Position numbers and translations under genes: made by a program. The notes under the pieces are model-generated. The model did not search any database and was not told where the DNA came from. It saw only the letters and a program-made list of their open reading frames with translations. Shown in pieces: positions 1-64,000 of a DNA stretch of 64,000 nucleotides (positions are counted from its first letter, which is position 1; each line of letters starts with the position of its first letter). The stretch lies in IMG/VR virus record IMGVR_UViG_3300018080_000098, positions 124,001-188,000 of that record. One strand, given 5' to 3'.

Positions 1-3000
1 TTTGTACAATTGTAGAAGCGCCTGTGCCACCCGCAGGCATCAATAAATGGTAAAAAGCATTCAAAGGAGAAAACGCGCTACCCATATCCGATGTGGTCCC
101 CTGACCCGCCTCCGTAACCTCTGGGTAGGTTAACGGTCTCCCCATTATACCGAACAAGACTATCCGATTCCACTTGTCCAACAAATGCCTTCCAGGAATA
201 TTTTTATATGCTTGCGCTGTATTTCGTTTGTCTGTGTAAGACGCTAGCTTTGTAATGAATCCTCTAAATATAGGTGTCTGCTCACAACACAGATACTCTA
301 TCGCTTGCTCGAATGACTTCCCCATTAAAGGATGCGGTTGGTCACCCATTTTACTCAAAAGGTCTGCAAAAATCCCAGCGTGCTTCTTCTCGAAGTGAGC
401 AAACTTCAGCAGTGCGTCCGCTGTGGTGTGTACGCGCTTCGTTTCTTCTTTGCCCTTCTCCGTTGTACGTCGTAGGTGCTGTAGAAAACGTCCTATGCGA
501 TCTAATCCGACGATTGTCGCAGACCCCTTCACCATGTTCCGCAGCTGCTCCCGCTTCCAGTTCACCCACCGTAGCGCTTCGCTTATATTCACTCCGCGTT
601 GTTGACCAGTGAATGTGGAGATGTACGCTTGGTAGCTGCCATTAATGTTCTTTTTACTTGGAGTCAGCTGATTGAATATCTGACCCTTTATTTCCTTTGC
701 TACCCCGTCCGCTTTGTTACTAGCAATAAGGTATGACTGTTCCCACTCGTTCATCCTCGGACCCAGCGCAGCCTCAATCTCGTTCCACTTAGCGACACCC
801 AAGTTAGGGGATGTTACTGCTTCCACTTGTGTTGCCGGAACCGACCGCTCCCCACGAAAAACTACCCACCAGTCTACCCTAATTTCAGCAAATCCCAACC
901 GCTTGCGCCAAGAATTTTTCGTGCTAGCACTCGCTGGATTATCCCGCTGCTCCCTCAACTGCTTCTGCCTGTCCTCTGCTCCCTTGATTCGCTCTGCATA
1001 CCACTGCTTCTGAGCAGCGCTAGTAGCCGCCGCCTTTGCAGCGTTCAAATCTGCTATATGTTTTTTCAGAAAAGCCAGGTTTTTTTGTATAATTTCGTAG
1101 TTCTTCGTCTGAATGGGTTTCACGTCTTTGCTGAGCAGACGGTTTCCCATGCTGTATAAATTGTCATTTACATATTTGACGTACGCAGTTAGCCTCTTTC
1201 CATATTCTTTGGTTATCTCTAATGGACCCGATTGCTTTAAATCCGTTGCTTCGGCTGCTGTTATTTTTCCGCTACTACGTGCAGAATCCACCCACTTTTC
1301 CCAACCACTCGTTTTAGTAGATGACGCAAACCGTGCCAATTCACTAGTATTACTACCATAAGCTTTATACTTCATAACTGCCGCATTTAAGTACGCCGCA
1401 GCTACATAATAAATAGATGCGTCTTTGACGAAAACCTGTTTAACTGTCTTCCCGTCTTTGAATGCGTTTTTTGTAAGAGCCTCGTACGCTTTGCGCGCCA
1501 AGTACTTGACCGATGATTTCTCCGCCTTATCCGCAGTAGCTTTAGGAACATTAGCAACGGGAGCTAGCTCTACTTCTAACACCCTTCTAGTTTTCTGAAT
1601 AGACGGCCTTATCTTGCTTGCTTTACCCCTAACCAAATAGGGCTCCCCTACCAGATCGTAGATAGCCATTATATCCTGAAGAACGTACCCAAGTGAATCA
1701 GTAATGTCCTCCGCAATCTTGGACATAGAAACGTCCACTTTGGCTAACACTTGCTTTGCACAAGCATCATTGTAGTCTTCCCCAGCTTTTGAATATTCCC
1801 CTCTACTAATATCGAGCTTACCCTTGCGACCTAAACACGCTTTTGTTTTCCCACCACCGCTCATTTCTTTCGCAGTCCACAAACGATGAAGGTCGATATA
1901 AGTATCTTCTAAATAGAAACCATCACGTCCATAAATATATGGATTACTATTTTTAGCGTAGAGTGCTTGGGTAGAGGAGATAGCGTAGACTTCTTTGAGC
2001 TTCTTTCCCCAAGCTTCCCCAATACGAACAGCTCGTCTTAGATAAGCAAACTTTTTGTGCGACGCTTCCCTGGTTCCTGTGCGTTTATTCGTTTTTCCAT
2101 CTTCACGCTTGCCGCTTCCTTCCGGAGTAGATTTTCCAGTACCAGATTCCCTTCCTCCTGTGTTGGGCAGTGCATGGACACGTACACGCATTCGCTCAAA
2201 CAACGCTCGATAGTCGTAGCAAGTGATGCTGACGGACCGCTTGCCTTCGATGGGGTAGTCGCTCCATGAATACTTGTCGATGAAGCCAGTGAATGCGGGC
2301 ATCCAAAGGTCGTACCATTCTTTCATGCCTTTGTTCAGGACGGCAGGCACGTGGGGCAGTCGAACGAAAACTCGTACAGCGTCGTTCTTGTTGAAGATAC
2401 AGCTGAACGGGTTGAGGGGGTATAGCCACATACCGGTGAAGGTATCTATTTGCTTTTTCCCTCCGGTGGGGTTGACGCGCTCGTACTTACTTTTGTAGAT
2501 TTGCCATTTAGCGAGCTCATCCACACGCCAGGTGTGTCGGGTGACAGATTTGTAGACGTAGTGGCGACCCTTACGAGATTTCCAGCGATTCAGTCTCCAT
2601 GCGCCGACGTTGTACGGACCAGCGCAAACGTTCTCTGGTGTGACAATGAAAGCGTCCTGGGTATTGTTCAGAACGAATCTGCAGGTATTCACTCCGCCTG
2701 TGGATTCTATGGTCCAGCTGATCGAGCCTTCGACGTAAGGGGTGACCTCCGCGCCTTCAATAAAAACCCGGAACTCGTTCTCCTGGTTCTGGTACTTACG
2801 CTCCCTAAATTTGATCACCCCATCCAGAGTCTTCTCACACAACCACTTTCCCTGCGCACCTCTACGCACCGCTGGCCTTTGGCTCGCGGGTGTGTACACA
2901 GTTAGGTCCGGTTTGCACTCTGCCCCCGGAGGCGATGTTCTCCGCTTTGCCGCTATCGCGTTGAAGGAAGGAGTGTTGTACTGGGCGATGACTTGTTTAG

Positions 3001-3220
3001 CTCTACGTTGGGCGTTGTTTTGTGCTATTCGTCTAGCACGTTCTTTGTGGCCAACAACTCCAGGAGTCCCGTAAGAGTAAATTACGCCGCCTTTAACATC
3101 AGAAGATTTCTTCGCCCTGGTGAAAGTTAGAAAAGAAGTCGAAGAATCATGCGACTTCCCTTGAGGCGTCTTCTTGGTCTTATTTTCTGGCTGCTTCTTG
3201 CCTGTTTTAGGTGTAGCCAC
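1..3220 (-). CDS. Large (>1073 aa) putative virion/baseplate-hub-like protein, truncated by the window start; absent from the ORF track
   Basis: Hand translation of the minus strand is stop-free from GTG at 3220 (VATPKTGKKQPENK...) to position 1, starting 2 nt after the stop of 3223..3708. Segment ENEFRVFIEGAEVTPYVEGSISWTIESTGGVNTCRFVLNN resembles the N-terminal strands of baseplate hub/tail proteins (product is inference). Confidence 0.7.
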   Translation of the reverse strand, partial: MATPKTGKKQPENKTKKTPQGKSHDSSTSFLTFTRAKKSSDVKGGVIYSYGTPGVVGHKERARRIAQNNAQRRAKQVIAQYNTPSFNAIAAKRRTSPPGAECKPDLTVYTPASQRPAVRRGAQGKWLCEKTLDGVIKFRERKYQNQENEFRVFIEGAEVTPYVEGSISWTIESTGGVNTCRFVLNNTQDAFIVTPENVCAGPYNVGAWRLNRWKSRKGRHYVYKSVTRHTWRVDELAKWQIYKSKYERVNPTGGKKQIDTFTGMWLYPLNPFSCIFNKNDAVRVFVRLPHVPAVLNKGMKEWYDLWMPAFTGFIDKYSWSDYPIEGKRSVSITCYDYRALFERMRVRVHALPNTGGRESGTGKSTPEGSGKREDGKTNKRTGTREASHKKFAYLRRAVRIGEAWGKKLKEVYAISSTQALYAKNSNPYIYGRDGFYLEDTYIDLHRLWTAKEMSGGGKTKACLGRKGKLDISRGEYSKAGEDYNDACAKQVLAKVDVSMSKIAEDITDSLGYVLQDIMAIYDLVGEPYLVRGKASKIRPSIQKTRRVLEVELAPVANVPKATADKAEKSSVKYLARKAYEALTKNAFKDGKTVKQVFVKDASIYYVAAAYLNAAVMKYKAYGSNTSELARFASSTKTSGWEKWVDSARSSGKITAAEATDLKQSGPLEITKEYGKRLTAYVKYVNDNLYSMGNRLLSKDVKPIQTKNYEIIQKNLAFLKKHIADLNAAKAAATSAAQKQWYAERIKGAEDRQKQLREQRDNPASASTKNSWRKRLGFAEIRVDWWVVFRGERSVPATQVEAVTSPNLGVAKWNEIEAALGPRMNEWEQSYLIASNKADGVAKEIKGQIFNQLTPSKKNINGSYQAYISTFTGQQRGVNISEALRWVNWKREQLRNMVKGSATIVGLDRIGRFLQHLRRTTEKGKEETKRVHTTADALLKFAHFEKKHAGIFADLLSKMGDQPHPLMGKSFEQAIEYLCCEQTPIFRGFITKLASYTDKRNTAQAYKNIPGRHLLDKWNRIVLFGIMGRPLTYPEVTEAGQGTTSDMGSAFSPLNAFYHLLMPAGGTGASTIVQ

Positions 3221-3222
3221 TA

Positions 3223-3708
3223 TTACCCACCATTTCTAGTCCGCTGCGCTCGAGCTGCAGCTTCTCGCATGTTGTGTAGCGCCAAGTCTGCATCTGTTCC
3301 TATGAACTGCTCTCCCTCGCGCGCCCGTCCTTTCGCACCGTCATTTCGAAACGACTCTCGAATCAGGTGCGTCGTGAGCTCCTCTTCGAGCTCCGTCATC
3401 TCCATCACGTCTAGAAGCTCCCGCACCAACTTCAACAAGTTGGTGCTTGTGAAGAGCTCCAAGAATTGGTCCGCGCTGAACTCTCGAGATGCTGAAGAAC
3501 CAGCAGACCGAGTTACCGCTTCACCTTCCCCAGCCGCCACCGGTTCCTGTTGCTCCTCCTCGTACCGGTCCACCACCAGCCGCTCTAACCGAGCCGCAGC
3601 TCGAGCCGCACATTCCTGACGCGTGAACGCGTCCTCTAGAACCCGAAACACCTCTCCCTCGAAGGTCTTCCACGATCTACTTTCCGTCATCAGATTCCCT
3701 CGCCCCAC
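3223..3708 (-). CDS. Hypothetical protein
   Basis: 161-aa ORF tightly packed in the minus-strand operon; no recognisable motif. Confidence 0.65.
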   Translation of the reverse strand: MGRGNLMTESRSWKTFEGEVFRVLEDAFTRQECAARAAARLERLVVDRYEEEQQEPVAAGEGEAVTRSAGSSASREFSADQFLELFTSTNLLKLVRELLDVMEMTELEEELTTHLIRESFRNDGAKGRAREGEQFIGTDADLALHNMREAAARAQRTRNGG

Positions 3709-3967
3709 CTAACTTTTCCGGGTCTCGCTCAATAGCCCCCGTGTGCACATCTACCTGTCGATGGTCCACCAAACCGTACCGCGTCGCCAAATCGTTTGAA
3801 AACGCCATCAACGTTCGACTCGCCTCCATCAACTGCAATTGAGCTGTGTCTATTTGTAGCGTGAAGAAATCTACGTTCCGATTCAACAACCGCAACTTCC
3901 AGAAATCCGCCTCGTCCAGCTTCTCCGCTTTCTGTTGGTCTACCACCGGCTTCTCTTGATTTTCCAT
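3677..3967 (-). CDS. Small helical protein next to the tail fibre (possible fibre chaperone)
   Basis: 96-aa ORF with AAAGG SD, directly downstream of the fibre gene; function inferred from position only. Confidence 0.65.
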   Translation of the reverse strand: MENQEKPVVDQQKAEKLDEADFWKLRLLNRNVDFFTLQIDTAQLQLMEASRTLMAFSNDLATRYGLVDHRQVDVHTGAIERDPEKLGGARESDDGK

Positions 3968-3983
3968 CGTAATCCTTTCCTCT

Positions 3984-5573
3984 CTACTGCAGCATCGCCA
4001 ACATCTTGATCACCTTCGTCTCCACCTCCTCACCCTCCTGCTCTACACTCTCCAACGCCTTCCCGATCACCGTCCCCGTCACCACCTCCACACCAACCTT
4101 CTGTGCCTTCCCTTCATCAGCACTTACCAACAAATCACCAGGCACCACATCCCCTCCTCCCGTCGTGCAATACACATCCACGATCCCACACACCGACAAC
4201 GGATACTGATTCTCCACCTCCACACTCCTCCCCAAATTAATTCCTGGCTCCTCAGCAATTACTCCCACCACCTTCGCATCCGCTACCGATGTAGACTTTT
4301 TGTACACTCCATCTGTATCCATGATGATCACGTTCCCGGATTCACACTCATCAGGTACTACGATCCATTCGGCTACGTCGCAACCACCCATAGGAGTGAT
4401 AGATCCATGTGCTTCAATGTCTCCGTGAGTACATACGTTCCCATTGTTCAAAACAGTAAATTGGTCAATCCAAACACCTGGGGTAGTAAACTCTACTTGA
4501 CATCGAATGAAGTGACTTTTGCTAGCTACCTGTTCAGTATCCTGATTTCTCATCAGCAGCATAGTACCGTGGTAATCGTTCATTAATCCACGGATAGCCG
4601 AGATGGCATCGTTGGTAGATCCATTTACCAAGTCGCTGTACACGATAAACTTGGGATTGAAGTTGCTCAGAATGCTGCGCCCTGGGTCCGCACCCGACCC
4701 CGTAGCAGCAGCGTTCACTTCCAAGTGCATATCGTAATTAGCATTTCGAGGAACGAAACGAATCGTCTTATCACCTAGTTCAGTATTCAATACGATATCG
4801 AAATCTTCTGTGCTGTTGCTTCCTGTGATCAATAGAGCTTTCGTATTGGTCACCCCATATGTGTAGTCACCAATGAAAAGGGTAGGTTCAGTTCCTCCGC
4901 TTACGAATCCTCCAAGCTTCACCGTCGTCCCTATAGGAATGAACCCCGAGTACCCACCACTCTTGATCCCCGTCGTGTCGTACCAAAACTCCACTGCAGG
5001 ATTAGCGCGAACCTCCATCCCGTACCCAGACCGTAACACCAACCCCTTCTCATTCCCATCCAATACCTGCTCACCACCCTCGATCACGCTATACCCATTC
5101 GTCGCTCCCAAATTATCTCGACGGCCACCTATGTACAACCGCCCTGTGCTGTACGTGTCATTTTCTCCATTACTACCCAACTGAACCGTGTCCGCCCCCA
5201 AAACCATGTCCACCCTAACATTTGTAGATGTATCCGAACTACTGTCAAAGTATACTGTGGCTAGTTGCTTCCGAGGATCCACCAGAGGTCTTGTGTCCAT
5301 ACCTCGAGTGATCCGCAGGTAGTTCTTATGCCCAGCTGCAGGCTGGTTATCAGAATCCACCATCAAATACATGTCGTCCATAGACAACACGTTCCCACCG
5401 AACCCCGCTCCGTAATCCAACCCAGCTACGATCGCGTCCACTTCAGCATCAGTTAAATTGGCATCCAACTCTCGAAGTGTCTGTGCCGATCCATCGTTTG
5501 CGTATACTGTTGCGTAACGCAATGACCGAATTATCCCGTCCACCACTCGACTCTGCACGTAAGGAATGCCCAT
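3984..5573 (-). CDS. Tail fibre/tailspike-like protein with C-terminal intramolecular-chaperone (peptidase G2-like) domain
   Basis: Gly/Thr/Asn-rich beta-type body; C-terminus GGCDVAEW...VVGVIAEEPG...GDLLVSADEGKA...GTVIGKALE matches the D-x-A-E...GKAL pattern of phage fibre autocleavage domains. Confidence 0.75.
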   Translation of the reverse strand: MGIPYVQSRVVDGIIRSLRYATVYANDGSAQTLRELDANLTDAEVDAIVAGLDYGAGFGGNVLSMDDMYLMVDSDNQPAAGHKNYLRITRGMDTRPLVDPRKQLATVYFDSSSDTSTNVRVDMVLGADTVQLGSNGENDTYSTGRLYIGGRRDNLGATNGYSVIEGGEQVLDGNEKGLVLRSGYGMEVRANPAVEFWYDTTGIKSGGYSGFIPIGTTVKLGGFVSGGTEPTLFIGDYTYGVTNTKALLITGSNSTEDFDIVLNTELGDKTIRFVPRNANYDMHLEVNAAATGSGADPGRSILSNFNPKFIVYSDLVNGSTNDAISAIRGLMNDYHGTMLLMRNQDTEQVASKSHFIRCQVEFTTPGVWIDQFTVLNNGNVCTHGDIEAHGSITPMGGCDVAEWIVVPDECESGNVIIMDTDGVYKKSTSVADAKVVGVIAEEPGINLGRSVEVENQYPLSVCGIVDVYCTTGGGDVVPGDLLVSADEGKAQKVGVEVVTGTVIGKALESVEQEGEEVETKVIKMLAMLQ

Positions 5574-5653
5574 TTTTTCCTGCTCCTCTAGCCTGTCTCA
5601 GAATAAATTCCGCCACCGAAACCGCTTACCACGCGGTTTCTCCTTAAATCTAA

Positions 5654-6190
5654 CTAGCTTCCGCTGTATCTACGTGTCCAATTTGCATTCTCATCCAATT
5701 TGATCTGCAACCGCACCGTATCCTTCGCATCACCCAAATGCTTCAGCACATTCCCGCACAACTTCTCGAACGATTCCCACGTCTGCTGATAAATAGCCAA
5801 CTCCGGTACCACCAGCCCCACAGCCTGTCGAGCCCCCGCTCCACTCGTCCGCCCATTGATCACCCCCACCCGAGCCAACTCCTGACGCACTAACACCTCC
5901 AACTTCCCCAACGCACGTACCACCTTCATCGTACTCATCTGTACCGCCATCATACGGTCCACACCAGCCTGCAAACGATGCACTGCCTCCTGTGACCGGC
6001 CCACCGAATCAGCATCCCCACTGTTCACTCGCTTAGGTATCCACCGCGCTACATCCATATACGAACGCACTTCACCCACCAAATCCCCACCTATCTCCAG
6101 CACTTCAGCCTTGCGTTCCAGCTCCCCCAGTACCTCCCTCACCCCACCTCGATCACGGATCCCATCTACGTCCAAAACTTCCTTAGCCAT
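5654..6190 (-). CDS. Hypothetical protein
   Basis: 178-aa ORF preceded by the CTTGTAAAAT element at 6222-6231. Confidence 0.7.
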   Translation of the reverse strand: MAKEVLDVDGIRDRGGVREVLGELERKAEVLEIGGDLVGEVRSYMDVARWIPKRVNSGDADSVGRSQEAVHRLQAGVDRMMAVQMSTMKVVRALGKLEVLVRQELARVGVINGRTSGAGARQAVGLVVPELAIYQQTWESFEKLCGNVLKHLGDAKDTVRLQIKLDENANWTRRYSGS

Positions 6191-6434
6191 CGATCACACC
6201 TCGATCACAACTTCCCCTCATATTTTACAAGACTTCACACCCCTCACAAAAGAGACGCACAAACAACCCCTTATACCCTCGAACACTCGCGCGCAACACG
6301 GGGGGCTCTTTTGGAACAAAAAGAAAAACCCAAAAAAAGACCACATCGTAAATGTGTCACAGATACACCAGCACAAATCTCCCCAACGTCTCAACGTTTC
6401 AAATTGTCTTTGTGTGTTTCAGGGACCCGTTCAA

Positions 6435-6472
6435 AGAAAAAAGCGAGCCCACCTTCCACAGTGGACCCGCTT
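6435..6472 (-). terminator. Intrinsic terminator
   Basis: Minus-strand stem AAGCGGGTCCAC/GTGGGCTCGCTT followed by a T run. Confidence 0.7.
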
Positions 6473-6564
6473 CAAGTCATCATGCAACCAATGGTACCCA
6501 CTAAGTGCTTTGACCGATCGATGGAATGAACGAACAGTGGATACCCAGCTACACGATCAACGTC
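6435..6564 (-). ncRNA. Putative ~130-nt rod-shaped small RNA
   Basis: Lies between a sigma70-type promoter and an intrinsic terminator. GGUAUCCACU/AGUGGGUACC and CGUGUAGCUG/UGGUUGCAUG pair fully only on the minus strand (G-U wobbles). Confidence 0.55.
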
Positions 6565-6569
6565 TCCCG

Positions 6570-6598
6570 TTTCTACTCACGTTCCGCGGCAAAGTCAA
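6570..6598 (-). promoter_or_regulatory. sigma70-type promoter
   Basis: TTGACT-17 nt-TAGAAA preceded by a T-tract (TTTTTTACTTGAC). Confidence 0.65.
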
Positions 6599-6769
6599 GT
6601 AAAAAATCGCCCCAAGTACAAAAAAGTTCCGCCTTCCTCTCCTACCGGTTCACCAGTAATTACCCCACCTTCCAACCAGAAAATAGACTAAAATGCCCAA
6701 AAGAATACACCACCCCATCCCTTGGCCGTAATTGCAAGGAAAATACCCCTCAGAACAACGCCGCACTAT

Positions 6770-7945
6770 TTATTCAGGAGGTCCTCGAGCCCACCAGCCC
6801 ACCGCAGACTCTCGGCTACAGCAGTCCTCGTACCGCACCACCGCACCGAAGTTGGCAGGATTCTGGAGGCGCTCCTTTCGCAGCGTCCACAGAACCAAGC
6901 AGGTCAGCGTGATCTCCAGCAGCTTCTGCTGCACACCACGCCATAGTAGCCGCCGCAGCAGCACCAGGTCATCCCACGCCTCGAACTCCGACACTGTCCA
7001 GTGGCCACGCCACAGAAGCTCCCCGTCCCCGTACGCTAGCAACCGACGCACGTACCGAGGGTGGAAGTCCTCCACCGCTTCAGCACCCTCCCCCAGCAAC
7101 CGAGGTACCGGACTGTAGAGCTCAGGCTGCTTGAACAGCGCAGACTCCTGCTGGTACAGAAGAGCCGTCTGCAACCGAGGCATCAGCCAGTCGAAAGCTG
7201 GTGGATGGTGCAACTGCCAGCGAGCTCTATCAGGATGGTCGTAGCGCCGCTCTACCTGAGAAGGATACCGGAGCAGGTACGACCAGCTCTCCCGCAGCAC
7301 ATCCTCCACCATCCGCGCCAGACGTTTCACCGCTTCGAGCGGGATACCAATCTCAGTACACTCGTTGACTATCATCCCCCGGTGGTCGTTTACCACCCTG
7401 CGGATGTAGAAGGTGTACTGCTTCCGTGGATGACATTGACGCAGCCGTCTTCGCCACGCCTCCGCGCGTATTGCTGCGTTCCTGGCTAACAGCTTGTTGG
7501 AAGGCTTGCGGTAGTTCGCGTTCTCGCAGTGCAGCTCCAGGATTTCAGAGCCTGTGCCCGCCACACCATCCATCGTATCCCGAAGCCGCAGCTCCGTACG
7601 CCCCAGCACCCGACGCTCCCCGTAGGACATCTTGCCCTTCGTGTTGGACCCCTCCAGCGCAGCTGCCATCGCAGTCAATCGGCTGAAGGTCGTCAGGAAG
7701 GCTTTCAGATGCTCCTTGTCCGCCAGGTTGTAGCAGAGCGCCCGTGTGGTCTGCTTGAATCGGTGAGGCTTCTTGATTCCACGCTTGGTGAGCCCACCAG
7801 TGACCCGTAGCCCCTTGGCCAGCTGTAGTAGCAGAGTGCTTTGGTGTTCTTGCACACCAACCCACGTCTGCTCGGGTCGACCGTGATACCAACGGTCCGA
7901 CTCTACAGCTCGAAGAAACCTGGCGCTTCTCACGTCCAAGGACAC
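6770..7945 (-). CDS. Hypothetical protein
   Basis: 391-aa ORF; CTTGTAAAAT element at 7981-7990 upstream. Confidence 0.75.
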   Translation of the reverse strand: MSLDVRSARFLRAVESDRWYHGRPEQTWVGVQEHQSTLLLQLAKGLRVTGGLTKRGIKKPHRFKQTTRALCYNLADKEHLKAFLTTFSRLTAMAAALEGSNTKGKMSYGERRVLGRTELRLRDTMDGVAGTGSEILELHCENANYRKPSNKLLARNAAIRAEAWRRRLRQCHPRKQYTFYIRRVVNDHRGMIVNECTEIGIPLEAVKRLARMVEDVLRESWSYLLRYPSQVERRYDHPDRARWQLHHPPAFDWLMPRLQTALLYQQESALFKQPELYSPVPRLLGEGAEAVEDFHPRYVRRLLAYGDGELLWRGHWTVSEFEAWDDLVLLRRLLWRGVQQKLLEITLTCLVLWTLRKERLQNPANFGAVVRYEDCCSRESAVGWWARGPPE

Positions 7946-8013
7946 AGCTCTACCTCAGTGGGACAGGCCCACCTCCCCCTATTTTACAAGGTGCACGTTG
8001 TCTTCGAGGGCGC

Positions 8014-8955
8014 CTAGAGAGACGCGCGAGCAGATTCTGTCGAGCTTACCTCATTGGAAGGAATTTCTTGAGTAGTTTCAGCTATCTTGCCAACACCGCC
8101 CGACACCTCTTCGAGCTCCGCCAGCACCTTCTGCACCAGCGAATCCTCCTGGTTCAACCTGCACGCGCTCACCTTGTTCTCGGACTCGTCGATGTTGTCT
8201 CGCTCGTAGACCTCCAGGTACCCACGCTCCTTTGCCGCCTGGAACACCTCCTGGCAGAGCCGCACCTCTCGGAACTCCTCTCCCAAACGCCACATCACTC
8301 GAGTGATGAAATATTTGACACCAACGAAGGGCATCATTCCCTCACTCGCTGCCAGAAGCCGAATCAAGCTCGCGTAGTTGAACCCGTCCATATCGAAGGA
8401 AGACTCTTTGTACTGGTCACGGTACTTGTTCTCAAACAGCGTCCTGGTGGGAACGTAGATGCAGTTGTCGGGGGCTACGATACGTTGAGCACGCTGGTAC
8501 CTGCACACCATCACCACCCCCATCCCTTCCTGCACCAGCCGCTTGGCGAGCTCGTTGTAGTTCACTCCGCCCACTACCAGTACTACAACGTCGAACTGCT
8601 TGCGCGCCAGCGTGCCGTGCGCGTCGAACAGAAGATTGAGGTTCAGGTCGTCCTCCGTGAACCCATCTTCTTGCGTGTAGACTTTTGCGAATCCTCGAGA
8701 ACGCCACGCTCGGTGGTCCACCCCATCGCCCGATACGATGTCCCGGCTGTAGTAGACTGTCCCACTACAGAACCTTCCTACGGACTGCACGAACTTCTGT
8801 ACGCCGCGGGCGATCACTTCGTCCTGCAAATCGTCCCTCTCAGCCAACAAACCGTCCAAGTCGATAAACACCCCAATCTTGGGACGATTCTGCATCTCAT
8901 CAATCCTGTCTCTAATCTGTTTTACCTGTTGGGAAGACATTTCCACTTCCTCCAT
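8014..8955 (-). CDS. NYN (LabA/DUF88, PIN-like) domain protein, degenerate active site
   Basis: IGVFIDLDGL, DLNLLFDA and FDVVVLVVGGVNYNELAKRLVQEGMGVVMV follow the NYN pattern, but the SGDGDF motif reads GGVNY. Confidence 0.7.
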   Translation of the reverse strand: MEEVEMSSQQVKQIRDRIDEMQNRPKIGVFIDLDGLLAERDDLQDEVIARGVQKFVQSVGRFCSGTVYYSRDIVSGDGVDHRAWRSRGFAKVYTQEDGFTEDDLNLNLLFDAHGTLARKQFDVVVLVVGGVNYNELAKRLVQEGMGVVMVCRYQRAQRIVAPDNCIYVPTRTLFENKYRDQYKESSFDMDGFNYASLIRLLAASEGMMPFVGVKYFITRVMWRLGEEFREVRLCQEVFQAAKERGYLEVYERDNIDESENKVSACRLNQEDSLVQKVLAELEEVSGGVGKIAETTQEIPSNEVSSTESARASL

Positions 8956-8957
8956 TG

Positions 8958-11063
8958 CTATCTGCGCCGGTAGCTCTGGTTACGATTGTAGCCACCTCTG
9001 CGCCGTTTATTCACGCGTTTATTCCCTCCCCGCTTCTTGTTCAGTGTGCCTATCAGGTAGCTTCCAGCTGATGTACCTGCCAGGGTTTCATGCTCTATAT
9101 TGTCTCCAAGTTCGTCTAGGAATCGAGAAGGAGTGCAATCAATCACGGAGTTGTATCGAAACTCCTCCCTCGTGTGCGTGATTGTTAAGTAGCGTTCCGC
9201 ACGTGTGAGCGCCACGAAGAATATCCGCCTTTCCTCCTCGATGTCTTTCTGCATCTGCTTAGTAGACTTGAGTTGACCAAAGTCGTCTTCTTGCCTCACG
9301 ATGGGCATTACTCCATCAATAGCACCAATCACGTACAGACGAGGTAACTCCAGCCCCTTCGCCGCGTGGCACGTCATCAGATGCACCCGGTCGTCGTTTT
9401 CGTCTTCATCAGTAGATTGCATCAAAGCGGTCCACTCGATGAAGCGGAGAAGACCGCTTCCATGCGCTTCATCGAATTCCTGCGCCGCTTGGATGAGCTC
9501 ATCAATGTGCTCGAGCTTCCCTAAACTTTTGGCGTCCCCGTCTGTTTCTAGCACCTGCCGATACCGTGTTACCTCCACCACCTTCTCGATCATCGGGGCT
9601 ACCAAATCCCGCGGCATCTGATGTAGCGCTGCCAGAACCTCCCGGATGTTCTCAGCCCCCCGCAAAGAGCGCCCCTTGAGCACCCCTTCGTAGTCACGCT
9701 TCTTGAACACCGTCAGAATATGGCAACCAAGCTCCTCTTTGAGCTTGTAGAGCTTTGCGTAGCTCGTTTCCCCAAAGCCTCTGGGCGGCTTGTTGTAGAT
9801 ACGGATGAAGCTAGCGTCGTCCGCACCATTCAGGACGAGCTTGAGGTACGCTAAGATGTCCTTCACAATCGACCGATTGTAGAATCCAAGACCACCAATG
9901 ATTCGGTGAGGAACGTTGTTCGTGACCATGAGCTCTTCAAAGATACGAGACTTCGTGTGCATCCGGTACAGGATGGCAAAGTCGCCCCAGTTGGCTTTCT
10001 CTTTTCGTACCTCCGTAAGGATTTGGTCCACCACCACAGCTGCTTCCTGTTTAGGGTCGAGGCACTCAAGGCAGCGCACAGGTTCCCCATCTACTCGTGC
10101 TCGGATTTTCTTAGGTTTCCTTCCTTCGTTGTGCTCGATGAGCTCGTTGGCCACTTCAGCAATCTGGTGGGTTGAGCGAAAGTTGTCTTCCAGGAAGTAC
10201 ACCTTCAAATCCGGGAAGTCCTGCTCCATTGCATTCATGTTTTCAGGTCGTGCTCCTCGGAAGGCATAAATAGACTGGTCGTCGTCCCCGATAACATACA
10301 CATTGCCATGGGAACTGGCTAGGTGTTTAACCAATTCGTATTGGCTGAGATTGGTGTCCTGACCTTCGTCTACTAGTAGGAACTGAGTCCGCTCAGCATA
10401 TTTAGTTCTGACATCCTCATCTTCTCGAAGTAGTAGAACTGTTTTCATAATGAGGTCATCAAAGTCTAGCGTACGCGTTTTTTCTAGCGTAGCAGCGTAG
10501 CGTCTGTATACCTTCGCGTAGAAGACGTCTTCTTTGCTAGACCCTTCATCCAGCGCATCATAGACGTCATTAGGGAGATAAAGCTGCTGTTTCTTTTTTG
10601 AGATAAACCGTTTTGCACGGTCGGGTGATTGATAGTTTTTCTGTCCCTTAACCTTTTTCGGATCGGTCCCTGTCTCCAACGCAATAGCTTGCACTACATA
10701 CGCTTTTGAGTCGGAGTCATCACAGATGGTGTAATTTTCAGGCAACCCTGCTGCTTTGTGTTCGTACCGAAGCAGTCTGGCACATAGGGAATGGAAGGTA
10801 GAGACATGCACCATCTGAGCTGCGGATTTAGGTAACATCTGGGCTACACGTTCTCTCATCTCATCCGCTGCTTTGTTAGTAAACGTAATCGCTACGATGT
10901 TTCGTGGGCTCACCTTGTGGTGTTTGATTAGGTGCGCAATGCGATGTGTAGCGCAGCGGGTTTTCCCTGACCCGGGGCCGCTTACCACCAGTGCCGCCCC
11001 CTCAAAGTGTGTCGTCGCTGCTCGTTGCTGTGGTGTAAGATGCTCTAAGTAATCTTGTTCCAT
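8958..11063 (-). CDS. uvrD: UvrD/PcrA SF1 DNA helicase
   Basis: SGPGSGKT, AITFTNKAA, LLVDEGQD, GDDDQSIYAFRGA, NFRST, MTCHAAKGLE, EERRIFFVALTRA. Confidence 0.95.
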   Translation of the reverse strand: MEQDYLEHLTPQQRAATTHFEGAALVVSGPGSGKTRCATHRIAHLIKHHKVSPRNIVAITFTNKAADEMRERVAQMLPKSAAQMVHVSTFHSLCARLLRYEHKAAGLPENYTICDDSDSKAYVVQAIALETGTDPKKVKGQKNYQSPDRAKRFISKKKQQLYLPNDVYDALDEGSSKEDVFYAKVYRRYAATLEKTRTLDFDDLIMKTVLLLREDEDVRTKYAERTQFLLVDEGQDTNLSQYELVKHLASSHGNVYVIGDDDQSIYAFRGARPENMNAMEQDFPDLKVYFLEDNFRSTHQIAEVANELIEHNEGRKPKKIRARVDGEPVRCLECLDPKQEAAVVVDQILTEVRKEKANWGDFAILYRMHTKSRIFEELMVTNNVPHRIIGGLGFYNRSIVKDILAYLKLVLNGADDASFIRIYNKPPRGFGETSYAKLYKLKEELGCHILTVFKKRDYEGVLKGRSLRGAENIREVLAALHQMPRDLVAPMIEKVVEVTRYRQVLETDGDAKSLGKLEHIDELIQAAQEFDEAHGSGLLRFIEWTALMQSTDEDENDDRVHLMTCHAAKGLELPRLYVIGAIDGVMPIVRQEDDFGQLKSTKQMQKDIEEERRIFFVALTRAERYLTITHTREEFRYNSVIDCTPSRFLDELGDNIEHETLAGTSAGSYLIGTLNKKRGGNKRVNKRRRGGYNRNQSYRRR

Positions 11064-11071
11064 CGTAGTAA

Positions 11072-11371
11072 TCAGCGCCGCTCTAGCGCGTCCCCAATAG
11101 TAGCCCGCTCCTGCGGGTCCAGTTCGTTCTGTGAGCTCCGCGCCAAATCCCGCTTGAGCTCAGCTTCTTGTATCCCCTGTTCTATCGCTTTTTCCGACCA
11201 ACCGCAAGGCTTAAATCCATAGAGCTTCTTGTACTGCCTACGCAAACTCTCCAACCGCGTCAGCTCCTTCGGCCCCTGATGCCAATGTGGAACCACTCCA
11301 CTAGAGTCCGTCTTTCCACTGTCCTGCTGTTTCGAGGTGAGTTGCTCCATCGCTGAATCCTGCTTCGTCAT
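11072..11371 (-). CDS. Hypothetical protein
   Basis: ORF track 11072..11410; start moved to the ATG of MTKQDS; start uncertain. Confidence 0.55.
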   Translation of the reverse strand: MTKQDSAMEQLTSKQQDSGKTDSSGVVPHWHQGPKELTRLESLRRQYKKLYGFKPCGWSEKAIEQGIQEAELKRDLARSSQNELDPQERATIGDALERR

Positions 11372-11771
11372 GTTCCTTCGTCTTCCCCTTGTACACGAGG
11401 TGATAATCACACTCGCCTATTCCGGCCTTCCACAGCCGGATGTTGTCGTCCGCAGCTATCGGTACCGGGTCCTTCCGACGTATGTCGTCCGCGTCCGAGT
11501 ACGCAATCGCCAGATACCAGGTATGCAGATGTATAATAGGAGTGCCAACGTACAGCAAGATATAACCTAGTAGACGCTCCCGAGAAAATTTCGCCGCCTT
11601 CCCATACACGCCCACCAGAGATACCCGGTCTCCATGCTGCTTGATCACTTCATGGTGAGGCTGCTCATCATGGGCGATGGACTTCAGTTTTAACACAAAC
11701 CCGTGGTCACCGCAACGGGTAATAAACGCACTCTCGTAAAGGTTCCACTGCTCGACCGCAGTCCGCAACAC
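11301..11771 (-). CDS. Hypothetical protein
   Basis: 3' part of ORF 11301..11888, filling the gap after the clamp gene; start uncertain. Confidence 0.55.
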   Translation of the reverse strand: MLRTAVEQWNLYESAFITRCGDHGFVLKLKSIAHDEQPHHEVIKQHGDRVSLVGVYGKAAKFSRERLLGYILLYVGTPIIHLHTWYLAIAYSDADDIRRKDPVPIAADDNIRLWKAGIGECDYHLVYKGKTKEHDEAGFSDGATHLETAGQWKDGL

Positions 11772-11776
11772 TCCCT

Positions 11777-12979
11777 CTAACTCGCTAGACTCTCCTCTAG
11801 CATGTCCAGGTCGATCTGCGACATGAAGTACTCGATCCTCCCGTTGTCGCTCTCCGCTGCCCTTACGATTACTTTTCTTCCGTTCCATAGCTCTACCGTC
11901 AATGGCGTTACCTCAGGAGCCAGATTCAAAATGCTCTCGAAGTAATGCTGGTTGAGATACATAATCACCGGACCGCCCCCACGAGCCTTCGCCGTCGATG
12001 TAGGAATCTTCGACAACCCCGTCTTCCCATCCTTCTGCGCCGCCAACAGCACCTCGCTCTTCTCCACCTTCACATTCAACGTCAACGGCTCCGTTGCCGT
12101 CGAACTTACCTTCCCCACCGTCGACACCGCTTCCCGAATGTTCTTCCGAAGCGCCGTGAACATGCAGTCCATCTGCCCCTCCACCGTCTCCTTGTACACC
12201 GCGTCCGCATCCATGAATGGAGCCTCGATCGTCGGGTAGAACAAGTCCGCGTCCGCAGACTTGAACCGCACCATCCGAGTCTCCTCTATGTTACGCTCCA
12301 CCCCAATCTCCACCATAGACCCCTCGATGCTCCCCAGTATCGTGCTCAACGATACCGCCTTCAGTATGAACCGAGCGTTCGTACGTACCTTGATGTCTGT
12401 CGACCGCAGAAGACAGCGCCCGTAACTGTAGAAGTCGAGCCCCACCATCTCCAGCAACGCGCGCCCATCACCACCAGCCGGGCCAAGCTTGAACTGCATC
12501 CGCATCTCTTCTTGCTTCAGCCCCGGCTTGATCGCCACAAACCCAGCCGTCCGTGCCAACGCGTCCGACGGTATCCGCGCCACAATTGGCATCTCGTAGT
12601 CCGTAGGCTTCGTGTTCTCTATCACGTCCGCCGCTTCCTGGTCCGCGGGCAAGTCATACTTCGTCTTCTTCGTCGAAAAGTGCACCAATCGAACGTTGTA
12701 GTCGTACTCGATGGTCACCGTCCCCGACAACCGGTACTTCGCTACCTCCACCAGATCTACCCCGATGCTCCCCTCCCGCAACGTCTTCGCCTTCACAGCT
12801 TTCTGTACGTACGCTCCGTTGTTAGCTACATCGATCAGCAGTAGCCCCTCTACCACCTTCAAACGCCCCTTGAACCCACCGTCCCCCGTCTTCTTCGTGC
12901 TTTCAGTGCTCAGCTTCTGAAGCGTCTGTAACGCCTTCACCGTCTTCTTCAGGTCCTTCGCCGCTATTTGCACTTTCAT
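11777..12979 (-). CDS. dnaN: DNA polymerase III beta-like sliding clamp
   Basis: 400 aa, N-terminal MKVQIAAKDLKKTVKAL, repeated alpha/beta segments, C-terminal LNQHYFESIL...LTVELW...IEYFMSQI; a DnaX-like loader is also present. Confidence 0.6.
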   Translation of the reverse strand: MKVQIAAKDLKKTVKALQTLQKLSTESTKKTGDGGFKGRLKVVEGLLLIDVANNGAYVQKAVKAKTLREGSIGVDLVEVAKYRLSGTVTIEYDYNVRLVHFSTKKTKYDLPADQEAADVIENTKPTDYEMPIVARIPSDALARTAGFVAIKPGLKQEEMRMQFKLGPAGGDGRALLEMVGLDFYSYGRCLLRSTDIKVRTNARFILKAVSLSTILGSIEGSMVEIGVERNIEETRMVRFKSADADLFYPTIEAPFMDADAVYKETVEGQMDCMFTALRKNIREAVSTVGKVSSTATEPLTLNVKVEKSEVLLAAQKDGKTGLSKIPTSTAKARGGGPVIMYLNQHYFESILNLAPEVTPLTVELWNGRKVIVRAAESDNGRIEYFMSQIDLDMLEESLAS

Positions 12980-13866
12980 CAGGATGGCTCCTTTCGTGTG
13001 AGCCGGTCTATCGTTGGCACGTCTACCCGGTACAACTGCTGCTCAGCCAGGAACTTCATCAGCCCAGTCGGGTTCCCATCCTGGCGCTTCGAGAGCAAAC
13101 GTAACCCATCGCGCAGCTTCACCAATCGGTAGTTGAGCTCAATCTGCTCCCTGTATTTTACAACACGTTCCAGCTGTTTCCCCGTCAACACCCCCTTGGC
13201 CTTCGCTACCCTGTATGCCGCTCCAGGGGATGTCCCACACCCAGCGAGCTCCGTCAGAAGCACTGTCTTCATCCTCGGCACCCCTCGAGGAATGTTGTCC
13301 GAGTCCCCCAGAAACGCCTTCATGCACGCCACGTTCTCCGGAGGAACGCCCAGTGTTTCCTTGCACTTGTGTGCATCTATTAGACCTCCTTTACGCACTA
13401 CGGCGCACACCCGCTCCCCGCGGATTAGTTGCCAGAGATCTCTGTCTTCACTGATCATGAACGCCCGCTCACCCTTTTCCAACTTCTGAACGAAACAAGC
13501 TATCGCATCATCCGCTTCACCATGAGGAGCTTTTATTAGCTTTCCACGCATAAAATCTAGCAACTTCAGTGTTTTAGCCATAAACCCCTCGAACTCCAGA
13601 TCCCTTTTTCTGTCCCCCTTATACCCCGGAAACATACGAGCCCGGATCTCCCTGCCATCCCCCTCCAAAGCAACAACTAATTCAGCTCCAGGATACTCGC
13701 GCCGCAATTTTGCCAACATAAATATAAGCAATTCCAACGCCTTGGGCCGGTCCGTTGAATGATAAGCGCGCCTAACAAAGTTCGCCCAGTCCACAATTAC
13801 ATATTGTTTTTGCTGTGGAAATATAGGCGACATGCCTGATTTCATTGGGTTTTTAATACTTATCAT
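12979..13866 (-). CDS. 5'-3' exonuclease / flap endonuclease (PolA N-terminal / T4 RNase H family)
   Basis: IVDWANF, MFPGYKGDRK, EADDAIA, ISEDRDLWQL, FLGDSDNIP. Confidence 0.9.
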   Translation of the reverse strand: MISIKNPMKSGMSPIFPQQKQYVIVDWANFVRRAYHSTDRPKALELLIFMLAKLRREYPGAELVVALEGDGREIRARMFPGYKGDRKRDLEFEGFMAKTLKLLDFMRGKLIKAPHGEADDAIACFVQKLEKGERAFMISEDRDLWQLIRGERVCAVVRKGGLIDAHKCKETLGVPPENVACMKAFLGDSDNIPRGVPRMKTVLLTELAGCGTSPGAAYRVAKAKGVLTGKQLERVVKYREQIELNYRLVKLRDGLRLLSKRQDGNPTGLMKFLAEQQLYRVDVPTIDRLTRKEPS

Positions 13867-13888
13867 CCTTTTTCTGCTAATTTTTTAC

Positions 13889-13917
13889 TTGACAGCGTCA
13901 AGGCCCATTGCCACAAT
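13889..13917 (+). promoter_or_regulatory. sigma70-type promoter
   Basis: TTTTTTAC-TTGACA-17 nt-CACAAT, upstream of the 58-aa ORF. Confidence 0.7.
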
Positions 13918-13958
13918 TAGGGTATAGTGTACTTTTAACACTGGAAAGGAGTTGACCC

Positions 13959-14135
13959 ATGCAAAACCGAAATCGTCATCTCCGAGTGAGCCAAACGCAG
14001 CTTCAGACCCTCAACCGTTACCCGCGCCACCCCGGCGTTTGGCGCCAGCTCGGCGTGCGCCTGGGTAGAGGTACTCGTGTCGTTGTCGGCAACCACGGTG
14101 TACGCCTCGTGCGTCCGGGAGGTACCCGTCGCTAG
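13959..14135 (+). CDS. 58-aa Arg-rich small protein (below the ORF-track cut-off)
   Basis: AAGGAG SD, ATG 13959, MQNRNRHLRVSQTQLQTLNRYPRHPGVWRQLGVRLGRGTRVVVGNHGVRLVRPGGTRR*, own promoter; stop overlaps the dnaB stop. Confidence 0.65.
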   Translation: MQNRNRHLRVSQTQLQTLNRYPRHPGVWRQLGVRLGRGTRVVVGNHGVRLVRPGGTRR

Positions 14136-15517
14136 TACGTGGAGTTTGTCCAACCTTCACTATTCGCGCTCATCGCTCCCGTTTCCCTTTTCTTGCCTTG
14201 CTGCACTCCTTGACCTCCCTGAGCTGAAGAAACCTCAATCCGCATGATGTCCAACTTGAATTTGGCGCTAAACCGTCTAGGGCGCCCATGCCGTGCCTTG
14301 GCCAAGCGGATCTCCACGTTCCCACTTTCCTCCTCCTCAGGACCGTAGGGCCACCATATCCAGTAATCTGTGTTCTCCTGGATAGCCCGACCGTACTTCA
14401 CCTTCTCGTCTTCCGAAAGCTGTGACAGCAGGATGACCACGCAGTTGAGCCTCTTCGCCAACATCGCCAAGTAGCGAGAATACTCCATCTGCATCTGCCA
14501 TGTGCTCTGGTTATTGCGCGTGTGCATCAACGTGATGTAGTCGACGATGATGCTGTCGTACATCAGAGGCGCCGTCGTAGCCTCCACCTTCTGAGGCGTG
14601 AATATCGGGTCCTTCACAGGCCAGATTGTGTAGCAGCATTCATTGTTACTGCCATGCTTCTGCCACTTTTGGAACGCACGCTCAGTTTCCTTCCGCTCCT
14701 CAGCGTTCAAGTACTTGGTCACACGAACCTTGTCGTGAGGTACCCGGCTGATGTTTGACATCACACGCCGTAGGAACTCCCTCTTCGTCATCTCGATAGA
14801 AACGTAGCAAACGTTGTGGTTCGCTTTGAGGTACTGGTTGATGCTCATCTGCATCGCCAGCGTGCTTTTACCCCCTGCTGGCGGAGCGGATATAGTTACT
14901 AGATTACCCCGCTCGAATCCATGTATGTGATCGTCCAGACCCTTTAATCCCGTAGAAACGAATTGCGCCGGGCTGTACGTCATAAGGTCATCGTACTCCC
15001 GCTTCGCCTCCATCCCCGATGACCTGCTGCCGAAGTGTACCAGCGTTTGCTTCTCGTATCCTCCGTGTAGCTCTCCCAGCCCCTTCTCCCACGCCGCACG
15101 AATCTGCTCGATCTCCTCCTCGCTCACATTCCCCTCAGCAAGAGTGTTGACCTCCTGCTGAATGCTGTAGATGGCGCGCACCTGCTCGTAGGTCTTCAGC
15201 TTCTGAATCAGGTCCGCTACACGCTTCTTGTCAAATTTCCCAGCCGCCCGTCGACGCTCGGGCGTAGCTTGCAGGAACGCTACCGCCCCCTTCGAACTCG
15301 AGATAGCAGCGTCCGAAGCAAAGTCTCTTGCAGTGCCAAAACTCTTTCCAGCCCTGAGCAGCACGTTCATGCGCCTGCGTATCAACTGCCCGTATTCCGA
15401 ACCGTATGTGTCCTCGTCCGTCTCCGCTAGTACCATCGCACGGATCGTTTCGCTCCTCGTCTCCAGTGCACAGATGAGTATCTTCTGCTCGAGCTCCGTG
15501 TTGTACAGATGCGCCAT
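14132..15517 (-). CDS. dnaB: Replicative DnaB-like helicase
   Basis: TGLKGLDDHIHGFERGNLVTISAPPAGGKST, ISIEM-like VSIEM, IIVDYITLM, LSQLS, AKARHG. Confidence 0.9.
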   Translation of the reverse strand: MAHLYNTELEQKILICALETRSETIRAMVLAETDEDTYGSEYGQLIRRRMNVLLRAGKSFGTARDFASDAAISSSKGAVAFLQATPERRRAAGKFDKKRVADLIQKLKTYEQVRAIYSIQQEVNTLAEGNVSEEEIEQIRAAWEKGLGELHGGYEKQTLVHFGSRSSGMEAKREYDDLMTYSPAQFVSTGLKGLDDHIHGFERGNLVTISAPPAGGKSTLAMQMSINQYLKANHNVCYVSIEMTKREFLRRVMSNISRVPHDKVRVTKYLNAEERKETERAFQKWQKHGSNNECCYTIWPVKDPIFTPQKVEATTAPLMYDSIIVDYITLMHTRNNQSTWQMQMEYSRYLAMLAKRLNCVVILLSQLSEDEKVKYGRAIQENTDYWIWWPYGPEEEESGNVEIRLAKARHGRPRRFSAKFKLDIMRIEVSSAQGGQGVQQGKKRETGAMSANSEGWTNSTY

Positions 15518-16090
15518 CTACTCAGCCCTCAGTTGTTCAGGAGTCAAATCTTTCACACGAAGCACCACATCCGGGTACAGCCCCGCCTTCGACACCGCCC
15601 ACCGTTCCGGTTCTTTCGTCCCACTAATCACCACCAGCCTCACTGTGTAGTGAAACCTCGCGATGATATCCCGCACACTCTGCACCCGTTCAGGAGTTGC
15701 CTTCTCCAAGATGTTGTGAAGAATCATGCACCCTGGATACGTCTCCAACCTCGGCACATCCTGAGCCGTGTCTACCGTAGCTACGTCACGCCCCGTCAAC
15801 TTGTTGTACTCCACCAGCATGTAGAGAGCCAGGTGCAGCCCACCTGTATCCGTCGGCTCAGACCCAATCACTACCAAAGGAGCTTTCCGTGGAATGCTTT
15901 TCGCAAGCTTCTTCACCCATTGCTTCTGCGCTACAGCAGATAAGGAGACTCCTCGGAATTTCGTTGCCCGAAAGTGGATGAGCTCTGTTCGAGGATTCCA
16001 GAGGTAGGCTGGAATGCGCATTCGGCACAGCAGACGTTCCTGATCTGTTTTGACTATCGCCGCGTCCGGGCTACTTTTTCCGCTTCGCAT
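15518..16090 (-). CDS. Hypothetical protein, possible degenerate helicase-loader/P-loop fold
   Basis: Immediately upstream of dnaB; alpha/beta pattern without an intact Walker A motif. Confidence 0.55.
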   Translation of the reverse strand: MRSGKSSPDAAIVKTDQERLLCRMRIPAYLWNPRTELIHFRATKFRGVSLSAVAQKQWVKKLAKSIPRKAPLVVIGSEPTDTGGLHLALYMLVEYNKLTGRDVATVDTAQDVPRLETYPGCMILHNILEKATPERVQSVRDIIARFHYTVRLVVISGTKEPERWAVSKAGLYPDVVLRVKDLTPEQLRAE

Positions 16091-17606
16091 AGTTCTTCCA
16101 GACTCCCACTCTGCCTGCTTGTTCAGTTCCCACTGGTACTACTTTTACATCCCAGCCATGTGATCTACACAGCCTCATCCGGTTGTTGTACGCACCGGAT
16201 AGCTGCCCACCACCTTCATCCACGTAATCCCGAATGATGGGCTTCTTCTTTCCCGCCAACCAACGACGCGCCCTCCCGTACGCCTGCTTCGTCTCCCCTT
16301 TGGAGCTGGCTGGAGTTACATAGTGCAAACAGTCCACACGTGGCAGGTTGACGAGCTTGTTCAGGACCTTCCCAGCGAACAGTATCTGCACCTTCCCTTC
16401 GCGCACCTCTTTATAGATGAGCTTGCGAACAGGCTTTTTCACTTTCCCGTCTACGTACCGGACGTCATAACCGTCCTGAGACAGTAGAAGGTGAAGCTTC
16501 TTTGCGACTGCTGTACGTTGGGGCGCAACGCAAGCGATTACCCGCCCCGCGTCCGCGTCCTTCCGAAGGTACTCTTGGATGATTCGGTAGCGGTCATCAT
16601 CTTGGATGAGGTGGTCCATGATGACTTTCCACTGATAGTGTCGCGGGAAGTTTTTCTTGTACTGCCAGGTGGGGCACTGCGATCCGGTTTCGATGAAGTG
16701 AACGGTGGGAGGCATCTGTTTCGCCTTCCCTTTTGCTACCACCGGGCCTACCATGTCGAAGATGAGATGGTGGCGGTTGTCCTTCCTATCCACAGTGGCA
16801 GTAAGCCCCAGTGTCGCGAGAGGGTTCAGAGCTTGCACTACTTTTGAGAATTGTTCAGCCCCGAAGTCCTGTACCTCGTCTATCACGAGGAGACCGAAGT
16901 CGTTGCGATGTTGGCGAAGCCATTTCTTCCCTCGTGTTTTGATGAAGGATTGGACCGTCCCAACGGTGATCGGGAAGAAGTTTTTCTTTCTGTTGGCTTT
17001 GAATGGGCCGACGAGCTTTCTTCCTGTAATTTCCTCAAGTTCCCGTATGTTCGTGTGCTCTTCGAGCTCCTCTATCCACTGATCTGTTCCGTCTGTCAAG
17101 GAGCTGAGAATCAACGTCGTCATCCCCAGCATGGCGATAACACCGACTCCCATCACCGTCTTACCGCTACCGGTGTCCCCTTCGATGATGCCGTAGCCCC
17201 GTTTCAGGTACTCGTGGATGCAGCGTTCTTGGTCTGCCCAGCGGTGGTCTTCGAGGGTGCTCTCGCTCATTTCGAGTTGCACCTCGAGGGGAACAACTGG
17301 GCGCAGGTCCTGGTAGCCCTGCCGGAGAAACGGTTCCAGCTTCTCCAGGTTGCCTCGGGGGAAGGAGATGTAGCTCGTTCCGTCTTTGCCAAACAACTCC
17401 CGGTACGTAAGGAACGACTCCTCTACATCCTGCTTCTGCCTTATGGGCTCGTCGTACTCGTCGTGTAGTACTTCCCCAAACTCATTTTCTTTCAGGCTGT
17501 ACTTGCGCTCCTTCCACTTGTAGTGAAACGCCCGCAGGTCACGGTTGGTAACCAGGTCAGCAGGCACAATAAGTCGGTTGGATAAGGTAATGTTGCTACG
17601 AGCCAT
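16071..17606 (-). CDS. Superfamily II DNA helicase (UvsW/ResIII-like)
   Basis: EGDTGSGKT, LLVIDEVQD, LGLTAT, QAYGRARR. Confidence 0.9.
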   Translation of the reverse strand: MARSNITLSNRLIVPADLVTNRDLRAFHYKWKERKYSLKENEFGEVLHDEYDEPIRQKQDVEESFLTYRELFGKDGTSYISFPRGNLEKLEPFLRQGYQDLRPVVPLEVQLEMSESTLEDHRWADQERCIHEYLKRGYGIIEGDTGSGKTVMGVGVIAMLGMTTLILSSLTDGTDQWIEELEEHTNIRELEEITGRKLVGPFKANRKKNFFPITVGTVQSFIKTRGKKWLRQHRNDFGLLVIDEVQDFGAEQFSKVVQALNPLATLGLTATVDRKDNRHHLIFDMVGPVVAKGKAKQMPPTVHFIETGSQCPTWQYKKNFPRHYQWKVIMDHLIQDDDRYRIIQEYLRKDADAGRVIACVAPQRTAVAKKLHLLLSQDGYDVRYVDGKVKKPVRKLIYKEVREGKVQILFAGKVLNKLVNLPRVDCLHYVTPASSKGETKQAYGRARRWLAGKKKPIIRDYVDEGGGQLSGAYNNRMRLCRSHGWDVKVVPVGTEQAGRVGVWKNYAKRKK

Positions 17607-17612
17607 GGGAAG

Positions 17613-18194
17613 CTACTTGCGGATGCCTTCGATCACTGCGTACCGGTCCAGTATATACGGTAGAACGCTGGGGTCAACAGGTTGCCCATCCGGATCGTGC
17701 ACCACCTCGTAGTCCTGCTTCCTACGCGACCACAACATCAACTTCCGGATTGCAAACTGGTCCTGCATAGGAGCGAGGTCACAGTTCACTCGAACAACAC
17801 ACAGCTTCTGTACGGTCACCACTACTGCATCCCAGTTGAGGATGTTGTCGTGGCGAGTGATACCCGATCGACTGTAGATGACGTGTAAGTGGTTCTTCGC
17901 GTACTCTGGCATCGCTCGGTAGACGTCATCGGGCTTGGCTTCAGTTTCGAAGATGGGGGCTATCAGGAGGGCGATCGGGATGATGTAGCGCCGTTCATAC
18001 CCAACTAGCAGGTCCGTCTGCTTCGTGGGCATTCCTACTTCGTAGATTTTTGCAGATGGAGGCAGCTCGAGGATAGGGTGCCCCTTTGGTGGTTTGAGCT
18101 CCCCACCTCCCAGTACGTTCACCTCACGTCCGATGCCCTTCTCCGACATGGTGTTCAGTATTTTCTGTGCGTCGTCGTTCTGCGTCATAGTCAA
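17613..18194 (-). CDS. Hypothetical protein
   Basis: 193-aa ORF in the operon. Confidence 0.7.
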   Translation of the reverse strand: MTMTQNDDAQKILNTMSEKGIGREVNVLGGGELKPPKGHPILELPPSAKIYEVGMPTKQTDLLVGYERRYIIPIALLIAPIFETEAKPDDVYRAMPEYAKNHLHVIYSRSGITRHDNILNWDAVVVTVQKLCVVRVNCDLAPMQDQFAIRKLMLWSRRKQDYEVVHDPDGQPVDPSVLPYILDRYAVIEGIRK

Positions 18195-18202
18195 TCCCCA
18201 TT

Positions 18203-18598
18203 CTACTTCTGCACCGGGCGGATTCTGATCTCTTTCGCCTTGTTTACCACGTTCCCGTCTTCATCCTTCACGTCCATGTCTTCGTATCCGAAGGATGCGT
18301 ACAGGTCTGTCTCCGCAGCTCCCACTATCGAGATGTCGCCGTAGAACGCAGGTGCGGACTTGTCAGCTTCAAACTCTTTCGTTACCACCTCGTCCCCCTC
18401 TACCCCAACCGCTTTGATACGCCAGCCACCGAAACCAGACTCGTCGATGTCCCACGCTACCACCAACAGCTGCCCCGGGTACCCCACTAGAACAAACGCT
18501 TGTCGCTTATCGGGGTCAAACTCGACAGGGGTAGCCTCTTCACCACCGAAGTTGATAACGATGGGTGCAGGTTGCTGCTTACTCTTCTTTTTCGGCAT
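18203..18598 (-). CDS. Hypothetical protein
   Basis: Start set at the ATG of MPKKKSKQQ. Confidence 0.65.
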   Translation of the reverse strand: MPKKKSKQQPAPIVINFGGEEATPVEFDPDKRQAFVLVGYPGQLLVVAWDIDESGFGGWRIKAVGVEGDEVVTKEFEADKSAPAFYGDISIVGAAETDLYASFGYEDMDVKDEDGNVVNKAKEIRIRPVQK

Positions 18599-19136
18599 CG
18601 TTTTTCTCGTCGGTGTCCTCGTCTTGCTCAGCAGCCAGCATTTCCGCAGCACGCTTCTTGGATTCCCGTAGTTTGGCAGCGCGCTTCTTCAACTCCTCTG
18701 CGAATGTGTCATCTACCAGCTTGTCCCAGGCTTCACGGTCTATCCATGCTAGCCTGCGGCTATCGTGCATCAACCCATCGTGCTTGAAGATGTGCGCGCT
18801 GTAGCTGTCCCCTGATTGAGACGCACGGAGTACCAGAATAGGAGTTACTCGAGTTGGCGTCAGCGGACCTTGAGGAGCATCCGCTACGCCGGTTTCCAGG
18901 TAGTACCCCTGGAACTTTGTGAGGTCCACACCGAATCGTTCGTAGAACATGCCTACCGTAGCAGCTTCATTGGCGAAGAACTTCTGCACTGCGTCCGCCA
19001 TCTCCTTCTTGTTGCCCAGACGACTGAACTCGACCCAGTTGGGAAGCATAGCCTCGACAGCATCGAACTCCTCTGGTGCAGGCGCGTTTTCAATATCAGC
19101 TAGGGTGGGCCCGCTCCCGTTGCTCTCATTACTCAT
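18579..19136 (-). CDS. Hypothetical protein
   Basis: Start set at the ATG of MSNESNG; acidic C-terminus. Confidence 0.65.
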   Translation of the reverse strand: MSNESNGSGPTLADIENAPAPEEFDAVEAMLPNWVEFSRLGNKKEMADAVQKFFANEAATVGMFYERFGVDLTKFQGYYLETGVADAPQGPLTPTRVTPILVLRASQSGDSYSAHIFKHDGLMHDSRRLAWIDREAWDKLVDDTFAEELKKRAAKLRESKKRAAEMLAAEQDEDTDEKNDAEKEE

Positions 19137-20016
19137 CCTCTTCCTCCTCTTCATCGTTGCCAAGGAATGCTTCCTCCAGCTCGTCCACGTCCTCTCCCCG
19201 TTGCCGTGCCTCTTTCAGCAACTGTTGCATCTGTGCATCTGATATTATGTCTGGGTAGTCTTCAAGCTCTTCTTCTGATATAGGTTGCGCCATAATTCGA
19301 TACACGTCGTCCAGATGTAGCGGTTCCACCTTCTTCCCCGTGTGCAAGGCAATAGCCATTCCGGTCGTAAGCAGTTCCGCATTGAGCTCCACAAACATGA
19401 AGTCATTGTCATTCCCCTCTATAGGCACCACTACCATAATAATCGCGTCCAGTATGTTCATCTCGTACGGTGGTTCCTGCGACTCGAAATTAGCTGCTAT
19501 TAGTAATGTAACAGAGTATTTTCCTATGGGCCATTTGTGGATATTCAACGAGTCCAGTGCACCAGCATGAATAAAATCTGGGCAGCTCAATGCTGGAGTG
19601 AACGCGGGTGCCCCCACTATCTCCCAAATAGGTTCGTCAACACTATCTGGGTGTTCTTCGTGTTTATCTATTTCGACGCTTATTGTAAATCCGTTGGCGT
19701 ATAACGCGTACAGCGTTTGGTGGTTTTCATCAACCAAGCTGAAAACAGATAGCCCCTTTTCCGCTACCTCTTCGGAGGCCACGTTGGCAAGCGTTGCTGT
19801 GTTCACCACTGTGCCTACTCGTTTCAACTCCTTACGGCCCGTTAGCTCCCCTGTTTTCGGGTCTGCTTCTTCGAAGGTGATCAAATCTCCTTCCCGTAAC
19901 GAGAATACCCCATCGTTGAGCTTCAGGTCGAACGTCTTCGTACCGTTCTTGTACTGCTCGAACTCTTCCGGATCACAAGCGTGCTTCAGATGCTGTACAG
20001 GTTCTCTTGTCAACAT
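19129..20016 (-). CDS. ASCH/DUF3850-like N-terminal domain protein
   Basis: KNGTKTFDLKLNDGVFSLREGDLITFEE...TGRK matches the G-x-K-x-x-E/D-x-R/K-x-N-D...GD pattern; start at MLTREP, 3 nt after the RNR stop. Confidence 0.6.
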   Translation of the reverse strand: MLTREPVQHLKHACDPEEFEQYKNGTKTFDLKLNDGVFSLREGDLITFEEADPKTGELTGRKELKRVGTVVNTATLANVASEEVAEKGLSVFSLVDENHQTLYALYANGFTISVEIDKHEEHPDSVDEPIWEIVGAPAFTPALSCPDFIHAGALDSLNIHKWPIGKYSVTLLIAANFESQEPPYEMNILDAIIMVVVPIEGNDNDFMFVELNAELLTTGMAIALHTGKKVEPLHLDDVYRIMAQPISEEELEDYPDIISDAQMQQLLKEARQRGEDVDELEEAFLGNDEEEEEDE

Positions 20017-20018
20017 TT

Positions 20019-22754
20019 TTAGCACTCCGTGTGCATGCAGGTTACACAGTAGGGACACTTGCCCGGGATATTGACGTACGTAGCGTTTCCACACTTTGGG
20101 CAGATGTCGAAGTCGAACCCGACGTGGTCGATTTCTGTGTCTTCTTCGTTGAACACGTCCCGGTCCTCGTTAGTAATCCAAGCAGTTACTTCTTGCTGGT
20201 CCACCTCCTGGTCGCCCGCCAACTGCTTCAGGAATGGTTCCACTTGGTCTTCCCCCATCGGAACGTTCGCCATCGGGAAGTTCCCAGACAGGTACTCGTG
20301 TAGTATCTGAGCGATACCATCCGGCAACGACATCACCTTGTCTGGGCCAAATCCTACCTGCCCACGTCCCGGTATCCGATGTAGTTGGTCTCGGATAATC
20401 TCTAGGCGAGCCTCCTGTGAAATAGTTTCCCCGTCTGGCATCCGCAAAATCACCGATATCAGCCGACCCAGCGCTTGCACGTCCGCGGATACGTCCCCCT
20501 TCCCACTCACCAAAAACAGATCGTACGGCTTCCCTGTCTTGTGGTGCATCCGTAACGTCGCATGCAGACGCCCAACCGGGGTCTGCTTGCTCATCGTGAC
20601 CCCTATGCCACTCTCGATTTTCGGTCGCAGCACCGCCATGCCGTTCTGCTTCTTGTACTCGTCCACCACCACTACTGGAATGTCCCTTTCCTTCGGCTTG
20701 CTTCGCTTTTTCTCTTCTTCCTTGTAGTAGAGCACCTGCTTGTCTCGGCTACCATCTCGGTAGACTGTTCCACCCTTGCAGCCGAGGTCGTACATCAGCT
20801 TGTACGCTCGAGCTACATCGTCCCGCGTAGCACTGTTGGGCAAATTAACAGTTTTGGAAATAGATGCATCTATCCATTTTTGTGCTGCGGCCTGCGTGCG
20901 CACATGTTCCTCTGGAGTGATATCCTGCGTCGTTACGAAGTAATTGGGGAATTCGTTACCGTACTTCTTCCTCATCTCAGTGAGGATATTGGCTTCTTCA
21001 TCCGCTGATCCTATCCGGCTTCGCGCAACCCATGCTGGTAGGAAGTAAGGTTCGATACTTGTTGTTGTCCCTAAGTACGTTCCTACTGAACCTGTAGGGG
21101 CAATTGTGTTCAGCGTTACATTGCGTATACCATGGCTACGTATATTATCTACGAGGTCCGGGTGCGCCTCTGTGAGCTTTTGTACAAACCTAGACTGCAA
21201 ATACTTGTTGGCATCAAACTTTGGGAATGGTCCACGTTCTTGCGCAAGCTGTATTGATGTACAATAGCTCGTATATGCTAACTCACGGAATAGGGCGTCT
21301 GTGAACTTGATAGCAGCGTCGGAGCCATAGCGAAGCCCTAATCGCACGAGGAGTTCACCGTATCCAAGAATGCCCACCCCCACACGGCGTTCATCGTGCT
21401 GCTGTTGCTCATTTTCTTTAATGTGATAATTGTTTAGGTCTGTTACATTGTCGAGGAACCGCACCACCATAGAGACCACGGCTTTGAACTGGTCTTTGTT
21501 AAATGCTTGCCACGCGTCTTCCCAGGTCGCTCCTTTTTTCGGAAGATGCTCCACTCCATTTTTTACGAACTTTGCTAGGTTAACGTGCCCTAAATTGCAC
21601 ACGCCGAACTTTGGCAAATTTTGCTCGCCACAAGGATTTGTACAACTAAGCCTATTGAAGTAATAGGAGTTCGACATCTTGTTGGAGCGTTCCATGAACA
21701 GCAGCCCCGGCTCTCCGGACGCCCATGCATGATCGATGATCAGCTGCCAAAGCCATTTCGCTTTCACCACGTTGTGAACGTTGACCGGCTTTCCCTCTTC
21801 TTTCCATTTGTCTAGGTCCCCGTCCCAGCTTTTGTCGTAGGAAGGATGGGTTGTGTCTGGAAACACAAGTTCCCAATCTTCGTCACGTTCTACTGCTTCC
21901 ATGAAGGAGTCAGAAATTAGAACGGACACGTTCGCGTTTTTCAGCAGCTCTTTGCTACGGGAAATTTTTTTCCCATCGACTACAAACTCTTCACGTAACG
22001 ATTTTGCTTGAATGAATTCGACGATGTCGGGATGCCAACACCACAATCCACATAATGCGGCACCCCTTCTCGAGCCACCTTGTTCGACGGCTCCAGTGAT
22101 CTGTGAGTACTGCTCCATCCAACTTACTGCACCACTACTCCTCCCGTTCACTTTTTTCACCACAGCACCACGAGGTCGATGGCTGCTATTGTCCCACCCA
22201 ACACCTCCGCCAAGACTGAAGGTGTCAAACAAGAGCGCCCAATGATTCGCAATGCCCCTGCGGCTATCGTGTGGAGGAGGAAACACGTAGCAATTGAAAA
22301 AAGTAAGCGTCCGGTCCTTGCAGCCCAGACCCGCCAAGATACGCCCAGCCGGAATAAACTCCCGATTCACCATCGCTTGGTAAACCGCGTCCTGAAACTC
22401 CTTGTTGTCAGGCTCGTTCTCTACCACCCCCGCAGACACCCTCCTGCAGATGTCCTCGTAACAGGTCTCCTTGAGCACCTCAATCTTGTGCCGTTCCAAC
22501 CCCGTAGCCACCTCCCACTCCTCTTCCGGTAACGAACGGTCCACCAGCTTGACGCTGAAAAGAGGAGCCCCACCGCCATCCTCCTTCTTCATTACCACCC
22601 CCACCTCGCGCGATTCGATCTCCTCCCCATCCCTCTCAAAACGTCGCTTCATCGATACCACCACCCGAGCTCCAATCTCCACCTCTGCTGTAGCGTCTTT
22701 TTGTGCGTAGCGATCAGCTAGGATCCTCTCCTGGTAGTCCTTCGACGATGGCAT
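20019..22754 (-). CDS. nrdJ: Class II (adenosylcobalamin) ribonucleotide reductase with C-terminal TSCPD-like and Zn-ribbon domains
   Basis: FIPAGRIL, FNCYV, GGGVG, TNPCGEQ, CNLGHVNL, TIAPTGS, SISKTVN, YRDGSR, C-terminal CPKC...CPYCVTC; no NrdB in the window; start set at MPSSKDY. Confidence 0.9.
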   Translation of the reverse strand: MPSSKDYQERILADRYAQKDATAEVEIGARVVVSMKRRFERDGEEIESREVGVVMKKEDGGGAPLFSVKLVDRSLPEEEWEVATGLERHKIEVLKETCYEDICRRVSAGVVENEPDNKEFQDAVYQAMVNREFIPAGRILAGLGCKDRTLTFFNCYVFPPPHDSRRGIANHWALLFDTFSLGGGVGWDNSSHRPRGAVVKKVNGRSSGAVSWMEQYSQITGAVEQGGSRRGAALCGLWCWHPDIVEFIQAKSLREEFVVDGKKISRSKELLKNANVSVLISDSFMEAVERDEDWELVFPDTTHPSYDKSWDGDLDKWKEEGKPVNVHNVVKAKWLWQLIIDHAWASGEPGLLFMERSNKMSNSYYFNRLSCTNPCGEQNLPKFGVCNLGHVNLAKFVKNGVEHLPKKGATWEDAWQAFNKDQFKAVVSMVVRFLDNVTDLNNYHIKENEQQQHDERRVGVGILGYGELLVRLGLRYGSDAAIKFTDALFRELAYTSYCTSIQLAQERGPFPKFDANKYLQSRFVQKLTEAHPDLVDNIRSHGIRNVTLNTIAPTGSVGTYLGTTTSIEPYFLPAWVARSRIGSADEEANILTEMRKKYGNEFPNYFVTTQDITPEEHVRTQAAAQKWIDASISKTVNLPNSATRDDVARAYKLMYDLGCKGGTVYRDGSRDKQVLYYKEEEKKRSKPKERDIPVVVVDEYKKQNGMAVLRPKIESGIGVTMSKQTPVGRLHATLRMHHKTGKPYDLFLVSGKGDVSADVQALGRLISVILRMPDGETISQEARLEIIRDQLHRIPGRGQVGFGPDKVMSLPDGIAQILHEYLSGNFPMANVPMGEDQVEPFLKQLAGDQEVDQQEVTAWITNEDRDVFNEEDTEIDHVGFDFDICPKCGNATYVNIPGKCPYCVTCMHTEC

Positions 22755-22931
22755 AGATTGTCCTTTTACAACTGATTCCAAGGTGTTGCGAACCATTCCC
22801 TCCTTGCGCACTCGACAATAATTGTGGCGCTCTCCGTTCTAGCACCAGCTGTGCGCAGGAGGAGGAAAGCCGACCACCACGGCCCGGCTTCCCCTTACAA
22901 CAGTTTTACAAGGTAGCGTTGGATTCTGACG

Positions 22932-23132
22932 CTAACGGCGGCAGCCGCAGCGAGGGCAGACTTGCATGTCCCGACCAGGATGCTGTGTAGACCCCGTTCG
23001 GAACATCTTCCGGTTCATTCCACCACCACAATTCGGGCAGCCACCAGAAGTCCCAACCTTCCTACTCGCTCCTCCCGGAACGGTCGACTCTCTCTGGACG
23101 TCCGCATCCGTGTTCTCTTTCTCCGATGGCAT
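22932..23132 (-). CDS. Small Zn-ribbon protein
   Basis: CPNC...CPRC; start at MPSEKEN. Confidence 0.6.
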   Translation of the reverse strand: MPSEKENTDADVQRESTVPGGASRKVGTSGGCPNCGGGMNRKMFRTGSTQHPGRDMQVCPRCGCRR

Positions 23133-23142
23133 CCTCTTCCTC

Positions 23143-23805
23143 CTAGTCTTCACCGAGCAGCTTGTCCACCTCAGAGCTCGGCAACACGATAGCACCCGTA
23201 GAGCCCAAAGGACCGCTCGTCGGCTTGAACTCACAGTCAATACGCATGAGCTCGTCGGTCTCGTTTACCTCCAACACCTTGAGCACCCGCAACCCCGTTA
23301 CAGGCTCCAGCTCTGCACGCTCTGCCAGCTGCTTCTCGAGCTCCTCTCGGTCAGCAACCAGTTTGGCGTTTTCAGCCTTCGCACCATCCAGCTGACGCAG
23401 CAGCTCAGCCTGCGTCTCCTGATGCTTGCCCTTTACCGCCTCGAGCTCCTCCTTCAACTTATCAACCTGATCATCCTGCCCCTCTCCGTCAAGAGCCTCC
23501 TCCAATTTCCCCTCAAGCTCCGCATTCCTCCTCTCCAACCCCTCGATCTTCTCGTTGATAGCTTCCTGGTCCTTCTCCCATCTACTCCGCATATCCGCGA
23601 GCTTCTCCGCCTCCGCTTTCACCACCTGAAGTTCCTCGTTCTTCGCCCGCAGCTCCACCACTTTCTTCTGCAGCTTCTCCACACCTACGTCTTCCTGTGC
23701 CTGCTGGCCCATCGGAGGCCCCATGTGTACATCTGTGTGTGGCGCTTTCTGTGGCTTGATTCTGCTGAGCTCCCCACGACGAAGTCTTTGCATGTTCTTG
23801 CGCAT
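23143..23805 (-). CDS. Coiled-coil protein
   Basis: Long E/K/L heptad-rich stretch. Confidence 0.7.
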   Translation of the reverse strand: MRKNMQRLRRGELSRIKPQKAPHTDVHMGPPMGQQAQEDVGVEKLQKKVVELRAKNEELQVVKAEAEKLADMRSRWEKDQEAINEKIEGLERRNAELEGKLEEALDGEGQDDQVDKLKEELEAVKGKHQETQAELLRQLDGAKAENAKLVADREELEKQLAERAELEPVTGLRVLKVLEVNETDELMRIDCEFKPTSGPLGSTGAIVLPSSEVDKLLGED

Positions 23806-23820
23806 GTCTTTTCCCTTTTG

Positions 23821-24348
23821 CTATTCGGTCCGAAGATGGACCAATTTATAGTCGTGTGCGTACTTGGCAACATTGGCCGCATCCACTTCATGTTCAGTGC
23901 TCAGATGCTGCCACTCCTTGTACGTTGTGATGTCGTACTTCTTTTTGATCTTCCCCTTCACCTTTTTATTGGAATACCCCACCTCGAAATTCCGCGCGAG
24001 CCACGCTTTGTGCTCAGCTGCCGTAACAAGCTCGCAGCCTATGCCATGGAAACGACAGATCATCCGGCACTGCCCAATCATCAAGTTCACGAGCTCCATG
24101 TTCTTCACAGAACCACGACCAGGACGTTGATGAAACCGCTCGATACAACAGATGTCCGCTTCAGCATACCGAACTACCCGCTCGAAGAAAACACCCACGG
24201 TGTCCAATCTGTCAATAGTTTCAGCACCTTCTATGACTTCGGTCTCCTCGAGACCGTCGTCCCCGTAGATGGCCCATGCGAAATTGACTTTGCCAGGGTC
24301 GCAGCCCAGCACCCGAAAATCAGGAGTTTCTATAGCTGAATCAGACAC
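23821..24348 (-). CDS. ruvC: RuvC-like Holliday junction resolvase
   Basis: VLGCDPGKVNFAWAI, CIERF, EHEVDAANVA (D, E, D acidic set). Confidence 0.8.
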   Translation of the reverse strand: MSDSAIETPDFRVLGCDPGKVNFAWAIYGDDGLEETEVIEGAETIDRLDTVGVFFERVVRYAEADICCIERFHQRPGRGSVKNMELVNLMIGQCRMICRFHGIGCELVTAAEHKAWLARNFEVGYSNKKVKGKIKKKYDITTYKEWQHLSTEHEVDAANVAKYAHDYKLVHLRTE

Positions 24349-24379
24349 CGTAATTTGCCTCGTAATATATTTTACAACA

Positions 24380-24997
24380 TCAGTAATTGATAACCTGGTT
24401 GGTGTTCAGTACGATCCCTGAGATGATTTGGTGTTTGTGCATCCGGAAAAGTCCGTGCAACTCCCGTAAAGCGTCAATGCACTGTGGAAGTGTAGCCGCT
24501 ACTACTGTGGTTGCGTTTACTACGTCGTTGTTTGGATGAACTCCGGCAGCTGTTCTGTGCGCATCGTATTTCCCTTGGAGGGCTCCAATGAATATTACCA
24601 AGGCGGCAAGGTTAGTAGGTGCAGCAGACGTCTCCAGGTTGCCTGTATCGGCCAACGAGTGCACGGCGAGGCTGACAATGTGAGCATTGTAGGCGTTGCG
24701 GATGTCGTCTGCAGTGCTAAGCGCAGACGGAAGGTCGAAGGCTCCAAAGGGTGCAGGAAGGTGGCCAAGGTCGTTCACTATGTGTACGTTGGTGAGCTCC
24801 ACCACCTCGAGCTCCCCTCTTTGCATGTAGCTGGCGAGGTCTGATTTCGATCCAGCACCCCATTTTTTGAGCTCCTCCTGCGTAATCTGTCTGGTCTGCC
24901 CTGGACCGAGACCAATGTAGATAGGACGCCCCTGCGCACCCATGTAACTGGAGGCAACGCCAACTCGGTAGGTAGATGTATTTCGGATTTCGATCAT
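24380..24997 (-). CDS. Putative virion protein, paralog A
   Basis: Colinear similarity to 25014..25646 throughout. Confidence 0.7.
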   Translation of the reverse strand: MIEIRNTSTYRVGVASSYMGAQGRPIYIGLGPGQTRQITQEELKKWGAGSKSDLASYMQRGELEVVELTNVHIVNDLGHLPAPFGAFDLPSALSTADDIRNAYNAHIVSLAVHSLADTGNLETSAAPTNLAALVIFIGALQGKYDAHRTAAGVHPNNDVVNATTVVAATLPQCIDALRELHGLFRMHKHQIISGIVLNTNQVINY

Positions 24998-25013
24998 GAA
25001 GGAGCTCCAGTTG

Positions 25014-25646
25014 TTAGTAGGTAATTATCTGGTTCGGGTTCAATACGACCCCTGCAGGCGGATTCCATTGGCGCTTGTGCTGTCTGAATTTCCAGTCAAG
25101 CTCTTTGAGAGCATCGATGTTCTGAGCTAGTGTGCCTGTGGCAGCAGCTACTGTGTTCCATATGTCGGCTACCACATGGGTGGCTGCCCCAAGGCCAAGA
25201 TGTGTGTTGAAGTTTCCTTGCAGGGATACAATAAACGCGGTAAGCAGAGGTAATGTGGTAGGTTTGCCCAACGTTTCCAGATTCGCAAGGTCGGGCGCGA
25301 GGTGAATGTTAGCGCTGACGATGTGCCCGTTGTAGGCGTTGCGAATGTCATCTGCAGTATCGCAGGCAGACGGCAAGTCAAACGCTCCGAACTGAGCTGG
25401 CTTGTTCCCCAGATCGTCCACAATGTGCAGCGCAGTCAGCTGGGTTACCTGGAGGATTCCACGCTGAACGTAGCCTGCGAGATCTGCCTTCGACCCATCC
25501 CCCCAGTTACGCAGCTCCTCCTGCGTCAGCCGTTTCAACTCTGACGGGCCAAGTCCTATGTAAAGTGGGCGTCCCTGTGCTCCTGTGTAGCTAGAGGACA
25601 GGCCGACCCTGTACTGTGACGGATTGAAAATTTCGACCATTCCCAT
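25014..25646 (-). CDS. Putative virion protein, paralog B
   Basis: YRVGLSSSYTGAQGRPLYIGLGP versus YRVGVASSYMGAQGRPIYIGLGP in paralog A. Confidence 0.7.
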   Translation of the reverse strand: MGMVEIFNPSQYRVGLSSSYTGAQGRPLYIGLGPSELKRLTQEELRNWGDGSKADLAGYVQRGILQVTQLTALHIVDDLGNKPAQFGAFDLPSACDTADDIRNAYNGHIVSANIHLAPDLANLETLGKPTTLPLLTAFIVSLQGNFNTHLGLGAATHVVADIWNTVAAATGTLAQNIDALKELDWKFRQHKRQWNPPAGVVLNPNQIITY

Positions 25647-25656
25647 GGTGTACTTC

Positions 25657-26595
25657 CTACCGCGGCACCTTCATGAACGGCTGCCCCTCCTGGACCACCT
25701 TCGCCTGAACGTCCCAACTCGTGAGCTGCCCATGTGGTGCGAATTCTTTCGCCTCGAAGATCTTCCATCGGGAATCCCCCTCAACAGAAGCCAGAAAATC
25801 TTCGGTGGTTATCGATTTGAGCGTACTATCCATCCAAAACAACTGGATCTCCCAGTTGTCAATCAGCCCCAACTCTTCCAACATATCACTCTTCCCAGTA
25901 CGAGGAATGTTGGCCTTGACCACGTTGTTGTGAATATTTTTGTAACGTAGGTACACCGTCTTCAAAAACGGCGACGGGGTCTTTGGTGACTCCCGACTCA
26001 TCTCCACTCGAATATCTATCCACGGATTGAACAACCGCTGCTGCACGTTGGCCCGAGTAAGCAGCACCCACGTCTGGTCGGATGGAGCTTTCACGTACGC
26101 CTTCATACTTGTCCCAGGTTCAATCAGATAGTCGGAGTGCAGCGCGTCAATCTCCCCTGTAGTAGACGTCAAAGGAATCCTCGCTTCAATAGAACCGAAA
26201 CGAGCTCCATCGATCAGCACCAAAGGAGTCGGCTTCCTTCTCCTCTTCCAATCAGGAATAACATTCGACGTACGCAGATTCGGGTAAGTAACATCCACCA
26301 CCTGCAGCGTCGTGCCGTACTTCTGATACCCACCAACAATTCCTGTGCCAAAGCACGCTCGACACATCCCGTCCGGGCTCGTCTCCACATCAAAGCAGCT
26401 GCACCGACGTCCTGCACGTATCGCCTGGTAGAAGAAAATACTGATGGGAACTGTTTTCACAGCCATCTTGTTCCGCTGCTCAATTCGTGGAATGAGCTGC
26501 TCTACCGCAATGTCGTGAGCATGCTTCTCCAGTATTTGTGACCCATCAGTCACTGGAGCTGCTTTGTGGGTGGGCCTGTAGCTTCTTGTAGCCAT
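25657..26595 (-). CDS. Putative neck/head-closure protein
   Basis: RRCSCF...CRACFGTGIVGGY Cys cluster typical of large-myovirus head-tail connector proteins; product is inference. Confidence 0.55.
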   Translation of the reverse strand: MATRSYRPTHKAAPVTDGSQILEKHAHDIAVEQLIPRIEQRNKMAVKTVPISIFFYQAIRAGRRCSCFDVETSPDGMCRACFGTGIVGGYQKYGTTLQVVDVTYPNLRTSNVIPDWKRRRKPTPLVLIDGARFGSIEARIPLTSTTGEIDALHSDYLIEPGTSMKAYVKAPSDQTWVLLTRANVQQRLFNPWIDIRVEMSRESPKTPSPFLKTVYLRYKNIHNNVVKANIPRTGKSDMLEELGLIDNWEIQLFWMDSTLKSITTEDFLASVEGDSRWKIFEAKEFAPHGQLTSWDVQAKVVQEGQPFMKVPR

Positions 26596-26711
26596 TTATT
26601 CACACAAAAATGCACTCCACCTTCGTGGCGTACATATCCGTTTATACCTAACCTAAATCTGAAACGTTATTGTTACCTTATAAGTAACGGCGGAAACAGG
26701 AACAACAAGTA

Positions 26712-27896
26712 ATGCAGTATGCTCGTGCTACATCGGCAGTGTTTGAAGCTTCCTTTGTAAACCAGGATGGCGAGCCCATCCCCGCTTTGAACACAACGAA
26801 CTCCCCGACGGTCGATATCAAGGACCCAGCTGGTACTTCTGTTGCTACTGGCATTGGAAAGCCGTTGGGAGGCGGAAAATACTCCTTCCAGTGGTTTGTT
26901 CCGGCGGATGCGGAAATCAACACGATGGATCGCCCCTGGTCCATCACTTGGTTCTTCGTTACCGATACAGGCCACAACAAGGACTACGAAGAGACTTTCA
27001 ACGTAGTCGACGAGGTAGAACCCGAGCCTGAGGAGCGCAAGTGGACCTATCTTACGCGTTCCGGGAAGAGCGAGCGCATCTTACTCCCATTGGACGCGCA
27101 GCCAGAAGAGATGGGACTGGACATTCTGGATGCCTCTAACAACATGTACGTCAGCATCACTCCAGGCACGAACACGGTAACGGATGACGTGAAGGCTGCT
27201 TCGACTGCGACCGCTCTTGCTAGTCGGAAAATCGGGCGCATTATTCGGGATGGTAGGTATCACTACTTTTTCGATACAGACCCGTTGGAGATGGGTGAGT
27301 ACCTGGTCTTCTGGCGTATTCGCGAGACGTCCGTGTCTCCGGAGGATGAAATTCAGCAGCTATTACGAGTGCCAGAAATGAATTTCTGGCGATTGGTACA
27401 GCCGTTACGGATACTCATTGACAAGCTGCAGAAGCGCATCGGTTGGGTACAAGCGTATGCGGACAGTGATGTCTACGAGTACATATTACGTGGGATGGAC
27501 GCGGCCAACTTCGTACAACCAACTACGAATTGGACGTTGAGCTCCCTTCCGCTCAAATCGTCTCGCGGCGTAATTAGCGCGGTGTTACTTTACGCTGCTA
27601 CGTGGGGCCTCATCTCTCAGCAGATATTGGAGGTGGAGCTTCAGTACGACCATGGTGGTCAGACGGTTCAGCTAACTTACAATCACGATTACTCGGGAAT
27701 ATTAGGGCTCATCAACGGGTTGCTGGACAACTTCAAGGAAAGCAAGCAGCACATCTACCGGATCGCCAACGGTCCGGGGCTCGTTGGTGTACGTCCGAAG
27801 AACTGGCGCTACAACAATCGTGTGTGGCGCGTGGATAACTGGGGCAGTGGGTCGCCCTACGATGTAGCAGCGCTTGCGACTTCGCTCGGTCTGTAG
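26712..27896 (+). CDS. Putative head-tail adaptor/virion protein
   Basis: N-terminal Ig-like segments; C-terminal helical part ending YDHGGQTVQL resembles neck adaptors; product is inference. Confidence 0.55.
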   Translation: MQYARATSAVFEASFVNQDGEPIPALNTTNSPTVDIKDPAGTSVATGIGKPLGGGKYSFQWFVPADAEINTMDRPWSITWFFVTDTGHNKDYEETFNVVDEVEPEPEERKWTYLTRSGKSERILLPLDAQPEEMGLDILDASNNMYVSITPGTNTVTDDVKAASTATALASRKIGRIIRDGRYHYFFDTDPLEMGEYLVFWRIRETSVSPEDEIQQLLRVPEMNFWRLVQPLRILIDKLQKRIGWVQAYADSDVYEYILRGMDAANFVQPTTNWTLSSLPLKSSRGVISAVLLYAATWGLISQQILEVELQYDHGGQTVQLTYNHDYSGILGLINGLLDNFKESKQHIYRIANGPGLVGVRPKNWRYNNRVWRVDNWGSGSPYDVAALATSLGL

Positions 27897-27927
27897 GACT
27901 GGGTAGCAAGCACAAAGGAGTTTCGAG

Positions 27928-28731
27928 ATGGATATTCAGGAGATGGTGGACAAGAACATTCCGATTTACGTAGTGAACCGCAGTGCGCGAGTGTTGGGGA
28001 AGGCACACGTGCTGGTGATCGAGTTTCCGCATCCGACGGGTGCGCGGGGCAGCACGGTGAAGATTCCTCCCATCAAGCATCCGATCAATCTGACGCGCCG
28101 GGTAGCACCTCCGCAGGCCATTCCGTTGAGCACAGCGTTCATTGATTGGGTGAACAAGGGGGTGTTGGAGATTATCGATGTAGATCGGGCGAAGGAGATT
28201 CTGTCGGACCCGGAAGTCCAGGCTTCTATTACGCACGCGTACAAGAAGTTGGACACTCGTCGTGGGGAGGCGTTGGTAAACCGGCCGCAGTTCGCAGTGA
28301 AGGCTGGTGGTTCTCGGGAGACACACGCGGTGGCAGATTTGTCGGATGCACGTTTGAGCATGACAGATTTCCAGAGCAGTGTGCCACCGGGGATGGATTT
28401 GCCTCAACCGAAGCCACAGGGTGCGTTGGAGGTGTCAGCGGAGACGATTAAGATTAATCCTAAGCTCCAGCAGTTCTGTGCGGACCTGCAGGAGGACCCT
28501 TCCTTGAAGGGGGACTATCTGTTGGAGCTCAAGGGATGGGATGAGGAGACGTTGAGTGACGACGATGTTGGGTATATGCTGTCTCACTTGAGCGAGTTCG
28601 ACAACATCTGTGCGTACCTGCGGTCTATCAAGGCGGATCGGGCTGGGGAGAAGCCGAAGGCTACTTCTAAGAAGCGCGGTCGGAAGCGCGGTAACAAGGG
28701 CCCTTCCATCATGAATGAGGACGACCTGTAG
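27928..28731 (+). CDS. Hypothetical protein
   Basis: 267-aa ORF with AAAGGAG SD; basic C-terminus KKRGRKRGNK. Confidence 0.75.
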   Translation: MDIQEMVDKNIPIYVVNRSARVLGKAHVLVIEFPHPTGARGSTVKIPPIKHPINLTRRVAPPQAIPLSTAFIDWVNKGVLEIIDVDRAKEILSDPEVQASITHAYKKLDTRRGEALVNRPQFAVKAGGSRETHAVADLSDARLSMTDFQSSVPPGMDLPQPKPQGALEVSAETIKINPKLQQFCADLQEDPSLKGDYLLELKGWDEETLSDDDVGYMLSHLSEFDNICAYLRSIKADRAGEKPKATSKKRGRKRGNKGPSIMNEDDL

Positions 28732-28747
28732 GAGTTTAGGAAAGCCA

Positions 28748-30070
28748 ATGGCGAAAGTTAGCCGTTTAAAGGCGCTAGGGAAAATTTCGCGAGCCAACCG
28801 TAGAGCTACGGGAGGTTTGACGGAGGCGGCACACGATGTTGTGCTTGACACCCCTCCTTACTGGGAGAGAGCTTTCCAGGGTTACCGCAGCGCTATGGTG
28901 GTGACGAGTAGCCATTGGCTTTATCAAAACAAATACATTGTCCTTTATGTGAATCCACGAGAGATGTCGTGGAACATGCCAAAGCGTGAAAGCGTGTCAA
29001 AGACAGCTGCTGGCTCGATCAGGAACGCGTGGCGAAACCGTTTCCGTGGCACCTACTACGATGAGCCCACGATAAACATCACTTTCCAAACAGGCAACCT
29101 GATGCCTGGGTCTGGTATTCCAACGCATCTTTTTGGGCGTCGTGGTATTGAGTATTATACAGCAGATAATGGTTCTCAAATCCCTCGTAATATACGGTAT
29201 GGGGAGAACGCAGATGCAGTAGCCCATTTGCTTCAAACTCCTCCTGTTCCTCCTGGATTGAACAATTTCTACGACTTCTTGTCGTTAGTAGACCAACCCA
29301 TGCTTGGTGGCGGCAACGGGGAAAATAGGCACATCTTGCTGTACCGTACGCGGGTGTTTCCCAGGATGCGGTTGGAGGGCTACTTCACAGGGGACCCGAT
29401 CACGTTCACGGAAAGCGCCGACAACGCAAACACGATTACGTGGAATGCCACGTTTATGGTGTACGATTCCTACCCCAAATTCTGGTCCGCCACTGCGTTA
29501 AAAGTGGCTTTCTCAGATGCAATACGCTCCTACGGTGGGATGAGTGAAGTTGTCCCTCGTGACTTTGATCTTGAGGAGTTCCAGCGTTATTGGGAAGAAA
29601 CTCGTGGAGAGGATCTCGAGGATGCAGACCTTCCCTATAAAACAGCGAAACTGGATTCTCAGACTGGTAGGAAAAAGAAGAAGGCTGGATTGGTGGCTAC
29701 CACTCCTGGTAAGACGGCTACCAAGGCAGCAGACAAAATGATTCTAAGTAACGAGGCTATAGCCAGTGATAATGTGTTCGCCACGAAGAAAATCCTCAGC
29801 TCTTACGAAGGCGCAAACGAGCCACCGGGAGACTACGCTGGCAAAACAATAGCACAGACGCAGTACTGGCCAGACATACAGCAGGCGATACAGGACGAAT
29901 TCTTGGCCGGAAGAGACCCCAAAGATCCACCTCCTTCTGTTAGCGAGGTCAATGAGTTTGCCGCAATGTGGATGAAGCAGAATATGCTTCCAGAGGACCA
30001 GGCGCGCTACGGCGATCTGATCCGTCGCCTTGAAGGAGCAAGTGGTCCATCCGGTGTCGCTGGTCCTTAG
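28748..30070 (+). CDS. Putative baseplate/tail-tube-initiator-like protein
   Basis: LYVNPREMSWNMPKRESVSKTAAG...YYDEPTINITFQTG and FTESADNANTITWNATF resemble phage tube/hub folds; start at MAKVSR. Confidence 0.55.
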   Translation: MAKVSRLKALGKISRANRRATGGLTEAAHDVVLDTPPYWERAFQGYRSAMVVTSSHWLYQNKYIVLYVNPREMSWNMPKRESVSKTAAGSIRNAWRNRFRGTYYDEPTINITFQTGNLMPGSGIPTHLFGRRGIEYYTADNGSQIPRNIRYGENADAVAHLLQTPPVPPGLNNFYDFLSLVDQPMLGGGNGENRHILLYRTRVFPRMRLEGYFTGDPITFTESADNANTITWNATFMVYDSYPKFWSATALKVAFSDAIRSYGGMSEVVPRDFDLEEFQRYWEETRGEDLEDADLPYKTAKLDSQTGRKKKKAGLVATTPGKTATKAADKMILSNEAIASDNVFATKKILSSYEGANEPPGDYAGKTIAQTQYWPDIQQAIQDEFLAGRDPKDPPPSVSEVNEFAAMWMKQNMLPEDQARYGDLIRRLEGASGPSGVAGP

Positions 30071-30082
30071 CGGCGCCTTCAG

Positions 30083-31015
30083 TTAGAGCTTCCTTTCCTG
30101 CTCCCGTACTACTTCCCACAACCTGTGCAAGTACTCCTTTGGCATGTTGCCGGGGTCCTTCCCGTCCGGGCACACGAAGTGCTTCACGTCAAACATTTCT
30201 CGCAAGCTAGGGGCGATTTCCAGCCGTGCCGATTCCCCCGCCTCATCCGAGTCCATCGCTAAAATCACCCCTCGAGCTCCAGCGTTCATCATGTGTATCC
30301 TGTTGTCGTCGTGGTAATTTCCCGTCCCCAAGATGGAAAGTGCGGGGATACCATAGTTCACCAGTCGGATAGCATCGTAAGGCCCCTCCACCAACACCAC
30401 CACACGACGCTTCATTTTGATAACGTAATCTAACGGGTACAGAACATCCAACGATGACATATCGGTGGCGTTACGGTAGGGTGTATCCAGCTTCTGCCCC
30501 GGAGGAGCCTTGTCCGTACGTCGTGCTACCCATCCTTCTATTTCTCCGTACATGGGAACGGGAAACAGCACACGCTCACAGCGGTCCCGAGGATTCGAGT
30601 CGTCGTACCACCGCAACGCATCCAGCCTACGCAGCGTATCGTTGGGGACGTGCCGGAACGGTTTCTTCCATGGTTCCACGTCCCAGGGGATGTCTACCGA
30701 TGCGACTGCTTTCTGAATGTGCTTCTCCAGCTGCTTGTTCATCAGCATGAAGGGGTCTGGCATCGCCTCTTCGGACAGCTGGTCGGCGTTAATGTGGGCT
30801 GCCAGAGCGTTCCAGTTGCGTCCCTTCACATGGCAGCCGAAGCACCAGAACATCCCGTCCCAACGTCGGATGGACAAGCTGGGGGTCTTGGCGTCGTGGC
30901 CACGGAAGCAGTAGGTCTTCAGGTTGTCTCTGGTGCTGTCCGCGCCGAAGACAGGCATTCCTTTCGCATTGAGCTGTGCGACGATAAAGTCGGTGAGGTC
31001 GGTGGGGGTGCCCAT
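30083..31015 (-). CDS. dnaG: DNA primase (Zn finger + TOPRIM)
   Basis: CFRGHDAKTPSL...FWCFGC, VLVEGPYDAI, ILAMDSDEAG, GKDPG. Confidence 0.9.
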   Translation of the reverse strand: MGTPTDLTDFIVAQLNAKGMPVFGADSTRDNLKTYCFRGHDAKTPSLSIRRWDGMFWCFGCHVKGRNWNALAAHINADQLSEEAMPDPFMLMNKQLEKHIQKAVASVDIPWDVEPWKKPFRHVPNDTLRRLDALRWYDDSNPRDRCERVLFPVPMYGEIEGWVARRTDKAPPGQKLDTPYRNATDMSSLDVLYPLDYVIKMKRRVVVLVEGPYDAIRLVNYGIPALSILGTGNYHDDNRIHMMNAGARGVILAMDSDEAGESARLEIAPSLREMFDVKHFVCPDGKDPGNMPKEYLHRLWEVVREQERKL

Positions 31016-31079
31016 ATTGTAAAACTATAGTAGCGGCAGCTACTTTGTGCCCTTCATTTTACATCACTAGGAGCCTGTT

Positions 31080-32009
31080 TTGTCAATCTTCGACGTTCCC
31101 AGAGCTGAAAAACTTGACCGGGATCTCAACAAAAGCTTCAACGAAATTAAGTGGATGCGTCGGAAGGTCGAGCATTCCGAGTACATTCAGCTTCGTGCGA
31201 GCAGCTTCCCGATTTGTCCTCGCGCGTACGTTATATACCGTCGTCTTCCAGTACGCAAGCGACCTCGACGTGAGGAGACGTTCATTGCGGAGAGCTCGGC
31301 GTGGATGGGAACTGCGTTGCACTTGGCGTTGCAGAAGTGGTTTGCGCTCGAGGGGCAGCTTCATGGGAACTGGGTGTGCGTGCATTGCAAGCTGATTCGT
31401 CGGCACTGTACGGGGATGCAGAAGTGTCAGAAGTGTGGCCGCGAGATGGTCTACCATGAATACGCCATCAAGCGCACGAAGAGTGTTCCATTCACGGGTC
31501 ACATTGATGGTATTCTGCGTACGCGTACCTGTAACTACCTGATTGACTTCAAGGGTTCAAGTTTGGATAAGATACGTAATTTCCGAGCGGATGGGAGGCC
31601 GAAGGAGTCTCACTATCTGCAGATCAATGCGTACGCGAATGTGGTGAATGACAACCTGGCGGAGTATGGGTTAAAGGAAAAGCTGAGGAAGATAATTATT
31701 ATCTACGTAGACAGGGGCACGCCTTGGAAGACGTGGTTGCCACTCCAGGTACCTATCAACCGTCAGGTGTACAACGATGTGCTTGGGCGGATACGTCTTG
31801 CGCAGGAGTGTCTGAAGACGGGCAAGGTGCCTCGCGGTTTGTGCACTGCACCGTCCGACGATTACGCTAAGTACTGTCCTTGGCGCACGGTTTGTTTTTC
31901 GCCTGCTGTAGAGGGAATCCTGAGCAGGAAGGTAGAGATTGAGGGTCATCCTCAGGAGGTGTCTGAGCACGAGCTTTTCCTTCTCGCATCGTTTTTGGAA
32001 TCGCACTAG
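31080..32009 (+). CDS. Cas4-like / PD-(D/E)XK exonuclease
   Basis: ICPR...GTALH, TGHIDG...LIDFKG, HYLQINAY, C-terminal C...YCPWRTVC Fe-S-type cysteines. Confidence 0.85.
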   Translation: MSIFDVPRAEKLDRDLNKSFNEIKWMRRKVEHSEYIQLRASSFPICPRAYVIYRRLPVRKRPRREETFIAESSAWMGTALHLALQKWFALEGQLHGNWVCVHCKLIRRHCTGMQKCQKCGREMVYHEYAIKRTKSVPFTGHIDGILRTRTCNYLIDFKGSSLDKIRNFRADGRPKESHYLQINAYANVVNDNLAEYGLKEKLRKIIIIYVDRGTPWKTWLPLQVPINRQVYNDVLGRIRLAQECLKTGKVPRGLCTAPSDDYAKYCPWRTVCFSPAVEGILSRKVEIEGHPQEVSEHELFLLASFLESH

Positions 32010-32027
32010 CAGAGAAAGGATAGACAG

Positions 32028-32504
32028 ATGTCTGATCAGGACCAGGTCATTGAAGAAGTCGACGAAGAGATTGAGAGATCAGACGAAGAGCTCCAGCCGC
32101 CGGGTTTTCAGTGCGCGGCGGATTTCGTGGATGCTGAGATTGACTTATTGGACGATGGTTCAATAAGTGATTTGAGTGTGGAAGCGCTGGTAACACTCAC
32201 AGTGTTGCGCATTGTGGACAACCCGGATGAACTGCGTGTGAACATCACTCGAGCGAGCAGGATGACTGTCATCGAGTTGGACGTTCACGAGGACGACTTG
32301 GGGAAGGTCATCGGGAAGTACGGGCACACGATTGACGCCATTCGTTCGATAGCTCGTTCCGCAGCTGGGGAATCACCTATCGAGTATGACATCGTGCCGT
32401 TGGAGAAGGGGAAGCCCCCAGCGCGCAACCGGCGTCGTCGTGGGAACCACAACAACTGGCGCAGGTATCGTGGTGCAGATCGCCGTCGGCACTACAATCG
32501 ATAG
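32028..32504 (+). CDS. khpA: KH-domain RNA-binding protein, KhpA-like, with acidic N-tail and Arg-rich C-tail
   Basis: IELDVHEDDLGKVIGKYGHTIDAIRSIARSAA fits the KhpA pattern with an intact GxxG loop. Confidence 0.8.
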   Translation: MSDQDQVIEEVDEEIERSDEELQPPGFQCAADFVDAEIDLLDDGSISDLSVEALVTLTVLRIVDNPDELRVNITRASRMTVIELDVHEDDLGKVIGKYGHTIDAIRSIARSAAGESPIEYDIVPLEKGKPPARNRRRRGNHNNWRRYRGADRRRHYNR

Positions 32505-33122
32505 CTAGGGAATTTCAACGAGGTCGCCGCCTCGGTCGGGGGAGACGAATTTTTTGGGTGGGATTCGTTGGTGGGCAGGTTTCTGCGCCATCCGGGTAAG
32601 CTGTTGTTTGGCAGCTGCTGTTTTCGCCTCTTGCATGGCCTCCATGCGTCGCGCTGCCAGGTCGTCTGTTTGCTGCAGGGCGAACTTGGAAGCGTTTATC
32701 AGGTGCTTGCAAAGGTGGGGGAACATCTGGCGGTTTCGTACGATGGGCAGTTGCCCATTTGACTGTAGAATAGACGAACTATTATAACGTGTTAGGCACA
32801 CTTCGAGCGAGAAGCAGAACATTGGGCAGGAACACCAGACCCAGACGGGTGTAGTGGGTTCTGGGGGCCCGTAAAAGCGTACGTAGCTGATTCGTTTTCC
32901 GTCTGTACATACGGAGTAGAAGCGTACTTCGTTGTAGAAGATCCGGTCTGGGCTGTAAACTCTTTTGAATCCGTCACGGCTGCCAACGTTGTACTCTTTA
33001 CGAATCGTGTGACACTGTTGGTTGGCTCGCTTGATGACTTCAGGGTACCTCGCGTTGGTAGCGAAGATGAGCTGCTTGAGGTTCATGCGCCGAACAGGTG
33101 TAGCGGCGTATTTCTTGGGCAT
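32505..33122 (-). CDS. SWIM-type Zn-finger protein
   Basis: VWCSCPMF...LCKHL (CxC-n-CxH). Confidence 0.7.
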   Translation of the reverse strand: MPKKYAATPVRRMNLKQLIFATNARYPEVIKRANQQCHTIRKEYNVGSRDGFKRVYSPDRIFYNEVRFYSVCTDGKRISYVRFYGPPEPTTPVWVWCSCPMFCFSLEVCLTRYNSSSILQSNGQLPIVRNRQMFPHLCKHLINASKFALQQTDDLAARRMEAMQEAKTAAAKQQLTRMAQKPAHQRIPPKKFVSPDRGGDLVEIP

Positions 33123-33154
33123 AATATTTGTACCTTGCGGTTTCTGTTTGACTT

Positions 33155-33164
33155 CTTGTAAAAT
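33155..33164 (+). promoter_or_regulatory. TTGTAAAA element (representative copy; 13 copies listed in findings)
   Basis: CTTGTAAAAT upstream of the sigma-factor gene; the same core precedes many DNA-metabolism genes. Confidence 0.65.
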
Positions 33165-33232
33165 TTAATACAAGATTTGGGATCAGGGTCCTACTTCAGA
33201 GGATAACTAACCCTGCTGGATAGGTCAAGCGG

Positions 33233-34678
33233 ATGCATGCGGTAAATCATTCTCAAGCGGAAAACTGGAGTACTTTTAATGACTTAGCCAAGAGGACTCT
33301 TGAATATGATCCTTTGGTGAAAGAGGATCTAACTCGGACGTTCCTCCAAATCGAACAGTTGATATTCAAGGGTGTAGACTATCTCCTGATGGCTACTACG
33401 TTCGTGGAAGACAATTTGTGCTATCTTCTCGCAGAGATAGCGTCTGGAGTCATTAAGAGCCGGAAGGTCTACAAGGGGAAACGGGTCCGCCGACGAGTTG
33501 CCATGAACGACGAGATAGAAATGGGCGCTGAAAACAAGCGGATCTTCGGTATCGGCTTCGATCTCTTCAAACTCTCACGCATGGATCGCCAACACGCAGT
33601 TCCCTTCTCCAAACGTATCATTCGCACACTCCGCATTTCTACCAGCCACTACGAAAACATCCTTACCGCGTTCGCTAAGGTGGGCGCCCGCTACATTGAA
33701 GTATCCGACGATCTCGCCCACACTACCCTGCGCTTGATCAACCAACGCCAGAAAAACGAGAAGCGTGCTACGAAAAAGGGAGCAGCTTCCGAAACAGCGC
33801 TTACCAAGCAGGCCGAAGAGTTCATCGATCAAATGGACCTCCTCGAGCTCGATATGGGGTGCGTTGAGCCCAATCTTCTCTACGGCACCATCCGCGCAGT
33901 AGTTCGCATCCTGAAGCGCGTGCGCGTTCTGCAAGAGCGCATTCTGAAAGCGTACTCCCGTTTGGTGCTGAAGCCAGTGAAAGGCCGCGCACAAACAGAG
34001 ATGGAGGCCCTTGACCTGTTTCAATCAGGTAGCCTGGGCCTCTCACGCGCCATCTCCTTGTACGATCTCCGCTGCGGCACCAGCTTCCCTACCTTCGCAA
34101 ATTGGTGGATACGTCAGAAAATACTCGGGAGCGCGAAGCACAGCGGTTCCCTCATCAAGTTACCTGGTTCCGTAATCGAACGCTACCAGGAGATCACGAA
34201 AGCTGAACGTTTCTTTGAATCCAACCCCGACCTCCGCGATTCTTATACTATAGAAGATGTAGCCGCACGTTGCAAAACTACAGCCAAGTCCGTCGAGCTT
34301 GTACTCCGAAAAGTGCGCAGCACCCGTGTGGTCTCTCTAGAGTCGATGGTGAGCAGCAACGAGGAGGGGTACGAAAGTGACCTGGCAGCCGACCGAGCTC
34401 TGCTTGATGAGTCAATGGAAGAAGAGGAGGCGCTTCAGGCCACCTCCGAGTTCGTTTCTCAAGTACTCAGTCATGTAGAGGAAAGCCAACGCAACCTCGT
34501 GTGCCTGCGTTACGGAATCATTGAGCGCGTGGTATCTAAACTTGACCCTCGTCAAGAGGTACGTGAGCTCTTCCGCCAAGCTGCATGCAAAGCTTTGCTG
34601 CAGCAGAAGATGTCGATGCGTGCTAACAGCCATCTAGCGATGCTCCGGGTGGAGGAGCTTCCCGCCGACCAAAAATAG
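33233..34678 (+). CDS. Phage RNA polymerase sigma factor (RpoD/sigma70 family)
   Basis: Region 2 DLFQSGSLGLSRAISLYDLRCGTSFPTFANWWIRQKI, LIKLP, region 3 TIEDVAARC...VVSLE; region 4 degenerate. Confidence 0.88.
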   Translation: MHAVNHSQAENWSTFNDLAKRTLEYDPLVKEDLTRTFLQIEQLIFKGVDYLLMATTFVEDNLCYLLAEIASGVIKSRKVYKGKRVRRRVAMNDEIEMGAENKRIFGIGFDLFKLSRMDRQHAVPFSKRIIRTLRISTSHYENILTAFAKVGARYIEVSDDLAHTTLRLINQRQKNEKRATKKGAASETALTKQAEEFIDQMDLLELDMGCVEPNLLYGTIRAVVRILKRVRVLQERILKAYSRLVLKPVKGRAQTEMEALDLFQSGSLGLSRAISLYDLRCGTSFPTFANWWIRQKILGSAKHSGSLIKLPGSVIERYQEITKAERFFESNPDLRDSYTIEDVAARCKTTAKSVELVLRKVRSTRVVSLESMVSSNEEGYESDLAADRALLDESMEEEEALQATSEFVSQVLSHVEESQRNLVCLRYGIIERVVSKLDPRQEVRELFRQAACKALLQQKMSMRANSHLAMLRVEELPADQK

Positions 34679-34785
34679 CCCAGACGTGTAGAAACCACAC
34701 CTTCTCTTGTAAAATACGAGAAGGCAGAACACTGCTGAGCTGTGACACGGAATCACTACCGTTTACCGGATACTGAAAGGAGCCA

Positions 34786-36078
34786 GTGAGCATGGCAAAG
34801 AAAACACCGTATGGTAGAGGACGCAGATCGATTTCTAACGCCCCCGGTGGCGGAAATTATGCCGAGAAGTGGCATCAGAAGCTGGATTATTTGGAGAAGC
34901 CGAAGAACAAGAAGCCGAAGGAGATTCGAATTGTCGGTGGGCTGTTCACCATTTTCCAGCACTTCGTCCGCTTCAAGCGCAAGGACGGCAGCAAGGGTGG
35001 TTTTTACGAGGTTTGCCCGGATTTCGATTGGGAGACTGGAGAATTTCGTAAGGGGCCCGATGCGGTGTGCCCGCTGTGCGCGGATTTCCAAGCGGATGAC
35101 CTTCCGCAGGATTTGCGCCTGCTAGGGTCCTTCCGTTACTACATGGACGTTTTCGATGTGTCTGCCGCGAAGGAAGGCCGCAAGGACGGTCTTTTCGGGG
35201 TCGTTTTCACCAACAAGTATGGAAAGAACGACCTGGCAACGATCGGGGACATCCTGGGCGCCGAGGTTGATGATCTCAAGAACGGCTGCACGGTACACTG
35301 GCACTACAACGATAAAGCACAGGACCCGAAGGACCGCGTGCGCTTCTATCAGGGCAACAAGCTGCCGGTCGGGTTCGACGAGGACAAAGGAGTTTTCGTT
35401 CTGAAGGGTGGAGGGATGCGCTTCGAGGGCAACCCGACGCCGTTCGACGAGATTGTGGAAGTGAAGAGCGCCGACGATATCCGAGCCGACCTGAAGCGGT
35501 TGGGTCTGTACAAGAAGCTGGACGAGGTGCTCGAGGTGGTGGCGAGTCGGGAGGAGAACACGGGTGGCCGTGGGAACGCTTCTCGGGATGCTTCTTCGGG
35601 TGGCTGGGGTGATAATGAGCAGTCCGAGGAACCCCGTCGGCAGAGGCAACAACGTTCCTCCGGTAATAAGGGTGGGAGTAAGCAGGAATCGTTCTCTTCC
35701 GACAGTGGTTGGGGTGACGACTCGTCTGGTTCTGAGGAGCTCGAGACCGCTCCCGCTGACGAAGGGTGGGGCGACGATAGCCAAGCTTCTTCCTCCTCTT
35801 CAAATGAAGGGTGGGGAGAGGAGAGCAGCTCCTCTTCCTCCGACGAAGGTTGGGGCGAAGATTCTTCTAGTGGTGGAAACGGCGCTTCCGATGAAGGGTG
35901 GGGAGAGGAGAGCAAAGCGTCTTCCTCTGATGACAGCTGGGGCGAAGCTCCTTCTGGTGGCGGCGATAGCGCTCCCACACACGACGACAGCTTCTTCGGG
36001 AGTGACGAGGGGTGGGGAGATGACTCTTCTAGCGGCTCCTCCAGTAAATCTTCGGGCGACGACCCTGATGGGTGGTAG
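34786..36078 (+). CDS. ssDNA-binding protein (gp32-like) with long acidic Ser/Gly GW-repeat tail
   Basis: FYEVC...CPLC core, aromatic-rich OB-like body, long acidic tail, position just upstream of recA. Confidence 0.65.
   Translation: MSMAKKTPYGRGRRSISNAPGGGNYAEKWHQKLDYLEKPKNKKPKEIRIVGGLFTIFQHFVRFKRKDGSKGGFYEVCPDFDWETGEFRKGPDAVCPLCADFQADDLPQDLRLLGSFRYYMDVFDVSAAKEGRKDGLFGVVFTNKYGKNDLATIGDILGAEVDDLKNGCTVHWHYNDKAQDPKDRVRFYQGNKLPVGFDEDKGVFVLKGGGMRFEGNPTPFDEIVEVKSADDIRADLKRLGLYKKLDEVLEVVASREENTGGRGNASRDASSGGWGDNEQSEEPRRQRQQRSSGNKGGSKQESFSSDSGWGDDSSGSEELETAPADEGWGDDSQASSSSSNEGWGEESSSSSSDEGWGEDSSSGGNGASDEGWGEESKASSSDDSWGEAPSGGGDSAPTHDDSFFGSDEGWGDDSSSGSSSKSSGDDPDGW
35602..36078 (+). repeat. Imperfect (D/E)-x-G-W-G peptide repeats
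   Basis: 7 x GWG, 1 x SWG and a terminal GW, separated by Ser/Asp/Glu spacers; DNA unit like GA(C/T)GA(A/G)GG(G/T)TGGGG. Confidence 0.85.
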
Positions 36079-36098
36079 CAGGTTTCTCGAGCAAGCTA

Positions 36099-36446
36099 GT
36101 GTGCATCGATAGAACTATCAGAGATTTCGCAGGGAATGTTTACCCCGTTTCGTGGGATGCCGCGCTGGCCCTCCGTGACCTGGGAGCTGAGTTTTTCCTG
36201 CTTGTGTCTAATGATAGTCCTTTGTGTGATCGCTTCGAGAAAACTTTGTTGGGGTTCCTTCAGCACCAGAAACTATTGGTGTACGTGGCCAGAGTTTCTG
36301 TTGCTGAAGACCCCACCGCTGCAGTGCACTTGGGAGTTACGTACGTACCCCAAGTGCGCTTCTACCGAGATGGCGAGGAGATTGGACGTCATCGAGGATT
36401 GGCGTCCTACGAAACCTTCTCCCGTCTTATCGGTTTGATGGAGTAA
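36099..36446 (+). CDS. Thioredoxin-fold protein lacking CxxC
   Basis: SPLCDRF...LGVTYVPQVRFYRDGEEIGRHRG; start GTG uncertain. Confidence 0.6.
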   Translation: MCIDRTIRDFAGNVYPVSWDAALALRDLGAEFFLLVSNDSPLCDRFEKTLLGFLQHQKLLVYVARVSVAEDPTAAVHLGVTYVPQVRFYRDGEEIGRHRGLASYETFSRLIGLME

Positions 36447-36452
36447 CACAGC

Positions 36453-37730
36453 ATGGGCGCGAAGAAAAAAGCCAAGCCTGTCATCGTGCATCCAGCGGAA
36501 GCTGCGTCCGCAGCATTCGACGAGATGACCGAACTCGACTGTATCAACCTACGCCAGGGACAGCGAGTAAAAGATGTTCTGTCTACCGGCAGCCTGTCGC
36601 TAGACCTGATTCTTGGAGGTGGCTTTAAACCAGGTCTTATGGGCACCATCTTCGGTCCCGAAGGTAGCGGCAAATCCACGCTTCTGCTTTCCATCCTTGC
36701 CAGCTCGCAGCTGCTGAATATCCCTGCATGCCTCTACGACCCTGAAGCAGGTTCGGACCCCGTGTACATGCGCACGATGGGCATCGATCTCAACTACCAA
36801 ATCAAATACAAAGAAGGAAAAAAGACCCACACCCGCTCAGGCTTCTTCTACACACAGCCCGATACAGGGGAAGCAGTTTACCGCCACATCCTTCGAGTGC
36901 TCAGCAAACTGCCTATCGTGGATGATGGACCACCCCGTATGCTGTTCCTCATAGACAGCTTTGCCGGTATGGGCAGCGAAGAAGTCGATGAGGTTGGCGA
37001 TGGAGGACGCATCGCAGATGAAGCCCGTATGCACAGCTACTTCCTTAAAAGGGTTGTTCCCCGCCTGCGCCGACGAGGAGCTCTCCTCATCGGTACAAAC
37101 CAGATGCGCACTAATATCGGTGGCTACGGAGCCCCCCAACAAGAAGCTGGCGGCAAAGCGCTTCGATTCTGGCCAGGCTACAAAATCCGCTCCTCTGTGA
37201 AGCGCGTAGAACCCGATAAGATTGGTGTTCAGACAGTGCCAGTCATCTGGCGTACCACGAAGAACAAAGCGTTCCCTCCCTTCCGCAGTACAGACATGCG
37301 TCTGATGCTTGGTAGGGGACTCGATAAATCGTACGACGCCTTCTACTTCTTGAAGCACCTTGGGCTTCTCGAAATCCGTGCTGGCAAGCAGAAGATCCAT
37401 ATCGATGGGTACGATAACAAGGTACTCAGTTGGGCAGATTTCCGTCGCACCGTAGAGCAACCCAGTTTCCGCGATATGTGCTTCGCGATGCTCCGGGAGA
37501 ACTCTACGTACAAAACGTACTTCGAGAACAGCAACGAAGCAACCTACTTCTACGACGCCGACTATGACGACCCTGACGACCCTTCCGAAGATGATCTCAA
37601 GCAGCAGGTAGAAGACGAAGCAGCTGAGTACGCAGAGGGTCGACAAAAACGTCTCAAAGCTGGTAAAAAGCCTGCCAGCAAAAGCAAGCGAGAAGACCAC
37701 GAAAGTGTAAGCTTCGACGAATCGTTCTGA
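36453..37730 (+). CDS. recA: RecA/UvsX recombinase
   Basis: STGSLSLDLILGGG, IFGPEGSGKSTL, IDSFA, NQMR, GGKALRFW, KNK. Confidence 0.95.
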   Translation: MGAKKKAKPVIVHPAEAASAAFDEMTELDCINLRQGQRVKDVLSTGSLSLDLILGGGFKPGLMGTIFGPEGSGKSTLLLSILASSQLLNIPACLYDPEAGSDPVYMRTMGIDLNYQIKYKEGKKTHTRSGFFYTQPDTGEAVYRHILRVLSKLPIVDDGPPRMLFLIDSFAGMGSEEVDEVGDGGRIADEARMHSYFLKRVVPRLRRRGALLIGTNQMRTNIGGYGAPQQEAGGKALRFWPGYKIRSSVKRVEPDKIGVQTVPVIWRTTKNKAFPPFRSTDMRLMLGRGLDKSYDAFYFLKHLGLLEIRAGKQKIHIDGYDNKVLSWADFRRTVEQPSFRDMCFAMLRENSTYKTYFENSNEATYFYDADYDDPDDPSEDDLKQQVEDEAAEYAEGRQKRLKAGKKPASKSKREDHESVSFDESF

Positions 37731-38770
37731 TGTCTGAAGGACTCGCATCTATTACCGACGTATTCAGCTCGCTTTTCGTCTTGCTGAAACGTCGCGACGA
37801 TGGCACCTACGGGGCGCTGGCTATCACCGCTGCGCCCAGCCTTCACGGACCCGCTCTCCCATTCGATGCAGTAGAGCCCGGTGTGTACCGGTTCCATTGG
37901 ACTGCCGATGAAGCGAAGCAGGTTTCCATGGCGCTGCGTAAGCTGGGCTACATCACCTACTTTTTCAACTTTGAGCGCTTACAGGAACAATTCACGCCAC
38001 TACGTGAACTGACTCCTCTTGCGGGCGCACAGCCCACGTACCCACATCTAGCGGAGATTGCCGAATACCTTCCCGAATGCCAGATCTACGTAGAAGTGTT
38101 CGGAGGACGCACCCCACTTTTGATGGCGCGCACTCCAGCTCCCGTCGAAGTTTTCAACGATTACGCTCGAGCAGCCATCTCCTTTTTCCACGTTCTGCGA
38201 GACCCTGAGCTGTTCACTGATTTCTACCTCCTTGGGCGTGTTCTGCCACCGTCGCTGCAGCTCCCTGCGTTCCATCTGTTTTCCGCGTGGGAACTGCTCA
38301 GCGACAGCGATGCGGCCCTTGCATCTTACGCGTGGTACTGTTATGTTCGCCAGGCGTTCCCAGAGGTATCTGTACCAGAAGAACGGCAGGAAATACCAGA
38401 CGGCACACCAGCAAAGGTGATGGCAGCTCTCCACAGCGTAGACTACATGCTTCCGCGGATACACAACCGTTTGTACCGTGTGCAGATAGAGCACAATATC
38501 ATAGATGCAGTGCTCAAAATTTACGATTCGGACAAAACCCTCTTTTGGGTAGACCCTCCCCACGAAGGGGCAGGAGCACTCGACCTCGCAGGTACCTACG
38601 ATCTGCTGTCCCATCTGGATATGCAGGAAGGCTCTGTAGCCCTGTACGACAATCAGAATCCAAACATCCGACAGATGATGCGGATTAAAGATGGACCCTG
38701 GAAAAACTGGGAACCGGCGCAGTTCGGTCCCGCAACAGTGTACCTGAAACAGTGTACAACCGATGCCTGA
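37730..38770 (+). CDS. D12-class (Dam-like) DNA adenine methyltransferase homolog with altered motifs and N-terminal extension
   Basis: IYVEVFGG, VEVFND, VQIEH...IYDSDKTLFWVDPPH (canonical YxEPFxG and DPPY). Confidence 0.75.
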   Translation: MSEGLASITDVFSSLFVLLKRRDDGTYGALAITAAPSLHGPALPFDAVEPGVYRFHWTADEAKQVSMALRKLGYITYFFNFERLQEQFTPLRELTPLAGAQPTYPHLAEIAEYLPECQIYVEVFGGRTPLLMARTPAPVEVFNDYARAAISFFHVLRDPELFTDFYLLGRVLPPSLQLPAFHLFSAWELLSDSDAALASYAWYCYVRQAFPEVSVPEERQEIPDGTPAKVMAALHSVDYMLPRIHNRLYRVQIEHNIIDAVLKIYDSDKTLFWVDPPHEGAGALDLAGTYDLLSHLDMQEGSVALYDNQNPNIRQMMRIKDGPWKNWEPAQFGPATVYLKQCTTDA

Positions 38771-39038
38771 AAAGGAGAAAATCATGGCAGCCAAAAAGAA
38801 AAGTAAGAAGGTTCTCACCGAGCAGCAAATGAGGAAGGCCACTGGCGAGTTCTTCAAAACGTACGGCCCTAAAGTCATCACGGCTTCGCGTGTGAAAGAG
38901 TACTACGGTTCCCTCGGCCTCCGTGTCGACAGCACGTTGGCAGAGTCGCTCGCGCGGAAGTACACCGAGATGATGCTCAACGCAGCCCTTCGTTGCGTTG
39001 GCAACAAGCGTGGTACCGTGCGCCCGGTAGACCTGTAG
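38763..39038 (+). CDS. Bacterial-type histone-fold protein with Lys-rich N-terminal extension
   Basis: VITASRVKEY...LRVDS...LARKYTEMMLNAALRCVGNKRGTVRPVDL aligns by eye with the Bd0055-type histone fold, including the R-x-T-V-x-x-x-D L2/alpha3 signature. Confidence 0.85.
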   Translation: MPEKEKIMAAKKKSKKVLTEQQMRKATGEFFKTYGPKVITASRVKEYYGSLGLRVDSTLAESLARKYTEMMLNAALRCVGNKRGTVRPVDL

Positions 39039-39054
39039 GCCACAGCGAAGTAGT

Positions 39055-40131
39055 ATGCCAAAGTTTCTGCACACCGCAGACCTGCACCTCAACGCCCTCA
39101 GGCGCTTCAGCCAGTTCTACCTGGAGCGCGCTCAGGAGTGCCTTCGGTCGATTCACCAAATCGCCAAAGAGCACCACGTAGAGTTCATTGTGGTCGCAGG
39201 AGATATCTACGACCGACGTGATATCACCCACGCGGAAAGGTTACTCCTGTCGGAGTGGCTGGCTGATTGTGACATTCCCATTATCATGATTAGCGGTAAC
39301 CACGACAAGCGCTCCGCAGAAATTGGAGATACCTGCATCAGCTACCTCTCCACTTTCTCCCACCGCTTGGGTGACCACCACGTCTACGATGGACCTCCCT
39401 CCGTCTACGAGCGCTTCGGCTGCTACTTCGCCCTCTTCCCTTTCCAGGGATGGATGGATCAGGAGCTCTTCCTCATCCTACAAACCCTCATCGCAGACCA
39501 CTGCCCGAACCAGTCCCTCCCGGTCATCGTGGTCATGCACGAGGCTGTGTACGGTTGTAAAACGGATGTCGGAATGACTATTACCAAGTCAAACCAAATC
39601 CGCCTCGACACCAGCTTTCCTCGAGTAACCTATTGGGCACTCGGGGATATGCACCTCCCACAACGTATCTCCGACTTCGCTCGTTACTCCGGGTCGCCAC
39701 ATCAAACCCGTTTCGATGAAGTCGAAGATAAGGGGGTGCTCATCGTTGATACCGACAACCCTGCATATCCGGAATTCGTTCCTGTTCCATCCATCCCCCT
39801 TCGTATCGTTACCGAGGAACCAGACCATTGGCCCTCTCCACAGGAAGCGCTTATCCAGTTTCGGCCCGATGGACCGTTCCCCGAACGTGCCCTGCCACTC
39901 AATGTGGAGTTTCACCCTAGCGTCGTCGCCCTCCACCACACCCAGGAACGAGACCGCAACGCCATCCGCGTAGGCATCTTCGAAGGACTCGACGCCGCAT
40001 TGCAGCGCGCCCGACTCCACGAAGACCTGTTCCCACTCGCGTGGCGCCTCGCCGTGAAATTAGCGAAAACAGCCGGAGTAGAAGTACCTCTACCCGATAG
40101 ATACCAGACCGAGGATACATCCGATGAGTGA
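39055..40131 (+). CDS. sbcD: SbcD/Mre11 nuclease
   Basis: LHTADLH, VAGDIYD, ISGNHD, MH, ALGDMH, YSGSP. Confidence 0.92.
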   Translation: MPKFLHTADLHLNALRRFSQFYLERAQECLRSIHQIAKEHHVEFIVVAGDIYDRRDITHAERLLLSEWLADCDIPIIMISGNHDKRSAEIGDTCISYLSTFSHRLGDHHVYDGPPSVYERFGCYFALFPFQGWMDQELFLILQTLIADHCPNQSLPVIVVMHEAVYGCKTDVGMTITKSNQIRLDTSFPRVTYWALGDMHLPQRISDFARYSGSPHQTRFDEVEDKGVLIVDTDNPAYPEFVPVPSIPLRIVTEEPDHWPSPQEALIQFRPDGPFPERALPLNVEFHPSVVALHHTQERDRNAIRVGIFEGLDAALQRARLHEDLFPLAWRLAVKLAKTAGVEVPLPDRYQTEDTSDE

Positions 40132-41278
40132 ACAGAACCTGCACCTGGCAGCAAAGTGGCGCCCCAAATCCTTCGACGAAGTCGTAGGCCAACAGGAAAT
40201 TGTGGACAGCCTCCGAGGGATGATCCTCAGCAAGAAAATCGACCCCGTTCTCATCTTCCACGGTCCCTACAGTACCGGCAAGACTACCCTCGCAAGACTC
40301 GTTGCCTACTATATCAACTGCCAGAAACCCAACGGCATCGAGCCCTGCAAAGAGTGCCCCAGCTGTAAACAGATGCAGCCCGTACTCCTCGGGCGCTCCC
40401 AACACCCCGATGTGACTGAGCTCAACATCGCACTGCACGGAGGCATCGACGAGTTCCGCCGCCTCTCCTCCATCGCACCACAAGCCCCCCGTTACAACTT
40501 CCGCGTCTTCATCCTGGACGAAGCTCACCAGACCACCGCTGCCGCTTTCCAAGCCGCTCAGAAGATGTTCGAGGACCCACCGCGCCGCACTCGCTACATT
40601 CTGTGTACCACCGAGTTCCAGAAGCTCCCCGCTACTATTCGTAGCCGATCAGCTATCTTCTCAACGCAACCACTCCCAACCGAGCTGGTAGCACGCCGCC
40701 TCTTTCACGTCGCCGCACAAGAAGGCTTCAAGCCCCCCAAGGAGCAGCTGAAGCAGCTCTGTCTCCAGATCGCCACCGTTAGCGATGGCCACCTGCGCGA
40801 CGCCCTCAATCTGCTGAGCACCGTTATCAACAACGCCAAGGCCACAAAAAGCAAAACATCCGACTGGCAGGAGCTACTCACTGAGGTAGTGAAACAATCT
40901 ACCGAGCTGCAAACTAGCGAAGTCATCCGTGCGTACATGAAAGCCGTAGTCACCAGAGATATACCAGCGGCCTTCTCAGCTCTGCGTCACGTGACAAACG
41001 ATGTGTACTTTACGCAGCAGGTTATCATCGCCTTCCAACAGATTTTCTACTTCTGGATTGACGAAGACCTCTGCGACCGCGGTAAGCTCTGGCTCATCAA
41101 AGGTGTCCCAAGGGTCCCCACACCATCCAACACTGTGGAGACCATCCCAGCCATCCTGGATGAGTATGTTGGCGCCCTGGAACGGCTCCGAACTTACGCC
41201 ACAGACCCTCTCGCTGTGCTCGAAGCAGCCACGCTCCGCGTGATGAAAATGATGCCACCCAAACCCCAGCGTAGCTAG
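40124..41278 (+). CDS. dnaX: Clamp loader, DnaX (gamma/tau)-like AAA+
   Basis: KWRPKSFDEVVGQ, GPYSTGKTTLAR, C...PCKECPSC, FILDEAH, TIRSR, GHLRDALNLL. Confidence 0.92.
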   Translation: MSEQNLHLAAKWRPKSFDEVVGQQEIVDSLRGMILSKKIDPVLIFHGPYSTGKTTLARLVAYYINCQKPNGIEPCKECPSCKQMQPVLLGRSQHPDVTELNIALHGGIDEFRRLSSIAPQAPRYNFRVFILDEAHQTTAAAFQAAQKMFEDPPRRTRYILCTTEFQKLPATIRSRSAIFSTQPLPTELVARRLFHVAAQEGFKPPKEQLKQLCLQIATVSDGHLRDALNLLSTVINNAKATKSKTSDWQELLTEVVKQSTELQTSEVIRAYMKAVVTRDIPAAFSALRHVTNDVYFTQQVIIAFQQIFYFWIDEDLCDRGKLWLIKGVPRVPTPSNTVETIPAILDEYVGALERLRTYATDPLAVLEAATLRVMKMMPPKPQRS

Positions 41279-41283
41279 CTACA

Positions 41284-43725
41284 ATGCCCCTCATCGAATA
41301 CGAATCCCTCGATTTCGAGAACGCCTACATCTACCGGAAGTGTAGCTTCCCCCTGGAAAATCAGGGGCTCGTGCTCGTCCGCGGCCTCAACGTCGACGAT
41401 GGCGGCTACCTGGGTGCTGGCAAGTCTTCTATCTTTGAGGTGTTTGCTTCCCTTCAGGTGGGAAGAGGCGGTAAAAGAGAGCGCCGCCAAGGCAACTTCC
41501 GCACCAACCTGGTGAACTCGTTCGTCGGGGAAGATATGGTAGCTTCCCTCAAGCTCCGCGTCGACGGCCATCCGTACGAAATACGACAGTACCAGCAGCA
41601 CCACCGTTTTCACAACAAAATACTGGTCATCGATCGCGTGACCGGACAGGACATCCGACCCCGCTCCAGTGGCCACTCTCCCTTCAAATGGGTGCGTGAT
41701 GAGTTTCTGCGTATCGATGAGACTACGTTCTTCAATCTCATCTATCTGGTGCAGGAGCTTAATAATGTGATGATCCACGGGAAGGAGTACGAGCGCCGCA
41801 ATCGCTTGACAGCGATGTTCGATTTGGATATCTACGATGAGCTCCGCGCACTAGCTAAACGGGCCCTCTCAATGCATACTACTTCCATGTCGGACTTCGA
41901 GGAAGTCCGCAGCGAGCTTAGAGAGGTAAAACAGAAAATCTTCGCCCTACCGGACTTGGTAGACCTCGAAGCGGAGTTCGAAACAGCGGAAGCCCTCCTG
42001 AACCATATGCAGGAGCAGCACGAAGAGGATACTCAGGAATACACGCAGGTAGCCGATCTCTGCTCAAAACTTCGGCAACGCTCCACAGGACGTCGGCAAA
42101 TCATGTCGAAGTTCAAAGGCAGCTCCCTGACAAACACGTTCGACCACCCCAAGGATATTACCATTCGCAACGTGAAAAGATGGAAGAGTCGCTATGATAA
42201 CTTCAGCGCTGACTACATGGCTGCCCAGACAGACCTCGAGAAGCTCGAGAAACGCGATGCCCTTCGTGCCCAACTATTGAAGCTGAGCGACCGTGATGCA
42301 GAAGAGATTCAGGACGACTTGACCGACACCAAGACGAAGCTCACCTATATGAATCAGGTCGAGCTCCCTCAATCGGAAGAACGTCAGAGCCTGCTCATCA
42401 AATTGCAGCGGTTGACGGAGCCCGTTACACCGCTGGAAGAGCTTGAGGATGAGTTGGAAGCTGAGCAAAAGGAAGAGACAGAACTCAAGCGTGACGTGAA
42501 GGACCTGGATGCCGAAGTGCGTGAAGCTGTATGCCCACACTGCAAGCGCCCCTTTGATATGACAGCTGAGGAGCTAGCGGAGAAGCGAGGACGCTTAGCT
42601 ACTGCGCGGGACAGACTGCAGGAGCTTACACGAACAATCCATAAGCTGAAGAAGGAAATCAAGGCCTCCCGCGACATCAAAAACATCCGTGGGCGACTCA
42701 AGGCGTTCGAGACGCAGCGCTCCCCCGAGGAAGTGACAGAAGATATTCGGGAGCTTTCAGGTAAAGAGCGCAGGCTCGCCTCCGAACTCGAGACGTCGCG
42801 CCAGCGTACCAGGATAGAAGCAGAACTGGAGACGATGCCCACCGCGAGCAAAGATGAGCTCATCGAAAAGTGCAGCAAGCTTCGTCGCAGTGTCGAACGC
42901 GCCAGGGAACGCCACGAGGTGGGGAAGTTCATTGTGGAGAAGTTGGAGGAGTTGAAAAACCTCCCCAAGGGAAGCTTGGACGAAGCACAAGGACTACTAC
43001 GAGAACTTCAAGGACGCATGACGAGGATGTCGTCGAAAATTTCACAGGCGAGCGCAGATGCAACACACCTGAAAGAGCGTGTCAACGAGCTGCGTCAGCT
43101 ACTTCGGCGGGAGACCACCCTGAAGCGCACGTTGGAAAAGCAGAAAGCAATCGTCTCCGAGATTACGTGCTTGGAAGCCCTGAACAAAGCGTTCGGCACC
43201 AACGGTATGAAACAAGACCGCTTCGCCACCATCCTATCCGATGCGGCTGAGCGTACAGTCCCTGCATACTCAGATATCCTGTGGCCAAACCGTAACGTTT
43301 CCCTAGACTTGTCCGGTGAAGATGGCTCCTCGCTCCAGTTTGCGCTGGGGCGCCAGTCGGGAAATGTGGCCACCAGAAGCAGTATGCTCTCTGGCGGCGA
43401 ACGCCATAAAGCAGGGCTCGCTTTCCTTTTCGGGCTGCGCGACCTCAAGGAGCTCTACACGGGCAGCCGGTCCAACGTTCTTATCGTGGACGAGCCCTTC
43501 GGAAACCTCGATCCTCTCGGAACCGAAGGACTCATTTCCATCTTCGCTCTGCTCAAACAGAAGTTCGGTTCCGTCTTCGTCATCAGTCACAGACCAGAAG
43601 TTCTGTCCCATCCAGTGTGGGACCAGACGTGGTGGGCCATTCGCGAAAACAACAACGCGACACTTTATTTGGAAGACCCACCAGCGCGGTACCATCAAAT
43701 TGCCAACAACCTTGTAAAACAATAA
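41284..43725 (+). CDS. sbcC: SbcC/Rad50 ATPase
   Basis: GAGKSS, Q-loop YLVQ, coiled coil with CPHC Zn hook, LSGGE, IVDEP, VISH. Confidence 0.92.
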   Translation: MPLIEYESLDFENAYIYRKCSFPLENQGLVLVRGLNVDDGGYLGAGKSSIFEVFASLQVGRGGKRERRQGNFRTNLVNSFVGEDMVASLKLRVDGHPYEIRQYQQHHRFHNKILVIDRVTGQDIRPRSSGHSPFKWVRDEFLRIDETTFFNLIYLVQELNNVMIHGKEYERRNRLTAMFDLDIYDELRALAKRALSMHTTSMSDFEEVRSELREVKQKIFALPDLVDLEAEFETAEALLNHMQEQHEEDTQEYTQVADLCSKLRQRSTGRRQIMSKFKGSSLTNTFDHPKDITIRNVKRWKSRYDNFSADYMAAQTDLEKLEKRDALRAQLLKLSDRDAEEIQDDLTDTKTKLTYMNQVELPQSEERQSLLIKLQRLTEPVTPLEELEDELEAEQKEETELKRDVKDLDAEVREAVCPHCKRPFDMTAEELAEKRGRLATARDRLQELTRTIHKLKKEIKASRDIKNIRGRLKAFETQRSPEEVTEDIRELSGKERRLASELETSRQRTRIEAELETMPTASKDELIEKCSKLRRSVERARERHEVGKFIVEKLEELKNLPKGSLDEAQGLLRELQGRMTRMSSKISQASADATHLKERVNELRQLLRRETTLKRTLEKQKAIVSEITCLEALNKAFGTNGMKQDRFATILSDAAERTVPAYSDILWPNRNVSLDLSGEDGSSLQFALGRQSGNVATRSSMLSGGERHKAGLAFLFGLRDLKELYTGSRSNVLIVDEPFGNLDPLGTEGLISIFALLKQKFGSVFVISHRPEVLSHPVWDQTWWAIRENNNATLYLEDPPARYHQIANNLVKQ

Positions 43726-43736
43726 TAGGTGGCTGT

Positions 43737-44249
43737 GTGCTTACTCGAGCTTTTGTTTCGTTATCCAAACAGTCACCCGATGAGGTGTTGGAGTGGCTGT
43801 GTGGCGTCCTGAACGCAGACTCCGTTGAAGTTCCCGGAGTTAGCGGTGATGAGGTAAGAATAATTGCCCGTAAGGGTGATGAGCAACAGCAGCCTCTTTG
43901 GGACGATAAAAAGCTTCTGGCAACGTTGGAACGTACTGCCAATACGCCTTTGGGCATGGCAGTTGTATGGCTACTGCTTTGTTTTCATGACGTTTATTAC
44001 GATACCGACATTTTGTTGCGAGATTACGTGAAGCATGTAAGTGGAGTCCAGTTAGAGCCAGTACCGTTCGAGTTATCGGATGGCCACCTCGTTACAGCTT
44101 GCAGTCCGTCTGTATGTACGAGTAAACCAGAAAATTCTGGCCAGGTGATTTTTCGGGTTGACAAAAACAGTATGCACGTGTTACTCCCTTTAAGCAGTTC
44201 TGAATTGAGAGACCTGCTTTTAGGGCGGCTTCGGAGGAACGGTTCATGA
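43737..44249 (+). CDS. Hypothetical protein
   Basis: GTG with AGGTGG SD, downstream of the CTTGTAAAAC element at 43711. Confidence 0.6.
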   Translation: MLTRAFVSLSKQSPDEVLEWLCGVLNADSVEVPGVSGDEVRIIARKGDEQQQPLWDDKKLLATLERTANTPLGMAVVWLLLCFHDVYYDTDILLRDYVKHVSGVQLEPVPFELSDGHLVTACSPSVCTSKPENSGQVIFRVDKNSMHVLLPLSSSELRDLLLGRLRRNGS

Positions 44250-45085
44250 GCCAGCCTGCCTTGGTGAAAGCAGTCGGATTTGCATTTATCAGTCCGGAAG
44301 CGTTCGTGTTGGTAGCAAACCACAAGCGGGACCACATTCACTTGTTCCCTGCAAAGAAAAACAGCGAACCTCTGGTGTTCCAGCGGGAGCAGCGGCGTCA
44401 AGTTGTAGCTCTCCGTGCGGTGGAGCGCATGGGGCAGCTCATCCCTCACGCGGACAAAATCGATTTAATTGTAGCCTTCGGGGAGGCAGCGGACTTGCAG
44501 GAGCTTGGCATTCCTATGATGGATGCTGGGTTCGATGAGGACGGTAAGCTGGTGGGGCATCCTCGTCAGAGCCGTGATGAGCTTCTCGCGCGCATAGAGA
44601 AGGAAGCTGTTGAATTACAGGTGGATAAGTCCCTTTCTACCGTGAAGCGTGCTCGTCGTCGTGCAAAGGAGTCCGCAGCTTATTCTGGGCCCACTTTCCG
44701 TGACCAGATGCGTGGCATTCGTGATGCTGTACGAGCTTCTGGAGCTGAGGGTTTTGACTTTGTCAACGAGGCTGCTATTCCTGCGGTGCTTCGGTTGATG
44801 GGAGACACAAATCAGGCGGATTTCAAGAGTGCTTGTCAGGGGATGATTAAGCGCGGTGGGGTGCCCGAAGAGACAGCGAAGAGCTTCTTCAAGTGGGTTG
44901 AGGGAATCGATGGCATCGGGCCCGAGCTTGGGAAAGCGGTGGATGCGTTGCTGTTCACAGATGATGATGTGGAGCGCACCGAGGACGAGATGGCTACGCA
45001 GTACGGGGTGGATGTGAAGGACGTGGCCTTGGTGGCGAACAGCTACAGACAGATAACAGAGACAGAAACCGAAGACGACGAATAG
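44246..45085 (+). CDS. Hypothetical protein
   Basis: 279-aa ORF, ATGA-coupled. Confidence 0.75.
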   Translation: MSQPALVKAVGFAFISPEAFVLVANHKRDHIHLFPAKKNSEPLVFQREQRRQVVALRAVERMGQLIPHADKIDLIVAFGEAADLQELGIPMMDAGFDEDGKLVGHPRQSRDELLARIEKEAVELQVDKSLSTVKRARRRAKESAAYSGPTFRDQMRGIRDAVRASGAEGFDFVNEAAIPAVLRLMGDTNQADFKSACQGMIKRGGVPEETAKSFFKWVEGIDGIGPELGKAVDALLFTDDDVERTEDEMATQYGVDVKDVALVANSYRQITETETEDDE

Positions 45086-45124
45086 AACCAGCAGCGTTCA
45101 CGCATTATTGGAGGAGATTAACAG

Positions 45125-46270
45125 ATGGCGAAGAAAGACGTTACGAAGGGACTCGACCCTGATCTGTTCGATGCGGGGCTCGACGATGACGAGTCTGATA
45201 AAGAAGAGATTACGGAGGAGGGTAGCTCCGAGGAGGAAGCTCCCTCTGAGGAGACCCCTTCCGTTGCTGAAGAGGCTCCTCCTACCGAGGAAGAGGCTTC
45301 CGAGGAAGCTGCAGCCGATGAGTCCAAAGATGAGGAGCAAAAAGACGACGTGCCGGAAGAGGCTGTTTCGGAAGAGAACGACCCGGAGTCTGAAGAGGCT
45401 ACTGAGGAGGGCACAGCCGACGAAAGTACGGAAAAGCATACAGAGGAGAACGATGGTGCTCCTGAGGAGGCCAGCAAGAAGGGTGATGGGGGAGGGGAGG
45501 ACGGTGGGGACCCTTCGAAGGAAGAGGAACCAATCGCTCCTGCGGACATAGATTCAATAGCGGCCACTTATGTGGTACAGCGCGGTTTCACAGATACGAA
45601 TGGAAAGACGTACCATCCTGGGGACGTCATTCCTATTCAGTGTCGCCACTGTGCTTTGTGGGAGCGAGAATGGTTGGGCAAAAAACGTTGTAGTCCTGGA
45701 CGTCGTTTGGACGAAGATACTGTGATGCATCCAGAGCGCTATTCTTGCGAGACCTTCTTTATTTGCAAGGAGAACGACCCGGAGCTCACTACGTTCCTCA
45801 ACATGTCGGTGCCTGAAATTCTGACCGTACGCGCAATGCTGCCTGGCATCAAGAAGATTCTGCGCGCGGCTGATTTTCTCGACAAGTGGGCGGAGCGTGA
45901 GGATTTCAAGGGTGATAAGGGGGAGGTGTTCACGAACGCCAAGGGTTTCGTGACAGTTTTTAGTAGCTTGGAGCAGCTACTCTTGGCGGAAGGATTCATG
46001 CGTGAGTACATCAAGGCAGCATCCAAGCGTGCTGCCTACACCAAGCGTCCCCCGCGCCCGAAGTTCGAGCCAGGTGATTGGATCGAGTGGAAGGATTTGA
46101 AGACAGGTGAGACGATAGAAGGCATCCTTCTTTCCAAGGGAGCTGGTAATATCCACTTCGCGGGTACCAAGGTACACGCAGGGCAGAAGTTCACGTTCAA
46201 GCTCAAGGAGTGGAAAAAGAAGTGCGAGCCCAAGATTACCCGGAAGACGTCTTCTCCTGATGTCGAGTAG
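45125..46270 (+). CDS. Protein with long acidic disordered N-terminus and Cys-rich core
   Basis: GGAGGAG SD; ~130 aa D/E/S/A-rich region; CRHC...C...C. Confidence 0.75.
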   Translation: MAKKDVTKGLDPDLFDAGLDDDESDKEEITEEGSSEEEAPSEETPSVAEEAPPTEEEASEEAAADESKDEEQKDDVPEEAVSEENDPESEEATEEGTADESTEKHTEENDGAPEEASKKGDGGGEDGGDPSKEEEPIAPADIDSIAATYVVQRGFTDTNGKTYHPGDVIPIQCRHCALWEREWLGKKRCSPGRRLDEDTVMHPERYSCETFFICKENDPELTTFLNMSVPEILTVRAMLPGIKKILRAADFLDKWAEREDFKGDKGEVFTNAKGFVTVFSSLEQLLLAEGFMREYIKAASKRAAYTKRPPRPKFEPGDWIEWKDLKTGETIEGILLSKGAGNIHFAGTKVHAGQKFTFKLKEWKKKCEPKITRKTSSPDVE

Positions 46271-46294
46271 ACCTGCAATCACGAGGAAATTACG

Positions 46295-47932
46295 ATGGAA
46301 CGAGACCTCAGTTATCTCGATACTCTAGAAGTCGATACACTCAAGGAAGCTATCCTTGTCCTCGAGGAGCTGGAGGAGACATCCGGCCCGAAAGCCCGCA
46401 AGCAGGTCATCGAAAAGCACAAGACCAACCCTGTACTTCAGGAGTTCTTCTTGCGTGCGTTGGGGACCGAGAAGTACTACGTTCGTTTCAAAGAGGAAAT
46501 CCTGTCCGCCGCCGAGAGCTATTCTCCTCTCGATTCGTACAAGAAATTTCTCTCCGCTCTCAATGCATTGTGCGAGCGTAGGGTTACGGGAGATGAAGCT
46601 CGAGAGAGAGTGACTACGTTCCTTTCTAAATGCCATCCCCGCCTTCGGAAGTGGTACCTGCGAGTGCTCGACCACGATCTGCGTATTGGTGTAGGCCGTA
46701 CCAGTATCAACAAAATATACGGGACTGGTTTCTGGTTCGGAGTGGAGGAGGACGAGTTTCACTATCATGGGTGCTGCCTTGCGAAAGACTACGAAAAAGT
46801 GGTCACGGAGGAGAAGCCCCTCACCTACCCGGTGGCCGTCGAGTTCAAGCTGGATGGCGAACGCGCTTTGGTGTACGTGTTTCCTGACAAGCGTGAGATC
46901 CAGGTGTACACCCGTGGGCTGCTTCGGAAGACCGAGGTGGAGGGTGTGGAAGCGCTCGTGGACCAGTTTATCCAGGTGACCGCGAAGCTGAACGAGCTGC
47001 GTGGGGAGCCTGAGAACACCCCGTTGTTTTTGGATGGGGAGTTCCTGGCCACGGTTTGGAATGACACCTCGAGTGTGGTGGGTAGCACGACGAACTTCGA
47101 TGCGGAGGAGTTCCTGGCGGACGTGAAGGTTCTCTTGTTCGACTGGGCTCCTGTCGAGGACTACATCAAAAAGAAGTTCGACGTTCCGTGGAAGCCCCGG
47201 AAGCAGTTGCTCATGCGGGCGGCTGGTGCCAAGGGTCCTTACGAGAAGGTAATGCAGGCGGCGGACAACATCTACGTGCTGGGTCATCGTATTGTACATA
47301 GTGAGGAGGAGCTCAACGCTTTTCATGCGTGGGCGTTGGATGGTGATTTTGAGGGGACGATGATCAAGGTGCTTGACGCGCCGCACGTTTTCCATCGGAG
47401 GCACAAGTACGTTCTGAAGCTGAAGCCTACGAAGGAGGAGACGGGTGTTATCGTGGGGGCTGTAGCGGGGGAGAAGCAGAACGCTGCAGCGTCTCCTCGA
47501 GACAAGGAAATCATTTGGAACGCGATGGTGGATGATTTCGAGGGGGCGGAGAATGACGGGTACTACTACCATTGCTACGTGGACAATCCTGAAGAGGTAG
47601 CGGAGCACTTGCGGACGTTGGTGAAGGATGATAGAGATCGTCGAATCACCACTCATATAGATGGTGCTGTTTCCTATCGTTACAGTGCTCGGTTGGGTGC
47701 GTTCGTGGTGAAGTTGGGTGAGGATGAGGTGAACATTGGTGGTGGGTACAAGTACAAGGCGGGGCAGGATGAGCGAATGGAGTTCTGGCAACGTCGCGAA
47801 GAGTTGGTCGGCGTTAAGATAGATGTGAAGCTACAAGGAGACAAGGTCAAAGTAGCGAAGGCCAGGTTTAACAGTTTCGTGAGGCTTCGTTGGGACCTGA
47901 CGGAACAGCAGAACAGCGAAGAAAGCGCATAG
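46295..47932 (+). CDS. ATP-dependent DNA ligase
   Basis: EFKLDGER (motif I KxDG), LDGEF, LFD, EGTMIK, KLKP, OB domain with GGG and RFNSFVRLRWD. Confidence 0.92.
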   Translation: MERDLSYLDTLEVDTLKEAILVLEELEETSGPKARKQVIEKHKTNPVLQEFFLRALGTEKYYVRFKEEILSAAESYSPLDSYKKFLSALNALCERRVTGDEARERVTTFLSKCHPRLRKWYLRVLDHDLRIGVGRTSINKIYGTGFWFGVEEDEFHYHGCCLAKDYEKVVTEEKPLTYPVAVEFKLDGERALVYVFPDKREIQVYTRGLLRKTEVEGVEALVDQFIQVTAKLNELRGEPENTPLFLDGEFLATVWNDTSSVVGSTTNFDAEEFLADVKVLLFDWAPVEDYIKKKFDVPWKPRKQLLMRAAGAKGPYEKVMQAADNIYVLGHRIVHSEEELNAFHAWALDGDFEGTMIKVLDAPHVFHRRHKYVLKLKPTKEETGVIVGAVAGEKQNAAASPRDKEIIWNAMVDDFEGAENDGYYYHCYVDNPEEVAEHLRTLVKDDRDRRITTHIDGAVSYRYSARLGAFVVKLGEDEVNIGGGYKYKAGQDERMEFWQRREELVGVKIDVKLQGDKVKVAKARFNSFVRLRWDLTEQQNSEESA

Positions 47933-47945
47933 AAGGAGGCAAATT

Positions 47946-48569
47946 ATGCCGAGGAAGAAAGCCCAGCAAGTAACATTGGTAGGAGTTCGCGGAGCCAAGC
48001 TGCCTGTCTCCGAGTGTCTGTTGGTAAGCGAGGACGCTGACAGCTACGTGGTACAGGCGGTCCGGAAGACACGCGGGCGTGCAGCGAACAAGCTCGCCAC
48101 GTACGTGCTGCCGAAGTCGATGGTGCAGTACTATTATTCGGAGGAGGACATCGAGGGTGACGTTGACGGTGTCCCCGTGGCGGCTGCGAAGGCTGCTCCT
48201 CGCGCGGCAGCCAAGAAACCCGCAGCGAAAAAGAAGGTGGCGAAGAAACCCGCAGCGAAAAAGAAGGTGGCGAAGAAGGCCGCTGCTCCGAAGAAGCGTG
48301 GTCGTCCGAAGGGCAGCAAGAACAAGCCCAAGGAAGGTGCTGCTGCTCCGAAGAAGCGTGGTCGGCCTAAGGGCTCGAAGAACAAGTCCAAGGAAGGTGC
48401 TGCTGCTCCGAAGAAGCGTGGTCGTCCGAAGGGCAGCAAGAACAAGCCCAAGGAAGGTGCTGCTGCTCCGAAGAAGCGTGGTCGGCCTAAGGGCTCGAAG
48501 AACAAGTCCAAGGATGCCGGTTCGGCCAAAGCGAATAAAGCTGCATCACTTTTCGATGAGAGCTTCTAG
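47946..48569 (+). CDS. Histone H1-like / HMGA-like DNA-binding protein with four AT-hooks
   Basis: AAKKPAAKKKVAKK repeats followed by 4 x PKKRGRPKGSKNK. Confidence 0.85.
   Translation: MPRKKAQQVTLVGVRGAKLPVSECLLVSEDADSYVVQAVRKTRGRAANKLATYVLPKSMVQYYYSEEDIEGDVDGVPVAAAKAAPRAAAKKPAAKKKVAKKPAAKKKVAKKAAAPKKRGRPKGSKNKPKEGAAAPKKRGRPKGSKNKSKEGAAAPKKRGRPKGSKNKPKEGAAAPKKRGRPKGSKNKSKDAGSAKANKAASLFDESF
48213..48513 (+). repeat. In-frame tandem repeats: 2 x 30 bp, then 4 x ~60 bp (ABAB, a 120-bp duplication)
   Basis: AAGAAACCCGCAGCGAAAAAGAAGGTGGCG at 48213 and 48243; the 60-nt lines starting 48301 and 48421 are identical. Confidence 0.95.
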
Positions 48570-48684
48570 TAGCTTAGCAGTGTAGCTACCCCTCCATTAC
48601 CCCTCAAAATTACCCCAATATTACCGTTGCGCCGACATTACGTCGGCCATCCTCTACGTCAATTTGCTGTATTGGGGAAGTCCC

Positions 48685-49539
48685 ATGCCCACAAAAAAAG
48701 TGCGCCACGATTGCGCCTCTTACGAAGTTTGTCAAGACCTCCGAAACCTACTTTTAAAGTTTAAAGTACCTAAAGGAGAGCTGACCGAGCTGTGTGACAC
48801 CTCAGATGCTACGTGGCCCTGCAGTGCAATGCTACACTATGTGCGACAGCTCTATGATAATATCTCTCCCTCTAACGCTACGGAGGTACTAGAGTTCATC
48901 ACACCCCTGTTTGCAAAACGCGAACAACTTGTTAGCAGCCGCTTCGATCAACATTCGGGAGATGCCCCTTTTCACTGCCCCGAGCTCGATGTAGACATGT
49001 ACCAGCCGTGCCTGACCACTTCGTGCGCGTTCCACACCGCAGACCCGTGGGCACTCAACTGCATCCTGTTCTACCGGTTACGCTACGAGCGCGACACACT
49101 CAATCTGAACGAGCTCTCCTTCTTACTTAATAAGGAAGTTGGGGTGCTGCGGTCCATCCTCAATCGCACCTTTCGACAACTAAGCCAGGGAGCACTCAAG
49201 GAAACCATCGCTCGGGATGGGGACAGTGAGCTCGTTCTGCGGGTGCACTCAGATAATGTGTGCGTAGTGTGTGAGCATAAAATAGAGGCTCGCCGCAAGA
49301 CTATTACCAAATCTGGCTTCACCTATTGTAGTAAAGGGTGCGCAACGTACAAACCTCCCCAGGTTATCCGGATGGAGCAGGAATTCGAGCTACCTATTGA
49401 ACGGGTGCTGGACCTGTGTGTGCAGCGCTTTTCCAGTGTGAAAAACATGTGCGCCGCGTTGGGGGTTGGGCCTTCCGTGTTCTCGAATTGGTGTGATCGC
49501 TATTCTGTTATAATCCCTCCCGCCAAGATTTCTAAGTAG
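48685..49539 (+). CDS. Cys-rich protein with HTH-like segments, putative transcription factor
   Basis: CLTTSC, CVVC...YCSKGC; TLNLNELSFLLNKEVGVLRSILNRTFRQL resembles a sigma region-4 HTH. Confidence 0.65.
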   Translation: MPTKKVRHDCASYEVCQDLRNLLLKFKVPKGELTELCDTSDATWPCSAMLHYVRQLYDNISPSNATEVLEFITPLFAKREQLVSSRFDQHSGDAPFHCPELDVDMYQPCLTTSCAFHTADPWALNCILFYRLRYERDTLNLNELSFLLNKEVGVLRSILNRTFRQLSQGALKETIARDGDSELVLRVHSDNVCVVCEHKIEARRKTITKSGFTYCSKGCATYKPPQVIRMEQEFELPIERVLDLCVQRFSSVKNMCAALGVGPSVFSNWCDRYSVIIPPAKISK

Positions 49540-49710
49540 CCTACAATCTTTTCTCCCCCTCCGCCATTATCTTCCACCGTTTGAAGGTTAATATCTATAC
49601 GTAGTTGCGGCTCAAGCCACAAGGTTGCCTTCGTGTGTTCGTTGCTTCTTGTGCCTTGCCGTTCGGATTCTCACGGATAAACCCAGGTGGTTAAGTAGGA
49701 GAAACAACAG

Positions 49711-50496
49711 ATGTCGGATTACAAAAATGACATTGCTGCTCGACTCAGCGAGCGCCTGCAGCAGCGAGTAGCCAGCACACGCAGTGGGCGCTTCGACCTG
49801 AAGCTGGCTGACTACGCCATCACGAGCCCCCACGAGGCACGTGTTATGGTGGCTTTCACTTCGGAAATGGGGCAGCCGAAACGCTCCGAGCTCGACCAGT
49901 GGGTCACGTCGTCCTTCAACGGAAACGTGAGCCTCACACTCGAGACTCTGCGTCTGTACCCGGACCTCAACGTCGTTACTGCATTCGTGCGTAAGAACCG
50001 TCGGTATCGTCCGCTCGAGGACACCAAGAAGTACCGCATGGCTTCTGTAGGCAAGAACCAGTACATGGACGACGAGAAGGTCATCTGGGAAGTCATGAGC
50101 AACGGGGACGAGCGCTTCCTAGCCCGCGCTGAAAAGGACGACCTCGAGGAAATCATGCGCGTACGCCTCTCCCGCGAGCGCACTGCTTCCATGCATCACC
50201 GGTTGCGCCTGTCCGACATCGTGACCGCTGGTATCAATAGCCTCGAGTCCGGTGACCGCGTGTCCTTCTCTTATGAGGGCATCCTTCAGCAGGGCGAAGT
50301 GAGCAACGTCGGCAAGGATACAGTCACCATCAAGGCCAACGGTAAGTCTGTCACCGTGGACCGCCTCGCAGTGGTCGACGTGACCGAGAAGGCTCCGAAA
50401 GCTCAGGCTGAGCAGAAGCGGTTCTTGGAGGACTTCTTCACCCGCGCTTACGGTGACAAGGCGTTCGCCAAGGAACTCGTATCCAAGGGTGACTAG
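49711..50496 (+). CDS. Hypothetical, possibly head-associated protein
   Basis: 261-aa ORF with AGGAG SD; heads the motif-protein array. Confidence 0.75.
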   Translation: MSDYKNDIAARLSERLQQRVASTRSGRFDLKLADYAITSPHEARVMVAFTSEMGQPKRSELDQWVTSSFNGNVSLTLETLRLYPDLNVVTAFVRKNRRYRPLEDTKKYRMASVGKNQYMDDEKVIWEVMSNGDERFLARAEKDDLEEIMRVRLSRERTASMHHRLRLSDIVTAGINSLESGDRVSFSYEGILQQGEVSNVGKDTVTIKANGKSVTVDRLAVVDVTEKAPKAQAEQKRFLEDFFTRAYGDKAFAKELVSKGD

Positions 50497-50509
50497 AGGG
50501 AGACTTCTC

Positions 50510-50938
50510 ATGAGCGCCCCTTCGCACATCAAGTACAAAGGCGCTACGTATCGCCGTCGCTGCCGGGTGGCCGTATGGGAACCCTCTAAAGGTGAGAAGA
50601 ATTTCAGCGCAGCTTCTTTGCTGGAAGCTTTTCCAGACCTTTCCGAAGGGGTAGTCAACCAGCTTGCCGAAGATGCTAAAGGTGTCTACGGTAAGAACGC
50701 CTCAGCTTTCTTGGAAAAGGCCGATACCGCTATCGGCGGTTTCGGTGTAGAAGCTGTTCGTTCTGAAGGTGCGTGGGATTCCTACTACGGTGACGTCGTT
50801 GCCGAATATGTAAATACTGGCGATACGTACAACGCAACCCTTCTCCACGACATCGAAGATGATGAGATCTACTTGACGACATATGGAGATTGGGTTCAGG
50901 CCTGGGAATACGAGAAGGAAAAAGAGGACAATCAATGA
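50510..50938 (+). CDS. YxG-motif protein 1
   Basis: N-terminal HIKYKGATYRR. Confidence 0.75.
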   Translation: MSAPSHIKYKGATYRRRCRVAVWEPSKGEKNFSAASLLEAFPDLSEGVVNQLAEDAKGVYGKNASAFLEKADTAIGGFGVEAVRSEGAWDSYYGDVVAEYVNTGDTYNATLLHDIEDDEIYLTTYGDWVQAWEYEKEKEDNQ

Positions 50939-51645
50939 CCACTCCCAAGTACATCCGTGTAGCTGGGCAGCTTTACCGTCAGCGTGAAGAGGAAATTCCT
51001 GCGTTCGTCAAGCACGACGGCTGGATCTACAAGCTCGCACAGACGGGAGCAGAGAACGTCGCTGCTATCGACGCACTTACCAAGCTGTCAAACCTGGCGA
51101 AGAAAATGGCCGACAGCGTAAAGGACCAGCAGATCTCCAAATTGCTTCAACAGGCTTACGGAGAGCTCGGTGTCCTCGCTACCAAGCTGGCCAAAGGTGA
51201 CTTCGAGGCGAAGTCCGCTGCGTTGAAAAACTGGGAAGACCTCAAAAAGGGCCTTTCCCAGTTCGCCCAACAGCTCGAAAAAGCGCAGCTGTCCAAACTC
51301 AGCAGTGCACTCACCAAGATGCTACAGGACAGCGATACCGCCCTTTCCGAACTCCAGAAAGCCGAAGGACTCGGCGCCGAGTTCGGTACCCCGGGTGGCG
51401 TCACTCCTTCTGGTAAGCCCAGCGTCGATTGGGGAGAGCACGCGCCGAAGAAGGATGAGCCTCAGCCGCTGCACGCGTCTACCGTGCCGGGCTTTTTCAC
51501 ACACAAGGGTGAGCAGTACCGTCCTCTCCTCCCGATTACCAAGGAAGCCGTTGCCTGGGCGACGTCTACCGATCCGAACGTGATCGCGGAGCGAAAGACG
51601 TTCCCACCCCTCGTGGTGCACCTGCTCGCGTCCGGTGTAGCGTAG
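50935..51645 (+). CDS. YxG-motif protein 2 (3 copies)
   Basis: PKYIRVAGQLYRQ, PAFVKHDGWIYKL, PGFFTHKGEQYRP. Confidence 0.75.
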   Translation: MTTPKYIRVAGQLYRQREEEIPAFVKHDGWIYKLAQTGAENVAAIDALTKLSNLAKKMADSVKDQQISKLLQQAYGELGVLATKLAKGDFEAKSAALKNWEDLKKGLSQFAQQLEKAQLSKLSSALTKMLQDSDTALSELQKAEGLGAEFGTPGGVTPSGKPSVDWGEHAPKKDEPQPLHASTVPGFFTHKGEQYRPLLPITKEAVAWATSTDPNVIAERKTFPPLVVHLLASGVA

Positions 51646-51654
51646 GCCCAGGTC

Positions 51655-52458
51655 ATGGCCAAGCACGGCCCAGACTTCTACAACGTTACCATCACGGCTG
51701 TCCGCAACTACGAACCCGGTAAGGGACCGCCGAGGAAGGCACAGTTTTGGAACTTCTCCCAGGCTGTGCAATCCAACAGCGGGCCATCGGGAGCCCTCGC
51801 CGCGATGGTGGACAAGTTTTTCAGGTACTACCCCAACCATGCTGTCGTCCTCCCTGATGGAGAACGTGGTCAAAAAATTCTCACGTGTGAAAACCGTTCC
51901 GGGGTAGAGAGCTACTTGTCCGGAAGAACTACGCGTTCTCATGGCGACATAATGCTTGAGAGCGCAGATTCTACACTACTCATTAAGAAGATGCGCGCTC
52001 TCTCCGGAGAAACCCCTATAGGTCTCACGCCCAAGAGCGAAAAAGAGTACGACGACGCGCTGCAGGGTAACATGGAATCCTATAAGTGGTGGCAGGACCC
52101 AATCGTGCAGATGCCCGCCCCCATCTACGTTTTAGATAAAGCAGCCGAGTCCGAAGATGCTCCCGGTACCATTCGGTACAAAGGGCGCCTCTACAGACGG
52201 GCAGCTGCAACTTCTTTGGCAGACCTCCCGCCCGAGAAGGCTAAAGCACTTTTCTTTGGCATCATGGAGAAGGTGACAGAAGGGATAACCACCGTTCATC
52301 AGCTCCTCGTGGACGCTGGGGAACAGCTGCAAACGGAAGAGGGAGACGCTACTCCTCTCCTCGCAGATGCTGCCAAACGAACATACAAAGAAGTACTCCC
52401 GCTCATCCTGGACGCTCGAGATATCGCGCATTCTTTAAAGGAGCTTCCCAGTGAGTAG
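51655..52458 (+). CDS. YxG-motif protein 3 (internal copy)
   Basis: PGTIRYKGRLYRR. Confidence 0.75.
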   Translation: MAKHGPDFYNVTITAVRNYEPGKGPPRKAQFWNFSQAVQSNSGPSGALAAMVDKFFRYYPNHAVVLPDGERGQKILTCENRSGVESYLSGRTTRSHGDIMLESADSTLLIKKMRALSGETPIGLTPKSEKEYDDALQGNMESYKWWQDPIVQMPAPIYVLDKAAESEDAPGTIRYKGRLYRRAAATSLADLPPEKAKALFFGIMEKVTEGITTVHQLLVDAGEQLQTEEGDATPLLADAAKRTYKEVLPLILDARDIAHSLKELPSE

Positions 52459-52960
52459 GCAGCTCCTCAGATACCGCGGCGTCCTCTACAAAAGAGTAGA
52501 GGCCACCCAACATCCGGTCAGCGGAGATGAGTTGAAGTCGTTGGCCACGGAGCTTGAGGTTGCACAAACTCATCTTGCAGAAGTGATCGCAGACGCTGAA
52601 AAAGTCACCAACGATGCGAAGAAGCTTCAAAAATCTCTCGCTACCGGAGCTCACGAGGTGCTACGGTCTCTTCGTAGTGACGGAGAGGTAGACCCCAGCG
52701 AGGTTCGGTTGCTCACTCCGGAAGGACGGCAAGAAGGGTATATGAATCCTCTCCGTTCCATGGAGAAGGCCAACCGGATGCTCAACTACACCGTGGACGC
52801 TGCCATCGCTGCTATCAAGACCAGCATCGAGCAGGTCGATACGATGGTAGATGAGTGGCACGCCGCTCTCGATGAAATGAATTCACCTAACACGTCCCGC
52901 GAGCTCACCGCTCCCATGGTGATGACTGATAGTCCCGCGGACGACGTGCCAACGCTTTGA
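52451..52960 (+). CDS. YxG-motif protein 4
   Basis: N-terminal LLRYRGVLYKR. Confidence 0.7.
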   Translation: MSRQLLRYRGVLYKRVEATQHPVSGDELKSLATELEVAQTHLAEVIADAEKVTNDAKKLQKSLATGAHEVLRSLRSDGEVDPSEVRLLTPEGRQEGYMNPLRSMEKANRMLNYTVDAAIAAIKTSIEQVDTMVDEWHAALDEMNSPNTSRELTAPMVMTDSPADDVPTL

Positions 52961-52968
52961 GGTTGCCT

Positions 52969-53427
52969 ATGCGCCCTACTAGAACACTCACAGATCCACT
53001 CAACATGGACCTCGAGGCCCGCCTGCGCCAGCGGTTCGCAGAGTTCCCTCGACAGGCTGCAGAACCAGAGCTCGAGGCAACAGAAGGGGACCCGGTTCCA
53101 GTAGAGCAGCCTCTTCCAGTAGCAGAAGATGGCATTTCTTCCGAAGAGCTCGCCATCCAACAGCTTCGCCCACTCTACGAGAACCTGTTGCGCGCTCGTC
53201 GTCAGCTGAACAGCCTCTCTGGAGAGCTCACTCGAAGGAAGCTCACCGATTCCCAGTTCAAAGATCTAGGCATCGTAGAAGACTGGCTCGGTGTCACCAA
53301 GAGCATCGCACGCCAGTACGGCGAAGCGCTCATTCAGATGGAACAGATTCTCGAGCAGCTCATTGAAGGCGTCATCGCGTATCGAGCCAAGTTCAACAAG
53401 GATCCCAGTTTCCTCGAAGGCGAGTAG
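52969..53427 (+). CDS. Hypothetical helical protein
   Basis: In-operon ORF; start uncertain; no motif copy. Confidence 0.65.
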   Translation: MRPTRTLTDPLNMDLEARLRQRFAEFPRQAAEPELEATEGDPVPVEQPLPVAEDGISSEELAIQQLRPLYENLLRARRQLNSLSGELTRRKLTDSQFKDLGIVEDWLGVTKSIARQYGEALIQMEQILEQLIEGVIAYRAKFNKDPSFLEGE

Positions 53428-53431
53428 CACC

Positions 53432-53749
53432 ATGGACGTTGGGTTTCGTAACGGACAGGGTTACTACGATCGCGAGCAGCGTCGCACCGATTGGATCACA
53501 GCCTACGACAAAGATACCCTCGAAAAAGTAGGCACCGTCCTGTTCCGCGTTCACGGAAACAAATGCTACGTGCAAGACGTTTTCGTGTTCCCAAATTTTC
53601 GTAGACAAGGATTCGCTACTCGCCTTGTACAAGCGATGATCTCCAACACCAAGCTCCCCTACCAACAACTTCGGTGGGGAATCAAATCGGATGATGGAGT
53701 GGCATTGAAACGAGCTCTAGACCGCCGATTCGGGAAAGGAGACCAATGA
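53432..53749 (+). CDS. GNAT-family acetyltransferase
   Basis: YVQDVFVFPNFRRQGFATRLV contains the acetyl-CoA-binding motif A (RxxGxA). Confidence 0.8.
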   Translation: MDVGFRNGQGYYDREQRRTDWITAYDKDTLEKVGTVLFRVHGNKCYVQDVFVFPNFRRQGFATRLVQAMISNTKLPYQQLRWGIKSDDGVALKRALDRRFGKGDQ

Positions 53750-53976
53750 GCCGAGTGAGAGTAAGACGATGCCGGGCAAACTCCGGGAGCCCCATCCGCT
53801 ACGTCAACTACGGTTACGGCCCCGCTGCCACACCAGGCAGACCGTCTCCAGGACGAATCGTGCGCGTAGCTCCCGGTCTCCCCTGGGCCAACCGAGGTGT
53901 GCGCTACCCCGTGCATCCACTCAACTACGTTGACACTTCCAGGTACTTTTTTAATCGTAATCCTGGTTACTTTTAG
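53746..53976 (+). CDS. Small Arg/Pro/Tyr-rich protein
   Basis: ATGA-coupled 76-aa ORF with AAAGGAG SD. Confidence 0.6.
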   Translation: MSRVRVRRCRANSGSPIRYVNYGYGPAATPGRPSPGRIVRVAPGLPWANRGVRYPVHPLNYVDTSRYFFNRNPGYF

Positions 53977-53984
53977 AGGTCGTT

Positions 53985-54638
53985 ATGGATCAGCACTCGC
54001 TTCTACAACAGCATCTGCAGTTCCTGCGCCGCCTCGCGGGTCCCTCGAGAGCTCGTACGGCCGCGGGTGACTTCGAGGTGTTCAGCACCCATCCATCGGT
54101 ACACATCTACCAGCGTGTGCCTACCATCAAAGCAGCCGTCGAGCTCGTGCACAAGCTCGCTCCTGAGCACCCGGATGTGATGTTGAACGTGTGGACGCCT
54201 GAGCAGAAGCACGCCTACCAGGCTATCTTCCGCGCAGACGAGGGTAGGCTCGACGTGCTCATCGGTAGCCAGTGGAGCCCTAAGGAGCTTCCGAGAGCCG
54301 CTGAAATTATTCGGTATCGGGGAGCTACGTATTACAAGGAAGGGCCCAACATGCCAAAGCCCCCAAAGAAGATCAAAGTTAATGGGCAGGTCTACGAGTT
54401 GGCAAGTGTGAAGAAGGAAGCTGCGCATTACAAACCTGTGGATACTGCTCCACCGGAAACCAAGTATCAGTTCCTGATTTCCTTGGGTCCCAAACAGTAC
54501 GTGTTTTTCTTTGATGGTGACCGACGCTTTCTCGGATGGGCTCCTTCTATGGCGCAAGGCTTGAACATTCCCGAAGATGCAGAGGTAGCAGAGACCAACT
54601 ACCAGTTAGCTTTGATCCCGGGCCAATGGACCAAGTAG
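53985..54638 (+). CDS. YxG-motif protein 5 (2 copies)
   Basis: EIIRYRGATYYK, PKKIKVNGQVYEL. Confidence 0.75.
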   Translation: MDQHSLLQQHLQFLRRLAGPSRARTAAGDFEVFSTHPSVHIYQRVPTIKAAVELVHKLAPEHPDVMLNVWTPEQKHAYQAIFRADEGRLDVLIGSQWSPKELPRAAEIIRYRGATYYKEGPNMPKPPKKIKVNGQVYELASVKKEAAHYKPVDTAPPETKYQFLISLGPKQYVFFFDGDRRFLGWAPSMAQGLNIPEDAEVAETNYQLALIPGQWTK

Positions 54639-54641
54639 CTC

Positions 54642-54669
54642 TTGACATCCAGCATCGCTCTGCTACATT
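54642..54669 (+). promoter_or_regulatory. sigma70-type promoter for the ncRNA
   Basis: TTGACA-16 nt-TACATT with a TG extension. Confidence 0.6.
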
Positions 54670-54675
54670 GTGGCC

Positions 54676-54895
54676 ATCGAAGGATTAGCTGAGTCAATGA
54701 GAACACGGAAACAGACAGCAACGTCAGTGTTGGGAGCGCGGATGCGCTGCGTCCCAGCACATCCGTGCCTCTTCGGGGCCAATTGGGAGAGTCTGTACGG
54801 CATCTCCACCGACCCCGAAGATCCGGGTGGCTAATCCGTGTAGAAGCAGAAAAGGATACACGAGAAAGCCACCCGGGAAACCAGGTGGCTTTTTT
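54676..54895 (+). ncRNA. Orphan multi-helix, pseudoknotted ncRNA (~220 nt)
   Basis: Helices 54682-89/54830-37, 54704-09/54762-67, 54727-35/54752-60, 54770-78/54813-21 and 54786-90/54803-07; pseudoknot 54711-16/54791-96; promoter and terminator flank it. Confidence 0.7.
54865..54895. terminator. Intrinsic terminator, possibly bidirectional
   Basis: AAAGCCACC/GGTGGCTTT stem with a GAAA-capped top, followed by TTTTTT. Confidence 0.8.
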
Positions 54896-55072
54896 GTTGC
54901 TCACACCCAGTGAGCCAGCGTAGATAGGTTGGGACCAGGTTGTAGGTAGGCTGGTTTGCGGGTGAGACGTAGACCCAGATTCTGGATTCGTCTGGACCTG
55001 TGGGACGTCAAGAGAGGGTGAGCAGATTCATACGGCAGCCTTCTTGCCAACCGAAAGGCTGCAGTCCCTCCG

Positions 55073-55126
55073 AGGGTGGGGCGGCGACGGCGTTCGCTGT
55101 TGGAGCGCCGCCCCACCCTTGTTTTT
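55073..55126 (+). other. Perfect 14-bp GC-rich hairpin followed by TGTTTTT (terminator-like)
   Basis: AGGGTGGGGCGGCG 55073-86 / CGCCGCCCCACCCT 55106-19. Confidence 0.6.
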
Positions 55127-55435
55127 CTACTCGTCTTTTAGCGCTGCCAGAAGTGCTTCGAGGCGACTTGGTAGGGTGGGCACCACGCTGGATAGGTAGG
55201 ATTTGTCACCTGCTGCCAAAGCTGTCGCTGTCATCACAAGCTTCTCCATGAGCTCAGCCATAGCGTACTCAGGTGAACTCGTTTCTCCTGCTTTGTGCAG
55301 TCCATTGAGAAGGTTCGAAATCTCGCGATGGGCTGTTCCTAGTGATTTGTCTATCTGCCGCAGCTTCGCGGAAAAGTCTTCATCCGCTTTGCGGTACAGA
55401 TGTCCCCCAACTTTGATGTAGGCAGGAATTTTCAT
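55127..55435 (-). CDS. YxG-motif protein 6
   Basis: MKIPAYIKVGGHLYRKAD. Confidence 0.7.
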   Translation of the reverse strand: MKIPAYIKVGGHLYRKADEDFSAKLRQIDKSLGTAHREISNLLNGLHKAGETSSPEYAMAELMEKLVMTATALAAGDKSYLSSVVPTLPSRLEALLAALKDE

Positions 55436-55439
55436 GCGC

Positions 55440-55796
55440 CTAGTCGTCGAGCTCGTACAGTGCGCCCCGAAAGCGGATCTGCTTCGGCGCAGCTTCCACC
55501 TTCCTATAGACGTGACCACCGACCTTGATGCGGTCCGGTACCACACCCGCTTCCTTCTTGCCCTTGCCAGCTTCCTGGCCCTTCTCGGCCAGCAGGTCCA
55601 TCGTCTTCTCGACGGTGTTCTCCGGACCCTTCACCTCGGTGAGGTTCGGTGTCTGAAGACTCTTCTCCCAATCCTTGATTTCACTGGTAGGAACCTTCTC
55701 TTCCGGTCCACCCTCGTTGGGAATTTCCACTTCGGGAGAGTCGCCCAGGTTGCCCTGCAGGTTGTTGTCCACTTCTAGTTTCTTCTCGTCTGCCAT
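55440..55796 (-). CDS. YxG-motif protein 7 (2 C-terminal copies)
   Basis: PDRIKVGGHVYRKV, PKQIRFRGALYEL. Confidence 0.75.
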   Translation of the reverse strand: MADEKKLEVDNNLQGNLGDSPEVEIPNEGGPEEKVPTSEIKDWEKSLQTPNLTEVKGPENTVEKTMDLLAEKGQEAGKGKKEAGVVPDRIKVGGHVYRKVEAAPKQIRFRGALYELDD

Positions 55797-55845
55797 GACT
55801 TCTTCCTTTGCGTTTTCAAAAGTCGTGTGAAATATTTCTCAGCAG

Positions 55846-56193
55846 CTAACCGCCGCCGTTGCCTCCACCGTTTCCGCCACCACCCCCATCCCCACCAGCT
55901 CCTGCGCCACCATCACCACCTAGAGCTCCAGCGTAATCGCCTTCACCGATATCCGGATTCACTCCAGTCTCAATTTGACTGGGGTGCTTGACCTTCTTTT
56001 CCGCCTTCTCCCGCGGGAGTGAGTAGATGTCCTTGCTCTGCTTGATGGCGTCCTGGACCTTCTTGTTCTCGCCCTTCTCGCGAGGCTGCTCGTCGCTGAT
56101 AGGTACGGCGACGGCGCCGTAGTCACCTTCGCGCAGGATGTACGTGGCTCCCTTGTAAATCAATTTTTTGGTCGGTTTGTTTTTACGCACCAT
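55846..56193 (-). CDS. YxG-motif protein 8 with Gly-rich tail
   Basis: KKLIYKGATYILR; C-terminal poly-Gly. Confidence 0.7.
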   Translation of the reverse strand: MVRKNKPTKKLIYKGATYILREGDYGAVAVPISDEQPREKGENKKVQDAIKQSKDIYSLPREKAEKKVKHPSQIETGVNPDIGEGDYAGALGGDGGAGAGGDGGGGGNGGGNGGG

Positions 56194-56212
56194 GCTGAAC
56201 CTTCTTTGCAGA

Positions 56213-56539
56213 CTACCAGTTGATGACTACCTTGGCGTTCAAGGCTTCACCGATCTGCTCCTCTAGTCGATGTTGCACCTTACGAAATTCATCACTCTGT
56301 GCTTCGTGCTTCACGTCCCGCAGGAATTCCACACGCTGCGCTGTATCTACAAAGCCCATCTCTCGAGCCACTTTGCTCAGCGCACTCAGAGCGCGGTACA
56401 CATCCATGTGAGCGTCGAAGAGGGCTTTGAAGTCTTCGTGGAGCCACTTGTATCCTTTCTCCACTGTTTCTTTGTCAGCACCTGTTCGGAGATAGGTGGC
56501 GCCTCTGTACTTGATTTTATCGGGTGCTTCTTTACTCAT
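56213..56539 (-). CDS. YxG-motif protein 9
   Basis: PDKIKYRGATYLR. Confidence 0.75.
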   Translation of the reverse strand: MSKEAPDKIKYRGATYLRTGADKETVEKGYKWLHEDFKALFDAHMDVYRALSALSKVAREMGFVDTAQRVEFLRDVKHEAQSDEFRKVQHRLEEQIGEALNAKVVINW

Positions 56540-57083
56540 CGTTTCCTCTCCGTGTGTACTTACGCCCTTTGTACTCGATAGCAGTTGGAGCCGAGCTCGA
56601 GGACCAATGAAGCGTCTTCAGCCCTAGTGGATAGATAGCCTCTTCCGGACCTTCCGCTCCAGGAACTCCCTTCCAGTCGGTGATGTCGCCGCCAGTGATT
56701 GGCTCTCTGCCTTCCTCACTTTCCTGCTGCACGTCACGCTCACGTACCGACCAGGGGAAGTAGCTCGAGGCCAGCTCCGGGTCGAGAATACCAGCTCGCA
56801 AGAAAGTACGCACAGTACGTTGGAGTATCTTGTTGGCTGCTTCCATAGGAGCCGCGAGCCCTGTTAGTCGATTGGCCACCCTCCCATACGATTTTACATC
56901 TTCAGGGTCCCCATGGTCGATTTCCCGCTTGAGGGTGTCCGCACTTTCTGCTACTATGTCGAGGATGGTCGCCAGCTCACCTACCCGCTGTCGGGCCTTG
57001 CGGTACTGCTGGTTCTGAGCGGACACGAGTCGGTATACTCGACCGTGAACACGAATGTGTGTGGGAAGCTTTTCCTGAGACAT
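56532..57083 (-). CDS. YxG-motif protein 10 (copies at both ends)
   Basis: PTHIRVHGRVYRL, PTAIEYKGRKYTR. Confidence 0.75.
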   Translation of the reverse strand: MSQEKLPTHIRVHGRVYRLVSAQNQQYRKARQRVGELATILDIVAESADTLKREIDHGDPEDVKSYGRVANRLTGLAAPMEAANKILQRTVRTFLRAGILDPELASSYFPWSVRERDVQQESEEGREPITGGDITDWKGVPGAEGPEEAIYPLGLKTLHWSSSSAPTAIEYKGRKYTRRGNDE

Positions 57084-57191
57084 AGTTCTACTTCTTTGAA
57101 CATACACGGGAAGGTTCTTTATACTATAACTAGAAAGAACTGAGCTCCCGCTGCGGAAAGCTGTCTTGTAAAACAGAGTAGAGAGGTAACA

Positions 57192-57449
57192 ATGTCACGC
57201 GTGTACAGCAACAATTGGCTCCAGTTGGAAGGTGGCGAACTGGAAGGTTACTATAACGAAGCTATGCAATGGGTGGTCTACAAGAGCTCTAACGACGGTT
57301 TCTGGTACGGCTTTCACAAGAAGTCAGAGCCTGTGTGGCAGATAGGTCCGTACGATACACGAGAGGACGCCATGAATTGGTGCCTCCGTGTTCAGCTGCA
57401 CGCGGATTTCGTGCATGGCAGGGAGCCAAGCACTGTGGCTGCTGGGTGA
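57192..57449 (+). CDS. Hypothetical protein
   Basis: GAGG SD; CTTGTAAAAC element at 57165. Confidence 0.7.
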   Translation: MSRVYSNNWLQLEGGELEGYYNEAMQWVVYKSSNDGFWYGFHKKSEPVWQIGPYDTREDAMNWCLRVQLHADFVHGREPSTVAAG

Positions 57450-57456
57450 ATGTGCC

Positions 57457-57828
57457 ATGTCTGTCGAGCAAGCACTATCTTATTTCGAGAGTGCTCTGCA
57501 CGCGGTGGAGAGCGATCGTGAGCGGGAGTGCGACGAAACCGATTACCACGCTGCTATGGTGTATGTAGGCTACGGGATTTTGCGGCTTCCCGAAGCAGAG
57601 GAACCAAAGGATTGGTTCTGGTTGGTAAAGGAAGACTACTATCAGCTGGTTTCAGCGCTTGTCATGTGGGGCAAAATCGACCACAATCACTTTGTTAAAT
57701 ATCTTAAACGCATGGTCAATCGAGTGAAGCACGACGATCCAGATGGACCAAGCATTGCTTTCAAACGTCGAAAGACTCAGTGGGAGAAAATGCGCGACGG
57801 CGAATTAATTCTTCCGGAGGATTTATAA
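57457..57828 (+). CDS. Hypothetical protein
   Basis: Start at MSVEQAL. Confidence 0.6.
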   Translation: MSVEQALSYFESALHAVESDRERECDETDYHAAMVYVGYGILRLPEAEEPKDWFWLVKEDYYQLVSALVMWGKIDHNHFVKYLKRMVNRVKHDDPDGPSIAFKRRKTQWEKMRDGELILPEDL

Positions 57829-58019
57829 TGCAAGCACAGATACCAGCGCCCGTACCGTTTGAGCCTGCTAGCTTTGTGGACGGGAAGATGCCGAAACGAA
57901 AACAGGTAGTAAGGGAAATGAATATCCACGTCTGTGCAAAGTGCGACGCAGAATTGGAGTACAGCTACCCCACTTACACCTGTCCAGAGTGTGGCGAGAC
58001 TTACACGTTCAAGGTATAA
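57828..58019 (+). CDS. Small Zn-ribbon protein
   Basis: GGAGG SD; CAKC...CPEC. Confidence 0.7.
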   Translation: MQAQIPAPVPFEPASFVDGKMPKRKQVVREMNIHVCAKCDAELEYSYPTYTCPECGETYTFKV

Positions 58020-58023
58020 ACGT

Positions 58024-58251
58024 ATGGTTGACGCACCAGTTGGAACATTCAGGGCTATTGATCGGTGGGCACCTGGCTGCCAGATGGGATCGTTGAAGGT
58101 GTCCCCCTCCGAGTGGTCTGCTGATGGGCGCTACGTCGACTTCCATTGCAAAATCACATTTCTTCCTTTTCCCTGCGAAGCTACTGCTGCACCTGAAGTT
58201 CTGGGAGATGACGATGATTTACACGTTTGGACGGACATTCACTTACGATAA
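58024..58251 (+). CDS. Small protein carrying the PCEATxAPEVLxD motif
   Basis: The motif is shared with 62517..62702. Confidence 0.6.
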   Translation: MVDAPVGTFRAIDRWAPGCQMGSLKVSPSEWSADGRYVDFHCKITFLPFPCEATAAPEVLGDDDDLHVWTDIHLR

Positions 58252-58513
58252 GTACCTGCGCACGGCAATGTTCCCCGAGAAGCTAGGACGAAGCAACGGT
58301 TACCCGGGAGGTTCTGTGTGGAAGACACGTGAGGAAGCTCAGGCTTTCGTTGATAGCTTTCCCAACGGCCACTGTCCTGATTGGGAACCTGAGGACTTTT
58401 CTGTCTACGGCGTGGAAGCTGATTGGGAAACTGATACTTACATCTACGCAGGTGATCACCGAGCTCCTTGGCGGTCCTTGAAGCGCAACGCCAAACTAAT
58501 CAAACTGTCATGA
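58208..58513 (+). CDS. Hypothetical protein
   Basis: Start at MTMIYTF; ends in an ATGA overlap with the next gene. Confidence 0.6.
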   Translation: MTMIYTFGRTFTYDKYLRTAMFPEKLGRSNGYPGGSVWKTREEAQAFVDSFPNGHCPDWEPEDFSVYGVEADWETDTYIYAGDHRAPWRSLKRNAKLIKLS

Positions 58514-59067
58514 ACTACGCAGGTATAGGCACGCGGTACCCTTCCGAGGAACAGGCAGCACTCTGTTCTAAGATTGGTACGTACCTGGCTGTGCGTGGCT
58601 ATGTGCTCCACACGGGAGCAGCTCCCGGTGTAGACCAATTGTTCACTCGAGCAGCTCTCAAAGCTGGAGGCCGAGTAGTCCTGCATCTACCGTGGCCGAA
58701 GCACGAGCAGGAGTTTCGAGATAGCATACCAAAGGAGCTCCAGCAGTTCGTCGAGGTTCGCGTGCTCCAGTCGAAGAAGAAAGAGCGCGACCATATTGCT
58801 TTCGATTCAGTAGACGAGTATCACCCTGCATCCACGAGGCTCAGTTGGGGCGCTCTCTGCCTGCACGCGCGAAACTATCGCATCGTGGTGCCGGAGGACG
58901 ACCACCCAGTGGACTTCGTGCTCGCCTACCCCAGCCCCCACGGTGGCGGAACGATGCAAGGTGTGCGAATAGCTCACGCGCTCGAACGACCGGTAGTGCG
59001 GTTGGACCAGCTTTCGCCTTCTGAAGCAAGAGCCTGGATTAACGACTTGACGCGCACGCACACGTAG
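58510..59067 (+). CDS. SLOG-superfamily (DprA/YspA-like) protein
   Basis: YAGIGTR, LHTGAAPGVD, GGTMQGVRIA. Confidence 0.75.
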   Translation: MNYAGIGTRYPSEEQAALCSKIGTYLAVRGYVLHTGAAPGVDQLFTRAALKAGGRVVLHLPWPKHEQEFRDSIPKELQQFVEVRVLQSKKKERDHIAFDSVDEYHPASTRLSWGALCLHARNYRIVVPEDDHPVDFVLAYPSPHGGGTMQGVRIAHALERPVVRLDQLSPSEARAWINDLTRTHT

Positions 59068-59085
59068 CGCAAAAAGGATAAATTA

Positions 59086-59364
59086 ATGGCAGACACACGT
59101 GTCTACACAGAAGTGACTTCAGATGTTCTATCTTCCTTGCGCGTCCTGCTTGCGAAGAAGCACGTAGAGATGCCTACGGGTGACAGTGGAGACTTCGTGG
59201 TACAGCATGGAGGGCTGGTCACCATCGAGCTCTCCTTCAGTCGGGACGACGAAACCGACGAGCTCGTGCTAGAAATTACGGACAAGCCCGAATACGTTCC
59301 CGAGGACAACGTGTGGAAAGTGTTCGACAAGGGCATTACGGATTGCGGTGGGCAGACTGTTTAG
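59086..59364 (+). CDS. Hypothetical protein
   Basis: AAAGGA SD; 92 aa. Confidence 0.7.
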   Translation: MADTRVYTEVTSDVLSSLRVLLAKKHVEMPTGDSGDFVVQHGGLVTIELSFSRDDETDELVLEITDKPEYVPEDNVWKVFDKGITDCGGQTV

Positions 59365-59380
59365 TGCAGCTATTGTTTCT

Positions 59381-59453
59381 GCTGGCGTAGCTCAACTGGT
59401 AGAGCAGCTGATTTGTAATCAGCCGGTTGGGGTTTCGAGCACCTCCGCCAGCT
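59381..59453 (+). tRNA. tRNA-Thr (UGU), CCA not encoded
   Basis: Acceptor GCTGGCG/CGCCAGC, D stem GCTC/GAGC, anticodon stem GCTGA/TCAGC with TGT at 59414-16, T loop TTCGAGC. Confidence 0.92.
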
Positions 59454-59534
59454 TTCCTCTCTAGTTATCCTCCAATGTACGCCTATTTTACTTGACCTTT
59501 CTAACTAACTCCTATACTGTACGGAGGAAAACTG

Positions 59535-59825
59535 ATGACCACTAAGGTCCCTATGCTAGGTTCCCACTATTTGGAGTCCAGGTTGTACAAAACGTGGCCA
59601 ATATTCAACTACTTAACCTGCACCATCTGCGGCCAGAAGTTTCGGCGCCAATGGATATGGAAATTCCTGAAGCGCCGCAAGTACACCCTTGAGCGTCAGG
59701 AGTACAAATTCGCCTGCCACAGCTGCACCTCGAGTAACTACAACACCGCAGTGAAAGCGTTGGACAAACACTACCAGGAGCTAGCTCTACGACCTTGGAG
59801 AAAAAAGAAACCTTCCCAAAAGTAG
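59535..59825 (+). CDS. Small Cys-containing protein
   Basis: GGAGG SD; CTIC...CHSC; upstream TTTTACTTGACC...TATACT promoter-like site with a short 15-nt spacer. Confidence 0.7.
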   Translation: MTTKVPMLGSHYLESRLYKTWPIFNYLTCTICGQKFRRQWIWKFLKRRKYTLERQEYKFACHSCTSSNYNTAVKALDKHYQELALRPWRKKKPSQK

Positions 59826-59859
59826 CCACATCTTGTAAAATTACCAGAGACGAATTACC

Positions 59860-60516
59860 ATGCTCACGCAAATCGTTTGCATAAGCGACACCCACGGTCG
59901 GCAGGGCGCCCTCCGTGTGCCGGACGGCGACATCCTGATCGTAGCCGGAGACCTTACCGCCTACGGCAAGCGGTCAGAGTACCGCCGATTCAACACTTGG
60001 CTCGAGGAGCTGCCACACAAACACAAAATCGTCATCGCGGGCAACCACGACAAAGCACTCTACTACATGCCCAAAGAGAGCTCACAGGAACGTCTGTCCA
60101 ACGCGACTTACCTTATGGACGATGAGGTAACCGTCGAGGGTATCAGAATTTACGGCTCCCCCTGGACACCGACTTTCTATCACTGGTATTTCATGCTGGA
60201 CCGCGGTCCCGAAATCCGTGCCAAGTGGGACCTGATTCCCGAAGGTATCGATATCCTCGTAACCCACGGACCGCCAGCTGGCTACTGTGACTGGTCCTAC
60301 TACAGTGAAACGTACATGGGCTGCGAGGAGCTCCGCGCTGCCGTAGAACGTGTGCAGCCCAAGTTGCACGTGTTCGGGCACAACCACAGTGACTACGGGC
60401 AAGCCCGTAACGCAAATACGTTGTTTGTGAACGCCTCAGTGTGCACGGAGAGCTACGAACCGATGAACGATCCGGTGGTGATTCACTGGCCCTTTGAAGT
60501 GTGGAAGGATTTGTAA
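59860..60516 (+). CDS. Calcineurin-like metallophosphoesterase
   Basis: ISDTHG, VAGDLT, IAGNHD, LVTHGPP, HVFGHNH. Confidence 0.92.
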   Translation: MLTQIVCISDTHGRQGALRVPDGDILIVAGDLTAYGKRSEYRRFNTWLEELPHKHKIVIAGNHDKALYYMPKESSQERLSNATYLMDDEVTVEGIRIYGSPWTPTFYHWYFMLDRGPEIRAKWDLIPEGIDILVTHGPPAGYCDWSYYSETYMGCEELRAAVERVQPKLHVFGHNHSDYGQARNANTLFVNASVCTESYEPMNDPVVIHWPFEVWKDL

Positions 60517-60767
60517 TGGGACGAGCATTGCGTAGACACCATCGCCAACGCCTCTGGCGAAAGCGCCGCAGATACTACGGCTGCGAGTTCGACCTGGAAG
60601 CAGGATGGCCAGCTAGCTCAGCTAGTAAGCGTGTCGTCATCAACACGCCCAAATTGTGCAGCACCTGTTGCAGCGGTAACTACATGCGCAGATTCTTCGG
60701 TCACGTAACCAGAAAAGAAGAGCTCGCGGAGCTGAAGGAAAAGGAACAGCTGCAGGAGCTCGAGTAG
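60516..60767 (+). CDS. Small basic Cys-containing protein
   Basis: Arg-rich N-terminus; TPKLCSTCC. Confidence 0.6.
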   Translation: MGRALRRHHRQRLWRKRRRYYGCEFDLEAGWPASSASKRVVINTPKLCSTCCSGNYMRRFFGHVTRKEELAELKEKEQLQELE

Positions 60768-60795
60768 CGCCTGTTTATTACGAAGGAGAATTACC

Positions 60796-61029
60796 GTGCT
60801 GAAGAAAGTTGACCTTCAAGGCGAAAGTAACGGCGTAGCGTTGGAGAACGTTCGCCGCATCATTATCGATCGAGGCGACAAAGGTGAAGTGATTATTACG
60901 GAACGAGAAGGCAAACTGTCTGTCTACAGCCAGGGCCGCGTTCTCTATAGTGAGGAAAGTAGACGAGTTACGAGAGGGGCGCGAGGAAACCCTGGTGAGG
61001 GTGCGTATCCAGATACTGATGATTTGTAG
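60796..61029 (+). CDS. Hypothetical protein
   Basis: GAAGGAG SD, GTG start. Confidence 0.65.
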   Translation: MLKKVDLQGESNGVALENVRRIIIDRGDKGEVIITEREGKLSVYSQGRVLYSEESRRVTRGARGNPGEGAYPDTDDL

Positions 61030-61042
61030 TCGAGCAACGTAA

Positions 61043-61115
61043 CGGGGATGTGGTGTAATCTGGTAACACACGTGCTTTGGGAGCACGAATTGCCGTTCAA
61101 ATCGGACGTCCCCGA
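61043..61115 (+). tRNA. tRNA-Pro (UGG) with atypical 8-bp acceptor and shortened T stem
   Basis: CGGGGATG/CGTCCCCG, D stem GTGT/ACAC, anticodon stem CGTGC/GCACG with TGG at 61078-80, T loop TTCAAAT, C1-G72 and A73. Confidence 0.85.
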
Positions 61116-61135
61116 TAAACAAGGAGGGTCAGAAA

Positions 61136-61624
61136 ATGACCGCTAAACAGATCAAAAAATCAGATCTCCGGGAAACACGTTTCCGCCTCGCCCACGAAGA
61201 CCTCAGAGATTCAGGGTCGGGCTGCCTCATCTATCACGTACCAACGAAACAGAGCTGGGTATCAGAAGTAGACCAACACTACATCGACAACAAGAAGACA
61301 GCCATCGAACAGATGTGCAAAGATCTCGGCACTACCGTTGAAGCACTTCAGCAACAACAGGATTCCACCGCCTTCCCTCACTGGGAAACCACCGAGCTGC
61401 ACCACCGGACCATCGGAGGTACCACCATCACGGTGTTCTTCCTTCGAGAAGAGGAAGACCCCGAGCTACGTGGTTGGACGTGGGGACTCGATGACGATCG
61501 AATCGAGTACGATCCCGGTATCTACGAAACAGCCGCAGCAGCCATACGTGCCGCCGAGAAGTGGGCAGACGAAACCCTCGTCGTCAAAGCGTCAGAGAAA
61601 ACTGATGACAGTAAGCCCGATTGA
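61136..61624 (+). CDS. Hypothetical protein
   Basis: AGGAGG SD; 162 aa. Confidence 0.7.
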   Translation: MTAKQIKKSDLRETRFRLAHEDLRDSGSGCLIYHVPTKQSWVSEVDQHYIDNKKTAIEQMCKDLGTTVEALQQQQDSTAFPHWETTELHHRTIGGTTITVFFLREEEDPELRGWTWGLDDDRIEYDPGIYETAAAAIRAAEKWADETLVVKASEKTDDSKPD

Positions 61625-61901
61625 TAGCGTAATCGCTCAGCTGCACAGTAATCTGAGTACCCTCGAGAAATTCGAGAACTTTATCGAACGCGCAACCAAC
61701 GGGCGTTACGACAACGATATGCAGGTGGAAAACCAGGAAGAGGTCAAGGACAACGCCGACCTCCTCATGGCCGCACGAGGTGCCTTGGTCTACCATGTGT
61801 TCGCACGAGCAGCCCAGCTTCTGATGACGGAGGGTGAGCTGGCCGATCTAGTAGAAGACGTCGAAGAGCCTCCAGGTGACGAGGACGATGGGAAAAATTG
61901 A
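61605..61901 (+). CDS. Hypothetical protein
   Basis: Start at MTVSPID. Confidence 0.6.
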   Translation: MTVSPIDSVIAQLHSNLSTLEKFENFIERATNGRYDNDMQVENQEEVKDNADLLMAARGALVYHVFARAAQLLMTEGELADLVEDVEEPPGDEDDGKN

Positions 61902-62118
61902 ATGGTGGCGGATAGACACCCGTTGGGCTTGTGGTGGCCTTCAAACCAGAGATGGTGTAGTCGTCCATGGAGCTCCCATCTTCAAAAAGTTCAAGGGCCA
62001 AACGATCTCCAGATTACGACGCTCCTACCACGTGGAGAAATTAAATGATGGCCCTACAGAAGAGAGAAGCCCTGGCCGAAATCGACCCCGAAATCCTGAC
62101 CTTTCATGGGTTCGATGA
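61888..62118 (+). CDS. Hypothetical protein
   Basis: Start at MGKIEWW; overlaps the next ORF by ~70 nt. Confidence 0.45.
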   Translation: MGKIEWWRIDTRWACGGLQTRDGVVVHGAPIFKKFKGQTISRLRRSYHVEKLNDGPTEERSPGRNRPRNPDLSWVR

Positions 62119-62314
62119 CGCCCTCATCGGCTACACCGACAGTTGGGGACCTGAAAACTCTCGAGATCTCCGCGCCGTCTACAGCTACGAAAAATGCATC
62201 ACCGTCTTGCTGGATGATGGCCTGTCGTACGAGGAAGCTGTGGAGCACCTCGAATTCAACACCCTCGGTGCGTACGTAGGTACGCGGACCCCGGTGGTCG
62301 TACATTTGGTGTAA
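62045..62314 (+). CDS. Hypothetical phage protein
   Basis: GFDDALIG...AVYSYEKC...EEAVEHLEFNTLGAYVG...TP looks like a widespread small phage family (recall, not searched). Confidence 0.7.
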   Translation: MMALQKREALAEIDPEILTFHGFDDALIGYTDSWGPENSRDLRAVYSYEKCITVLLDDGLSYEEAVEHLEFNTLGAYVGTRTPVVVHLV

Positions 62315-62317
62315 ATC

Positions 62318-62515
62318 ATGAAAGAAGACAGCTTCCCTGAACGTTTAGTAGAAGCTGCCAGATTGACAGAGCCCATGTTGCGTGAGTACAGCCAATCCTT
62401 GGCTGACCGACACGACGCCAGCTTGGAAGGGCTTAAACGGTTGCTTACCAACATACACGATATTGAGCCTGAGTTTGCTCAGGTTGTAGAGGACAATTTC
62501 TGGGACTTGGTGTAG
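62318..62515 (+). CDS. Hypothetical protein
   Basis: 65-aa ORF in the packed operon. Confidence 0.55.
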   Translation: MKEDSFPERLVEAARLTEPMLREYSQSLADRHDASLEGLKRLLTNIHDIEPEFAQVVEDNFWDLV

Positions 62516-62516
62516 T

Positions 62517-62702
62517 ATGCCTACGAAGAACCTCCGCGCACATTACTACTCCGAGTGCCGCATGGGGTGTGGCTTCCTTGTAGGAAACGCAACTCCATTG
62601 AAGGTGTGTGCGGTGTGTCGGCAAGAGCTCGAGCTTCCTCCCTGTGAGGCTACTACAGCACCAGAAGTACTAGAAGACGAGTGGAAAGAAATATTACCAT
62701 GA
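62517..62702 (+). CDS. Small Cys-rich protein carrying the PCEATxAPEVLxD motif
   Basis: CRMGC...CAVC; the motif is shared with 58024..58251. Confidence 0.6.
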   Translation: MPTKNLRAHYYSECRMGCGFLVGNATPLKVCAVCRQELELPPCEATTAPEVLEDEWKEILP

Positions 62703-63238
62703 CTACTATTACCGAAGTATTAGGCAAAGCTGCGTCCTCCCAGAGCAGCGTCATCGGCAAGAACGCGAAGCCTGTAGGTATCACACCCGCTATCGCGCTC
62801 ACCAACCCGAAGTTTGCCCACAACGTCGGCGCCGCTCAGCGAGCAGCCTCCTGCTTCGGCGTCCAGCAACTCTGGTTCACCGGCAACAGGGTTTCGCTCG
62901 AGCCCGAGAAGGGCCAGCGTCTTCCCCGCGAAGAACGCATGAAGGGATACAAGGACGTCGAGCTCATCCAATTCGACTACTTCTTCGACCAGTTCACGGA
63001 CGTGACGCCTGTTGCTGTAGAGCTCCGGCCCAACAGTGAGAACCTCGTCCACTTCGAGCACCCCGAAAACGCGCTTTATATTTTTGGCCCCGAAGACGGT
63101 TCCATCCCGCAGGTAGCTCTGCGGCACTGCCACCGCTTCGTCACCATACCAACCAGACACTGTGTGAACCTGGCAGCAGCGGTCTACATCATCCTGTACG
63201 ACCGACTGCTCAAACAGACAAGAGAGGGTAGCTTATGA
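62699..63238 (+). CDS. SpoU/TrmH-family (SPOUT) RNA methyltransferase
   Basis: LTNPKFAHNVGAAQRAASCFG, IFGPEDGSIP, VTIP...VNLAAAVYIILYDR. Confidence 0.88.
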   Translation: MTTITEVLGKAASSQSSVIGKNAKPVGITPAIALTNPKFAHNVGAAQRAASCFGVQQLWFTGNRVSLEPEKGQRLPREERMKGYKDVELIQFDYFFDQFTDVTPVAVELRPNSENLVHFEHPENALYIFGPEDGSIPQVALRHCHRFVTIPTRHCVNLAAAVYIILYDRLLKQTREGSL

Positions 63239-63525
63239 GCGAAGAGAAGAAGGGTGACCTGGTAAAAATCGGCGCGTTGTGGACCAACACAGACAGAAAT
63301 GGTAACAGATGTCTCACTGGGAGAATGGGAGACGCTGTCCTTCTGGTTTTCAAGAACCAGTTCAAGCAAGAAGACAAGCAACCAGACTACATTGCATACG
63401 TTGCGCGTCCTACTGAGAAGAAAGAAGACGGTCCGCAAGATTCCAAAGCCAAGTCGCTTTTCGATGGAAATAGCGGCAACCCCAACGTCGTGAACGCGGA
63501 TGACGGTGCAGATATTCCGTTTTGA
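63235..63525 (+). CDS. DUF736-like small protein ending in an SSB-type DIPF tail
   Basis: KIGALW...G...LTG...VFKN...KQPDY; C-terminus DDGADIPF. Confidence 0.7.
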   Translation: MSEEKKGDLVKIGALWTNTDRNGNRCLTGRMGDAVLLVFKNQFKQEDKQPDYIAYVARPTEKKEDGPQDSKAKSLFDGNSGNPNVVNADDGADIPF

Positions 63526-63528
63526 TCC

Positions 63529-63798
63529 ATGATTTGTAAAGACTGCAAAACTATCATCGGTTTCGAAGAGGAAACCGATACCACAGATTGCCACGTTTGC
63601 CGCGGTGTGCTCTGTCCCGTGTGTACCAAAGAGGGCGATATATGGTACTGCTATAAATGCGACCTGGTGATTTGTGACCAGTGTGTAACCGTAGTCAGCA
63701 GCGACGCCCACGACGACGACATTGATGACGCATCGGAATCCTACACAGTTTGCCCTCTATGTGGCAGAGAGGTTATGCTGTTTAACGACTATTTGTAA
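63529..63798 (+). CDS. Cys-rich Zn-finger protein
   Basis: Six CxxC pairs in 89 aa. Confidence 0.7.
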   Translation: MICKDCKTIIGFEEETDTTDCHVCRGVLCPVCTKEGDIWYCYKCDLVICDQCVTVVSSDAHDDDIDDASESYTVCPLCGREVMLFNDYL

Positions 63799-63809
63799 AA
63801 GATACGCCA

Positions 63810-64000
63810 ATGTCGATCACTAAAAAGCAAGCGAAGCTCCTCCAGCTTCCCGTTGTCCGCCTCCTTTGCTGGGACCTCGAGCTCGGTCACCCCCGGCGCC
63901 CCAAACCTAATGAAAGACAGCCCAACATCATCTACAGCCTTGACGACCTCGAAATTTCCACTAAAGTAGTCAAACTTTCAGACAAACGAAAACCGGAAGA
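63810..64000 (+). CDS. Partial CDS running off the window end
   Basis: ATG 63810, MSITKKQAKLLQLPVVRLL..., open to 64000. Confidence 0.55.
   Translation, partial: MSITKKQAKLLQLPVVRLLCWDLELGHPRRPKPNERQPNIIYSLDDLEISTKVVKLSDKRKPE

What the first reader, a model, noticed from the sequence alone, without database searches (positions are those of the whole stretch)
54642..54895. Self-contained pseudoknotted ncRNA at the convergence point of the motif arrays
Seen: a promoter (TTGACA-16-TACATT), a closing helix GGAUUAGC/GCUAAUCC, nested helices CACGGA/UCCGUG, GUGUUGGGA/UCCCAGCAC (capped by a GCGC hairpin), UCUUCGGGG/CCCCGAAGA and GGAGA/UCUCC, and a perfect 6-bp loop-junction pairing ACAGAC/GUCUGU, then a terminator. 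No ORF is present, and I recognise no tmRNA, SRP, RNase P, 6S or riboswitch signature. Inference: a novel structured phage RNA (scaffold, ribozyme or decoy); the basic/aromatic hairpin motif of the flanking proteins could be its binding module.
Basis: partly seen in the sequence, partly recalled or inferred. Interest (0 to 1): 0.78.

Follow-up and report, generated by a model that had tools for sequence, protein, structure and literature searches.

The report
Switch-like small RNA, giant phage
A 350-kb phage carries a real small-RNA gene of about 220 nt with its own promoter and terminator and no known relatives, and its folded three-armed body competes with a conserved alternative pairing that would cancel its terminator, so it looks like a sensor RNA, though only two copies exist to judge from.

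Summary
The described promoter, helices, terminator and lack of an ORF are all present at window 54642-54895. The fold is far more stable than shuffled sequence (z -6.8). Rfam 15 and ARAGORN recognise nothing.

The window is a 349,793-bp phage contig from a sediment metagenome. I found one true homologue, in a related phage contig (L003). It has the same promoter spacing, the same three-way junction and terminator, and the same convergent gene neighbourhood. Five base pairs change compensatorily and no ORF is shared.

The 6-bp "pseudoknot" is not significant (12% of loop shuffles) and is only partly kept in L003.

New here: 10 nt just before and overlapping the 3' strand of the closing helix perfectly complement the 5' half of the terminator (0 of 5000 shuffles). 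L003 keeps this pairing with a U-A to C-G switch. Nascent-transcript folds prefer this antiterminator in both phages. A second strong same-strand terminator lies 230-250 nt downstream in both, and the spacer between is not conserved.

Best reading: an orphan sensor RNA whose termination is conditional, like a riboswitch. The trigger and the target are unknown. No evidence links it to the flanking motif proteins. With two sequences and no RNA data, this is a moderately interesting new candidate family.

The parts
54642..54669 (+). Sigma-70-type promoter, -35 TTGACA (54642-47), 16-nt spacer, extended -10 TGcTACATT (54664-69). It directly abuts the stop codon of the upstream 217-aa gene (TAG 54636-38). 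The start site near 54676 is inferred.
   Evidence: L003 has TTGACA-16-TACAAT at the same place, overlapping the stop codon of its upstream gene.
54682..54837 (+). Sensor-like core, a three-way junction closed by P1 (54682-89 / 54830-37). Arm P2: GAG/CUC 54699-701/54769-71, CACGGA/UCCGUG 54704-09/54762-67, a 17-nt asymmetric internal loop 54710-26, GUGUUGGGA/UCCCAGCAC 54727-35/54752-60, and a GCGC cap 54736-47. Arm P3: UUCGGGG/CCCCGAA 54772-78/54813-19, GGAGA/UCUCC 54786-90/54803-07, GUC/GGC 54791-93/54799-801.
   Evidence: MFE and centroid folds. Helix-by-helix check in both phages. 97.7% of cells paired and 5 compensatory pairs, against 0-1 in slid controls. The distal P2 cap is deleted and distal P3 is lengthened in L003, while both hairpins are kept.
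54711..54716 (+). ACAGAC in the P2 internal loop, the proposed pseudoknot partner of GUCUGU (54791-96).
   Evidence: The complementarity is real, but it is chance-level (12% of shuffles) and only partly kept in L003. Both strings sit in otherwise variable surroundings and are nearly invariant, so a tertiary contact is not excluded.
54823..54832 (+). Antiterminator 5' strand CCGGGUGGCU, made of junction J3/1 plus the first 3 nt of the P1 3' strand. It is a perfect 10-bp complement of AGCCACCCGG (54867-76), the 5' half of terminator 1.
   Evidence: 0 of 5000 dinucleotide shuffles of the upstream RNA reach 10 bp. It is unique in the window. L003 keeps 9 of 10 pairs with U-A changed to C-G. The nascent-transcript MFE adopts it in both phages. 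Energies are given.
54838..54861 (+). P4 hairpin GUGUA/UACAC with a 14-nt loop.
   Evidence: The stem sequence is kept and the loop is entirely different in L003.
54867..54895 (+). Terminator 1: stem 54868-89 plus U6 54890-95. An A-rich run lies upstream, so it also looks usable from the - strand.
   Evidence: Compensatory A-U to G-C change in L003. In L003 the hairpin has A6 on one side and U6 on the other.
54896..55073 (+). Spacer between terminators 1 and 2. It is not conserved in sequence and has no shared ORF. It would be transcribed only on read-through. It is probably also the 3' UTR of the convergent - strand operon.
55074..55126 (+). Terminator 2: a 13-bp GC-rich stem (55074-86 / 55106-18) plus UUGUUUUU. 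The U-run is on the + strand only. It ends 1 nt before the stop codon of the convergent gene (55127).
   Evidence: L003 has an equivalent hairpin plus U9 on the RNA strand at about 1840-1895, next to the stop codon of the homologous convergent gene.

Best explanation
This is a genuine small-RNA gene of a giant phage, and it works like an orphan riboswitch-type RNA with conditional termination.

Proposed steps:
1. Host RNA polymerase starts at a consensus sigma-70 promoter.
2. The first roughly 160 nt fold into a three-way junction closed by helix P1.
3. Next, the 5' half of terminator 1 is transcribed. It can pair with the 10 nt that span junction J3/1 and the start of the P1 3' strand. This antiterminator is predicted to be stronger than P1.
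4. If P1 and the junction core are held shut (by an unknown small ligand, protein or RNA), terminator 1 forms and a stable RNA of about 220 nt is released.
5. If not, the polymerase reads through about 230 nt to a very strong one-way terminator 2. This gives an RNA of about 450 nt.
6. The extension is antisense to the 3' UTR of the convergent operon of motif proteins.

Shown: the gene, the fold, its conservation, and both alternative pairings. Inferred: that the switch operates, what triggers it, and what the long form does.
For: Real gene:
- The promoter, junction, P4 and terminator are kept in a second phage. RNA identity is about 66-77%, while the flanking proteins are 32-42% identical or unrelated and the adjacent spacer is unalignable.
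- 97.7% of 86 cells are paired, with 5 compensatory pairs against 0-1 in slid controls.
- z-scores are -6.8 (window) and -5.3 (L003). The opposite strand of L003 gives only -2.8.
- No conserved reading frame.

Switch:
- The 10-bp antiterminator is matched by 0 of 5000 shuffles and occurs nowhere else in the window.
- L003 keeps it at the homologous position, with the same U-to-C / A-to-G change in all three strands: antiterminator 5' strand, terminator 5' half and terminator 3' half.
- Transcripts truncated before the terminator 3' half fold into the antiterminator in both phages, by 13.7 and 7.6 kcal/mol over P1.
- Duplex energies: antiterminator -23.3 / -22.0, terminator 1 -20.6 / -24.2, P1 -14.2 / -11.2 kcal/mol.
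- L003 also has a 7-bp hairpin that can sequester the P1 5' strand.

Backstop: both phages keep a second, very strong, same-strand terminator 230-250 nt downstream, placed against the stop codon of the convergent gene.

Precedent for riboswitch-controlled non-coding RNAs with short and long forms: EutX/Rli55 (PMC5821096) and AspocR (PMC5449094).
Against: - There are only two independent sequences. One covarying position supports the antiterminator, and P1 itself shows no covariation and has an A-A mismatch in L003.
- The antiterminator overlaps P1 by only 3 nt. Their exclusivity is partly a consequence of nested-structure models.
- No ORF or conserved element lies downstream of terminator 1, so there is no obvious regulated product.
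- No known aptamer class matches.
- No transcript data: no RNA run is listed and the laid contigs were DNA only.
- The host is unknown.
Confidence: 0.4

Rival explanations
1. A constitutively terminated, stand-alone structured sRNA that acts in trans as a protein scaffold, a decoy, or a base-pairing regulator. On this reading the antiterminator complementarity is only a folding intermediate or incidental, and terminator 2 is mere insulation for a very strong promoter facing convergent genes.
For: It has its own consensus promoter and a canonical terminator with a U6 tail. L003 has an extra 5' hairpin typical of stabilised sRNAs. The P4 hairpin plus an A-rich linker precede the terminator. No downstream ORF. 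The loop strings AACAxAGA and UCUGUA are invariant and could be binding sites. Phage sRNAs of unknown function are known in jumbo phages (PMC8545117, PMC10914365).
Against: It does not explain a 10-bp perfect complement to the terminator (0 of 5000 shuffles) that covaries in the second phage. It does not explain why the complement is as strong as the terminator. No partner protein or target has been identified.
Confidence: 0.35
2. A protein-dependent attenuator or ribonucleoprotein. A phage or host RNA-binding protein, possibly one of the flanking P-x-x-I-K-x-x-G-x-x-Y-R motif proteins, binds the junction or the duplicated AUCCGUG boxes and sets the P1-versus-antiterminator choice.
For: The RNA sits exactly between two convergent arrays of these genes in both phages. 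Two conserved (A)UCCGUG(U) boxes lie at 54761-67 and 54834-40. The alternative pairings are as described above.
Against: The motif has no similarity to any known RNA-binding fold or family. Co-location may simply reflect the module boundary. There is no covariation or co-occurrence statistic beyond two genomes.
Confidence: 0.12
3. A 3'-UTR and terminator structure of the upstream operon, or a fortuitously stable intergenic sequence, with no function of its own.
For: There is no terminator between the 217-aa gene and the RNA, so upstream transcripts must also end at terminator 1. Convergent intergenic regions are often hairpin-rich.
Against: A conserved consensus promoter sits at the same distance in both phages. 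The RNA segment is kept while the neighbouring spacer is not. Compensatory changes are present. z = -6.8.
Confidence: 0.08
4. A highly divergent member of a known RNA family, such as tmRNA, RNase P RNA, 6S, SRP, T-box, a known riboswitch, or a self-cleaving ribozyme.
For: The string GGGUGGCUAAUCCGUG loosely resembles the T-box sequence, and CUGAGUC loosely resembles a hammerhead core (direct reading).
Against: No Rfam 15 hit at gathering score or at E up to 10 in either phage, apart from terminator look-alikes. ARAGORN is negative. The UGG of the T-box-like string is CGG in L003, and the hammerhead-like string is not conserved.
Confidence: 0.05

Closest known systems
EutX / Rli55, the AdoCbl-riboswitch-containing sRNA of Enterococcus and Listeria (PMC5821096, PMC5449094)
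   Same: A stand-alone non-coding transcript from its own promoter. A structured sensor is followed by a conditional terminator, with a short and a long isoform and a second terminator at the end of the long form. No ORF is regulated.
   Different: The sensor here matches no known aptamer class. The read-through extension is not conserved and shows no recognisable decoy site. It is phage-encoded. The switch is predicted, not shown.
Riboswitch-controlled antisense RNAs such as AspocR in Listeria, and the excludon or overlapping-transcription concept (PMC5449094, PMC7154746)
   Same: A conditional terminator faces a convergent gene, so read-through creates RNA complementary to the opposing transcript. 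This would work without sequence conservation of the overlap.
   Different: Here a strong second terminator stops read-through at the end of the convergent coding region. Any overlap would therefore be with the 3' UTR only. The extent of the opposing transcript is inferred from terminator orientation, not measured.
Short structured RNAs made by premature or conditional termination in jumbo phage phiKZ (PMC10914365; Grad-seq candidates in PMC8545117)
   Same: Small, abundant, structured phage transcripts bounded by a promoter and an intrinsic terminator in a giant phage, with function unknown.
   Different: Those sit in the 5' UTRs of coding genes. This one has no downstream ORF and lies at a convergence point. 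There is no sequence relation: phage database searches found nothing.
Classical transcription-terminating OFF riboswitches with three-way-junction aptamers (own knowledge of the class; reviews PMC5473149, PMC10043782)
   Same: A P1-closed three-way junction of about 155 nt. Junctions and loops are conserved and the distal stems are variable. The antiterminator overlaps the P1 3' strand and an intrinsic terminator follows.
   Different: There is no regulated gene and no known ligand. The overlap of the antiterminator with P1 is only 3 nt. Only two sequences are available.

Membership tests
Transcription-terminating riboswitch (generic) | Conserved structured sensor domain closed by a P1 helix | tested here: met
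   A three-way junction is kept in two phages, with 5 compensatory pairs. P1 itself is nearly invariant, with one mismatch in L003.
Transcription-terminating riboswitch (generic) | Intrinsic terminator plus a mutually exclusive antiterminator that uses part of P1 | tested here: met
   The 10-bp antiterminator is matched by 0 of 5000 shuffles, is kept with covariation, and is preferred by nascent folds in both phages. The overlap with P1 is only 3 nt.
Transcription-terminating riboswitch (generic) | A downstream gene in the same transcription unit whose expression is controlled | tested here: not met
   No shared ORF or conserved sequence lies between terminators 1 and 2. The next genes are convergent.
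Transcription-terminating riboswitch (generic) | Specific binding of a small ligand that shifts termination | not testable with these tools
   This needs in-line probing or SHAPE and in vitro transcription.
Riboswitch-controlled sRNA (EutX/Rli55 type) | Own promoter, conditional first terminator, second terminator ending a longer isoform | tested here: met
   Promoter. Terminator 1 and its antiterminator. Terminator 2 in both phages. The isoforms themselves were not observed.
Riboswitch-controlled sRNA (EutX/Rli55 type) | Recognisable functional module (decoy site) in the read-through part; cobalamin aptamer | tested here: not met
   The spacer is not conserved. No Rfam aptamer matches.
tmRNA / RNase P RNA / 6S / SRP / Y RNA | Match to the family covariance model; tRNA-like end and tag ORF for tmRNA | tested here: not met
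   Rfam 15 at gathering score and at E up to 10. ARAGORN.
T-box leader | Stem I with specifier loop and a conserved T-box sequence with a UGGN bulge in the antiterminator | tested here: not met
   No RF00230 hit. The antiterminator is a perfect helix without a bulge. UGG is CGG in L003.
Self-cleaving ribozymes (hammerhead, twister, pistol, hatchet) | Conserved catalytic core | tested here: not met
   No Rfam hit. The CUGAGUC string does not fit CUGANGA and is not kept in L003. Cleavage itself is not testable here.
   Arises in 12% of loop shuffles. 4 of 6 in register, or 5 bp shifted, in L003. No compensatory change.
Hfq-type base-pairing sRNA | Own promoter, terminator with U-tail, conserved accessible seed and identifiable targets | tested here: inconclusive
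   The promoter and U6 terminator are met. Conserved unpaired strings exist. No target search was attempted because the host is unknown.

The most novel reading that the evidence does not exclude
This would be a phage-encoded orphan riboswitch with a new aptamer fold. It would sense a host metabolite or an infection or defence signal, such as a nucleotide-derived messenger. It would use conditional termination to toggle between a stable 220-nt RNA and a 450-nt antisense form that silences the convergent operon of motif proteins. That would make it a virus-owned, RNA-only timing or sensing device.
Probability: 0.1. Interest if true: 0.85.

Novelty: new variant of a known kind. Interest (0 to 1): 0.5.

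Why it matters
Giant phages are known for their protein novelty, and almost nothing is known about their structured RNAs.

This locus offers a compact candidate of about 160 nt that can be synthesised. Its alternative pairings are clear-cut, and a single in vitro transcription experiment could show whether a phage carries its own ligand- or factor-sensing RNA that controls non-coding output.

If the switch is real, it adds a new sensor fold. It would also be a rare example of riboswitch logic that acts on an antisense or sRNA product rather than on an mRNA, in a virus.

If the switch is not real, the locus is still a conserved, strongly promoted early phage sRNA that deserves a family entry.

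Tried and rejected
Searches for more homologues, all negative beyond the window's own contig and L003 (and its copies):
- Phage GenBank records, near and distant mode.
- Three RNA patterns against IMG/VR. The other hits were chance and failed the covariance model.
- One two-block pattern against JGI metagenomes.
- One pattern against GTDB genomes, giving a chance hit in an alphaproteobacterial MAG that the model rejected.
- Neighbour-protein routes: the 217-aa, 139-aa and L003 211-aa proteins and the DNA ligase, plus an exhaustive HMMER search.
- Contigs carrying distant relatives of the 217-aa protein do not carry the RNA.

Expression data: no RNA run is listed. Laying contigs gave only the source assembly and two low-depth identical fragments, with no variants.

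Ideas rejected:
- Coding: the frames are not conserved.
- CsrA-type GGA sponge: the GGA loops are not kept in L003.
- T-box and hammerhead resemblances: not conserved and no model hit.
- Retron, omega-RNA or bridge-RNA: no reverse transcriptase, TnpB/IscB or IS110 gene is adjacent.
- Pairing of J3/1 with the P3 internal loop (CCACC/GGUGG): the register is not conserved in L003.
- A conserved second ncRNA or peptide in the spacer: none found.
- Paralogues in the 64-kb window: none.

Full report
**What is there**

- Promoter: TTGACA-16-TACATT with a TG extension. It is the only TTGACA-N16-18-TAnnnT site on either strand of the 64-kb window. It starts 3 nt after the stop codon of the upstream 217-aa gene.
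- Fold: RNAfold of 54675-54895 gives -95.1 kcal/mol against -67.3 +/- 4.1 for dinucleotide shuffles. That is z = -6.76, with 0 of 200 shuffles as stable.
- Architecture: a three-way junction closed by P1 (GGAUUAGC/GCUAAUCC). There is a long arm P2 with a 17-nt asymmetric internal loop and a GCGC-capped tip, and an arm P3. A small hairpin P4 follows, then an intrinsic terminator (stem plus U6).
- Rfam 15 finds only two tRNAs in the window at gathering score. Around the locus, at E up to 10, it finds only terminator look-alikes. ARAGORN finds no tmRNA.

**Where the window comes from**

The flanking proteins map at 99-100% identity to IMG/VR contig UViG_3300018080_000098. This is a 349,793-bp contig from a sediment metagenome. 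The window encodes UvrD, DnaB and SF2 helicases, ribonucleotide reductase, a sigma factor, SbcC, an ATP-dependent DNA ligase and two tRNAs. It is a giant phage. Nothing similar exists among deposited phage genomes.

**A homologue**

The 217-aa neighbour has only two close relatives among 5.8 billion proteins. One lies on a 5.3-kb JGI contig (L003, also found as an ENA copy). That contig carries the RNA on its minus strand, at 2083 to about 2345.
- L003 has TTGACA-16-TACAAT, again overlapping the stop codon of the upstream gene.
- It has an extra 7-bp 5' hairpin, then the same P1, P2, P3, P4 and terminator.
- Synteny holds. In both phages the RNA converges on homologous small genes (window 55127-55546(-) and L003 1401-1835(+), 32% identity). 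Both loci are packed with the same motif family.

On a model-based alignment, 97.7% of 86 cells pair. Five pairs change on both sides, in P3a, P3b/c and the terminator. Four pairs change on one side and stay paired. Partners slid by 1-3 columns give 35-49% pairing and 0-1 compensatory pairs.

The tip of P2 is rebuilt. The 12-nt GCGC cap is absent and the stem has a different sequence. The tip of P3 is lengthened. Both remain hairpins.

In L003 the RNA strand has z = -5.3 and the opposite strand -2.8. This fits the several G-U pairs and the orientation of the promoter and terminator.

All reading frames are interrupted in one phage or the other, and tblastx similarity jumps between frames. I conclude that this is a real, selected, non-coding RNA gene.

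**The pseudoknot**

ACAGAC (54711-16) and GUCUGU (54791-96) are complementary. Three points weaken the claim.
- A 6-bp Watson-Crick match between any two loops of this RNA arises in 12% of loop shuffles.
- GUC can instead extend the P3 stem.
- In L003 the pairing is 4 of 6 in register, or a shifted AUAGA/UCUGU. There the UCUGU lies inside a 7-bp stem.

Both strings are nearly invariant in otherwise variable surroundings, so a tertiary contact is possible. It is not demonstrated.

CCGGGUGGCU (54823-32) spans junction J3/1 and the first 3 nt of the P1 3' strand. It is a perfect 10-bp complement of AGCCACCCGG (54867-76), the 5' half of the terminator.
- None of 5000 shuffles of the upstream RNA reaches 10 bp; the mean is 4.9.
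- The 10-mer and its complement occur nowhere else in the window.
- L003 keeps 9 of 10 pairs at the homologous place.
- The one substitution in the terminator stem (A-U to G-C) is mirrored in the upstream strand (U to C).

Transcripts cut before the terminator's 3' half fold into this antiterminator, with P1 opened, in both phages. The advantage over P1 is 13.7 kcal/mol in the window and 7.6 in L003. In L003 the freed P1 5' strand forms a 7-bp hairpin with J1/2.

Duplex energies in kcal/mol, window then L003:
- antiterminator: -23.3 and -22.0
- terminator: -20.6 and -24.2
- P1: -14.2 and -11.2

This is the layout of an OFF-type transcriptional riboswitch. Unless something holds P1 and the junction shut, the antiterminator should win.

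**Downstream**

There is no gene to regulate. The 230-250 nt after terminator 1 have no shared ORF and no alignable sequence, and only modest structure apart from the final hairpin.

Both phages end this spacer with a second, very strong terminator on the RNA's strand. It has a 13-bp GC stem plus a U-run and sits against the stop codon of the convergent gene. On the opposite strand that hairpin has no U-run, whereas terminator 1 has A- and U-runs on both sides, perfectly so in L003.

The simplest reading has three parts.
- The convergent operon runs through terminator 2 and stops at terminator 1.
- Terminator 2 exists to catch read-through from a conditional terminator 1.
- The read-through RNA would then be fully complementary to the operon's 3' UTR whatever its sequence, which would explain why the spacer need not be conserved.

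This last step is inference only. Precedents for riboswitch control of non-coding or antisense output are EutX/Rli55 (PMC5821096) and AspocR (PMC5449094). Short structured RNAs made by conditional termination have been seen in jumbo phage phiKZ (PMC10914365).

**Limits**

I could find no further homologue. See the section Tried and rejected for the searches and their call numbers. A probable third copy sits on a contig whose DNA was not retrievable.

No RNA run holding the sequence is listed, and the laid runs were DNA contigs without variants. Everything about the switch therefore rests on two sequences and on thermodynamic models that cannot represent P1 and the antiterminator coexisting as a pseudoknot. 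P1 itself shows no covariation.

**The flanking motif proteins**

The arrays are real. Thirteen copies of P-x-x-I-[KR]-x-x-G-x-x-Y-[RK] occur in 11 small genes that converge on the RNA, and seven more occur in L003. They match no Pfam or PHROG family, no solved structure and nothing informative in the ESM Atlas. Nothing links them to RNA binding beyond position.

**Verdict**

- The 'pseudoknotted, self-contained' description is not established.
- 'Novel structured phage RNA' is supported.
- The most likely mechanism is conditional, riboswitch-like termination of an orphan RNA (confidence about 0.4).
- A plain constitutive sRNA is the main rival (about 0.35).

Noticed in passing
window 50500-57110 (both strands); L003 430-3480: A paralogous family of small proteins carries one or two copies of the motif P-x-x-I-[KR]-[VYH]-x-G-x-x-Y-[RK], usually at the extreme N-terminus. 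There are 13 copies in 11 ORFs in two convergent arrays, and 7 copies in the related phage. It has no Pfam, PHROG or PDB match.
   Followed up: partly
window 54363-54632 (C-terminal 90 aa of the 217-aa ORF); L003 512-774; L022, L023, L028: The C-terminal domain (KYQFLISLGPKQYVFFFDGDRRFLGW...) is 80% identical in L003, where it is fused to a different N-terminus on the other side of the RNA. It also occurs as a stand-alone 48-102-aa protein in other phage contigs, so it looks like a mobile, well-conserved domain of unknown function. In L022 it sits next to tRNA genes.
   Followed up: partly
window 55846-56193 (-) and L003 844-1401 (+): Homologous motif proteins end in long glycine-rich tails (GGDGGAGAGGDGGGGGNGGGNGGG and similar).
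   Followed up: no
window 55127-55546 (-): The mechanical 139-aa ORF (GTG start) is probably a 102-aa protein that starts at the internal ATG (MKIPAYIKVGG...). The database entry P0004 and the alignment to L003 both indicate this.
   Followed up: partly
window 54642-54669: This is the only perfect TTGACA -35 with a TAnnnT -10 at 16-18 nt in the whole 64-kb window. The phage also encodes its own sigma factor (33233-34678). The RNA may therefore be one of very few units read by unmodified host polymerase.
   Followed up: partly
window 54761-54767 and 54834-54840: Two copies of AUCCGUG are present, and L003 keeps both as CAUCCGUGU and AACCGUGU. The second copy can pair with the P2 5' strand (ACACGG) as an alternative to the first (RNAalifold picked it). 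This may be a further alternative pairing or a repeated binding site.
   Followed up: partly
window 59381-59453 and 61043-61115: tRNA-Thr(TGT) and tRNA-Pro(TGG) genes lie 4.5-6 kb downstream of the RNA.
   Followed up: no
window 53291-53749 (+): A GNAT-family acetyltransferase ORF is embedded in the + strand motif-gene array, about 1 kb upstream of the RNA.
   Followed up: no
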